Assembly: GCA_053919585.1 (NCBI GenBank)
Contig: CM132808.1
Strand: one strand, 5' to 3'
From: Euprymna scolopes
Taxonomy: Eukaryota
Length of the DNA stretch: 64,000 nucleotides
The notes beneath the pieces were generated by a model that had not been told where the DNA came from, did no database searches, and saw nothing but the letters and a program-made list of their open reading frames with translations. The position numbers were made by a program, and so were the translations under genes. The stretch's first letter is position 1. Every line of letters begins with the position of its first letter. Positions 1 to 64,000 of the stretch are shown here, in pieces.

Positions 1-3000
1 AATGCTTTTAAACCCAATACTGAGAAAATGCTTTTAAACCCAATACTGAGAAAATGCTTTGAAACCCAATACCGAGAAAATGCTTTGAAACCCAATACTG
101 AGAAAATGCTTTGAAACCCAATACTGAGAAAATGCTTTGAAACCCAATACTGAGAAAATGCTTTGAAACCCAATACTGAGAAAATGCTTTTAAACCCAAT
201 ACTGAGAAAATGCTTTGAAACCCAATACCGAGAAAATGCTTTGAAACCCAATACTGAGAAAATGCTTTGAAACCCAATACTGAGAAAATGCTTTGAAACC
301 CAATACTGAGAAAATGCTTTTAAACCCAATACTGAGAAAATGCTTTTAAACCCAATACTGAGAAAATGCTTTGAAACCCAATACTGAGAAAATGCTTTGA
401 AACCCAATACTGAGAAAATGCTTTGAAACCCAATACTGAGAAAATGCTTTGAAACCCAATACCGAGAAAATGCTTTTAAACCCAATACTGAGAAAATGCT
501 TTGAAACCCAATACTGAGAAAATGCTTTTAAACCCAATACTGAGAAAATGCTTTGAAACCCAATACCGAGAAAATGCTTTTAAACCCAATACTGAGAAAA
601 TGCTTTGAAACCCAATACTGAGAAAATGCTTTGAAACCCAATACTGAGAAAATGCTTTGAAACCCAATACTGAGAAAATGCTTTGAAACCCAATACTGAG
701 AAAATGCTTTGAAACCCAATACTGAGAAAATGCTTTTAAACCCAATACTGAGAAAATGCTTTGAAACCCAATACTGAGAAAATGCTTTGAAACCCAATAC
801 CGAGAAAATGCTTTTAAACCCAATACTGAGAAAATGCTTTGAAACCCAATACTGAGAAAATGCTTTGAAACCCAATACTGAGAAAATGCTTTGAAACCCA
901 ATACTGAGAAAATGCTTTGAAACCCAATACTGAGAAAATGCTTTGAAACCCAATACTGAGAAAATGCTTTGAAACCCAATACCGAGAAAATGCTTTGAAA
1001 CCCAATACTGAGAAAATGCTTTGAAACCCAATACTGAGAAAATGCTTTTAAACCCAATACTGAGAAAATGCTTTGAAACCCAATACCGAGAAAATGCTTT
1101 GAAACCCAATACTGAGAAAATGCTTTGAAACCCAATACTGAGAAAATGCTTTGAAACCCAATACTGAGAAAATGCTTTGAAACCCAATACTGAGAAAATG
1201 CTTTGAAACCCAATACTGAGAAAATGCTTTTAAACCCAATACTGAGAAAATGCTTTTAAACCCAATACTGAGAAAATGCTTTGAAACCCAATACTGAGAA
1301 AATGCTTTTAAACCCAATACCGAGAAAATGCTTTGAAACCCAATACTGAGAAAATGCTTTGAAACCCAATACCGAGAAAATGCTTTGAAACCCAATACTG
1401 AGAAAATGCTTTGAAACCCAATACTGAGAAAATGCTTTTAAACCCAATACTGAGAAAATGCTTTGAAACCCAATACCGAGAAAATGCTTTGAAACCCAAT
1501 ACTGAGAAAATGCTTTTAAACCCAATACTGAGAAAATGCTTTGAAACCCAATACTGAGAAAATGCTTTGAAACCCAATACTGAGAAAATGCTTTTAAACC
1601 CAATACTGAGAAAATGCTTTTAAACCCAATACTGAGAAAATGCTTTGAAACCCAATACTGAGAAAATGCTTTTAAACCCAATACTGAGAAAATGCTTTGA
1701 AACCCAATACCGAGAAAATGCTTTGAAACCCAATACTGAGAAAATGCTTTGAAACCCAATACTGAGAAAATGCTTTGAAACCCAATACTGAGAAAATGCT
1801 TTGAAACCCAATACTGAGAAAATGCTTTTAAACCCAATACTGAGAAAATGCTTTGAAACCCAATACCGAGAAAATGCTTTGAAACCCAATACTGAGAAAA
1901 TGCTTTGAAACCCAATACTGAGAAAATGCTTTGAAACCCAATACTGAGAAAATGCTTTTAAACCCAATACTGAGAAAATGCTTTTAAACCCAATACTGAG
2001 AAAATGCTTTGAAACCCAATACTGAGAAAATGCTTTGAAACCCAATACTGAGAAAATGCTTTGAAACCCAATACTGAGAAAATGCTTTGAAACCCAATAC
2101 CGAGAAAATGCTTTTAAACCCAATACTGAGAAAATGCTTTGAAACCCAATACTGAGAAAATGCTTTTAAACCCAATACTGAGAAAATGCTTTGAAACCCA
2201 ATACCGAGAAAATGCTTTTAAACCCAATACTGAGAAAATGCTTTGAAACCCAATACTGAGAAAATGCTTTGAAACCCAATACTGAGAAAATGCTTTGAAA
2301 CCCAATACTGAGAAAATGCTTTGAAACCCAATACTGAGAAAATGCTTTGAAACCCAATACTGAGAAAATGCTTTTAAAACCCAATACTGAGAAAATGCTT
2401 TGAAACCCAATACTGAGAAAATGCTTTGAAACCCAATACCGAGAAAATGCTTTTAAACCCAATACTGAGAAAATGCTTTGAAACCCAATACTGAGAAAAT
2501 GCTTTGAAACCCAATACTGAGAAAATGCTTTGAAACCCAATACTGAGAAAATGCTTTGAAACCCAATACTGAGAAAATGCTTTGAAACCCAATACTGAGA
2601 AAATGCTTTGAAACCCAATACCGAGAAAATGCTTTGAAACCCAATACTGAGAAAATGCTTTTAAACCCAATACTGAGAAAATGCTTTTAAACCCAATACT
2701 GAGAAAATGCTTTGAAACCCAATACCGAGAAAATGCTTTGAAACCCAATACTGAGAAAATGCTTTGAAACCCAATACTGAGAAAATGCTTTGAAACCCAA
2801 TACTGAGAAAATGCTTTGAAACCCAATACTGAGAAAATGCTTTGAAACCCAATACTGAGAAAATGCTTTTAAACCCAATACTGAGAAAATGCTTTTAAAC
2901 CCAATACTGAGAAAATGCTTTGAAACCCAATACCGAGAAAATGCTTTTAAACCCAATACTGAGAAAATGCTTTGAAACCCAATACTGAGAAAATGCTTTG

Positions 3001-6000
3001 AAACCCAATACTGAGAAAATGCTTTGAAACCCAATACTAAGAAAATGCTTTTAAACCCAATACTGAGAAAATGCTTTTAAACCCAATACTGAGAAAATGC
3101 TTTGAAACCCAATACCGAGAAAATGCTTTTAAACCCAATACTGAGAAAATGCTTTGAAACCCAATACTGAGAAAATGCTTTGAAACCCAATACTGAGAAA
3201 ATGCTTTGAAACCCAATACTGAGAAAATGCTTTGAAACCCAATACTGAGAAAATGCTTTGAAACCCAATACTGAGAAAATGCTTTGAAACCCAATACCGA
3301 GAAAATGCTTTGAAACCCAATACTGAGAAAATGCTTTTAAACCCAATACTGAGAAAATGCTTTTAAACCCAATACTGAGAAAATGCTTTGAAACCCAATA
3401 CTGAGAAAATGCTTTGAAACCCAATACCGAGAAAATGCTTTGAAACCCAATACTGAGAAAATGCTTTGAAACCCAATACTGAGAAAATGCTTTGAAACCC
3501 AATACTGAGAAAATGCTTTGAAACCCAATACTGAGAAAATGCTTTGAAACCCAATACTGAGAAAATGCTTTGAAACCCAATACTGAGAAAATGCTTTGAA
3601 ACCCAATACTGAGAAAATGCTTTGAAACCCAATACTGAGAAAATGCTTTGAAACCCAATACCGAGAAAATGCTTTGAAACCCAATACTGAGAAAATGCTT
3701 TGAAACCCAATACTGAGAAAATGCTTTGAAACCCAATACTGAGAAAATGCTTTGAAACCCAATACCGAGAAAATGCTTTGAAACCCAATACTGAGAAAAT
3801 GCTTTGAAACCCAATACTGAGAAAATGCTTTGAAACCCAATACTGAGAAAATGCTTTGAAACCCAATACTGAGAAAATGCTTTGAAACCCAATACCGAGA
3901 AAATGCTTTGAAACCCAATACTGAGAAAATGCTTTGAAACCCAATACTGAGAAAATGCTTTGAAACCCAATACTGAGAAAATGCTTTGAAACCCAATACT
4001 GAGAAAATGCTTTGAAACCCAATACTGAGAAAATGCTTTGAAACCCAATACTGAGAAAATGCTTTGAAACCCAATACTGAGAAAATGCTTTGAAACCCAA
4101 TACTGAGAAAATGCTTTGAAACCCAATACCGAGAAAATGCTTTGAAACCCAATACTGAGAAAATGCTTTGAAACCCAATACTGAGAAAATGCTTTGAAAC
4201 CCAATACTGAGAAAATGCTTTGAAACCCAATACTGAGAAAATGCTTTGAAACCCAATACTGAGAAAATGCTTTGAAACCCAATACTGAGAAAATGCTTTG
4301 AAACCCAATACAGAGAAAATGCTTTGAAACCCAATACTGAGAAAATGCTTTGAAACCCAATACTGAGAAAATGCTTTGAAACCCAATACCGAGAAAATGC
4401 TTTGAAACCCAATACTGAGAAAATGCTTTGAAACCCAATACTGAGAAAATGCTTTGAAACCCAATACTGAGAAAATGCTTTGAAACCCAATACTGAGAAA
4501 ATGCTTTGAAACCCAATACCGAGAAAATGCTTTGAAACCCAATACTGAGAAAATGCTTTGAAACCCAATACTGAGAAAATGCTTTGAAACCCAATACTGA
4601 GAAAATGCTTTGAAACCCAATACTGAGAAAATGCTTTGAAACCCAATACCGAGAAAATGCTTTGAAACCCAATACTGAGAAAATGCTTTGAAACCCAATA
4701 CTGAGAAAATGCTTTGAAACCCAATACTGAGAAAATGCTTTGAAACCCAATACTGAGAAAATGCTTTGAAACCCAATACTGAGAAAATGCTTTGAAACCC
4801 AATACTGAGAAAATGCTTTGAAACCCAATACTGAGAAAATGCTTTGAAACCCAATACTGAGAAAATGCTTTGAAACCCAATACTGAGAAAATGCTTTGAA
4901 ACCCAATACTGAGAAAATGCTTTGAAACCCAATACTGAGAAAATGCTTTGAAACCCAATACTGAGAAAATGCTTTGAAACCCAATACTGAGAAAATGCTT
5001 TGAAACCCAATACTGAGAAAATGCTTTGAAACCCAATACTGAGAAAATGCTTTGAAACCCAATACTGAGAAAATGCTTTGAAACCCAATACTGAGAAAAT
5101 GCTTTGAAACCCAATACTGAGAAAATGCTTTGAAACCCAATACTGAGAAAATGCTTTGAAACCCAATACTGAGAAAATGCTTTGAAACCCAATACTGAGA
5201 AAATGCTTTGAAACCCAATACTGAGAAAATGCTTTGAAACCCAATACTGAGAAAATGCTTTGAAACCCAATACTGAGAAAATGCTTTGAAACCCAATACT
5301 GAGAAAATGCTTTGAAACCCAATACTGAGAAAATGCTTTGAAACCCAATACTGAGAAAATGCTTTGAAACCCAATACTGAGAAAATGCTTTGAAACCCAA
5401 TACTGAGAAAATGCTTTGAAACCCAATACTGAGAAAATGCTTTGAAACCCAATACTGAGAAAATGCTTTGAAACCCAATACTGAGAAAATGCTTTGAAAC
5501 CCAATACTGAGAAAATGCTTTGAAACCCAATACTGAGAAAATGCTTTGAAACCCAATACTGAGAAAATGCTTTGAAACCCAATACTGAGAAAATGCTTTG
5601 AAACCCAATACTGAGAAAATGCTTTGAAACCCAATACTGAGAAAATGCTTTGAAACCCAATACTGAGAAAATGCTTTGAAACCCAATACTGAGAAAATGC
5701 TTTGAAACCCAATACTGAGAAAATGCTTTGAAACCCAATACTGAGAAAATGCTTTGAAACCCAATACTGAGAAAATGCTTTGAAACCCAATACTGAGAAA
5801 ATGCTTTGAAACCCACTGAGAAAATGCTTTGAAACCCAATACTGAGAAAATGCTTTGAAACCCAATACTGAGAAAATGCTTTGAAACCCAATACTGAGAA
5901 AATGCTTTGAAACCAATACTGAGAAAATGCTTTGAAACCCAATACTGAGAAAATGCTTTGAAACCCAATACTGAGAAAATGCTTTGAAACCCAATACTGA

Positions 6001-6320
6001 GAAAATGCTTTGAAACCCAATACTGAGAAAATGCTTTGAAACCCAATACTGAGAAAATGCTTTGAAACCCAATACTGAGAAAATGCTTTGAAACCCAATA
6101 CTGAGAAAATGCTTTGAAACCCAATACTGAGAAAATGCTTTGAAACCCAATACTGAGAAAATGCTTTGAAACCCAATACTGAGAAAATGCTTTGAAACCC
6201 AATACTGAGAAAATGCTTTGAAACCCAATACTGAGAAAATGCTTTGAAACCCAATACTGAGAAAATGCTTTGAAACCCAATACTGAGAAAATGCTTTGAA
6301 ACCAATACTGAGAAAATGCT
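1..6320. repeat. 26-bp tandem array (~243 units, GAAACCCAATACTGAGAAAATGCTTT); candidate terminal/telomere-like satellite
   Basis: Directly visible period of 26. Two recurrent variants: G>T at unit position 1 and T>C at position 13. The array runs off the window start and ends sharply at ...GAAAATGCT|CCCAAGCTGG. Confidence 0.98.
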
Positions 6321-6490
6321 CCCAAGCTGGCTATAACATGTTCGTTCAAAGTTAACAAGTTCTTGATGAGCTGTTCCTTAAAATAAATTACCTCATTCTA
6401 TTTCCACCATAACCGATCATTATGTTGTCCCACCTAATACCCATTTATCTTTATTCTTTAGTGGCCTGTGGGCCTTGATAAACGATGATG
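6321..6490 (+). mobile_element. 5'-truncated CR1-type LINE 3' end fragment abutting the array
   Basis: CCAAGCTGGCTATAAC...AACAAGTTCTTGATGAGCTG...AGTGGCCTGTGGGCCTTGATAA matches the reverse complement of the CR1 3' ends at ~23850-23940, 33400-33740 and 39366-39540. Confidence 0.75.
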
Positions 6491-7784
6491 CTATAGTATA
6501 AAAACAAGGCGCCTTCGTTAAGATAATATTTGTATTGGTCTTCTTTCTAACCTTAAAATATCCCTTTACAAACTGAACTCCATGCTTGCACAGCAAATTT
6601 CAGATGTCGCACTGAGAATTTAGGTGTATTTAAATAATTAGATTGCAGCAAGTTACATTGACATTAAAATCTATCTGAACATATTTTGATCAATTTAAAA
6701 CCATTTAAGTTGGATAATTGGCAGTGGTGCACGTTCAATTTACTTATAATGTTGTCTATCACAGTCGTTTTACAGAAAACAAAAAACAGAAGAAAAGGCT
6801 AAAATCAACAAGAAATTGTAAGTAAAGATCGTCAAAATGACACAGCTGTTTCAATCCTCATGTATTAATAAAATAAATAAACCACGAGTTTTTAGATCAA
6901 AAGGGTCAAGACGTAGCGTCGCCATGTTCATTAAAATGATTAAGGATTTAACCAAAACATTTTAACGATAGCGTCAAATTGGCGAGTAGTTTCTCTTACT
7001 GATGCACTTCTACAAAATAACCTCATAGAAAATGAAGAAAAGACGACAGATATTGCTATCTCTTTAATTTATGCTTTCTTTTTTGCTACATAGATTTTTC
7101 TTGTTGTTTTATGTTCGTTTTGTATGTAAAGAAAGGTTAAGCGTGGTTTCCTTTATAATTCCTTCTCTCGCCATCTTTCTCGTTCTTCCCCACCGTCTCT
7201 ACACCCCCATCCCTCTCTCGTGTGTGTAACTTCCGTTTCCCTTCCACCTCGCCTTTTTTGTTTTCATTCTCTGTTAAGGAAATCCCTTATAAGGAACAAA
7301 GATTAGACTATTTTATTCAGGCATCAAGAATGCCTATGCCAAGTTTAAACTATGAAAATCCCTTTGATCTGCATCTTCACGAGGTTAAAATATTTACTAT
7401 ATTATTTTTTAAGTTAATGGTATGTATAGCTCCCATTTAAGGAACAGTCTATCACCTAATTTAGGAGAAAAGATATTACACATTATCATAGCTTTATGGC
7501 TAAATAGAATGAACAGTCAATTACTCTCTAATAACACTGACAAAGGTATAAACTCGACCCTCAGAATATATGAATAAAATAGAATCTTGTAGTCAACGAA
7601 TTTAAAATAAATGCATTCCTCCAAAAGGTATTCATTTGATTTTTCGAATAAAAAATAAATAATGATATGCCGTGAAACAAATACTAACATTAAATGGTTT
7701 TGTGGGTTTTCTTAAAGTGTAGAGTTTTTTTGCCTAGCAAGAAAATAATTTTAGCACCTAGATTAATCCATTATTCATTAAACT

Positions 7785-9878
7785 TACCGGTTTCTAACCT
7801 CGCCCAATAGGGTTAAACCGAGGTTAAGAAATTGCAATTAAAATATAATATGAAAATAAAAATATAACGGGAAACAAAAAAGGGGAAAGCGAAAAAACAG
7901 GAAAATAATAAAACAAACACATGAAGTCCGAACTAATATCTTTTTGCTTGCAATGAGAACGTTTCAATGATTTAATTTTATTTCTAGAATTTTCAAATGA
8001 AAACCAATTATTGCGACTTGTTAAGAATGGAGAACACTAATCTTGGAGACACAAACACAGTTGTTCACGAATGGCCGAATCGTGGATGTTATTCAAAACC
8101 TCTGATGGTGAATAATTTGTATACTGAATCTTTGATGGAATGTGTTGTTTGATCCGAAGGTCTTATCTTTGCGACGTACACTCGACATAATGCGCACCGC
8201 ATCTACATTTAAATAAACAGTACAGTTAATATAGTTGGAGGAATTACATTTTTTCGAATTGAAGACGCAATGGGTCCAATGAAACAGGAAAAAAATCGAT
8301 GCAAAATATCATTGTTGTAAGGCCAGTGATGTTTGTTGGACAAATTTGTTTCCTAGCCAAGGTAGGAGGAGATAAATATGACATCTGTTTAGTGAAGCTT
8401 CTTTTCGTTTATACAAATTAGAAACTTATTTACTTGTAGATTCCGCAATGTCTAGAGGATAATAAATTTGTAACAAATTTAATTTAGTCATTCAGATAGA
8501 TCTTTAAACAAATCATTAGAGTCCTATGCGTAAGAGTCTTAATTAAGTTGAATTTTGTTTTGTTGGACGAAACGAGTTCCACTGTGTATAACAACCAGTA
8601 AAAGTATTTTTACGGTAGACGAAATTGAGAAAAAACGAAGAAGTCTTGGAAACTAGAACATCCATAACTAAAAGAATAGAAATAACTTCTTTGTCTACCG
8701 AAAAGTTAAAGGCTGAATTAAATTTTATTAAGGGTCGCAAGAATGTCTCTGCTTTCGTTTCGGTGTCAAACAAAACGTGTCGGTGTCAAACCAAACGTAA
8801 TGAAAGTAAAGTTTTTTGAAAACCGAATAGCAGACCATCTTTATTGGAAGCATACAAAAATATTCGCCAAAGCCGATTAAGGGAGACAACTACTAGACAC
8901 ACAACCTATTTACATATACTATACATCATTAAAGCTTAATTCAACCGACATATTGGCAATTTCTATTAATTCCACGAAAATATTTTCAGAATAGGGGAGT
9001 CGGAAGTTGATTACGATATAAGGCGTCTGCACATATATTAATTGTCTCCAAAGGTGAGGCACAGGAGAAACGACTAAAAATATTAAAAGAACATTTGTTA
9101 GAGTGAGTATAGTTTTGCATAAAATCAGAAAATATAAATAAGTCTTTAATATAACGTTCCAAAACGGGTTCTAAAATAGTTGTAAACCATTTGACTAACT
9201 TATATTGAAAAGACCCGACCACCGATAATATGAGGTTTAATGGTATCCCGTCTTTATGAGTTACAATCCGAGAAGACGGTAAACCATAGGTAAAACATTT
9301 TGAAGGATGGGGATGAACAAAACAATTAGGTGTAATTAAATTTTGAATGGTGGCAGAACGGACTCCGATATGTACAGCCACACGTTTTTGAAACTTGGTC
9401 ATGATAGATATGTTAGAATTGCATGTACCGAGCGGACATAACTGGATAAATTTAGCGGTGGCCTCTATGATAGTCACCATTTTATTGACGTTATCTTCGT
9501 GGCCACATATGACGATCACTGAACCTTCGTCAGGTATGTAAAGACTATTATGGCGAAGTGCTATGATTGTGCAAAAGTGTTCACTGCGCTATTTTTATTC
9601 ACAAACACGACTGACGTACTATCATATTATCGTGCGACGTCGTTTAATTTATACTTAAAGTCACTCACGTTAAAGTGCGAAATGAGTAAAAGTCTTACTT
9701 ACTGACCTAAAGAGAACTCGAATTTAATGTGAACTTAATGTGATTTCTATTTGATAATTATTAATTTTTCTTTTTTTGTCCAAACCATATTTTCTATTTT
9801 TCTATTATTTTTTTTTAAAGTAATATTTTAATCTCGATCTAACCCTCTTTAGCGAGGTTCGAAACCGATTTGCTAGTC
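7785..9878 (-). mobile_element. Degenerate Penelope-like retroelement (RT + GIY-YIG) with inverted terminal repeats
   Basis: ORF remnants YGLP..HKDGIPL..ILSVVGS..Y.L.KW..ETINICADALY (8986-9519) and DVLV...VYRKNTFTG (8543-8773). GIY-YIG-like FKCRCGAHYV..TSQR..RIKQHIP near 8140-8220. Segments ~7785-7840 and ~9822-9878 are inverted copies of each other. Confidence 0.85.
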
Positions 9879-10247
9879 TTTTTATTTACAAACATTTTAC
9901 TTCATTATGTTTAATAAATTAAGTCAAGACGAATATTTGTACATGTACATGATGCTTTTTTTTTTAGAAGCGGCGAATTTTATTTTAAAATAAATAACAG
10001 AAAAACACTTTTATTATACAAAATATTTTTTATTACACAAATATCTGGTTTATTTTAATGATCAATTTTTGGACATTTACAAACGATGGTTACCAATTTG
10101 CAATTAAAGAAAATAGAGTTGTCTATTTTATGTTCAGCCGAACATAAAATAGACAACTCTATGAGATTACACGCATTTTTTAAAAAATACGTCATTATTT
10201 TATTAAGATTTATTATTTAAGTATAATTTTGATATATAACCTATCTT

Positions 10248-10250
<3 letters not shown>

Positions 10251-10297
<47 letters not shown>
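10251..10297. repeat. (GA)n microsatellite
   Basis: Pure GA run. Confidence 0.95.
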
Positions 10298-10304
<7 letters not shown>

Positions 10305-10884
10305 GTGAACGGCCATTTTCGCGTGTTGCATTGTATTATGTTTGTTACTTTAATCTTCTTAATAAAAATAATGACGGTGTTGCTTTTTGTTATATAAACT
10401 TTACCTTTTGCTATGTTAATGTAATATCTACTTTTGTTTAGGTATATGAAACAACTTTGCTAAACTACAAACATAAATGCTCAAGTTTACAAAAGTCATT
10501 ATATGGCACGTTATTAACCATGCTACCTTAATAATTCATGATCAGTTAAGTAGTTTACGATTTTATCAAGCACACACGTATTATTTATGCTAATGCTTCA
10601 GCCCGAATACTTTTAAGAATGAATTATTTCACATAAATGAGGTTGTGATGTAGAGCAATTATTGTTCTATAAAACCTAATATTGTGTACAATTAATTTAA
10701 AAAGAAATTATTTGGCGGAGGGTGAACGTTTGGGTGTGTACATATCCTAAATAGTAATGTTTACAAAATAAATAATGCAACGATGTTACTCACTGAGTCG
10801 TTGGAAAATATATTTCAAAATCAATAAGGATCTCTCCATTAGTTTAGGAGTTTATCCTGTACATAAATACACGCGCGCACGCGC

Positions 10885-11120
10885 ACACATGTTGTCTCCG
10901 TTCAGTCTTAAGAGACAATGGATATCCTCTGTAATAGAAGTTGTGCGTGAAATTATGAGACAAGTATTATGCAATTTCTAACCACACCTTCCCTAATAAC
11001 AAGAACTGCTAGACGACTAGGGGCAATGCCGAGATAAGCACATACAGCACCCATAATTCCCAAATAGTCATCTATTTTAGTACTGATCAGGCTCAAATAA
11101 GAGTTGAGGATGTTATGCCG
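10885..11120 (-). mobile_element. Degenerate 5S-rRNA-derived SINE (SINE3-like), same family as 35762-36035
   Basis: The reverse complement has a decayed 5S head (..GGGTGCTGTATG), plus body GGTGTGGTT..TGC..CTTG.CTCA and tail GACTGAACGGAG shared with the 35762 copy. Confidence 0.7.
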
Positions 11121-12914
11121 TTAGTTACAGGACAATACTGTTATAAAACTGTGATGGCTGCAGAGTTTTGTTCTCAAGCATGTTGCAAAGCTCTCTGGCG
11201 TATAAACATATGTCAAGTAAAGTAACTTTAGTCAAATCTACTTATATAACACAAGAGTATTTGTATCAGGCTTCGCATTCCAAGACTATATAGGAAAGAT
11301 ATAAATACAAAAGCAGCAAATGTGTTGAAACGAAGGAAAGTAAGATAGTACGATAAAACGCCAGTCAAAAACACGAAAGGAAATAAAGAATAAAAGATGT
11401 AATGAAGGAGAGATTGAATATAATGCATGAGAACAAAGTCGAGTAGAAAAAAGAAAAAGAAAAGAAATACAACGCGTAGAAATGAACGAAAGAATTTATA
11501 AAAATAGAGGAGTGAAATAAAGGGTTACTAAAAGCAAAGCGTAATAAATATATACTCCCCCCCTAAATCTAGACTAAAATAGTAGAGATAATTAAAGAAA
11601 GAATGAAATGCGAAAAAGAAATAAAAGACTGTAAAAAAAGAATGCATTAAAGAGAAAAAAACAAAGCAGGAAAAGAAAATTTGAAGAAGAAAGATGTTGA
11701 AGAAAAAAGATTCAAAAGGAAGATTAAATAAAGGAAGTAAAGAATGGAGACATTAGAAGCTATAAAGAAAGTCGACAAGAAAAAAAATTAAAAGAAAGGC
11801 AGAAGAAAAACCCCTCTTTAAACAACAACAACAACAACAAAAAAAATCAATCAACATAGGAATTTTTTCGGATACGATTATTTTTTAAACTTATGTGTGA
11901 CAGATGAACAGACGGATCACCAATTCATCATCAAACAGACACACAGAAAGTTTTAGGAATATATGGACGCGTCTAAAAATATAACGCGTTTATCAATGTA
12001 AACGATATTTTAAACTAAAATGTGACCGTCGGACACGCGAATATAGTACAACTCTGCCATTTAAAACTTAAGTATGGCAGACCAATGAACAAACAAACAA
12101 ATAAACGGACAAACAACACTTTTATTTATTTCAATATATTCAAGTGAGTCGACGGACAAACGATAGAAGTGTATATATATATGCGCCTAGAAAATGAGGA
12201 AATGGAAGCGCAATTAATACAGCGTGGAAAAATGGGGATGGCACCCGCGGAAAGAAACACCGAAAGCAAAGGAGAAAGAAAAAGAGAGAAACGTGATAAG
12301 GAGGATGTAAAACTGAATAAAACAATCTGCAAAGTGTTCGTCTGATGTAAATTAATCCAAATTGTTTATAGTGAAGACGAAAAGCTGCCATCAGTCATGA
12401 TTTGACATTTATAAACAACATTGACAATCTCACGCATTCAAGATGCATCTAATAGGAAAGACATGGGTTACATATGTTTTCAAGATGTACCTATGTATTC
12501 CTATCAAACGTCTCGAAAAATGTGCACGTTACTTCTATAATTATATAACTATGTGGACCGTCCTAGCGCCCTTGCTTGTTTACTTACATCTTGTGCGCAC
12601 ACACACATACACACACACATATATATATATGTGTATATGTACATGTACATATACATATATATGCATACGTAAACATGTACATATATATACATATACATAT
12701 ATATGCATATACTCTCAAACACACACATATATATGCATATATATATATTAATGAAAACAAAGGAATGTATTATTTACCTGATATAGCAATGGTAAACTTC
12801 AAACTAATATAAATAATTGTATTTATATATAGAAGATTTAATCCCAACCGAATTAAAACAGCTCAACACATAAAGAGTAGAACTTATTATAAAAGAAAGA
12901 AAATTAAAACTGTA

Positions 12915-13670
12915 AGGTTAACTTTAAAATCAAAATTTATTGTTCGACTGAATACCCCAAAAAACAATTTACAAAGTCCTTATTCCGCAGAGTTTATTAG
13001 AATGTTATTATTGTTATTCTTCTCATCAGAGGACATAAAGAAATCAGCAAATAATATTTGAAGCAATGCTAGAATTTGTAGTTTTAAATTTAAAAGTTGA
13101 TCCAAAATGCAAAATAGTTCTTTAGAGAGAACGTATTCCAAAATAAGTCCAAAATTTAACCTAACAAGAAAACAGCTAACTTCTTAGATACCTCACTTAA
13201 CCTTAACTCTGAAACATACAGCCCACACCATAAGCCAAACCTCACACTATTATATGTGCATCAGTTTTTAAATCATCCTAATGCATTAATTAAATACATA
13301 ATACCTCCAATCTCTACCAGAATCTTTAGGCTTTAGCTGACAAAAAGACCTTGATCAAAACTGTTTTATAATAACGCCCTTAGAATCTCTTACCACACAT
13401 CAACTTTTAGCAATAAAAAGACAGATAGTAACCAGGGAACTTGTTTGGCTATTTTAATTAAAAAAAACTTAAATCTAAACATATTCGCTTCTCAATTAAT
13501 TTGAGTATTATATGTAAATCGCAATCTTACACGCATGGATCTAAATATTGTAAACTCTGCCTTTCTAAGGCAGTTAGGACAATAACGTCTCCTCAATCAA
13601 AGAATGTAATCAATACAAAGAGTGAGCTGATTTTCCAATGCAAACATAGAGCAAAATACAAGTAGTGTAA
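12915..13670 (+). mobile_element. Internally deleted Penelope-like element remnant
   Basis: NFLDTSLNLNSETYSPHHKPN..LYVH...NHP (RT thumb, ~13180-13320) and C-terminal NTKSELIFQCKHRAKYK (~13610-13660). The 5' part is an inverted copy of 15775-16142. Confidence 0.75.
12976..13034 (-). ncRNA. Degenerate type I hammerhead ribozyme motif
   Basis: Reverse complement reads GTCCT-CTGATGA-GAA...TTC-(GAAA box mutated)-CTCTGCGGA-ATA-AGGAC; helix I is GTCCT/AGGAC. Confidence 0.55.
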
Positions 13671-13924
13671 TTTTTAAATTACGTAGTCTCTCTGTTAGAA
13701 TTAAAAAAAAAATTATTACTATACATTTTTTATTATTACTACTATACATTCTTATTAATGTACTTTTTCAACCAATTCTAGGGGACTTTATCATCTTGTC
13801 TTACCTAGTTTATTGCTTTTATCTTGAGAATTATAGAAATAATAAATACTAATATCGGCTGTGATTATATTATTTTATTTTTTACATATTAAGATAAATA
13901 GTACTCCTAAATTATACATATTTC

Positions 13925-13928
<4 letters not shown>

Positions 13929-13996
<68 letters not shown>

Positions 13997-14455
13997 CAAT
14001 ACATCTTCAATTATTGATTTTCTTTAGGCAGATTACTATTCTCTTACTAGGTATTTTTATTTTATTTTATTTTCAGTTATTATTATTATTATTATTTATA
14101 ATAGTAGTAGTAGTGCTTATGGTGGTAGTGGTGGTAGCGGTTTTAGCATCTGTTATAATTTGTATATGTGTATATAATTGTCCTTATGTGTATCGATGTA
14201 TGTATATATATATTCATATATATGTGTGTGAAGGTTTTTATTTTATTTATTTATTTTATTTATTTTTATATGTCTATGTAGATGTGTTTTGTGCATTATA
14301 TATATATATATATATGTTTATGGGGGTACTTGTACATTATATATATGTATATATGTACTTGTATGTTTATGGGTGTACTTCTGTATATATAAATGTGGGT
14401 AAGTACGTTTATGTATGTCTTTTGATATGTGTAAGTATGTATATGTGTATGTGTC

Positions 14456-14496
<41 letters not shown>

Positions 14497-14500
14497 GTGT
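13929..14500. repeat. (TA)n and degenerate TA/TG/TTA low-complexity tract
   Basis: Visible simple repeats; they account for the spurious 261-aa ORF. Confidence 0.9.
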
Positions 14501-14669
14501 ACATTTACTTTTACCAATATCAGTATATGATCGACATAATCATTCGTGTCACTATCAATGTTGATGTTATTATAAATATTATTATTATCGCCATCTTTAC
14601 TATGTTTTTTTCATCACAATTACTAAATTTTTTTACTTATTACTAAATTTGTTACTATAATTACTAAAT

Positions 14670-14675
14670 TATTAC

Positions 14676-14739
<64 letters not shown>

Positions 14740-15030
14740 GCCTCACATGGAGCTTTCACACAAGTCAACAAACGATCGGTTTGGAGACCTGTGGTGTTCT
14801 CTGGAAGCTGAGTGACAACAAGTCTCCCCAAACGTCCAGCTCTCTCCACCTCCTTCGATTGATTTATCGCTGGTAGTAGCCACTGGTTTATACTGGAATT
14901 TAAGTGGCACTAAGCCTCCCCACGATCCCAGTTCTCTTCGCGCTTGTCCAGCGGTGGTATGGCCAGCGCTCTCTTCAGTCTTTCCATCTTCCTGGGCCCT
15001 CCTCAGCTCTTTGGTATCACTTTTCTATTG
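14670..15030 (-). mobile_element. 3' end of a non-LTR retroelement with (AAT)n tail
   Basis: GC-richer 300-bp segment ending, on the - strand, in a long (AAT)n tail at 14670-14739. Confidence 0.5.
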
Positions 15031-15399
15031 GGGGGGGGGACGGTGATGAGACAATGAGGGAATGCATGATGGTTGTGTAGAACTTGTAGATATGCAGCTT
15101 CGGCGTTCTTCATTCCCTGTAACGCTTCTTTGTTATATTGTCTTGTGTTATTCCCCACCTTCTAGAGTTTTCCTTAATATTTCAGTCGTTTTTATTATCG
15201 TTAGGCGTTGTATTTTTGCAGTTATTTCTCTTCTTCTTCTTCTTCTTCTTATTATTATTATTATTATTATTATTACCAATGATCATTGACTATACTATTA
15301 TTAGAATATTTTGCATTTCTTCTTCTTCTTCTTCTTATTATTATTATTTTGTCATCTTTATCATCATCATAACTTTTTGACAGCCTTAATAAACTATTA

Positions 15400-16142
15400 T
15401 TCTGAAACACTTCAAACTTTATAATCATCACTCCTAGAACTTATTTAATAATGCCATCGAATTTAACACTTTATAGAAAGATCTGTTTCGTTCTGTCTAG
15501 ACAATTTCCGGTCAGAATAATATAAGCTTTCACGGACTGATTTTTTTCCGCTTAACCTGAAGTTAATTACTTTTAAATTTAATTTGAAATCACTTTTTTC
15601 TAATTAAGCCGATGATGAAGGTTTTCATACTGGATTTCTCTCTTTTTACTATTAGGTCCCATTCGACTGGATCAGACTTCTCTTTGGGCTACTGCACTGT
15701 CCGGAAAAAAACAATTGTCATTATTTCAGCTGTTTTGAAAACTTTCCAATCGGATTATATGCATCGTCATGGTGGACTTTTGGAATACATTCTCTCTAAA
15801 TAACTATTTTGCATTTTGGATCAACTTCAGAGGAGTTTCATGCAAGATTAAATATTATGCGCTGTTTGTTTATATATATATATATATATATATATATTTT
15901 ATATATCCAACATTTTTTCACTTTTTTATTTGGCAATTTATGACTACAATAAATTGCGGTTTCAATTAATGCCTTAACTAGCAAATTCTAGCATTGCTAC
16001 GAATATAATTTGCTGATTTCTTTATGTCCTCTGAGGAGAATAATAACAATAATAGCATTCTTTGAAACTCCGCGGAACAAGGACTTTGTACATTGTTTTT
16101 TGGAGTATTCAGTCGAACAATAAATTTTGATTGTAAAGTTCA
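15400..16142 (-). mobile_element. Penelope-like element 5' remnant, inverted relative to 12915-13150
   Basis: Segments of 15775-16142 are the reverse complement of 12915-13150, with scattered substitutions. Confidence 0.65.
16026..16084 (+). ncRNA. Degenerate type I hammerhead ribozyme motif
   Basis: GTCCT-CTGAGGA-GAAT..ATTC-tt-GAAA-CTCCGCGGA-ACA-AGGAC. Both core boxes, helix I and a palindromic helix III are present; the cleavage triplet is mutated. Confidence 0.6.
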
Positions 16143-16153
16143 ACTTCAACGGC

Positions 16154-16410
16154 AGAGTACTCTATTATAAGGAAAAATTTGAAAATAAGACCGTCTTATT
16201 TATATTTTTATGTTTAGATGGAATTACTCATGGGTACCGTCGGTTTTAAATCTGATAAAAGGAGACCGTTTTCGATACACAAAAGGACCCTTATTATCAA
16301 GTGTTAAACTGACGGTACCGACGACTAATCCCATCTAAACTTTCTGTAAACAAAAATGTAAATTATACGCTCGCATTTTCTTTGGAATTTTCTTTATAAT
16401 AGAGCATTCT
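16154..16410. mobile_element. MITE/fold-back element
   Basis: Terminal CTCTATTATAAGGAAAAATT / AATTTTCTTTATAATAGAG and internal GTTTAGATGG..GGTACCGTC / GACGGTACC..CCATCTAAAC inverted repeats. Confidence 0.75.
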
Positions 16411-16549
16411 GTTGGAACCATGTTTTTTTTTAATATAATTAAGTATATTAAACACTACCAGTAATTTACGGTGAATACTAATTGCCTCGTTGTTGAGCAC
16501 TGTCGAGAAGGAATACTACAAAACAGAGATTAAAACTCGTTGGATAATT

Positions 16550-17230
16550 TTGGAGAAATATACGTGAGATTACTCTGTAGAAAACATACCAAAACCCCAT
16601 AACCAGCTATACACAAGTCTCCTGCTTACAAAAATGTGAGATGCTATAAAAATGATGAGATGGAAGTCATAAATGAAACAAACATACCGAAAAAGGTCTA
16701 AACAATTTCGGATTAAAATCGATTAAATATCCATGTAAAATAGATTTGAAAAAGATTTGCTAAATATAATTCCCAAACTTGATTTTACACATAAACCACA
16801 TGTATTCCAAAGAAAAATAGCCGCTGATATCTAGAAAATTATAAGAAAAAATAAGACAATTATTTTCTAAGATCAAACGAACAACTTGTACAGAATGGAA
16901 ACGGAAAAGAGAACAGCTAATATTAAACTTTATTACTCACAAATCGATTAGCGCAAAAAGTAACTTATAAATCTATTAACCAAATGACCACAGGGATAGC
17001 CACAAAATAAGGCATAGAATATAGAGTTAATAGATTAGCAAAGAGAAATGTCTTCATAACTTAAAAATAACATAAAGAGAATTTTAATAATAAGCAAACC
17101 TGTAGGCTAATAAAGCTAAAAGCGAAATTGGTTTAGCTAGTAAGTCTATTATCAGCGAATTAATTAAAGATATAAAAAAGAAAATCAAACGTTAAATTGT
17201 GGCCAAATACAAGCTCAGACTAGTACAAAA
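16550..17230 (+). mobile_element. Penelope-like element ORF N-terminal/RT remnant
   Basis: DYSVENIPKP..Y..LLL.K...I..MRWK and FITLK.HKENFNNK.TCRLI..KSEIG..SK.II motifs, with stops and frameshifts. Confidence 0.75.
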
Positions 17231-17836
17231 GCATTACTGAACCACAAAGATGAAAATTAAGCATGATTTACGACCAGGAAACGCCGGGCGGCGTGCTAGT
17301 ATCATATTTAATTGCAGGTCGATTAGATATATTGCTGAGGTAGCAAGTATATATTTCCGATAAAATTTCTGATTAGACGTCTCATCTATTGTTGTGCCAC
17401 TACTTATGTTAAATTATCTAGATCTGGTGAAATATATCTTTGAACGTGTGTGAAAGTATTCCCGAATAGATGATTGTTGAATGTTACACGATGTATTTTG
17501 GGATCAGATTTCGCTTCCGATGTTGTGCTCTTATGTGTGTTAGATTATATCTATATTCATTTAGATATCTCTTCGAACAAGTACATATATATTTCTAATC
17601 AACTGTCTATTCAAATGTGCTTCTATGTATCTTAAATGATACGGATGTGGATTAAGCGTTTCAAGTAAAGTTCAGGTATTTAAGAGGAGACATTCTTTGA
17701 ACATGCGTTCATGTTTTTTTTTTTTGATTAGATATCATTTGAACGTTCTGCAACATATGTAATACCATTCGAATTATGCCTTTTGTGCTCTATCGTAATA
17801 TATTTGTTAAACACAACGCTACAGATATTGCATATA

Positions 17837-17915
<79 letters not shown>

Positions 17916-17920
<5 letters not shown>

Positions 17921-18044
17921 GACAAGTATTGTTAAATAGCACGGAGTGTTCTAAATAAATAAGCTTTCTTTGTAGTTTTTCAATTTTTCTAAATTTCTTG
18001 TTAAGCAAGAACACTCCGTGCTATTTAGCAATACTTGTCTGAAT
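17916..18044. repeat. Near-perfect inverted repeat (37-bp arms) between (TA)n tracts
   Basis: ATTCAGACAAGTATTGTTAAATAGCACGGAGTGTTCT ... AGAACACTCCGTGCTATTTAGCAATACTTGTCTGAAT, one mismatch. Confidence 0.9.
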
Positions 18045-18065
18045 GGAAACATACTGCCTAAATTC

Positions 18066-18148
<83 letters not shown>

Positions 18149-18169
18149 CATGTAAATTATTAATATATA

Positions 18170-19758
18170 CAGTGACGCCTAAAATTCTGCAATTGTTATT
18201 TTTTCCAAAAACTCAAATTTAAGTTAAATTAAATGTAACTGTTTAAACAACCTATACATCATTTGATTCGCCTTTTATCCCATTATATTTTTACCTGTTT
18301 ATATTTGACTTTTAATTACTTATATTCACGTCAATTTAAAAAAATAACTTCAAATCGAGAAGGAAAAAAGAAACTTCACACAATGTAAAATTGTTATTTA
18401 AATGAAATTTTGGTACATTAATGCAACACAAATACAAAAGGAACACAATAAACTAGTTAAGATATAGTAGTATAGCGCTTATGCAATTTTACAGCCTATG
18501 GGCTTTCCTTGAATTAGTCTGCAGTAATACTCCGGTAAAAGGGCATTCCACTTCTTTTTAATTTATGTCCAAATTGTAGATTTGAAAATCTATCTTTGCG
18601 TAGCTGTTGCTTGGTGCAATGCCATACGTTTTCGATAGGATTGAGGTCGGGAGATTGTGAAGACATTGACGGAATATCATGCTCTTCAAAGAATCTCTTG
18701 ACATTGCTAGCTTTGTGAATTGGAGTATTATCCTGCATTAAGATGGGATTATTATTCTGGCCAAAATAGGATGAAAATGCTCAGTCGACATATTGATGTA
18801 CTTGGTTGAATTAATTCGACCTTGTAAGCGAATTATAGGCTCACTACCACTGGCACTAAAAACCATCCACATCAAAACTGAACCTTCACCACCCTGCAGC
18901 GTTGAAACTATGCATCTAGTATTAAATTCGTCCTTCCTTCGACGGATGTACAACCTACCATAACTGCCTAGCCTATTGAATTTGCTTTCGTCGCTAAAAA
19001 TCACATTCGACCATTATGAAGAGTCATAATCTTAATTGCATCTGACGAAGTCTAGACAGTGCTTTTTTTTTACAGAAATCATTAGTTTGCGTTTTGAAAC
19101 ACAGCCTCGACAATTAAATTCCTTCAATCTGTTCTTAACTTTAGAAAAAGAGCACTTTTTAACAAGATTAAACTATTATTGGATTTTGGTAGCCGTTTAA
19201 AATCTGTTTCTGAGTCTGTAGATTTTGATAGCATTCTCTTCATTGTAAGAAGTAACTATAGGACGACCAGATTTAGGGACATCACGAACACTGCCGCTGT
19301 TTTGGTACTTATGCATAGTCATTCATACCGTTTTCTCATCACATTTCAATCAGTGACCGATTTCTCGATTGGATAAACCAGAAAGGTGGGAATTAATGAG
19401 CTCCTAACGATCACTAAGAGAAAGGCGAAGCTTATGAACTAATTATTACGTTGTATAATCTAGAACAACCACAATTACGATTAGAGAAGCTTTGTTGCCT
19501 AAAAAGAGGATATTTTAAGCCGGTTTTAAGCTCATTTGTGGATGCGGGGTTTATTGTTGACTTCTCGATTTGAAGTTATTTCTCCAAATTGACTGAAACA
19601 CTAGAATAATTCAATTGTAAGTCAAATATCAACAAGTAATATTATAGCGGAATAAAACGCGAATCAAATGAGTAATAGTTTGTTTAAACAGTTACATAAA
19701 ATTAAGCATAAATTTGCGGTTTTAGAAAATGGCGAGTGCGGACTTTCATTTTTAACAC

Positions 19759-19765
<7 letters not shown>
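18170..19765 (-). mobile_element. Tc1-family DNA transposon, degenerate, with ~200-bp TIRs
   Basis: Transposase motifs IFSDESKFN, GG.SV.MW, QDNTPIHK, SPDLNPIENVW. 18170-18360 and 19560-19765 are inverted repeats starting TA|CAGTG. Flanked by (TA)n. Confidence 0.92.
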
Positions 19766-19822
<57 letters not shown>

Positions 19823-19840
19823 TATAATAAATATTAAATA

Positions 19841-20215
19841 CCTACAGACACTAGTGTTCCATCTTTTCAAGAATCATCAGTGCAGGATGTCACGATTAAC
19901 ACCTGTCGAGAGATTCGAACTCGGCATCTAACTCATTTCTGACTGCAAATCCACTCGACCATCGTTAACCGCGCGAAATATAGCTGAAATTTAACCATTT
20001 TTATTTTTTAATGTATTTATCGCGTGTCAAAGTGATATAATTATTAGATGATGATCTACGCAGGCGACGTAAATTGACCGACTTTATTTCAACTGTAAAG
20101 TGCCCAACGATAAGAAACAAATTTGTTAAAGGGGCTGGCATAATTATTTGCTGTAATAATTATTACATACCTACAGAATCTAGTGTTCCATTCTTTCGGG
20201 AATCATCAGTGCAGG
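19841..20215 (-). mobile_element. Tandem HHR-like / tRNA-like / HHR-like unit (retrozyme-like or HHR-SINE)
   Basis: Direct repeats 19841-19886 and 20170-20215 (offset 329), each reading on - CCTGCA-CTGATGA-stem-GGAA-CACTAG..TC-TGTAGG. Between them lie A-box-like TGGTCGAGTGG and B-box-like GAGTTCGAATC. Confidence 0.65.
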
Positions 20216-20221
20216 GTGTCG

Positions 20222-20265
<44 letters not shown>

Positions 20266-21509
20266 CGATTTTTACTTCTGCTTTACGGGTTAATATCCTA
20301 AAGGCCATATGCTAATCTATTTCAAAGTCTAATCGACCCAAGCCATTTTGTTTTAATTTCGTCTCTATTCAAAAAAACTTACTTTTAATCTGATCACATT
20401 AGAAAGAGAAAGTGGCTTTCATTTCTATTCACATATTAATATTTACTCATCATGCCACAAAAATAATCGTTGTATATGGCATAATAATGATACGAACCCC
20501 GCTTATCCTAACATACTCGAATTATTATTACTGGTTATACGTATTGATTGTATTTTAAGTTCACTTCGTATTTTGTACATGTTACGTTTTATATGATAAG
20601 AAAATAATAAAAGCGAAATTCAAACTAATACACGAATTTTATTCGAGAATAGCATATCATGAATTTAGGAATTCTTCACAATTGTTTTTCTGAATAAGCA
20701 ACAAATGTTTATTATAACTTTAGACGTGTGCCCCAGTATGTTGATTTTTCGATTATTTTATTACCTCTTATTATTATTAATATCGTAAACTATGATTCAA
20801 TGATTTAATTTGCCTACAAACAATAACTAATTAAAACTATTCATTATTAAGTACTGTCGGTGATATGGGTTCTATTTACCTCATAAACTTTAATATTTTT
20901 TGCATTTTGTTTATTTACAAACATATATCGGTTCTGTTTGGACTTTCAGAAATGATACAAATACTTATTTCTTCTTCTCCGACCGAAGACAGAACAAATA
21001 ATATGCAGCATCAGAACAGAAATTGCATACGTTTTTTTTAAATACAAATAGGTCACAGTTTAGATGGTTGCGTTTGTTTTTAATTTTAAGTTAATTAATT
21101 GTTTTGAACGGCGACATGTTATTAAATGTTATTTAATGAAATTGATATTTAATTAATAATTTATTTAATGAGTTAATAGGTAATGCCCCTTTTAGGTTCT
21201 TGTAAATATCGATGCTGACACCATTTTTTAGGTTCATAATAAAAAAAACATGGCAAAATACTTTTTTGATCCCCTTACTGAAAAATGGTTATTTGTCCGA
21301 AGTTATACTCTAGCAACGATTTTAACACATTTAAAACATTATTTAATGTTTTTTGTGGACAACGACGGAGCATGACTAGATGCTGTTTTAATTAGATTAA
21401 TTGCTTACTGTTTAATTTTTTTCATACTTGGTACTTAACTATTTCTTTTTTCCTTGCAATTTATTATTCTATATTTCCCACGGCAAATGCCTGACAAGCC
21501 ATCCTGCTA

Positions 21510-21600
<91 letters not shown>

Positions 21601-23012
21601 GCATGAAAATTGTTTCGATGATTTAAAAACAAACCAGTATCCTGGTCCTCTAGCAGTGTTAATCAAATACCACCTCCTTAAAAAACGAGACCAAAAACGA
21701 CCTTGAAATCGAATCGTGTATCGTGATCCAGATTAATTTAACTAACATATCAATATTATTTACCTGTGTCATTCATCTTTGTACCAGAGAAGGAAGCGTT
21801 TGTTATTACAAAACTATTGTATTTCATAGTGTTCATTTGAATACATTATAATGTGACGTTCCTCTCCAGTCAGGGATGACATGAACATTAACGACAAGCT
21901 TTTCGTAACGTACGCCTTAGCTATTTTTAGAATTTCAGCAAGCCGTCTAGACCGATTGACCCTTTCATCATACTGAATACGTGTGTCTTGTGTGGGCCGG
22001 CCAAACCACGTGCCAGAGATTGAAAAAAATAAAAAGTCAGTCTGAAGCTAGCCGTGGAGATGCGAACTTCGATTCCGGGCCAAGCGCCCGTTAAAACAAA
22101 AGCAGATAAACTAACGAAAATTATTCTTCATATAAAATGAGTGAAAAGCAACTCAAAGCGATGAAAAGGCTTTGCTTTGTGAGAAGCAAAACGAAAAAAA
22201 GGCCTTTGCTTAAAAGTCATGCTTTCCGAGTGACGTGAATTGGATTTACGAAATGAAAGATCCAAGTCCATATTACTCGAGTGTCGTGAATTTAGTTTAC
22301 GCAAAGAAGGCCCAAGATCATATTTCTGGACATAGTAAATCCTATGCATCCAGGGAAGGCATCATGCCGTTATGCACTCGTGTATTCGACCATCTGAGTA
22401 CGTTATCTATCTGGATCAGCAATCAGGAAAAAGGTTGGTGAGGAAATTGTTTTTTTTTTGGGGGGGGGGTTAATCTCGGTACTTTTATCTCTTGGTCGGA
22501 AAACCTATTGGACTGTGATTTACTTCTGAAAATATAACTTGAACTTTTAATGACTTTGAAATTGACGCGTCTCAGCACACGTAGTGACTTCCACTTTAAG
22601 AACCATTCGCAGTATTGTTTCTCTGTTGTTTTCTTCTTCGAAGATGTAATATGGGATTGTGCTCTATAATACAGAACTTTGATTGACCTTCCTTTCTCAT
22701 TGCCTTTGGGGCTTTATTATTTCTTCTCTCTTCCTTCTTCTTCATTATTTGATTTCTTTTACAAAATAATAAAAACTAACAAAAAATTATAAAATATATG
22801 TTTGTATCCGGAACTGTCTTTTTCCATTTACCCCCGCCTTATATTTGTACATACCTCTCTTAACACTTGAAGCCGCGACTCAGGGAATATAGTTTCATTA
22901 GTCAATACACCATTCAATGTCATTTGAAGAGTTCTCAGATATTTTTTTTTTGCAGGATTTCTGAGCGAAAAGTGTAAAAATACTACCTATCACCTCCTTT
23001 TTTGATTATTAA

Positions 23013-23064
<52 letters not shown>

Positions 23065-23087
23065 TCATTTTCTTTCTAATCTATCTA

Positions 23088-23579
23088 TCTATATATAAGT
23101 GAAATTGTTTGTCTGTCTGAGGAAAGTTCTCTATCAAACTCCTATTTTGATTATCTACAAATTTGAACATTGACATATAGAGGATTTAGACCCGTGGAAC
23201 AATTTCGGTTTGGTCTTTAATTAATAAAAATTGCTGCTACGGTGTCAAAATTAAACAATTGAAACTTGGTAGTCGTAAATCAACTAAAAGTACACTTGTA
23301 CGCATGCGCAAATATACATTTATACTGATATAGCGTTATTTAAAGGTTTTTCCATGCGTAAGGACATAGTACAGATTGAATGAAAAAAAAATGGCGAGCT
23401 ACATGTTTTGATTTCGATTCTAGCTGGTTGAACCTATTTTAAACTTTTGAAATCACAACTACATATTAGGTACAATATAATAATAAATAGAGAATATACT
23501 GTATAAAAAATGCATACAAAATATGCATGAATTTAAATATCATATTTTAGCGTATTTTACGGCCGGACAACGGTGCTAG
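23088..23579 (+). mobile_element. Short non-autonomous Helitron
   Basis: 5' TCTATATATAAGTG.. followed by GTTTGTCTGTCTG; 3' GC-rich segment ending CTAG|T. A similar 3' end lies at 17281-17299. Confidence 0.55.
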
Positions 23580-23849
23580 TGAGGTTATTAGACTATACAT
23601 TTAAGGGCTAACTCATGCACACTGTTTTAGTAAGACAAATCAAAATTTAATTTTATTATTAAATCATAGAACGTTGACTAACTAACAGATTCTTTCTAAA
23701 GTCGAATTGTTAAGGCATATTTTTTTGTTTCTATGTCTATCCTTGTGACTATGTCATTAGTAAGGTTGCTGGAGCTAAACGTTTTATCTGGGCTGAAGTT
23801 ATCCGCCTGATAGTCAGGGACCCGAACCTTTTTCTCACACAGGAACTAA

Positions 23850-24900
23850 CACTTATCAAGGCCTTGCATTACTTAGGGGGACTGTTCATCAAGAAATTGT
23901 TTACATTAGACTTGAAGACAATCAGATTGTAGTCAGCTGGAAAGCAGGCAATCGGAAGAGAGTTCCACAGGCGTGCAGTTCTAAGAAAGAAGCTTTGTCC
24001 ATGAAATCTGCATTTAGGTCTAGGCACAGTTAAAGAGTGTGGGGAATTATTGATAGTGGTTTTGGCTAGACGAGTGTTTTTTGTGAAAGTTTGGCGAGTG
24101 GGGACCAGAGATTGGAGCTCAGCTGAACATTTGCCATGAAAATAACGATAAAGCTAGCAACGTCTCTTCCGTGGGAAAGAGGTTGCAGGGAAGAGAAAAG
24201 GGCATCCCCCACTAAGGTATGACGTCTATATTGAACTCTGTCAAGGCAGGATAAGCTGCTTTTAGCAGCTTATCCTGTCCAGATATGGCAACAGTACGCC
24301 ATCTTTAGCCGTCCATATCTTTTATATAGGTAGAAAATTGCACAAGGAGTAAGATATCTACTGGAGCGTTAGAAGGATCCCACCATTTTTCCAGCGACCT
24401 TGGCAATAGATTTGATATACATGTTCCATTTCAGGTCATGAGTAAAGGTCAAACCCAGAAGCTTATCAAAACATGAAGCCTCCCCAAGACAAGAGCTATT
24501 TATTTCAACCGATGGCAAATTGGCACCAGAGCTTAGATAGTGCAGAGATAGAAGTTTGGTTTTAGATGCATTAAAAGTAACCAGCCACCTCTTTCCCCAT
24601 TGTATCATATACTCAAGATCAAAGGAGAAATCAGAGAGAACTTTTTCGTTTACAGCCTTTGATGTGCTACGCTAGATTGTAGTGTCGTCAGCATAAATGT
24701 CTACGATAGATGTAAGGATGTGGTTTGGTAGATCATTTATGCAGATCAGGAAGATAGTTGGACCCAGGATGGACCCTAAGGGACTCCAGCATTAATAATG
24801 AGAGCTTCTGATTTCTGCCAATAAACCACTACTTTTATGAACCTATCAGAGAGAAATGATTTAATAATTGTGAAGACATTTCCAGCTATACCATAGCTTA
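23850..24900 (-). mobile_element. CR1-type LINE, RT C-terminal half and 3' end (pseudogenised)
   Basis: SYGIAG..IIKSFLSDR.IKVV, INAGVP.GSILGP, YADDTT, QWGKRWLVTFNASKTK, LLGLTFT.DLKWN.YI.SIAK motifs. Confidence 0.92.
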
Positions 24901-26240
24901 CCGTATTATATGTCTTTACCTCAATTAACCACCCCATCAGGTCTGATACTATGGAGGACACATCCTTTTTAAACAGGGAACGCAGAGGTAGATCTTATAT
25001 AAATGTGCGGAAGCTATCCTTGGATTAAGCATTAAGGACGCTGTCCTATCAGCAGGTGGAATGCATTGGGGCTGCCTATTGCCATTTCGTGAATGGATTC
25101 CGGACCATGCAGTGGCTGCTGGTAGCGCTTCTCGATACCATAACAGTGGGAAATTGTTACGGCTTTCCCTTATCATGTGCTACAAAAAATATTTATTTCT
25201 TCATTTGTTTTTCTCTCTTACTTTCCCACTCTGTCCTGCTCTAAGCAAGTCTGTCGACCTGTTCAACAATTCTCAAACCACCATCATGAAAATTTTCTAC
25301 GATTAAAACTAGATCTCTAATATCCAATGTTGATCCCCACTATCATGTTACCTTCTCCAACATCAGGGATCTACGTTCCAACCTTACAGAATTGGAGACC
25401 AAATTACAGGAGACTACACCAGATCTATTATTCCTAAGTATAACTGTCATTCGGCCGATTATTTCCCTAGATGAGTTCGTTATTAAAGGATACTCTAACA
25501 TAACTTCCAAATCTGATCCCCAAGATCGTCATGAGCATGGAATATTATTAACATTACATTAACTACATTAAAGATCGCTTTCCAGAGAATGTCCTAAATT
25601 ATGTGTTTCCGGGTTACACTTGCACTTGCTTAGACTACTGCGTTTATATTTGCTTTCTATCGCCCCCACAACAGCGGAGTTACTATCCTGCCTGCTCATC
25701 CTTCGGCCAATATTCACGTCTGTGGGGACTTCAAAGTTCACAACGTGGAATGATTAACCCACTCAAACAAGACAGATGGTGATGAGAGATTCTGTCATTT
25801 ATCCATTGCTTATGAGCTCACTCAGATTGTTCACGAACCCACCCGTGTGCCCGACACTGATGGCCAGTATGCAAGTCTCCTAGACTTGCTTTCGCAACTT
25901 GCTTTGAGCTATATTCATTTTCCGTTCTGTCCCCACTGGGATTTTCCGACCACTTTGTTGTACCAATTAAGATGAAAACGAAAGGTAATAAGTCCTGAGA
26001 CGTACCTCTCCATCGATACACTATGGCGGACTAGGATAGCTTCCGTACATTTACGTCAGATCTACCTCTGCGTTCCATGTTTAAAATAGATGTGTCTTCT
26101 ATCAGTACCGGTATCAGACCCGACGGAATCGTTAATTTTAGGTATAGACTGTTCCATTCCCTCGAAAAAATTCAAGCAAAAACCTTACAACCAGCCCTGG
26201 TTCTCTCCAGAATGTGCTGCTGCCATTGTGCACAGAAACG
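24900..26240 (+). mobile_element. CR1-type LINE 5' part / APE endonuclease remnant, opposite strand to the adjacent RT half
   Basis: FSNIRDLRSN, IHVCGDFKVHN.EW, LTQIVHEPTRVPD, PLGFSDH, KPYNQPWFSPECAAAIVHRN, collinear with 48850-49780. Confidence 0.85.
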
Positions 26241-27003
26241 TTATTCAGAATTTTATTCAAAAACTTTATTACGAAACGTTATTCAGAAACTTTATTAAGA
26301 AACGTTATTCAGAATTTTATTCAGAAACTTTATTACGAAACGTTATTCAAAATTTTATTCAGAAACTTTATTCAGAAACGTTATTCAGAAACTTTATTAC
26401 GAAACGTTATTCAGAAACGTTATTCAGAAACTTTATTATGAAACATTATTCAGAATTTTATTCAGAAACTTTATTCAGAAACTTTATTCGGAAACTTTAT
26501 TCAGAAACTTTATTACGAAACGTTATTCAGAATTTTATTCAGAAACGTTATTCAAAAACTTTATTCAGAAACTTTATTCAGAATTTTATTCAGAAACTTT
26601 ATTCAGAAACGTTATTCAGAAACTTTATTACGAAACGTTATTCAGAAACGTTATTCAGAAACTTTATTCGGAAACTTTATTAAGAAGCTTTATTCAGAAA
26701 CTTTATTCAGAAACTTTATTCAGAATTTTATTCAGAAACTTTATTCAGAATTTTATTCAGAAACTTTATTCAGAAACTTTATTCAGAAACTTTATTCAGA
26801 AACGTTATTAAACTTTATTCAGAAACGTTATTCAGAAACATTATTCATGAAATTTATTTAGAAACCTTATTCAGAAACTTTATTCAGAAACGTTATTCAG
26901 AAACTTTATTACGAAACGTTATTCAGAAACGTTATTCAGAAACTTTATTCGGAAACTTTATTAAGAAGCTTTATTCAGAAACTTTATTCAGAAACTTTAT
27001 TCA
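26233..27003. repeat. 12-13-bp minisatellite (TTATTCAGAAACT / TTATTCAGAAACG / TTATTCAGAATT / TTATTACGAAACG)
   Basis: About 60 tandem units are directly visible. Confidence 0.95.
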
Positions 27004-28086
27004 TTCAATATTAAATGTTATTCTCACAACGTGTGTCGAACTCTTAAAAGCATTTTGTCGAACATAGGAATTTGTAAGAAATCGCGAATGACACCCTTAA
27101 AAGATTCCTGAGTTCGAAAATGCAGCTGATTAATCCACACTTTAATATAACCTGTATAAAACTACTTTTGGAAATGTTAGTAATCCTTACGCTCTTCACG
27201 GCTAGTGATGACAGACTTATCTTTGAGGGCAGAGGTTGCACTTTAGAGCAAACCATTCCTCTCCGGCACCTCTCTTACGTAATCGGCATGGAAGGATTAT
27301 ATTTCAACCTCATCACCTGGTTTATGTAGTAAGATGTGGTAAATTCTGAGTGGGCGATGGTATTCCTCATTCGAGCACGTCTACATGTGTTTATAGAAAA
27401 TCCCATCATGGCAGCGATGGCTTTTCTTGTTAGCAGCCTCGTTTTAATCTTTCACACATCGTTATGAAATCGGAACATAATAAGAAATGTATTTGCCTGC
27501 GCTTCTATTTAGATTTGTATGCACAATTCATAGACTTGTTTAGAGCTTAATTAAAATCATAAAAGGTAAGCAGTAACGACAACTAAGGAAAGAATAAGAT
27601 AACATAAAAGGTGTTTTGGTAATTGAGAAAGACAGGGTGAAAGTGAAATATAGTGAGGAGAAGATGGATAAAGTATATGGCTGGTTTGTTAGAAGTATAG
27701 CGAGGGAGTGTAAGAGGATATAGGGTGAATTAGGACATTCAAGAGATACATTGAGATAAATAGACGATTGAAGAGAACTATGTATAGGAGTATTATTTCA
27801 AAAAGATAGGAGGTTTAAAGGAGATTAAGAGAGATAGAGAGTATTTAAAATGGGTTGACAGAGAGTATTTAAAATGGGTTCACAGATAGGGAGATATTAA
27901 GGTTTAATGGAAAGACAAAGAGAATAGGAAAGAAAGAGAAAACACACCTGCATAGGTAAATAATTAATGCGGATGTTAAAAGATTAAAAGAAACGAGATA
28001 TAGTAGTTTCAAGAGAGAAACAATTAAATTAAATATGAGATTGAAAGATAATAGGAAAGAATTAAAGATATGGACTATGAACAGGA

Positions 28087-28148
<62 letters not shown>

Positions 28149-28360
28149 TTAATAAAACTATAAAACAGATTTTTTGTGGTTGTGTGTCTATTTGTGCATG
28201 TGTGTGCCTCGCCTATACGAAACTTAGATAAATACGCAGAATGTTTTTTTTTCTTTATATAAGAATAAACAATAAAAGTTGAATATTTTTAAAAATATAC
28301 ATTTTCGTTTCCTTTTTCTCGGTTTACGTACACACGCGCACACAAACACACAGACACACA

Positions 28361-28404
<44 letters not shown>

Positions 28405-28644
28405 AGTTAAATCTAGACAACGGTTTACCCCACTAGATTACAAAAACATATTCATTTGTACAGTATACTAGTTATACAATAGAAATTAGAAGTTTTATAA
28501 ATGAAAGCGTATTTACAAACTTAATTTTAAGTTATCTGTTTTACCATCCATCAAGATTAGCCTATCAATCGATTAGAATGAAAATATATACCTATATAAG
28601 CATTCATATGATTTCCGAGAATACACACACACATATATATATCA

Positions 28645-29365
28645 ATAATATAAAGCTGAACGTCTGTGTGTGTGTCTGGTCACGACTAGGCTCCTATATG
28701 GTTGACTATTATAGAAAACTGATCACATATAATGATAGACGATGTATCGAGACATAGGAATGAGTATGTTAGATCTGGCATAATGATGATTCATTAAAAT
28801 TGTGGGGTCTGTGTACGCGCCTGGTCCACAAAGTATGGAAATAAAAAATTAAAAAATTAAAAAAAAACGTTTACAAGTGTTTTGATATAGATGTACATAA
28901 TAGTACTTGATAAGTATGTTTTAACTTAAATAGGGATGGTATAATAAAATTGTGGGGTCTGCGTTTGCGCCTGGCCTCCATAGAATGGAAATAGGCACAA
29001 ACTTTAATAAAGACTTTTCATATCTATCTGCGTAAGTATACTTTGATAATTATGTTTCGGTTTGAAGAAATATGGTATAATAAAATTATGGAGTGTTCGT
29101 TCGCGCCTGACCTCCATAGATTGAAAATATGCCACAAAGTTTAACAAGGTTTTTTTTAAATATAGATCCACAGAATATTGTGATAAGTGTTTCAGTGTGA
29201 ACAGGTATGGTATAATAAATTATGGGGTTTATCTATTTTATTTTTACTTTCATCATATTTTGCTTTGGATTTGATACCCCCAAATTCGAAGCTATCTCTT
29301 TACAACCCTTCCTTTTCATAACCTATCATACTTTCATAAATCAGAGTCCATTTTTTGTAGGCTGT
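28645..29365 (+). mobile_element. Non-autonomous Helitron-like repeat with internal ~130-bp subrepeats (copy 1 of 3)
   Basis: Starts TATAAAGCTGAACGTCTGTGTGTG. Internal TGGTATAATAAAATTGTGGGGTCTG..CGCCTGG..CCATAGAATGGAAAT subrepeats. Closely similar to 61865-62595. Confidence 0.7.
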
Positions 29366-29869
29366 TGATATGAATTAATATATATATATATATATACATG
29401 TGCCTGTATTTGTGTGTGTGTGTGTGTGTCTGTCTGTCTGTCGTTGAGGTTAGCGAAAGAGAACTTCAGCAACGCGTCCGATTATACAGAAACTCCAAAA
29501 ATATGTAATATTTTTCATACACGTATTAAAGAAAATAAGAACAATCTAATTAACATCGATTCTAAATCCAAAGAAAGGGAACCTCCGTTTAGCCTCATAT
29601 TTCGTACTCCCTTCAGTTTCTGTTTATGTCTGTCTCTTGGGAAAATTGTGATTCTCCCTTCATGATACTCCAGTAGATGAAATGATAGGTTTCAGTTCGA
29701 CAAAAAAAATCCAGAGTTTGATAAGGTACATCTGAACGACCGAATCGTTGTGACAGTAATACTCAATGTGACAACAGTAGTCTCTAGAATTCAAATAATA
29801 TAGTTGTTCTTGTTAATGGCATGCAAAATCGGTAAACTACCGAGAAATAAATATAATTTTGATCAGGAA

Positions 29870-30350
29870 TAATAAAAAAACTTTAATCCACATTACATAA
29901 CAAATATGCAGGACGAATTCAAAGAATTTGTTACGTTATGGTTATAGATATGTTTACAAAGTGGGTAGATGCTGTCAAATATAGGAGACCTACGTGCAAA
30001 ATCATTATCAATCCTTTGACGATAAACTTGACAATATTTTGTATGCCAAATAAAATTTTTTCTGATGTATGGAAATCAATTTACGTCACGAATATTTAGA
30101 GATTTCTATAAAAAAAAGTTACAATTTGTTGCATGATAACCACTATGTGTCATTCGAGATCAAATTTGCAATAAGATCTATTGTTGATGAGTTAAAGTGC
30201 GCATTGAAAAACTAAGGTAGAACTGAAACTGTTGTGAAAAGAATTTTTTTTAGTATATTGCATAACGCCATGGCCTACTAATATGCACGGTCGCCTATGT
30301 CCCATGAAAGCGCATTTTTCTAAGAGACCATAGTTTCTATTACAGAATGC
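29870..30350 (+). mobile_element. Ty3/gypsy integrase remnant
   Basis: Decayed DMFTKWVDA, SD.GNQFTS.IF.DF and H.RSN.Q...VDELKCALK motifs. Confidence 0.55.
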
Positions 30351-31345
30351 TTGGACCGCATAAAATGTTGAAAGTTTGCAAGGGAATACCTCAAAAGTCG
30401 TTTATATTAACTATTGAAATAATGACTAATAAACTTTTATTTAAATATTTTTACATTATTTTATTATAACAAAATACGTATAATTATCAATATAAATTGT
30501 TTTTCATCCCTTTAATTCATTCTACTTTGCAAAACGAATAACACTGAGTAGCCTCCCCCCCGCCTCCTTTGTTTTTTTTCAATGACTTAAGCGATCTTTG
30601 TTTATATACGTTCGTTTTGGATCGCAATAGATTGAGTCTATTACTTTTGTATCCGCTATAAATATTGTAAAAAAAATAAAAATCATATTTGGAATATTGT
30701 TTAAGCTTTGTTTTAAAGTGGTCTGTAAAGGGACATGTTAAAATACATGAAGTTAATTTACGATTAAATTAAAGTACTGAAATATGAATAATGACTAAAG
30801 AAGAAGCGCTCCAGCCCGGTAACAAGGCAACCTTTATGAATCTTAAACAAATAAGTAAGGAATTACAAAAAAGTAAAATTGCAAAACTGCTGGATGTGTA
30901 ATAACGCAGCTGACAGCAATAATTGACCATGGTAACGTTGCAACTATCAATTTCGTGTATTGTATTTTGTTATATGTATTGTGTAAGTGAGAACAACAAA
31001 ACAGAAATATTGTTCAATTTTTATCATGTGTTTTAGTATATTTAATTAGCTATTGTGTGTATGGTGTCATATATTTATCAGACATTTATTGCCGACATTA
31101 TATTATGTAGTGTTCATTAGCTCAGTGAACAAGTTGCCATATATCTCCTGAACATCTATAAAATACCAATGAAATACAACTTTATAATATGTTATATGTN
31201 NNNNNNNNNNNNNNNNNNNNNNNNNNNNNNNNNNNNNNNNNNNNNNNNNNNNNNNNNNNNNNNNNNNNNNNNNNNNNNNNNNNNNNNNNNNNNNNNNNNN
31301 NNNNNNNNNNNNNNNNNNNNNNNNNNNNNNNNNNNNNNNNNNNNN

Positions 31346-31440
31346 ATACATGTTTCGGGGCCCTACCCGTCTTCAGCGTAGCTTGATTGTTATTAGGACT
31401 CGAACCCTGGACCTTATGTATTTTAGTGCAGCGTCTTCCA
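31346..31440 (-). ncRNA. tRNA-like B box followed by a hammerhead motif (HHR-bearing SINE-like element, cut by an assembly gap)
   Basis: On -: GGTTCGAGTCC (31396-31406), then CTGAAGA-c-GGG-taggg-CCCC-GAAA-CATGTA with palindromic helix III ACATGT and a GUA site. Confidence 0.65.
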
Positions 31441-31551
31441 TAGAGGATTTACTGTTTAGTTTTTATCGTTTATATATTTACGTAGTTTTTGTTGTGTATC
31501 TTTTTTAAACGATATTGAGGTTAGCGTTAGTATATATGAAAATGAACACCT

Positions 31552-31849
31552 AAAATAGATAAATGGTTATCAACGTTTCGCCCCTATTTCAGGAGACATC
31601 ATTAGGATTGAGTTAAAAAAAATCTGAGGAAACAGGTTACAGACCACATGCGAGTGAAGAGGGAAAGAATTTTGCGTTGTTTCTTACTCTGAGAAATGAT
31701 TTATAAACGGTCTTCAGAGTAGTAAGGAACATAATGCTCCTTCTTCACTTGCAGGTTGTTTGTAACATTTTTCCTTAGCATTTTTTAACTCAATCCTGAT
31801 GATGTCCCCTGAAATAGGGGCGAAACGTTGATAACCATTTATCTATTTT
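31552..31849. repeat. ~300-bp fold-back palindrome with an HHR motif in each arm
   Basis: Arms are reverse complements. Right arm 31793-31832: ATC-CTGATGA-tgtCCCCTgaaatAGGGGc-GAAA-CGTT-GAT. The left-arm core is mutated to CTAATGA. Confidence 0.85.
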
Positions 31850-31864
31850 TAAGATCAACCACCA

Positions 31865-31925
<61 letters not shown>

Positions 31926-31929
<4 letters not shown>

Positions 31930-32075
31930 TGTGTGTGTGTGTGTTTACAAGGGTTGTTTCAAAAGTAAAGGCGCCCATCTTTTTAATTATATATATATAT
32001 AGTGTTGTGTGTGTGTGTGTGTGTGTGTTTACAAGGGTTGTTTCAAAAGTAAAGGCGCCCATCTTTTTAATTAAA
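31926..32075 (+). repeat. Tandem duplication of a mariner-like TIR start (TACAAGGGTTGTTTCAAAAGTAAAGGCGCCC) with (GT)n
   Basis: An identical segment of about 60 bp occurs twice; a related sequence lies at 32222. Confidence 0.6.
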
Positions 32076-32383
32076 AAATTGGAAAAGCTACGAAGCCAAG
32101 AGCGGTACGCAATTTATATTTTCTACATAGTCACCAATGTTTTCGATATACATCATTTTCAATGCGTTTTTGCCAGTGATGAACGGTGGTTGTGCATTTA
32201 CGTCTGAAGAGCGCTTTGTCACCGAGGGTCGTTCTAAAAGTAAAACCGAAACTCAATTTAAAATAGCACGTGCGAGAACGCAATGGAAGATGTAAAGGTA
32301 GTTGAAAAAAGCAGATAGTACTAGAAATTTTAAGGGACTTCATATTTTTTGGATTATTGGGACTATTGTTCTCATCTTGTTTT

Positions 32384-32425
32384 CACAATATTTCGGCCGA
32401 TGTAACCTCTGACCTTCTTCAAGTG
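32384..32425 (-). ncRNA. Degenerate minimal HHR motif (PLE-type)
   Basis: On -: CAC-TTGAAGA-aGGTC..GGCC-GAAA-TATT-GTG, with C3 mutated. A more decayed relative is at ~36835-36875. Confidence 0.45.
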
Positions 32426-32559
32426 TATCCTGTCGAACTTGAGGAAACTCAAACTACGGATAACACTACGGGCCGTTTTGTTGTGAGTAATCGTGATAAT
32501 TTGTGTGAGAACTCTGGTGAGTCAAGAATGCAAATGAATTACTATAGAAAGACATGGAA

Positions 32560-32960
32560 TATCCATTACTATTCTTAGTATGATTTCAGCCGTTTTCGTA
32601 ATTGTTATCCATTTTATATTCTCAGACATCTTTCTGATTCCAATCTCTACCGTTCTTTTTCAAAGTTTTTCGGTATTGTTCCTAGTGCTCCTACTATTAG
32701 TGGTGTTATCTGAACTTTCTTTATCTTCCATATTCCTTTGAGCTTTCTGGCCAGTTTCGTGTATTTGCTGTGCTTCTCCGTCTCCTTGATATTCACTCTG
32801 CTGTCTTTACAATCTGGCAGGACTTTTTCTTCTTCTTCTTCTTCTTCTTCTTCTTTTTCTTTTTGTTGTTGTTGTTGTTGTTGTTTTGCTTTATCTTTTT
32901 CTTCCTTTTCTTACTCATAACTTTTGTTAATCCAGCCAATCTGTTCATACATGCTGCGTT
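32560..32960 (-). mobile_element. R4/Dong-like non-LTR element, C-terminal restriction-like endonuclease remnant, interrupted by (GAA)n/(CAA)n
   Basis: D.RVNIKETEKHSKYTKLARKLKGIWKIKKVQITPLIVGALGTIPKN motif. Confidence 0.75.
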
Positions 32961-33387
32961 TTTGTTTAGTTTTGATCGTCGACTCACCAGTCGTTTCAAC
33001 CAATGAAAATACTACGTCCTTAAATCCAACACGGTACCAGCGTTCAAAGAGTTTAGCCATTCGCTTGTACGGCGTTTCTTTCGCAATGCATAAGCGCTGT
33101 TATCATATGCGTGTTGAATACGAGAGCTGCAACGTTGCTATGGCAACGGACAGTACCGCCCATTTTCCGCACATGGAAACGGCATCGTGACTGGGCACCT
33201 CACACAACTGACGTCATCAGATATGATCAGATTAAATTGCACCTGCTGATAGTATGACGACTTTAGCCAGTATTTATTCACACTAAGGGTTTCTCATTAT
33301 GTTGTTATCCTTGCTGATTGCCGATAGTCAGTAAATCACATTAGTGATAAGCTTACTGTTTAATAATTGCCGTTTTAGCATCGTATG

Positions 33388-33742
33388 TTTTTTTTTACAA
33401 GGGTGTCACCACTTATCAAGGCCCAGAGGCCACTCGAGGATAAGGGTTAATAGGTATACATTAGTCATTGTGATTTTAGCATAGTAAACAGTGGGAATTT
33501 TGAAACTTGGATTACTTAGGGGGACGATTCAATTAGAACTTGTTCACATTGGACTTTTTCTTTTTTTTTTTCATAGGTATCAACTCATTATCAAGGCCAA
33601 GAGGCCACTCAACGATAAGGGTTAAAGAGTGTACAGTAGAAATTGGACAATATAATAATCATTAGTAATGAAAATTTGTTAAATTTGATAACTTATATGG
33701 AACGGCTCATCAAGAACTTATTTACGTTAGACTTGAAGACAA
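33388..33742 (-). mobile_element. Two head-to-tail 5'-truncated CR1 3' ends
   Basis: Each copy begins (on +) with poly-T followed by TTATCAAGGCC.AGAGGCCACTC..GATAAGGGTT and ends in the FKSNVNK-coding region. Confidence 0.75.
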
Positions 33743-34919
33743 CCATCACGCATATAGTTTGCAATTATATTTTACCATCGGTGTGTACCGATTATTTTAG
33801 TTTAGAAACTCAATGCTAGTTAAATAGTACAACAGAGTATATAAAAATAAATAAATAATGATATAGCTACATTCCAAGTTCCAAAGTTTTATTTATCCTA
33901 GCAATTTAATTCTTTCAATTTACAAAACTTCCGTATAGACCTGTTTCGTTGCGCAGAAACAATCCATTATTTTTATGTCAATATTAGAGTTTTTTTCATT
34001 ACGTAGACTCTTTAGAAAGAAATAGGCATGGCCATGTATAGTTGGGAAATTTTTTAGAACAATTAACATTGCATATCTATTTTAGTTAAAAGTAAAGCTA
34101 TCCGAAATTTTTCGTATGGCTAAATAGTGTTTCCAAGTGGTTCTTTATTTATAAATGAATATATTATATAAACATTTTATTCTATTAAAATTAATAATTA
34201 TTGTCTATTCCACGTTAACTTGGCTTTATTAACCACAGATTTTTTTTAGGTTGTGGATACAAAACTAAAACTTAACATTTTAAAACCGTCTGTAACGTTC
34301 TAATGGTAGCCATATTGCTTGTATAAACGACGCAAAACTGTCCTATTTTTTACTTTTTCGTAAAACTTTAAACTGTTGGGTATTTTACTAATAGTTGCAA
34401 TTCAAAATAATTCTACTTAAATCATACTATATTATTTAATATAAATTATTTAGGATCAATTATACTTGAATAAGCATTGCAGGTAGTAAATATTTATTTA
34501 AGTTATCGTTATTTATCAACACCGTTTTAGAAAACTAATCCACATTATAAATTTAAATAATTTCTTCCCTTTCAATTTAAATATAACTTCATATACTTAT
34601 TTAAGCTATATTTTTATATACGATTAATATAGTTCACACTTTATCCATACTAATTTATGTAATCATAACATATTTTTATTAGATTTCATATCTATAATGC
34701 AATAGTTTCAAACATTAAGTTCATATCTATATTAGTTTGTTAGTTTAATATATTATGCTAAGATGTATACTTTTTTTTCATGAAATCTGAATTAATTACA
34801 GATTTAGCACCTATATTAATATTAAATTGAAATTAATTTATAAATCTCTAGTACTTTACACCCTTTTATTTTTTTAAAGAACAACTAATATATATAAATA
34901 TCTAATTTTGATCTATCTA

Positions 34920-35333
34920 GTCTGGTTTTGGACGGGAGAGCACATACTTAGTTTTACGCAGAAAATTTTGGATTATTTTTGGTCTTTTATTTTCCTTAGA
35001 TATTGGTATATGATGTGATTCGATGATGTACAGGTTAAACCATTTAGATTTACTTGGTGTATATTTTCTTGCACTTCCTAATATTGACTATTTCAATTTA
35101 TACTCTGCGTTATTTCTACGTAGTTCCCTTACCCAACAGCTGAAGTTATTGAGGTCGTACTAGTTTCTTCGTTGGGTATTTTAAATGATGCTATGTGGTT
35201 ACGGTATCTTCCTTGAACCGGCATTCATCGACCCTATGTATTTTCTTGTTCTATTATTTTCAATGACTTCGCAGTCATTGAAAATAATAGAACAAGTAAA
35301 TACATAGGGTCGATGAATGTCGGTTCAAGGAAG

Positions 35334-35383
<50 letters not shown>

Positions 35384-35760
35384 GATATCAGAAATAGGGG
35401 ACATTTATCTTCTAAAGCAGCATTCATGTTCAGATCGGAGCTATATGTGCTTATTATTTTGGTTTTAAAATTGTTATGCCTCGGACTGCACATCGCCATG
35501 TTAAATAATATAACCTTTGATAGTATTCTAATCCGAACCTTTCCTCTACTTAGTTCATTTGTCTCATAGATAAGGTTATTAATTCCATCATGATATCTTT
35601 GTCTAGCCAATGCTTTGTTCTAATATTTGTTCGGAATTAAAATTTTATTTACTGAGTATGGGTTATTAGATTTGTAGTAAAGGCAATTAAATGTTTGATT
35701 CGGTTTATGGTATGTATTGCTAATTTAGTTAAAGTAATATCAATAATTACTACCTTATGG
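34920..35760 (-). mobile_element. Penelope-like element remnant (RT thumb + GIY-YIG)
   Basis: TYHKPN..Y.KSN.P, and KYIGS...F..RYRNHIASFK....ST.L motifs. Confidence 0.7.
35205..35336. repeat. 132-nt near-perfect hairpin (64-bp arms, 4-nt loop)
   Basis: ...CAATGACT-TCGC-AGTCATTG...; only two non-Watson-Crick positions. Confidence 0.95.
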
Positions 35761-35761
35761 T

Positions 35762-36035
35762 AGTACGGCATAATCATGTTGACACACCGGTTCCCGCTGG
35801 ATCACCGAAGTTAAGCAACGTTGAACCTGGTCAGTATTAAATGGGTGACCATTTGGGATTTCCAGGTGCTGTATGTGCTCTTCGCTTATTTCAGTATTGT
35901 TTCCAGTCGTCTTGAACTTCTCCTTGCCACTGGACTCAAACAGTGCCGATTCAGGAGAGGTGTGGTTGGTGATTGCGCAACCCTTGCCTCACAATTACAC
36001 GTGAAGCTGCATTTAGAGACTGAACGGAGGCATCG
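35762..36035 (+). mobile_element. 5S-rRNA-derived SINE (SINE3-like)
   Basis: TACGGCAT..GATCACCGAAGTTAAGCAAC..CCTGGTCAGTATT..ATGGGTGACC..TGGGA..CCAGGTGCTGTA is a diverged 5S head. There is no T-run terminator, and the body is shared with 10885-11120. Confidence 0.8.
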
Positions 36036-36039
36036 ATGG

Positions 36040-36472
36040 TTCATGTTAAAATACACATATTTTATAAAAATATGATTAGATTTTATTTTAAACATTAATC
36101 TTTTACTTATTAATTTCGGATAGTAAAATATCCATCATCTGTGAAGAAAAACAAATTCTATTGTAAATAACAAGTCTTGGCTCGTGTTGTTATATCGAAG
36201 CTTTCTAGAGATGATGTATCACGCTGTAGTATCGATAAAATAACTTTACTTTTAACTTTTTCATGCGTGGTCACGGTGGTGTAATGAGAATTTGCTCTTA
36301 GAAGCATCATCTCTAAAAAAATTTAAAGCAAAAGACACACCCTGTTCCGATGACGCAGGCTTTCAATAAAGTTCATTCTCTGATGATGGATATTTTACTA
36401 TCTGAAATTAATAAGAAAAGGTTAAGTTAAAAAAAATCTAATGATGTTTTTATAAAATATTTGCATTTGAAC
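36040..36472. repeat. ~430-bp fold-back palindrome with an HHR motif in each arm
   Basis: Arms are reverse complements along most of their length; the left-arm HHR core is mutated to CAGATGA. Confidence 0.8.
36376..36417 (+). ncRNA. Minimal type I hammerhead ribozyme with intact core
   Basis: TTCT-CTGATGA-tGGATAttttacTATCT-GAAA-TTA-ATA-AGAA: helix I TTCT/AGAA, helix II GGATA/TATCT, palindromic helix III ATTAAT, AUA site. Confidence 0.7.
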
Positions 36473-38669
36473 ACGTCTTTTAAAAATGCTTTTATGAATC
36501 TTTTTGCCAATTCTGATTATGTGTAGTTAAAATTATTGTTCGTAGTATTTGCTGAAGTAACAGTAATTAGAATAACAGTACTATGTTAATTCGCACATCA
36601 TACTTGGAACCCGTAACTTAATGAATTTCTATATGATGCTATTAAATGTTTATTTTAGTAGCAGTAGTAACAATAGTAGTATACCTAATATTAATAACAG
36701 TAATAAAAAATATAACCTTGACTAATCTTCCCTTGCACATAAGACATATAATCGCTTCATCATACAATAATTGAGGAAACTATACTGTTCATTAGGTTTA
36801 GAACTAATTGTAGTATTATGTTTCGGAATCTTTGACAACGTCTTGGCCGATTATACCTTCGACCTTATTCAAGTATATCGTGTCGAACATAGGGATCTGT
36901 ACGGTATTTTATTCAAGAATTATGACTGGATAAAGTCTTAAGGTATTCGTAATCGTATTTCGAGTATCACTCACACTGGGGATAGAACCTTCAAACTCCA
37001 AGAGAACTGAATTTTATCAAGTAATTTATTTACTATGCAATAGTTCATAGAATCGTAAAAATCGCAGTCTTGTTAGTAGTAATAACATATTAACCTACTC
37101 TGATATGCACTGCATATGAAAGATGCTCCCTGCCAAATTTAAAATAATTATCTCTAATAGTTTTGAAGCGTATCAAAGACAGAGAAAAATAACTAAGTAT
37201 GATTTAATAGCAAAACGACTTGATCTTCAAGAATGAACGAGGAACATTTTATCTTCACTCAATACGTTGATAACACTATATAACTTTCTTTTTCGGTTTA
37301 TGTCCGCCTTTTCCCCACCTAACATAGACGTAAGAAACTCTGTATTAGCTTCTTATACACATAGCTACAATTCATTAAGGCATATATATGTATTTTATAT
37401 TTTAATGGCACAATTTTCAGTCTTATAGAATATGATTTAAAGTTATGTAACGGAGGATATAATTCCAAGGAATAGCTTCATTATTTGGGGGCTTAGAGAT
37501 TCGGGACAACTTCCATTGTCTTCATTGAAAAATGTACATATAAATACATTTTAAGTTTATGTAGATTTCCTAACCTTTCATTTTATAGGAGTCTTATGCG
37601 TACGCACGCAAATCTTGACAGTTATATATGGAGATATTTAGAATCAGGTACCTTTCGCTTAAATCTAAATCATGATCCCTTCAGTTATAAGCATTCGGAT
37701 TCCACCCGAGGTATTTACTATCATCTGTTTTATACATATTACTTACCTGACGGTAAACTGAACTGCCAATAGTAATGGGCAAAAGAAAAGTCATGTTTTA
37801 AACGCATATGGTTTAACAAATGTTATTTGTCCGTGTAAATGTTGTTTCTAAAAACAAAAATGTGAACACTTGAAACTTTCACTTGGGAGTTAATGGTGAA
37901 TGAAGTAAACAGAAAATGAACGGGTATATGTCTACTTTGAACCGAGTGCGAGAAAAAAGATTGATTTCATAGAAAGGATCGCGTACATTTAATATATGCA
38001 GATTTTAAATATTTGTATTAGTAATAATATTAACATGTGTTTATGCGTGTAAGCTTCATATAGGAGACGATAAACTTCAATAATATCATTGGAAATCGTC
38101 GATATGTAAGAGGATTAATAACCACGTGCGGCTTCCGCGTATTCCTCTATAGAATACTACATGTAAATATAAAATACTCTAGTTCTTTGTTCAATTAAGT
38201 AAAGTTACAGTTTATGTACCAGATATAGTTAGTTTTGTCGATTTGTTTTTGGTCTGTATATAAGGCCAACTTTAACAGAATCGGGTATTTTTAATATACA
38301 TTTATAAAATTTGCGCGATTAGTGATAACCAATGATCGAAACATGGACGTAAAAGACAAATGAAAGCGATGTTTAAAACGTCAGTGCAGCATACTGAGAG
38401 AAAAATTATTTCAAACTTTAGCATGACAACCCGGATTAAAAAAATATCCGTTAAAACCTCGAAAGATTGACCAGAGAGAGAACCTCTTAAAGATATCTTA
38501 GGTTTGTCCATTTAATCTGTTTATCTAACGGTGGAAATGCCATTTCAAATGAAAGCGTGACAATCCAACCAATTGACCGATTATATTCAAGATGGATAAC
38601 CCGTTTCATAGACAATAGAAAATAGTAAATCACGCTATGATTTTCTCAACTGACAGACACAAAAATGAT

Positions 38670-38985
38670 GTAAAGTAAATGACAAATAGTAAATGACAGA
38701 CAGTAAATAACGGACAATAAATGATGAAGGGAAAATTACGGACAATGAATCACAGATAGTAAACGTCAGATAGTAAGTATTGGGCAGTAAATGGCAAGTA
38801 TGAAACTACGAATAGTAAATGATAGATAGTTAATTACGGACAGTAAATAACAGACAGTGAATGACGAACACGAAAACTATGGACAGTAAATGACAAGCAG
38901 TGAATTACAAGCAGTAAATGACACACAGAAAATTATACAGAGGCAATGAGGAACAATAAATGACAAACGGTAGGTGACGGACAGT
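38670..38985. repeat. Degenerate 14-bp minisatellite (CAGTAAATGACGGA consensus)
   Basis: About 22 diverged units with period 14. Confidence 0.8.
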
Positions 38986-39349
38986 CCGTCTATATGTATT
39001 TTGGCATTAAAAATGTCGAAATTCAAATTCAAGCCAAAAAACAACGATTATAATAATTAACAAGACTTCATTCTGTAACAAAAACTAATGTTTATTTATT
39101 ATTATATATTTTCATATTAATAATTACGATATATATTTTCATCACACAAAAAGGTAGCCGGTACAAAGACTTGTGTTTTTCCAAACCTTGGACTCGTGCT
39201 AGAGAGGTGATAAAGCAAATAGCAAGGCAAACAATCCTAATGTCTGAAATAATTAATTTCGGAATGAAATTCTCCACAACAATTTAAAAAAGTATTTTAA
39301 AAAGGTGGATTTTTTCACTTTTATACCATCAGCAATAATATAAACTTGT

Positions 39350-39650
39350 TTTTTACATAATAGTCACCACTTATCAAGGCTCGGAGGCCACTCGGGGATA
39401 AGGGTTATTACGTGTACAGTAATCAATGAGATAGTATCGTAGTAATCATTAGTATTGGAGATTTCATAAAGTGTCTTACTCAAGAGGGCGGTTTATCAGG
39501 AACTTGTTTATGTTGGACTTGAAGACATCAAAGTTGTAGTCAGGTGGGAAATAGGCAGACGGCAGAAAGTTCCACAGGCGTGCACTTCTAAGAAAGAAGC
39601 TTTGTTCATGGAATCTACATTTTGATTTAGGCACGGATAAAGAGTGAGTG
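39350..39650 (-). mobile_element. CR1-type LINE 3' fragment
   Basis: Matches 23850-24040 (GTTCCACAGGCGTGCA.TTCTAAGAAAGAAGCTTTG) and the shared 3' UTR. Confidence 0.85.
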
Positions 39651-41229
39651 CTTATATATAAAAAATTAAATTATTGACGTATCATTTCATAAGAATATTC
39701 TTGTAACTGCTGACGGAAAATATATTCTATTTTTATTAAATTAAATGGAGAGTGTGCACTATTTGTCGAATCATATTTGTGTTTTGCACCCAAAAATTTG
39801 ATATATTAAAAGAGTAAAGATAAATAAGGAAGTCTGACAACTGTTTGGAGAAAATTGTCATACATATTTTCAGACAGCTGTAATTCTTGCTAAATCGTTT
39901 AAAGTTATTCACTCGGATTTCGAAAGCATCGCACAGTGTGTCAGTTGTCTTCCTAGACTAAACATTTAACCATTGCGTTTCTGAGAAATCTGTGTAGTTT
40001 GCGGTTCTCATGTTAACCAACAAAGTTAACATTCATAAATATGCCTCACTAGAGTTTGTTAGATTTACTTTGCATACTAATATATTATATTTCAGCATAT
40101 GTTTATCTGTGAGTGTCTCTGTTTGGACGATTATGGTTCTCAAAACTATCCGGCAGGATTGTAGACATTTTAGCATGAAAGAAGGCTTAAATGTTGAATG
40201 CTGTATGAGGTTGAAAGTTACTGCTAATACTCCTTCTCGTGTTTATTCTAAAACAATAATTACTATTAGGCTATAAAAATACTAAGATATTTGTTATTAA
40301 GCATTCCTGAGATACGTGATGTGTCACAAGTTGCATGTTGATTTTAAATGCATTACAAAATTTGCGGATTTAAAGACATTAATCAGAATTGTAATAAACT
40401 TGGCATGGAACACCCTTCGCAAGCAGAATGTGTGATAGCAGGTTCACCATTATTATACAAACACTTTTAATATAAGTAGTTTAACGAAAAATCCGACAAG
40501 CAAAAAAAACACATCCGTTTATTGTTGAACTCCCTTGATGGTGGAAAGCTCTAATAGTTTCTTCCCGCTGACTTTGGAATTCCCTCATTTTTGTCTGATT
40601 TTCTGACTAAAATGTAGAACAAATATCTCGTCACTCAGCTCGTTGCAATCACATGTTTGACATGATTTCAAATAGTAGCTTCTTACGACAAAGTGGCAGT
40701 GGCCATTTTGGAGGGTGAAAAAGAGTAAAAAGAACGAATATAATACGCTAAAAGTATTTCATCTTCGTACGTTATCACCTCTCACCTCTTTAAAAAGATG
40801 GAATCGCCCAATCACCGAAGATGCAATACAAAACAAGATGCATTTTTAAAAATTTCAACTGGTGTTGCTGTTGTGTTCAAAGCGAAACGCGAACTAAGAT
40901 TAATTATCTCCTCATTTGCATTCCGTTCAAAAATGGCGCAATAATATTGTTGTGTCTGCGTTCCCATCAGGTGTTCATGAAATGCAAATATATCACGAAC
41001 ATACAACAGTTTTGGAGATATCACTCTACGATAAGCAGATATATTCTGACTCTACCTAATCAGAGTACTTAGATATACATGATTTGTTTGAACAAAGTTA
41101 TTACAATAATATTGTTGGGTCTGCGTTCAAAGTTGATATCAGTAGAATCGAAACATTTTTGCCCGGCAGTAATATACAACAGATGAAGGATACAGGTGTG
41201 AAATTCATATTATTCCAATAGTAAAATGT

Positions 41230-41272
<43 letters not shown>

Positions 41273-42311
41273 ATATAATAATTATCAATTAATTAAACAC
41301 CTTGAATTTAAATGGAATTTAATGTGTAAAATCGTGCATATTATTTAATTACAAACTACATGGAATAACTCTCCTACATCATATTTAATATAACGCTTTG
41401 TCGCTTCATATTTAACCCGCTTCATTTAATAAGCAGATCACAAAGTTTAAATGTCAAGCCGAATCGTTAAATCGAGAATTCTTAAAAAATACTTTTCATA
41501 CTAATATACAAGATAAATATTTAAATTGATATACCATTTCTATTAGCTATAGCTGGCTTAGTAATTATATACTAAATTATGTCGGTTTGTTGAAACAACA
41601 TGTTACAATAAAGAAAATTCTTATAAAATGTGCATCATACTTGATTTCATTTTTAAAAGATGGAGAAATTTAAATTGATCTCCTGAGGATTGCTCTAGGG
41701 GTTGATGAAAGCAAAGGGAAATGTTAGACATTTATGTAGAAATAAAAGTAAATGTTATTTGTAAGATTTCGACGTTTTTTTTCTTTTGCAGATGTGATTT
41801 GTTAGCGCTATCTGAAATACGAATATACAGTTTGTAGTATGATAGAAAACGAAAGAGGAAAGAGCAAGAATTCCTAGGTTATCTCGATGTTTCGTCTTCA
41901 TGTTGTAAAAGTTTATCAACAATGAAAAGAAAATTCAGGAAAAAATTGAAATAGATTAGAAGACTTGTGTTATAGAATATGATAGGGGAGGCAATATATG
42001 TGAATATGTTAGAAAACTTCTTCGTTCCATATCAGACTATTTTTACAAACTATTTGCATACTTTTGTACTTATAGAGGAAACAGAAACCAGTAATTGTTC
42101 TCAAATCTCCACAAAACACTATTCGTATTTAATAATGCCATCCTCTAATGGTTATGAGGATATATGCATAGATGATGCAACATATATTTGTATAAGTGAT
42201 GTCAAGATACACGTTACATAGAAAAATATAAGAAAAAACAACAACTTGAACAAACTGAAAGATAACGAAACCAAACAAGTGCAAAAGACTAAGCTATATC
42301 AGACTATATAT

Positions 42312-43100
42312 ATGTACCGCGTAGTAACGATAAATGCACTACAGCTTTTTTGTTACAAACTTTTATTGAAAAAAATCAATTCAAGTAACTTAATTATATA
42401 GTAGAGCTGATATTTATTCACTGTTGTCACCTTCAACCTCAATCATCGCCTCGATACGGTCCGGACTTGGAAGCATGCCTTTTCCATAAGCGCCGGTGGA
42501 AGTTAGGCGAATATTCTGCAGATGACGGTGATCAGGCTAGCTTTGATGTTCATGTTGGTGATGTGAGAGTTCCTGTTGGTGATGTTCTCGACGTATGACA
42601 AGAGTTAAGCGGATTCAGGTCCGGGGAAGTGGGAGCCAGTGAAAGAAAGATACAAAGTCGTGGCACTTCTTCTGAAGCACAGCCTATGTCTCTTTGGACT
42701 TGTGAACCGGTGCCAAATCCTGTTGCCACACCCAGGGTCTGTCAGTAGCCAGCTGATTGCACTAGGAGATCACCACACTTTTCATCACATCCAGGTGCTC
42801 TTTGATGTTGACTTTTAAGCCGACTTCAAAGGTGTGAGGTGGAATGATGTGGTCCTTACTTGAAACCACACCAAAGACAATAACCGTGGCCGGAAACTTT
42901 GTTTTCATTACTCTGAGCACGTCCGTGTTATTTGTGGCAATCGAGCGATGCATTTTGAGGGTGCTGACAATTGCCATGTTGTCATAACTAAGTTCAGTAG
43001 AGAGTATGGGTTGTACAGCGGCGCCTCTCCGATATCGCCCGTTGGACATTGTGTTCCTTTTAGACATGATAATAGTCTTCTATTGATCTTGGTATTTGAA
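42312..43100 (-). mobile_element. Tc1/mariner-superfamily (maT/DD37D-like) transposase remnant
   Basis: KTKFPATVIVFGVVSS..PPH.F..GLKVN, PWVWQQD.APVHKSK and PTSPDLNPL motifs. Confidence 0.85.
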
Positions 43101-44865
43101 CACGCCTGGCTTACTAGTAGATGGTCTGAAACAAAAATGAAAACCTATTTTCATCAAACCGAAATGGAATCGTGTCGTCTTTTCTAGGACGACAATTTTA
43201 TCGTTTCATAGTTGATTATTTTTAGATGCGTTTTGCATAAAACAGAGTTAGAAAAATGAACCTGAAAAAATGTGAATAAGGGTTATTAAAGCTTAAATCT
43301 AATTTTCTAAAATAAATTATTATAAGAGATAAAGAGGATAAAATGTTTGAGATCAATTGATCAAAACTTATGTAATCCTATTCCCAACTTATATCAATTG
43401 TATGGTGAATGTAAAGATGCGCCGATTTAAAAAAATATGATTGCATTTGTTCTCTCTTCGGCTAGAGGAAGAGATATTGTTTTTTTTTTGTTTTTTTTTA
43501 CTGAAGAATTTTAAATTTTATTCCATCCAGAATAAAGCTTTTAAGTGTGAACTGGATATTAAACCGATCGAAAACGGTAAATAGGAAGTTAAGGAAATTA
43601 CGTCCAAGTGCTTTCCACAAAGGAAATTACGTCCAAGTGCTTTCCACAAAGTAGGCAGGGAAACGTCTTCTGGCATAACTAAGAGTTTCTCTCGCATCTT
43701 CAGTTCTGAGCCTCAACTGCATCTATTACAACCCGTTATGTAATATAACGGTCATCCGGCATATGATAACTGTCCTATCGAATGATTTGGTGATTAAAAT
43801 ATAGCCATCCTTTAGAGTAATATACTTCTTTACTGTTTGCTCCTCGGTACCTCGCGTGATAGATCGTTTATCGAGTACACCCTACTTTCATTGGACATTA
43901 CGGGCATCCGTATCCAAACCTATGGTTGCAACAATGTGCGGAAAAACGGTAGCATATAAGTCACGTCGAATAACGTTATAAATTGCTGAGTAGCCAACAC
44001 TCAAATAATAAGACAGATGAGAATGTTTGGATTTGTCGACATGCACGTGGCGACAGTTATAGTGGCAAATCTGTAGACCAAAAAGAGTGAGTCATTGTTT
44101 AACATACTTCCGGTCGCTGGAGCAACGATCACATGAAGGCAAGCATACAAACATGGCTGAACAGCATCGGGTATGCATCCAAGACGATATTGTTTTGCAT
44201 ATACAAGTATTAAATAAATACAAACAACAGTCAATTACAAATTCACAACAATTATTTTCAAAAAGATAAAAGAAATGAAAAGAAAGAAAATAACGGTTCA
44301 ACATAAATTGTTTTTCTAAATTTTATTGTTATACAACAATAAACGGCATTGAACCGGTGACTAATCTACACAAAGTAAATAGAAACAAACTCTCTAAATA
44401 GATTGTATATAAGCGTCATTTTGATTTATTGCGGAAAATATATGTAGCAACTAAGACGGAAACGAACGCTTACAAGCTTCAAAGCACATTAGATGCATCG
44501 CGTGTAGCACAACTGTTTTCGATAGAAAAAAAGAACACGTTTACATAACGGCAGATTATTCCAATTGAAACTCGGTTGCATGCGGTGGCAATTAATTTGA
44601 ATTTATGTGTGTAGAAAGTAAATGGCTAAAATGTAACAGATCCAAAGCAGACGGTGGGCTGAAATTTAGACGGCTAAGAAAAAGTGTTTGTCAGTATTGA
44701 AAAATCGTCTGTGTTCATCCAGTGTTCTTTGAAAAGGAGTGTCATTATGATTATTAAAGCATCAATGTAGCATCGTCATGGTTAAGTAAAATTTACATGC
44801 ATCCTTTTTTTCCTCCAGCGTAAATATTACAAGATAAAATAATTAAACTCACATTGTAATAGATT

Positions 44866-44910
<45 letters not shown>

Positions 44911-46069
44911 AGAGAGACAGACAGACAGACAGAGAAACAGAGCGATGGGGAAGGGGGAGAAAGACCCAAAAGGAGAAAAAGAAAGATATTTTTATATGTA
45001 TTAGATTTATTGGAAATAATGCTTCATGAGAATGCAGTGGCATAGTTAAGGATAACCTGGTGTCAGTTGGTGCCAAATTCTACTCGACTGACGTCTTCTT
45101 CTCTTATGATAATGATTGCTGCCCCCGGGTCCAGTATTAGTTTGTTTCTTTCTAACTAGATATTCTGCAGTAAGTCGCACACGCATCAATTTGGAATAGT
45201 ATTTTATAAAAGACAACGACATATTTTTATGGTTCACAGGTTGCTTCATATCTTTGAGAAAAGAAACTAGTAAACGGTGGTTGTAAAAAGACACCAAACT
45301 TTCTCTAAGGTAGTACTGGAAATATGCCTGACTTCTGACCTTTTGACCTTTCGAACACATTTGCGCCGAGCATAATTCAGCAGAAAAAGAAAATTAGATG
45401 AATTAATTAGAAGCGAGCTCACTACTCTCCTCATTGTGATGTAATTTCCTACGACTTGTTCACTTACAGTCGCCGGGACAATAATGGGGAGCTTGCCTTC
45501 CCTCAACTGGTATGAATTGTGACGAAAAATATTTTCACAGTCGGTGTAAGTAAAAATTATAGACTTATTTTACATCAGTTCTATCGAGATTTATATCTCT
45601 GCTTCAAAGTTTAGTTGTATCAATTGTCTAAATTTATTAAGAACCAGATGTACGCTCATGAACAGGAGAGGTTTAGTAAAGATAACTTATCGGATAACGT
45701 AGTTTTATTTGTCTATCTCCTCACGAGATCCTGTTTAATAAAAACAGCCTAACCTACTTTGTATTTTTTCCATGGAAAAATAAAATAAAAAGAATCCGAT
45801 GTGTAATATTAACAGACGCGTTAAATTTCAAAGACAAACATTAATCATATGAAGAGGATGAATTAATATTTTCTCAAATTTGTAAAACAAATTACGACAA
45901 TGAAGTCGCCGTTGGCGAGAACAAAGGTATTAATAATGATGAGAGCGATGATACCGATGATAAAGTCGAAAATTCATCAGAACGTTACACAAAATGAAGT
46001 TGAAGACGGGCCGATTTTTGTGGTCGACTATTTGGGAGACTATCAAGTCGACTTTTCCTAATCCATGAC

Positions 46070-47520
46070 TAATACGCCAAAAAGCTTTAACGAATCAATT
46101 AATTATAGCAATGGAAAATAGCAATAAAAGCGAAATAGGTGCGTGAACAGAAAACAATACCTATTCGGCAGTGCCTCTTACAAAGGATAAACATGTAATT
46201 TCTTCTCAATGGGTCTTTACAAAAAGGATTACAGCGTCAGGCGTTGAACAGTAAAAGGATAGATTTGTTGCTAAAGAATACTCTCAGATTTATGGTATAG
46301 AATATTTTTCTACGATTTCACCGACAAAAAAATCTAGGCACAATCCTTCATGAAGTGTACATAAAAATGCTTATTTAAATGCCCCAATAGACTGTTAAAT
46401 GTATAATACTTCTACAGAAGGATTGATAATGAAAAATAAAAATTGTGTGTGGAAACTTAATAAATCATTGTACGATCTGAGACAGAGGAGTCGATGCTGG
46501 GGTACAGTATTTTATGATTCAAACAATGCCAAGTGGACCCCTGTTTTTATACCTAAAACAAAAACAATAAACTACTGAGTTAAGCCTTATGTGTCGATGA
46601 CATTTTAATTGCATCAAATTGTGACATAATGTTAACCGATGTTAAGAACATATAAAATAAAAATAATCAAAATGATTGATCTTGATTTCTGGGCATGCAA
46701 TTTACTCATGAAAAGGAATTATTAAAATGAATCAATTGCGGTATATTGATGAAATTTTATTAAATTTTGGAATGAAATAATGCAAGAAATCATCCACACA
46801 GGTTGAAAATGATATCAATAAAAAGCAGACACAGAATCTGAAATAATCAACGATTAACTATAACGAGAAATAATAGGAAGCCATTTATCTACTTAATGAC
46901 TGCTACAACACCTGACATATATTACATAGTAACAAAACTATCACAAAAATTATCAAGACCGACAATGAATAATTCAAACAAAGCTAAAAAAGTCCTTCGT
47001 TATTTAAGAGGAACTAAGGAAAAGCATTTAGTATTTAGAAAATCAAAAAGTCCAATAAAATTAAAAGGATCTTTAGATTTCGATTATAGAAATAATGAAG
47101 ATTGAAAAGTATATATATTATTTTATGAAAATATAAAAAGCAGCAGATTGTATCTCTCTCTGCGTGCGAGGTGGAATTCACGTTTACACATACTGCACAA
47201 GAAAGTCTGCGCCTTAAAATTATTCTAAAATCTGTTTTAGTACCAGAATGAACTAAAACTTACGTAGTAATTAATTGTAATAATAAAAAGCCAGCAGACC
47301 CCAGTTTGTATACCCAAAACAAAGACAATGAACTATTGATTTTAGTTTTATGTGTGGATGGTATTTTAATCGCAGAATACAGTAATTCACCAAAGATCTA
47401 AGTATTAGATATTAATCATCACTTCATAAGAAATGAAGTAAAAAAGAATCCATTCTTGTAAATTACATGGTATCAGGAAAAAATATCGCAGGTATATTTA
47501 TAAAACTGGCTACAAAGGTA
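46070..47520 (+). mobile_element. Ty1/copia RT/RNase H remnant
   Basis: SQWVFTK, RFVAK.YSQ.YGI, KNAYLNAPID, WKLNKSLY.L.Q, CVDDILIA, PDI.Y.V.KLSQ, KKVLRYLRGT and IDI.HHFIR motifs with many stops. Confidence 0.88.
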
Positions 47521-48777
47521 AAAGTGAAACGTTTTGTATCTAAACCTATCGGACTTTTACTTTAAATAACTTTTCACAAGTCGAGATATGTATTGATTAA
47601 AGGTTTTCCTGACCCAGACATTAAACTGCATCCATTTTGTTTTTATTACCACTTTTAACATACTAATGCGTAACAAATGTTTAAACCTTTACTAAAATAA
47701 AAATAAATAAATTAAAAAAATAAATGAAAATGGTTTTAATTTCACATGCTCACATTTTCAAGATACAAAACAAATTACTTTCACTTCTCATTTTTCTTTT
47801 ACATTAGATCAAAATAAAAAATGGTTCTATTTTTTACATACTCCAATTTTAAGATCCAAATGATTTGGGTTTTTTTTTTCATACTGTAACTTGCTCTATT
47901 TTACATATTTGAATATATGAGTATACATATTTATTTTGGAACAGAATGAAACATGAACCGAAAGGACTTTCCGATTATATTAAAAAAATGGAGGGTGCAA
48001 TATTTTCTATATTTAATGGGGTATGCTCCTTAAAAGTTGTGTGATTCTATGTATAAACGCTGCTGATATGAACTGACGAATCAAATTAATTCTCGTTCTG
48101 TTATCAACTAATCAGAAATCAGATCCATAAAAATTAAATCTTGTAGCATTCTAGCGCATAATTTTTTCGTTTCAACACGAGAAGGATCTTTTGCTTTTTG
48201 GCCGCAGAATTACAAAGTCAAGAATCTGTACAGAACAACTGTGCACTGAGAATTCTTCATCTCCAGAACTTGTCTCAAATAATTATCCATTGGAAACTCC
48301 TCTGCAATTAAAGATTGATTTCAATTCAAGAAACGATATGTCTTAAAATGACAAGACGTGGACATAGCAGGTATGAAAGAACGAAAGAAAAAAGAATGAA
48401 ACCTATGAAAAAATCAAGATAAAAAAAAGAGATCGATTGTGTTTAGATCAACGAACTTTTTCAGAAAAGATAAACATTTTGTATATATATCTTAATTGAT
48501 AATTTCTTTATTGATAATTTTTTTATTGATAATTACTTAATTGAATACTACAGTGATGTTATTCACCGGGATTTTCATATACCTCAATTACTCTTTAATG
48601 AAACGGTCCAATGCAAATGAAGTAAATTGTAAAAAAAAAAAAAAATGAAAAACATTTAAACGCTTAAAAGACATTGTAAGTAGGCAGTGCATGTGATCAT
48701 GTGATGTCTGCAAGTATAAACGTAAAAGATAACTAAATATTCTGGATGTCATTGTCAATAAATAATAATAAAATGAA

Positions 48778-51768
48778 ATGACAGCTCAAGCAAAGTTACG
48801 TTTAAACCAGGACCAAACTCAAAGAAAACCAACCTGCCTCCTCCCTTGAGGCTTGCATTTACTAATATCCGCGGGCTTAGAACTAACTTAGATGATGTTG
48901 AGTCATTTCTCCTTGAAAACACCCCGGATATCTTAGCATTAAGTGAAACTATCCTCCATTACCTCTAACCACTTTAACATGCCTGGTTATCTCCCACTCT
49001 ACCGTAAGGACTCGGACAGACATATGCATGGACTTGGAGTCTATATTCGAAACACCCTCCCCCTAACTAGAGAAATAAAACTAGAATCAGAGGGCCAGGC
49101 CTTTATGTGCTTCAGACTAAATATGCAAGACAATATTAGCTACTTGTATTTTCTCTACCGCTCTCCCTCAAACCAAGACTGTACCCTAATAAACAAAGTC
49201 TCAGACAGCATAGATATAGCGCTCTCCCTCGATACTAGCGCACAAATACATGTATTTGGTGACTTCAATGTCCACCACAGTAACTGGCTAGGATTCTCTA
49301 ATCACACAGACGTAGCTGGTAGCGCAACACATAGCTTCTCTATATCCCATTCCCTATCTCAGTTGGTTACATTTCCGACACGTTTCCCAGACCAGCGCGA
49401 TCAACATGCCTCACTTCTAGATCTCTTTCTCACAACGGTTCCCAATGACTGTACAATAAAATGCCCACAGCCCACTCGGGAATGCTGATCATGCTGTGAT
49501 AATGGTAGAATTCAGCCTAAATTCTCGCCCTAAAACTGAAGACCCACTGCTCAAAACAACGAGGTATTACAAAAAGGCTGATTGGGAAGCCATCAGGGAG
49601 CTCATCAGAGATGCCCCATGGCAAAATATCTTTACTCTTCCAGCGGAACAGTGTGCAAATGAGACAACTGAATGGTTCAAAACTACTATTGAAGCACATG
49701 TTCCCGCACGGAAATTCTATAACAAGCCCCACTCTCCCCAATGGTTTACTTCTGCTTGTGCAGCTGCCATTTGTCAAAGGCAGCATGCGTTCCGCAGATT
49801 CAACCGACATAAGTCCAGCTCAAATAGACAGAAGTTTATAGAAGCTAGAAATAATTGTAAGAGAGTGATAGAGACAGCTAAGACAGATTACTCTGAAACC
49901 ACCAGAAAGCGCATCGAAGCACAGAAATTAGGAACCCGGGATTTTTGGAAAATCTACAACAGCGTAGTTAATAATGGACAGTGAACTATTCCCCCACTAA
50001 CAAACAATCATGAGGTTGCTTGCACGGCAACTGACAAGGCTAATCTGCTTGCCAGTCGGTTTGCCTCAAACTCCACACTGAACTCGGTACACCACTCACT
50101 CCCTGATTTTCCTCTGCGAACAGACGCCACACTAGACGATTTGAAAATCACCCCTTCTCAGGTACATGCTATTATAAAAAACCTAGACACCTCAAAAGCA
50201 TGTGGACCAGATCTCATCCCGGCTGTGCTATTAAAAAAATGTTCTGCCGAGGTTGCTCCAGTTCTGTCCAAACTTTACAATAAATGCCTTAACGAATCTT
50301 GTTTTCCCGACTGCTGGAAAACCGCCTCTGTGGTACCAGTCTTCAAGAATTCTGGTGAAAGAACTGACCCACTAAATTATCGCCCCATTAGCTTCCTCCC
50401 GCTTTTCGCCAAAATATTTGAGTCCTTAGTAAATCAAGCCCTAGTCCAGCACCTAACAGCTGCTAAACTCCTGACTGACAAACAATATGGATTCAGGCAA
50501 GCCCGTTCAACAGCAGATATCTTAACTGTAGTTTCTGAACGTATATACCGTTCATTGGATAAAACAGGGGAGGATAGAGCGGTGGCCCTTGATATATCTA
50601 AGGCTTTTGACAGGGTATGGCACGATGGTCTTCTAAGGAAAATTAGATCATATGGAATCACTGGAAGAATTCATAATGTAATTAAATCCTTCTTAAGTAG
50701 TAGAAAAATCAAAGTTGTCCTCGACGGACGTACATCCAAACAATATGACATAAATGCGGGAGTACCTCAGGGGTCTATCCTTGGACCTCTATCATGCCTG
50801 ATATTTATAAACGATCTCCCTGATAAAATTGTTTCGGAGATGGGTATATTTGCCGATGACACCACTCTCTATAACAGATATGAGGGGAAAACAAATGAAC
50901 ACATATCCAAGGAAATGGCAGAAACACTAGAGGATGACCTCCAATCCATAATGGAATGGGGACAAAAATGATTGGTCACATTCAATGCTGCTAAGACTAA
51001 GCTTGTTTCCTTCAATAACTACAAGAAACCTTCTCTACCACCAATAGCAATGGCCAAGAACACATTGCCTGAAAGTACTTCTTTTAAACTCCTCGGCCTA
51101 ACGTTTACAGGGAATATGAACTGGAATAGATACATTGAGAGCATTGCCAAGGCTGCTGCAAGGAAGGTTGGCTCCCTCTACCGTGCTAGAAAACTACTTA
51201 CGCCTGACAGTATCCTATACCTCTATAAGGCAACCATTCGCCCATGTATGGAGTACTGTTGTCACATCTGGGCTGGTGCATCTGCTGCTTGTCTCTCGCT
51301 CCTGGACAGGGTTCAAAAGAGAGTCGCCAACCTGATAGGTCCTGAACTGTCATCTAGACTTCAACCTCTGTCCCATCGACGAGATGTTGCATCCCTCTGT
51401 CTGTTCTACAAATACTTTAATGGTGAATGCTCTGACGAACTGCAAACACTTGTACCTCCCCGACGTAACTACCCCCGACAAACCTGACAAGCTACTAAGT
51501 GTCATCCCTTTACAGTAGAGATCCCTAGGTGCAAGAAAGCCTTTTACTCCAATAGTTTCTTCCCCAGAACTGCGGGTCTTTGGAACTCCCTTCCGGGATT
51601 CTGCTTTCCGAACTGCAATGATATGCAGAAGTTCAAGTGTAATGTTAACAAACATCTTTCTACTCTTCTCCCTTCATAATGACCCCGTTAATTAAGTCCC
51701 TAATAGTAGCCCCCTGCTTCAAAGTGGCACTGTGCCTTGTTTGTGGTGAAAATTGGATTAAAAAAAAT
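48778..51768 (+). mobile_element. Near full-length CR1-type LINE ORF2 (APE endonuclease + RT), inactivated by a few frameshifts and stops
   Basis: FTNIRGL, GDFNVHH, YRPISFL, QYGFR, ALDISKAFDRVWH, GVPQGSILGP, FADDTT, IRPCMEYCCHIW. Premature TGA at 49982-49984, 50969-50971 and 51485-51487. 3' UTR with AGTGGC..GCCTTG and an A tail. Confidence 0.96.
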
Positions 51769-52924
51769 AGTATGCATATATAAAATATATAAATCGGATA
51801 ACAAGATTGTAATCATGAAACTGGTTTGGATTTAAATAGTATATGATGTCTGTCACCCCCGAAAAAATGGTTAAAGATGCCATTCATCAAATCCTTAACA
51901 CCATTCATATTCTTTCCCTTTTTCAACAATATTCGCCACAAAAATACTACGTTCATACATGATTTGGCTTCTAAGTTTCAATCAAGAATGTCGAAAAAAC
52001 TTAGTTTTGTCTCCATTCTGCTGGGACTCTTTCGCGATCGTTCTCTCATCGTTCACATTTTATTTTGGCTCAAAGATAAGGTCTACCAAAATAGTCCCTA
52101 GACTATTCTTAAAATGATAAGGCTTATCTCAGCGAAAATAAGGCCAATTCATTGAAAGAAATAATTTAGCATGTGGCATCAAGGTCAACTTATTATTTAA
52201 CGGTTGTAAAACAAAGATTGTTAAAAATTTATGATTGAATTTTGATGGACAAGTCAGAGGTTAACTGAAATTTATGATAAGTAACGTTGCACAAAGAGGT
52301 GCAATTGTATTATCGATTTTATTAGTCAATTTCTAGAAGGAGTCAATCTATTATGTAGATATTTTCGTTTTCAATTTCGAGTTAAAGAAGTTGAATCAAA
52401 TGTAAATTAATTTTCTATGCAAAAACAATACTTTAATAAAGTTTATTTTGTGTTATTTCTGGCATGTAGAAAATATTTACAGCCAGCACCGGTAGAAAAC
52501 TAAACACAGCTCTATACAACACACTCTCTTGTGGTTATGTGGTAAATTACTTGGATGGATGGTTACTGATAAAAATCATATTGGTAGTAGCTAGTAGGGA
52601 AAATAACCCGTGAATTCTAAATAGAGAGTCGTTGCCCAAACCCCAAGGATCTCCACACGCGGTAATATTTTTAAAAAGCAACGATATGAAAATTTGAATT
52701 TTTTCCAGCGAAAAGATAATTCACATAATTTTATGGAATACAACCTCCCAGTCTCATCACTATTATTAATAGAAATATCTAATTTAGATTTAATCTTTCG
52801 CTGTCTGAAGACGAAGGTATATTATTACTTCTATTAATGTACGTTTGTATCACTATTAATTCTCAAATCAGTTTACTATATTATTTCCAAATAATTTCAG
52901 ACTACTCTCTTTCGATACTTCGTA

Positions 52925-53240
52925 TGTTAATAGCGTAGTATCTGTTCTATTATCATTAGATAATGGTTGCAAACATTGCAGTTATTGTAATATTTGTTCT
53001 GGTATCAGGAATGTATCATCTGATGCATTAACTCCTCTTTACAGATTATAGTGTAGTATATGTTCGATCGTCATGATACTACAATTCTAAACATTAATCT
53101 CTCTTTTAGAAGAGAGTAATCATATGTTCGTTCGGTATTACTTCATTTTGGGGGATGTTGTGTAATATCTGTTCTGTGGTCATTATACCATCGTCCAAGG
53201 GATTACTTTATTTTTTATGGTATATAGTAATATACTATCA
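52925..53240. repeat. Old degenerate ~60-bp tandem repeat
   Basis: Recurrent GTA(G/A)TAT(C/A/T)TGTTC core at roughly 55-65 bp spacing. Confidence 0.45.
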
Positions 53241-55254
53241 AAAATATGTAATGAACTGGGTATACGGCTGATGCGTTGCGTGGCAGACAGACGTTCAATC
53301 CATCAAACATGTAATAACTTCAAAACAGAAAAAAAAGGAAATGTTACTTTTATGAGAAGTGAGTATTCAGAAATATATACTCTTTTCTGATGTGATAAAA
53401 GTTGACAGTTTTATACGCAAAGCCTACTTTATATTTGGTTGCATCGTGACTGAAATGCGAGCACTTCTCTCGCGAAACAATCAACACCATCTGTTGCTCG
53501 TGTGGGAGTTGATTTATGTAAATATGAAAACAATTTTCTTCTTGACACATTCAAACAATTGCATATGATAACACGATTAAATTTGAACTCATTGCTATCT
53601 TTGCTTATATATATATAAAATGTGTCGAGTTTGCTAAAAGAAAAGTGCTCGCTGTGACAATTTTTATTGTCATACCCACAAAGCAGGAGGTAATCCCTGG
53701 AAGGATAGTATCATGCCAAATAATCGTCTTCTATACCCCCCCAAAAAACAATGGGATAATGCGTGTATGAATAGTATAATTACAACCAAACAGGTAATGC
53801 ACTACCCTCACACCAAAAGAGGCATACAGGGGAGGATGGTTTTATAAGATCAGAGCAAAGTACTTCAGTGCGGCCATGGGAATAAGTAATACTAAGTATG
53901 ATACTCTCATAAAAACAAATCAAATACTATCCTCCCAATCCTGAATTGAGTATTGAAACATAGCACATTAGTACATTATAGAAGCAATGATTTCCTCTGC
54001 TGACAAATACGAAATATTCATTACTGATATGTATGCATTTGCATTCATCATAAAATTAGATATTCAATATAATTATTTTAACAACATTTGATTTTTTTTT
54101 AATTTTATTGTTTTAATGGACAAATACAGTCCATACTTTTCATGTCGATCTGACTTGCTATATTCAGTAAGTTATTGTGATCGAATGGATCACGGACAGA
54201 CATCCTAGGCGTGGCAATTTCGAATTCAGTCGTTTTTATAGTGCCGCTTTCGCTTATAGATGTTGGAAATAATTACGGTGTTCCTTTCGAAAGAATGCTA
54301 ACAACAGAATCATAAATATGACACTGATTAAGTGATTAAAGATGTAGACTGACAACGTTGATAAGCCAAGTTCGAACCCAGTTTTACAGAAACATTTTCA
54401 CTTGGTGATGTTTGCAACTTTCACGTGATCCTTCTCGTTAGTATTCGAAGTATTTCCAGAAAAAATCTAACTAGAAAATCACCGGGAGACGAATGTCAAG
54501 AATAATCATCTGATCCATTCAAGATAANNNNNNNNNNNNNNNNNNNNNNNNNNNNNNNNNNNNNNNNNNNNNNNNNNNNNNNNNNNNNNNNNNNNNNNNN
54601 NNNNNNNNNNNNNNNNNNNNNNNNNNNNNNNNNNNNNNNNNNNNNNNNNNNNNNNATGCTGTTCATTTATACGCATTTACTTTAATCGTATCAACAATTC
54701 GGTTTCTCAGATATTTTATTTTTAATTTGACTTTAATTATTTTAATTATTATTTTACACTTTTGAAGGTTTAATAAGTTCATTCTCCTCCCTTTTTTATC
54801 ATTCATTTATAATATTTTTGAATAAGTCCAATGACAATAGTTATGCACATTCTATGTTAGCTGCTTTGGGCTGTTTGTGTTGCATGTCCCGTCCATCCGG
54901 TTGTTAGACACACCTAATAGTTGAAGTTGATTGATCTAAATGTGGTATAAGTTGAAGTGGTATAATCCCAGAAGTTAAAAATTTAAACAACTCAAATGTT
55001 TTGCTTGTTCATTTGTTTAAATTTCGATGATTATTGGCGTAATGTGATTTCTTTATTCGGACTGCGGCTGTGTGATAGTGTTAGTATCTAGGTATTTGAG
55101 TGAGCGTCTATATATTTGCTTGTATATGTGTTGATATGTGAGTATGGCTTTTTTTTTAGATTTCATGGATGCTTATGTGTTTAGTCCCATAGGTTTAGAA
55201 ATTATTTCGAATTTAATTATTTTTCTCTTTTAACAAATGATTTCACATTTACAT

Positions 55255-55557
55255 CAGCAGCAGCCCCGCTGTTTTAACAATGGCGGCTACCACGGCTCTC
55301 CAAATTGAAGAGCCATGGTAATCACGGGAAAACAATTAAACACGGTAGTTTCCCATTGCTTTCCGACTTGATTTGGCAGTGCATCTCCCCCAATAAGTTT
55401 AACGCCTAGATACCAACTTGGAAATTTCTACCACTCGGCGCGATACATACAGCGTCTAGCCTTCCCAACTGGTAACTCATCTCGTACTGGCCAGACTCAT
55501 CGTTGCTTAACTTCGGTGATTTGGCGAGAACTAGTGTGTCAACGTAATTGTGCCGTA
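55255..55557 (-). mobile_element. Second 5S-derived SINE with a different (RTE-like) body
   Basis: 5S-like head at 55448-55557 (ATCACCGAAGTTAAGCAACG). The body contains GGAAAGCAATGGGAAACTAC, resembling the RTE-associated GGCAATGGCAAACCAC motif. Confidence 0.7.
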
Positions 55558-56919
55558 TAATTTACAGACAGTAGTAATAAACATCTCATGTCAGCTGATT
55601 TTTCATGTGGTTGATCTCCATTCGATTTTATTTATCTCTTTCACTACAAAAAGATATGATACAAGATAGGAGGACGGAGATTAAAAAGCCAGCATACGAG
55701 AGTTGAGTGCACTCTGACCGTCACAACACATATTCGAACAACCGCGTCATTAACAATGAAATAACATCTTTCCAACGTAAAAAAGAAGAAGAAAAAAAAC
55801 AATCCTGAAGGATTGGCCTCCTACAATTGCATGTAACTCAACCTGATAAATACGAGCTCTTCACTTGCTCAAAAATGACCTAGACACTGTCGAATTGATT
55901 GGCAATGACATATCTCCCCACTTGATATGAATAGAACCTTTCAGGAACATTTTTAAAAAGATCTTTATTTTAATTGAATGATGTCTAGCTTCCATGTTTA
56001 TGAGGAGTAAGAAAGAGAATGAGCTAGAGAGAGAAATAAAAGTACAGGAACAATAAAAAGAAACTATCTAGAAAGTTCGAATGTTTTGTTTGTTCAATTT
56101 TTCTGAGATGTCAATGACAATAGCGAAATATTACTAAATTCGCCTTCGTCTGTGTGTTATGTGTATGCATAAATGTGGCGGNNNNNNNNNNNNNNNNNNN
56201 NNNNNNNNNNNNNNNNNNNNNNNNNNNNNNNNNNNNNNNNNNNNNNNNNNNNNNNNNNNNNNNNNNNNNNNNNNNNNNNNNNNNNNNNNNNNNNNNNNNN
56301 NNNNNNNNNNNNNNNAATATGTTTTGCTGTAAGTATCTGTTTGTACGTGTGATTCTGTTTGCCTATTCCGGGTACACTGTCGTGATTCTGGCTGCTGATT
56401 GTTTGAAGTCGAGCATTTGAATCAAAGTGTCATCTATTTGTTATCCAAAAACTCAAAATGTCCTCATCTCAGGTGGCAAGTATTCTTTTTTTCAGGTGAA
56501 CATGTAGATTGTCTGTTAATTAAATGCAGATACTGATGAGATTACAACAGACTAACCGATAAACAATTTCATTTTGATTGAAGAATATTTTAAAGAAATT
56601 GACATGTTTTGTTGATTGAGCATCTATTTTAACGAGTTCATTTGGTCCAAATTTGGCATGTTTATGTCATCCAAATCAGTTATAAATATACCTGGCTTGC
56701 TTATAAAATATATAATATTTTTCTTATTAAAGACTATCGAATCCATGCGCCACACTTACGCACTTACACCCACATATATTAGTTTCATTTGGTAAAAAAA
56801 GTAGAATAAAGTGATCAATTTTCTAATAATAGGAGTGTAATGTTATTCATAATATCATAGAAATTTTAATCAACATTGCATCTTACGTTTGGAGAATATA
56901 AAGTGGATACACACAAAAT

Positions 56920-57490
56920 ATATATAACAAAGCTGAACGTCTATGTGCGTGTGTCTGTACGTGAATAGGATCCTATACTTATACTTAACTAATCACATAC
57001 AATCATAGAAGAGATATCAAGGAGAAAAAATGGGTATACTACATTTGAACAGAGGTTGTTTATAAAATTGAGGGGTGAGTGTACGCGCCTGGTCGCTAAA
57101 GAATGGGAATAAAAACAAAAACAAAAGCTTTTTCAAGGGTTTTTGATATAGAAGCGCATAAGAATACTTTGATAGGTGTTTCAACTTGAACAGAGATTGC
57201 ATAATAAAATTGTGAGGTCTGCGATCTCGAATAGCCTAGATGGAAGGGAAATATGCCAGAAATTTAAACAAAATCTTTTGATATCTATCCACGTAAGTAT
57301 ACCGTGATTATTGTTTCAGTTTGAAGAGATATAGTATAATAAACTGATGAGGATCTGCATTCGAGCCTGGCCTTCATAGAATGGAAATATTTCACAAAGT
57401 TAAGGGTTTAAAATATAAATCCACACAAGAATATTGTGATAAGAGTGTTTCAGTTTGAGATTATGGGGTCTATCTGGCGTTCATAGAATG
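56920..57490 (+). mobile_element. Helitron-like repeat (copy 2 of 3, more diverged)
   Basis: Same AAAGCTGAACGTCT start and ~130-bp subrepeats as 28645-29365. Confidence 0.65.
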
Positions 57491-57509
57491 TTTTTTTTAT
57501 AGTTTTTTT

Positions 57510-57835
57510 ACTAAAATATAGTTTAAAAAAAGTAAGTTGTCTGTGAATAATGTCAAAACCAATTTAGGTGTCCGAAATAGGATTTTGCCAATATTTAAAT
57601 AATTTATAATAAAAATGGAAGGGTTAAACTATTTGATATTATTTTCTATCTGTGTGTTCTTATTGCCTTTAAATAATTGATTTTATTAAATATCGAAGTT
57701 ATTTAAAGGCGTTTAGTTTAACTCTTCCATTTTTTATCATAAATTATTGAATGTTCGTCAAATCTTATTTCCGTCATCTAAATTGGTTTCAACAATGCTT
57801 CCAAACAAAATTATTTACTTAAACTATATTTTAGG
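57510..57835. mobile_element. MITE/fold-back element
   Basis: CTAAAATATAGTTTAA / TTAAACTATATTTTAG termini with internal inverted similarity throughout. Confidence 0.7.
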
Positions 57836-58519
57836 AACAAAAACTTCTATTTTAGATGGGTATTAATTTATTAATTAGGAAGATAAAGTCAAACAGTGTC
57901 GATTTTATGAAGTATAAATGAAGATTATGAGAAACAAGAATTATCTCAGTCATAAGGATTTGTTCTACTCTAACTGACGAGGAAAGAGTATGTATTTAAT
58001 TTTTATTATTCATTTGATAATAAAATTATTTTCCCAATATAGATACTACAGTGTGAATTATTTATTAACTAATAAAACACATTTTATTTACAACTATTTT
58101 TTAATGATTTCTTAAAAATTTCAAACGCAAAGAAATGGATTTTTAAAAACTTTTTGCATATATTTTTATGGTTTGATTGACTTAAATTTATTTTTTAACT
58201 AAAAATAATTTAAAAATAGAAAAAAATAGTTATCGTCTGTTATACCTCACTTGACCCAAAATCTGTTTGGAAATACCATAAAAACATGTTTGATGTATGG
58301 ACCTTTATACGTACCATTTTACAATCAGAGACAATTAAATCAATCATCTGCAAAGAAATCAAACTCTCTTCCATCAGTTTGCAGTTGATAGGTTTGCAAA
58401 AGTTGAAGCAGAACTACTTTTATATATTAAAACAAGCAAAGAGTAAGTTCTTACATACATCTCAAAGATCATATAAATAACTATATATCTGATATGTGTA
58501 TTACTTTCTAGCTTCACAG

Positions 58520-59690
58520 ATAGTTTACGAAATATGCATAAAAGACCCAAGATGCAAAGACTTAGAAATTCACTTCAAATCCAAAGTGGGAGATAATTCA
58601 AGATAAACTTCTCCTGGACAAACATACATTAATAGAGACAATCTATTACCAGAGTGTTTCGTCTGAAGATAATCAAAGTGATGAATCTGATAAACAAATA
58701 AGAAATCTTTGAGAAACTACGATGCTACATGAACACATTTGAGTCGCAAAAAAGAAACTTGCCTCATGCGCATACATTATTGTGGTTTACCAGAAAAATC
58801 AACTCCAATCAAATTGATTACATTACATCAACTGAGTTACCTGGTATACAAACTGATCTAACTTTATTTGAAATTGTGGTAATGTCTATGGAAAATCACC
58901 TTGCTTGGTTGATAGCTAATGTACAAAAAAGACATCCTAAAAACTTTCCACTTGAAACTTAGTTTAATGAGGATGGTTATCCGTCTCATAGAAAATCGCC
59001 TGAGGATGGTGGCTTTCAAAACTATGGTTGGCAGGCATGACGTTGACAATAGGTGGATTGTACCTTGCTCTCCCTTACATTAAAAGACATGCAATGCTCA
59101 CATAAATGTTGAATTTTGCAATTTTATGAAATCTATCAAATATGTTTGCATATACATAAATAAGGGATCTGATGCAGCCATGTTTTCCTTACAAAAATAT
59201 GTTAGTGATGAAGTTCCTCCATATGAACTTGATAGATATATCGACACTAATGAAGCATTTTGGTAAATTTTGGGGTTTCTTATTCATTAAAGTCATCCTC
59301 CAATCAAACATCTTGAAGTTCATCTTGAACAGTGTCAGAGGGTTTATTTCACAAACAAAAAACATTGGCCTAATTGCCCTAAACCACAACGATAGAACTC
59401 TTTCTGCTTTTGTTAAATCGTGTGAACAAGATAATTTTTGCAAACACCTCTTACCAATAATCAGGTTCCATCTTATTACACATGAAACAACAACACATGC
59501 AGAGGAGAACACAAGGAGTTAATGTTGTGGGTCATCCCGGTGTAAAATTTGACACTAGAATTCGAAAGAGTATTGTCTGTGCACCCAATTCATCGTGAAT
59601 GTTTATTTTTTGAAACTCCTTCGTCATAAAATAAGAGGACCGACCTCATTTTCATTTGTAAGAACTATTGATGGACAGACTGTTGGCAAA
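58520..59690 (+). mobile_element. Helitron Rep domain remnant
   Basis: FTSNPKW, E.QKRNLPHAHTLLW, VDNRWIVP, AHINVEFC...KSIKYVC.YINKGSD and RGPTSF..VRTIDG motifs, fragmented. Confidence 0.9.
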
Positions 59691-59904
59691 TATTACATCA
59701 TTTTACATTCTCTTTGTAATTGAGAAATTGACATGGGTCAATGGGTGCGGGTAATATTTCCCCCTTTTTCAGCTTTTCTAAAAACATATATTTTTTTGGT
59801 CACGCTTAGTTGAAAAAAATTTATAATATATATATATATATTTACAAAATTTTGCTTTTCTTTTCATCATTTTTTTGCTTTGGTTTCAATACCTTATGTG
59901 TGTT

Positions 59905-59942
<38 letters not shown>

Positions 59943-60329
59943 ATTGTATTGCTAATAATGTTAGAACCATCTTATATACATGTAATTATTTGATACAATA
60001 TTTAGTATTATTATAATTATAATAATAATAATAATTATTATTATTATTAATCTATTATTATTATTAATCAATTGTTATTATTATTATATCTCCCGATTAT
60101 AAATACAATACGTGTACCTGTTAGTGGTAGCGCATTCAAACAAACACTGCTGCTCATGCTCCATAAATAAGGCAAAAGAAATGTGTTTCAATAAGATTTA
60201 AACATAAACATAAAAAAATTACATATAAACACCCTCGAAAACTGATGATGATATAACTATTAATTACTAAGTCTTGAAAAAAATATCCCGCATTTTTTCA
60301 CGAAACAAAACATGCACGCATAAAAATCA

Positions 60330-60680
60330 AAAGTATTTCCCACAATTAAGTATTTACGTAATGCATAAAGGCAGGGTCCAATGCATAATTCAACAAAACA
60401 CTATATAGGTCAACAAAAGATACAATTGGCACAACACTTTAACTCACACTAAAAAGACAATCCAGGTCTAGAAAGATGCATATGAGAGATACAAGAAAAC
60501 AAACATTAAATTCCAAATCAGTTTAGAGCTTATCTGGTCATCAATAGCCGATAGAAGCACTCGCAATACATGCAACTTCCGTCTATATGAAAAATTGACA
60601 GCCAACACAAAACAATACACTAAACAGATAACAACTAATTTCCAAATTACGACATGAGCACAAATATCTACTCTTTTAGT
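60330..60680 (+). mobile_element. Penelope-like GIY-YIG C-terminal remnant
   Basis: KHYIG, TCN..LYEKL and LISKLRHEHKYLL motifs. Confidence 0.6.
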
Positions 60681-61564
60681 TCGACTAAAAAGACTAAATA
60701 CGAAAACACCGAAATGAAAAATTAAGAGTTAAACACAAAGAATAGTCTGAAAAAAAAGAACAATAACATAATTACACAAAATAACAAGAATACTCCTCCT
60801 AAAATCTTATCCTTAAAATATACGAAGCAATCCCATTAGCAAAAGTAGAGTAATACTTTCAAATGAATACCACCTAGATATATTTTTACCATAGTCTTAG
60901 AACTTTAATAAATACGTGAGATATGCATATTACTTAAAAATGAAAATTCTGCTTCAAAATTACATGTTTCTGTTTTTAACCTATCGTTATAAATGACGAC
61001 GAAAGTGACGTAAAAAGGACAGCAATGTAGGATAACTATCAGATGAGAATATGGAGACGCTGACTCCAGGCGTGTTTCGGAGATCTTTTTCCATTCTAGA
61101 CAATTGCACGCCACCAGTCTCCTTCCTCACCGTTCATGAACCCTAGGAGTAGGAACAAGTATACAGTCACAAACACAGGAGAATGTCTTCACTTGTATTT
61201 GTTAAGAAACAATTGAAGCACAAACGCAGAGGTATAGAAATATAATTACATTTAAAACAACTAAAAACTCGAGTGATACCTCTTACACCACCACTATAAC
61301 ACCACCATCATCACTCAGTAACACAAACTCGTAAACGTAGAAATCCAGTGATATATACACATTTAGAATTTCAAGCAACATCGTCAACATTCGAACATTG
61401 CCTCCAACTTGAAAAGAGGTAAAGATTTTAAAATACATTAACACACAAATCAGTATAATATAATAACGAAATTCCATACAAGATATGTATATGAACATAG
61501 ACAATTACGTGCAAACGTAAAAGTCTTCAATATCCCACAACCGAAACAATTAAACTTAAGAGTA

Positions 61565-61618
<54 letters not shown>

Positions 61619-61837
61619 CTACTTCATTTACTCACATAAAATTAATATACGAAAGTATAAATTTATGCGTAAACTTTAAGTATTTACTTCAAAAGTGCTC
61701 AATACGTAGGTAGAGCTAGTTAGTAAGTTATAAAATATATATGGCGATTAAGCTACACTGAATATTCCGCGTTTCATCCACTCTAGGACTCTTCACGCTT
61801 ATAAGTGTAGCAAAATCGTCATATATATTTTATAACT

Positions 61838-61864
<27 letters not shown>

Positions 61865-61873
<9 letters not shown>

Positions 61874-62595
61874 CTGGACGTCTATGTGTGTGTGTCTGGT
61901 CACGAACAGGCTCCTATATGGTTGACTATTATAGAAAACTGATCACATATAATGATAGATGTGTCGAGACACAGAAATGGGTAGGTTTTATCTGGTAGAA
62001 CGGTTGTTCATTAAAATTGTGGGGTCTGTGTTCGCGCCTGGTCCACAAAGTATGGAAATAAAAAAATTAAAAATGAAAAAAAAACGTTTACAAAGGTTTT
62101 TGATATAGATGTACATAATAATACTTTGATAAGTATATTTTAACTTAAATAGGGATGGTATAATAAAATTGTGGGGGTCTGCGTTCGGGCCTGGCCTCCA
62201 TAGAATGGAAATAGGCACAAACTTTAATAAAGACTGTTCATAGCTATCTTCGTAAGTATACTTTGATAATTATATTTCAGTTTGAAGAAATATGGTATAA
62301 CAAAATTATAGGGTGTTTGTTCACGCCTTACCTACATAGAATGAAAATATGTTACAAAGTTTAACAAGGTTTTTTTTTAATATAGATCCACAGAATATTG
62401 TGATAAGTGTTTCAGTGTGGACAGGTATGGTATAATAAATTATGGGGGTTATCTATTTTATTTTTACTTTCATCATATTTGGCTTTGGTTTTGATACCAC
62501 CAAATTCGAAGCTATCTCTTTACAACCCTTCCTTTCCATAACCTGTCATACATTCATAAATCAGAGTCCATTTTCTGTAGGCTGTTTCTGAACTC
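61865..62595 (+). mobile_element. Helitron-like repeat (copy 3 of 3), ends at an assembly gap
   Basis: Collinear and highly similar to 28645-29365. Confidence 0.7.
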
Positions 62596-62809
62596 NNNNN
62601 NNNNNNNNNNNNNNNNNNNNNNNNNNNNNNNNNNNNNNNNNNNNNNNNNNNNNNNNNNNNNNNNNNNNNNNNNNNNNNNNNNNNNNNNNNNNNNNNNNNN
62701 NNNNNNNNNNNNNNNNNNNNNNNNNNNNNNNNNNNNNNNNNNNNNNNNNNNNNNNNNNNNNNNNNNNNNNNNNNNNNNNNNNNNNNNNNNNNNNNNNNNN
62801 NNNGATAAT

Positions 62810-63230
62810 CAAGCAACACAGGGGCTTATGCATTTTATCCCCGTTGGGAATTATTAGACATAAATGCATCACGGGTGTTTTTATAATGTTTAGTGGTTAG
62901 TATATGTAACCAACCAAACATATTCTTTGCTATTTCCTCTCACGTTACCATGTTTCCATTAGTTAAAGACAGCACTTTTGTAGATCAATTGCCACACGTA
63001 TGTTTTCATAATTTACTACCGAACTCTATACACGAACTGGCCACTGTTGAAGTCAATACAAAAATTGATACATAAAATATTATAATTCTATGTAACATTT
63101 TTTGTAGATACACCGACTAATTGTTATGTGCACACAGTTTTAGTTAAACAAAAAAAAACGCAGGTTATATCCTCTTATTTATTTGAGCATTAGTAATTGT
63201 CTCTTGCATATATAGTTACAAAATTACTAT
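62810..63230 (-). mobile_element. Possible piggyBac transposase C-terminal remnant
   Basis: Weak GV..., QWPV and PLC motifs in the expected order; highly decayed. Confidence 0.3.
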
Positions 63231-64000
63231 TAAACTTTAAGTGAATTTACATGGAATATTTAAGCGTATGTGTGTGTGTGTAAAAACATTAGAAAATAGA
63301 AACGGAATCACTACATAGAACGGAACAGGCCAACATGAACTATATAAAAATCAAGCAAGGCAAGGTAGGTAGAAACATAGAAAATGTAACGAAGCGTAAA
63401 CCATATCGTAATTGAATTCTAAAAGCATGTCTTGATGAGAAGCGTAGTTTACTCGGAACTGTGCAAACTGCACTGTCAGTATACATACAAAAGGCAGAGG
63501 CGCAATTAAGAACGAATATTAGAAAATGAAAAGCGTATAATACATTATAACTTAAATGCGGACGAACAAACTCATCAAAGAGAAAAGCTAAATGGTAGAT
63601 TAGGTTGTATGAAATGATCACAAACGAAGCAGAAAATAAGTAACGTACTACAAGAAGAATAGACGGGAAGTTAATTCAATATGCAAGGAAATCAGATATC
63701 TAAAATATACAGAAAAAAAGTAAAACTAGCCAGGCTCCTATTTGTAAGCATTCCTGGAAAAGGACGCATTAAATGACATTAAAATAAAAACACACCCCTT
63801 CACAAAGGAGAAGTTAGTTCCTGGGATGGTTCTGGTTCACTTCTTAGAACCAAGTAGGAACATTACTCCATTTCGGTAAAGAAAGGCTTGGTGTCGAGTC
63901 TCTGATAATGTTACAACTGGCCAGCCAAATACATAAAACTTAACTAGAGGGTCGACAAGAATATAGAATGTAAGAAAACTGCAAAAACTACCAATAATCG

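What the first reader, a model, noticed from the sequence alone, without database searches (positions are those of the whole stretch)
35..2921. Hidden higher-order duplication: a 48-unit variant code is repeated 63 units away
Seen: coding units as A (consensus), B (G1>T) and C (T13>C), 35-1282 reads BCAAAABCAAABBAAACBABCBAAAAABACBAAAAACAABCAAAAABB. The same string recurs at 1673-2921 with one unit different (A at 1023 versus B at 2662) and one extra A base near 2380. A second 11-unit word, CBAAAAACABB, occurs at ~2428-2713 and ~3104-3389. Inference: the array grows by copying long blocks (unequal exchange, break-induced replication or rolling circle), not by unit-by-unit templated addition. 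If the array is terminal, this suggests telomerase-independent maintenance.
Basis: partly seen in the sequence, partly recalled or inferred. Interest (0 to 1): 0.7.

Follow-up and report, generated by a model that had tools for sequence, protein, structure and literature searches.

The report
Block duplication inside an internal minisatellite
The repeated "variant code" is real, but it sits in an ordinary 6.8-kb minisatellite that grew out of a jumping-element copy 7.3 Mb inside a chromosome with a normal TTAGGG telomere, so it says nothing about telomere maintenance.

Summary
The window edge cuts the array. The array runs from C26:7315515 to window 6320, 261 units of 26 bp. The variant code of units 8-66 (window -259 to 1274) recurs at units 71-129 (1379-2913), 63 units further on. 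The local score is 21.95, against a shuffle maximum of 8.6-8.75. At base level the lag-1638 identity starts at the first array base and holds 6 substitutions and one extra A. The 11-unit word at lag 26 exists but is marginal (p about 0.04), and lag 26 has no autocorrelation peak.

The array is not terminal. It lies 7.3 Mb inside a 110.9-Mb contig whose far end carries about 150 TTAGGG repeats. The unit occurs nowhere else in the 5.9-Gb genome. Its two flanks are the two halves of one copy of a dispersed, A-tailed element with at least 548 copies, and the other copies hold that 26-bp segment once.

Best reading: a transposable-element-derived minisatellite with one recent tandem duplication of about 63 units, made by out-of-register exchange or repair. 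Copying in blocks is supported. Telomerase-independent maintenance is refuted. The reads available were too short to rule out an assembly artefact. Two other notes of this scan cover the same stretch.

The parts
1..6320 (+). Window part of the 26-bp minisatellite. The whole array is C26:7315515-7322320 (261 units). It starts 486-488 bp upstream of the window, at about L002:9512-9515.
   Evidence: TRF: period 26, 243.2 copies, 98% matches. Unit census: 174 A, 35 B and 27 C in the window. Upstream extension and left junction.
1..1274 (+). Copy 1 of the duplicated block, window part. The unambiguous block is units 8-66, window -259 to 1274. The base-level identity starts at -487.
1275..1378 (+). 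Units 67-70 (A D A C), between the two unambiguous blocks. They match units 4-7 (A C A x) at unit position 21 but not at position 9, so they may be the diverged head of copy 2. They include the only D unit (G9T+T21C), at 1301.
1379..2913 (+). Copy 2 of the duplicated block (units 71-129), 63 units (1,638/1,639 bp) downstream of copy 1.
   Evidence: Score 21.95 versus shuffle max 8.6-8.75. Differences from copy 1 within the block: window -4/1634, 9/1647, 1023/2662, plus an extra A at 2379.
2420..2705 (+). 11-unit word CBAAAAACABB, first occurrence (inside copy 2).
   Evidence: Marginal: p about 0.04.
3096..3381 (+). 11-unit word CBAAAAACABB, second occurrence, 26 units downstream.
3382..4681 (+). 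Middle zone (units 148-197): only A and C units, with no B.
   Evidence: Counts A41, C8, x1.
4682..6320 (+). Pure zone (units 198-260): consensus units only, apart from three units with 1-3-bp deletions (5800, 5901, 6290).
6321..6504 (+). 3' half of the dispersed element copy that hosts the array, ending in the A-rich tail TATAGTATAAAAA. The 5' half is upstream of the window, at L002:9350-9511.
   Evidence: 158/184 (86%) identity to the majority consensus of 10 other copies; 23-25% outside the element.

Best explanation
This is a single-locus, interstitial minisatellite that arose by tandem amplification of a 26-bp internal segment of one copy of a dispersed, A-tailed (SINE-like) retroposon.

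After the array had built up its interspersed B (G9T) and C (T21C) variants, one out-of-register event between two copies of the array shifted by 63 units duplicated a block of about 63 units (1,638 bp) in tandem at the left end. That event could have been unequal sister-chromatid or homologue exchange, or double-strand-break repair with the invading end re-aligned 63 units away.

The two copies then drifted apart slightly, mostly by A-to-B switches at unit position 9. That pattern looks like short conversion patches or a hot site, not random point mutation.

The array has no telomeric role and probably no function.

Shown: the position, the uniqueness of the unit, the origin in a transposable element, and the duplication as it stands in the assembly. 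Inferred: the mechanism of the duplication and the order of events.
For: Position:
- The window is C26:7316001-7380000 of a 110.86-Mb contig.
- The array is bounded by non-repeat DNA at L002:~9512 and at window 6320.
- The far end of C26 carries (TTAGGG)~150.

Uniqueness:
- The unit has 260 forward and 1 reverse hits at <=3 mismatches in 5.9 Gb, and the array itself has 261 units.
- The array-end-plus-flank pattern hits only this locus.

Origin in a transposable element:
- The right flank is a dispersed repeat whose matches begin exactly at the array edge.
- With the array collapsed to one unit, the locus aligns along its whole length with 10 other copies: 76% in the left half, 19/25 in the unit segment, 86% in the right half, and 23-25% outside the element.
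- The family consensus 31-mer that spans the boundary and the progenitor segment has 548 hits on both strands, with 0 for the control.

Duplication:
- 59 units match with 4 differences; the score is about 23 sd above shuffles; the lag-63 autocorrelation has z about 8.
- 5 of the 6 substitutions between the copies fall at unit position 9.

Precedent: multi-unit duplication by unequal exchange or SDSA is a standard operation on minisatellite maps (PMC2897807). About 23% of human minisatellites/satellites are TE-derived (PMC3389668).
Against: - No long read or independent assembly could be examined. The long-range order therefore rests on the assembly alone.
- The clear match is 59 units, not the 63 that a clean unequal exchange predicts. 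The remaining 4 units agree only at position 21.
- With only about 2 copies of the block, unequal exchange, SDSA with re-invasion, and re-integration of a circle cannot be told apart.
- The element class (SINE-like) is inferred from the A-rich tail and dispersed copies on both strands. Target-site duplications and a promoter head were not established for this family.
Confidence: 0.8

Rival explanations
1. Assembly artefact. The true allele has one copy of the block. The assembler either walked through it twice or strung the two haplotypes' versions in tandem, so the few A/B differences are allelic.
For: - Tandem arrays are error-prone in assembly.
- The differences between the copies are mostly switches between the two common unit types, plus one homopolymer-length change (extra A at 2379), as allelic or read-error differences would be.
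- The lag-63 identity starts at the very first array base, as expected if 'copy 2' were another haplotype's array head.
- No reads could test it.
Against: - There is no gap (N) or contig join in or near the array; the nearest N run is at window 31200.
- Copy 2 is preceded in register by array units, not by flank.
- The unique units at the head of each copy (unit 7 'x' at -285; unit 68 'D' at 1301) must both come from reads. Unit 7's unique path is also seen in an independent run of another study, X3.
- A 6.8-kb array is shorter than typical long reads. This last point is my inference; the sequencing technology of the assembly is unknown.
Confidence: 0.12
2. Rolling-circle or extrachromosomal-circle origin. 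A 63-unit (1.64-kb) circle excised from the array was replicated or re-integrated, giving the tandem block.
For: The two blocks are in direct tandem with a fixed period of 63 units. Arrays of this kind are known substrates for circle formation (general knowledge).
Against: There are only about 2.0-2.1 copies of the block, whereas rolling-circle products usually give several. Nothing distinguishes this from a single unequal exchange, which needs fewer steps. No circle data are available.
Confidence: 0.05
3. A non-canonical terminal (telomere-like) repeat maintained without telomerase by recombination.
For: None beyond the window starting inside the array, which made the array look terminal.
Against: - The array is 7.3 Mb from the contig start and 103.5 Mb from its end.
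- It is flanked on both sides by the two halves of one TE copy.
- It is unique in the genome.
- The same contig ends in TTAGGG repeats.
Confidence: 0.01

Closest known systems
Variant-repeat (MVR-coded) minisatellites such as human MS32/D1S8, MS31A and MS205
   Same: - Unit of tens of bp, a single locus with unique flanks, and two or three base-substitution variants interspersed along the array so that the array can be written as a code.
- Multi-unit duplications and a gradient (polarity) along the array.
- Duplication by unequal exchange, gene conversion or SDSA (PMC2897807; polarity noted in PMC3389668).
   Different: - AT-rich unit (34% GC) in a mollusc-type genome, not a GC-rich human subtelomeric locus.
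- Allelic variation and germline mutation were not tested.
- The duplicated block (63 units) is large compared with the typical events I recall for human loci (my recollection, not tested).
TE-derived minisatellites (for example Alu-derived minisatellites, Jurka & Gentles 2006; the survey of Ahmed & Liang 2012)
   Same: An internal segment of a single retroposon copy is amplified in place, with the two halves of the element left as flanks. The unit is homologous to a single-copy segment of other family members (PMC3389668).
   Different: - 261 units is far above the 2-3 units typical of human TE-derived arrays reported there.
- The host element is an uncharacterised mollusc family.
- Flanking short direct repeats, part of the proposed initiation mechanism, were not clearly seen.
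Higher-order repeats of centromeric satellites (for example alpha satellite)
   Same: A long-period repeat (63 units) laid over a short-period one, recognisable only from unit variants.
   Different: There are only two copies of the long period, at one end of a 6.8-kb array, and no homogenised multi-copy structure. The autocorrelation peak comes from one duplication.
Terminal satellite or recombination-maintained chromosome ends (Chironomus-type complex repeats; ALT)
   Same: A tandem array that changes by block copying.
   Different: This array is not terminal, is not present at other ends, and sits in a genome with canonical TTAGGG ends.

Membership tests
Minisatellite with interspersed variant repeats | Head-to-tail array of a 10-100 bp unit | tested here: met
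   Period 26, 243 copies in the window and 261 in all, 98% matches.
Minisatellite with interspersed variant repeats | Single locus with unique flanking DNA | tested here: met
   260 of the 261 genome hits of the unit lie on the forward strand, as the array does; every hit listed lies in the array and the array has 261 units. The one reverse hit was not located. Both junctions were read.
Minisatellite with interspersed variant repeats | Few recurrent unit variants interspersed so that the array reads as a code | tested here: met
   A 182, B 41 and C 29 units over the whole array; the rare types are D 1, b 1 and x 7.
Minisatellite with interspersed variant repeats | Allelic length and code polymorphism between individuals | not testable with these tools
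   Only k=31 contigs of low-coverage runs were available.
TE-derived tandem repeat | The flanks of the array are contiguous parts of one transposable-element copy | tested here: met
   Left half 111/147 and right half 158/184 identity to the family consensus; 23-25% outside the element.
TE-derived tandem repeat | The unit is homologous to a segment present once in other copies of the element | tested here: met
   19/25 identity to the consensus segment. The consensus across this site has 548 dispersed hits. No tandem doubling elsewhere by an exact pattern (low sensitivity).
TE-derived tandem repeat | Short direct repeats bounding the amplified segment (initiation by slippage) | tested here: inconclusive
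   A TGCT(C) motif occurs left of the array and at the end of each unit, but 30 bp apart in this copy, not 26 (reading).
Telomeric or terminal repeat array | Lies at the physical end of a chromosome | tested here: not met
   7.3 Mb inside a 110.86-Mb contig, with non-repeat DNA on both sides.
Telomeric or terminal repeat array | The same repeat occurs at many or all chromosome ends | tested here: not met
   All hits but one are at this locus.
Telomeric or terminal repeat array | Replaces the canonical telomerase repeat in that genome | tested here: not met
   The far end of C26 carries about 150 TTAGGG units.
Higher-order-repeat satellite | Many tandem copies of a multi-unit period, homogenised as a block | tested here: not met
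   Only two copies of the 63-unit period. No other strong lag: the next-best z is 3.55, at lag 15.

The most novel reading that the evidence does not exclude
The first copy of the duplicated block starts flush with the left boundary of the array, and variants pile up only on that side. This could mean that the left flank (the 5' half of the retroposon) holds a break or recombination hotspot that drives polar, large-block turnover, like human hypervariable minisatellites but in a mollusc. The locus would then be a hypervariable marker whose code could be read between individuals.
Probability: 0.12. Interest if true: 0.35.

Novelty: new member of a known kind. Interest (0 to 1): 0.15.

Why it matters
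It matters little beyond housekeeping. The result removes a false lead (a 26-bp non-canonical telomere or ALT-like maintenance) from this genome. It documents a clean example of a very long (261-unit) minisatellite born inside a retroposon copy, with a datable block duplication. If the locus is polymorphic it could serve as a variant-code marker for population work in this species. It also shows how a window edge can make an internal array look terminal.

Tried and rejected
- The permitted 800-bp left-junction stretch returned only short Logan contigs (49-117 nt in all; at most 82 nt on the array). These cannot test long-range order, and depth could not be calibrated because the unique bins were empty.
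- I searched for a second locus or haplotig with the array and found none.
- I searched for tandem doubling of the same segment in other copies of the element with an exact gapped pattern: 0 hits. Sensitivity is low because the copies are about 75% alike.
- I tested whether the unit folds, as a cause of instability. As single-stranded DNA neither strand folds better than shuffles (-0.4 and -2.2 kcal/mol; z = 1.3 and 0.3).
- I looked for coding potential. The long minus-strand ORFs across the array (up to 1,093 aa) follow mechanically from a unit with no stop codon in any frame, and were not pursued.
- The one reverse-strand hit of the unit elsewhere was not located.

Full report
**What is in the sequence.** The window opens inside a 26-bp tandem array (TRF: 1-6320, period 26, 243.2 copies, 98% matches). 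Cut at AATGCTTT, the window holds:
- 174 consensus units (A);
- 35 units with G9T (B);
- 27 units with T21C (C);
- a handful of singletons.

**Where it lies.** The window is G000:C26:7316001-7380000 on the plus strand of a 110,863,296-bp contig, in a 5.9-Gb, 925-contig assembly. I fetched the 10 kb upstream (L002). The array starts only about 486-488 bp before the window, after non-repeat sequence ending ...CAGAACTGCTCATC. It ends at window 6320, before CCCAAGCTGGCTATAACATG.... The whole array is about 6.8 kb and 261 units, with ordinary DNA on both sides and no N run near it; the nearest is at window 31200.

The far end of the same contig carries about 150 copies of TTAGGG (L004 5092-6000). 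The near end (L003) has no telomere repeat. It starts with a stretch that, by eye, reads like a Tc1/mariner transposase fragment (not scanned against Pfam), followed by 5.3 kb of TA-rich simple repeat.

A genome-wide pattern search for the unit with up to 3 mismatches gives 260 forward hits and 1 reverse hit, with 0 for the control. That matches the array's own 261 units. All 251 dimer hits are forward too. The array is therefore internal, unique to one locus, and sits in a genome with canonical telomeres. Earlier notes of this scan call the genome a mollusc; I did not test that.

**Check of the observation.** Over the whole array the code reads as printed.

The window edge had cut the match. 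It really covers units 8-66 (window -259 to 1274) against units 71-129 (1379-2913): 59 units with 4 unit-level differences, at a lag of 63 units.

I scored a match at a non-A unit as 1, a match at an A unit as 0.15 and a mismatch as -2.
- The block scores 21.95.
- Shuffles of the variant-rich zone that keep neighbour frequencies give mean 4.96, sd 0.72 and max 8.6.
- A simple shuffle gives a max of 8.75.
- The autocorrelation of non-A units peaks at lag 63 (27 matches against 8.5 expected, z about 8). This is the highest of lags 1-119; the next is lag 15, with z = 3.55.

At base level the lag-1638 identity (1639 after the extra A) begins at the very first base of the array (window -487) and runs to 1294. 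It has 6 substitutions and 1 indel, and 5 of the 6 substitutions are at unit position 9. Units 4-7 (A C A x) and 67-70 (A D A C) agree at position 21 and differ only at position 9. The duplicated block is therefore 59 units for certain and plausibly the full 63.

**The second word.** CBAAAAACABB is at 2420-2705 and 3096-3381. With copy 1 removed, to avoid counting the big duplication twice, 4% of shuffles reach its score. Lag 26 shows no autocorrelation peak (z = -0.04). It may be a second, smaller copy event: it matches copy 2's ...CABB rather than copy 1's ...CAAB. The statistics do not require that.

**What the array is made from.**
- The 190 bp just right of the array is a dispersed repeat. 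The first look found 691 candidates, and the 39 matches elsewhere that were scored mostly begin at or within a few bases of the array edge.
- I aligned ten other copies with their upstream sequence (L006-L015).
- I then aligned the locus with its array collapsed to one unit. The left flank, one unit and the right flank together make one colinear copy of that element.
- Identity to the majority consensus is 111/147 in the left half, 19/25 in the unit segment and 158/184 in the right half. Outside the element on either side it is 27/115 and 22/88.
- The element ends in an A-rich tail (TATAGTATAAAAA, window 6492-6504).
- The family consensus 31-mer that spans the left boundary and the progenitor segment has 297 forward and 251 reverse hits at up to 3 mismatches, on most of the large contigs, with 0 for the control.

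Other copies carry this segment once. An exact gapped pattern for a doubled segment found nothing (low sensitivity). No near-identical copy of this locus's unit-plus-flank exists elsewhere.

The minisatellite was therefore born by amplification of an internal 26-bp piece of one retroposon-like copy. TE-derived minisatellites are well documented: about 23% of human minisatellites/satellites, with Alu-derived arrays as the classic case (PMC3389668). Array units are about 98% alike, while the host copy is 14-24% from its family consensus. I infer that the amplification, or its homogenisation, is much younger than the insertion.

**How the duplication most likely arose.** A tandem repeat of a 63-unit block is the expected product of a single out-of-register event between two copies of the array shifted by 63 units. 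The event could be unequal sister-chromatid or homologue exchange, or double-strand-break repair in which the invading end pairs 63 units out of register and copies the intervening units. These are the standard mechanisms given for multi-unit duplication in minisatellite maps (PMC2897807).

Two details fit this:
1. The identity extends a few units beyond one period and reaches the left boundary of the array. The shift is thus about the largest that the homology allowed for an end lying near unit 66.
2. The later differences are nearly all switches between the two common states of position 9. That suggests short conversion patches or a hot site, not random substitution.

Both points are my inference. 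The unit has no self-structure that could explain instability.

Along the array the variants are layered:
- units 0-147: A 81, B 41, C 21;
- units 148-197: A 41, C 8, no B;
- units 198-260: A only, apart from three units with small deletions.

This polarity is typical of minisatellites (PMC3389668). It suggests that recent unit gain or homogenisation happened on the right, while the left keeps an old, complex code.

**What could not be shown.** The only public runs that hold the stretch are low-coverage runs kept as k=31 Logan contigs: X1 and X2 of organism A, and X3 of organism B. On the 800-bp left junction they give contigs of at most 82 nt on the array, which cannot test order over 1.6 kb.

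They do show that array words are abundant in X1 and X2. One X3 contig covers the path through the unique unit 7, which occurs once in the assembly, with one mismatch. So at least the left-end code exists outside the assembly.

A false tandem duplication or a haplotype mix-up therefore remains possible; I put it at about 12%. Against it:
- there is no gap or join in or near the array;
- the continuation into copy 2 is in register;
- both block heads carry unique units that must come from reads;
- the array is short.

**Verdict.** "The array grows by block copying" holds, in the ordinary sense known for minisatellites. The terminal, telomerase-independent reading is refuted. This is a new example of a known kind, a TE-derived, variant-coded minisatellite with a multi-unit duplication, and is of low general interest. 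Two other first-stage notes of this scan describe the same stretch: one as a candidate 26-bp telomere-like repeat, and one as a layered array. My data contradict the first and agree with the second.

Noticed in passing
window 476-6358, minus strand: The minus strand of the array is open in all three frames; ORFs of up to 1,093 aa are listed. This is mechanical: the consensus unit has no stop codon in any frame, and only B units introduce TAA. It is not evidence of a gene.
   Followed up: partly
L005:115-350 (C26:7315115-7315350), left of the host element: A very abundant dispersed repeat (5,214 first-look candidates, 86-91% identity). Contig overhangs show that other copies are preceded by a tRNA-like head (GTGGCGCAGTGGTTAGAGTACTTGGA) followed by GGTTCAATCCTC, probably a tRNA-derived SINE. 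Short 50-bp pieces recur in both orientations around other copies.
   Followed up: partly
window 48943-51487 (+): Broken LINE: four consecutive ORFs, with endonuclease-reverse-transcriptase (PF14529, 1.6e-9) and RVT_1 (PF00078, 1.6e-29) domains.
   Followed up: partly
window 26233-27003: A second minisatellite, 13-bp unit CAGAAACTTTATT, 60 copies, 83% matches. The ORF at 26090-26683 that overlaps its first 450 bp gives only low-complexity Pfam hits.
   Followed up: no
L003 (C26:1-6000) and L004 (C26:110857297-110863296): The contig starts with a stretch that, by eye, reads like a Tc1/mariner transposase fragment (not scanned), followed by 5.3 kb of TA/TATACA-type simple repeat and no telomere. 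It ends with about 150 TTAGGG units, so only one end of this chromosome-scale contig is capped.
   Followed up: partly
unit position 9 across the array (e.g. window -433, -329, -277, 9, 1023 versus their lag-63 partners): Five of the six substitutions between the two block copies fall at the same unit position (G/T/C in CTTT[G]AAA). This may be a conversion-prone or mutation-prone site, or a systematic base-calling weakness next to the T run.
   Followed up: partly
L005:661-742 (units 5-7): A run from a different organism label and study (X3) has an 82-nt contig with one mismatch across the only G9C+T21C unit of the array. This suggests that the left-end code is shared beyond the assembled individual.
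   Followed up: partly
window 19841-20215: Another first-stage note flags a hammerhead/tRNA-like retrozyme candidate here. I did not examine it.
   Followed up: no
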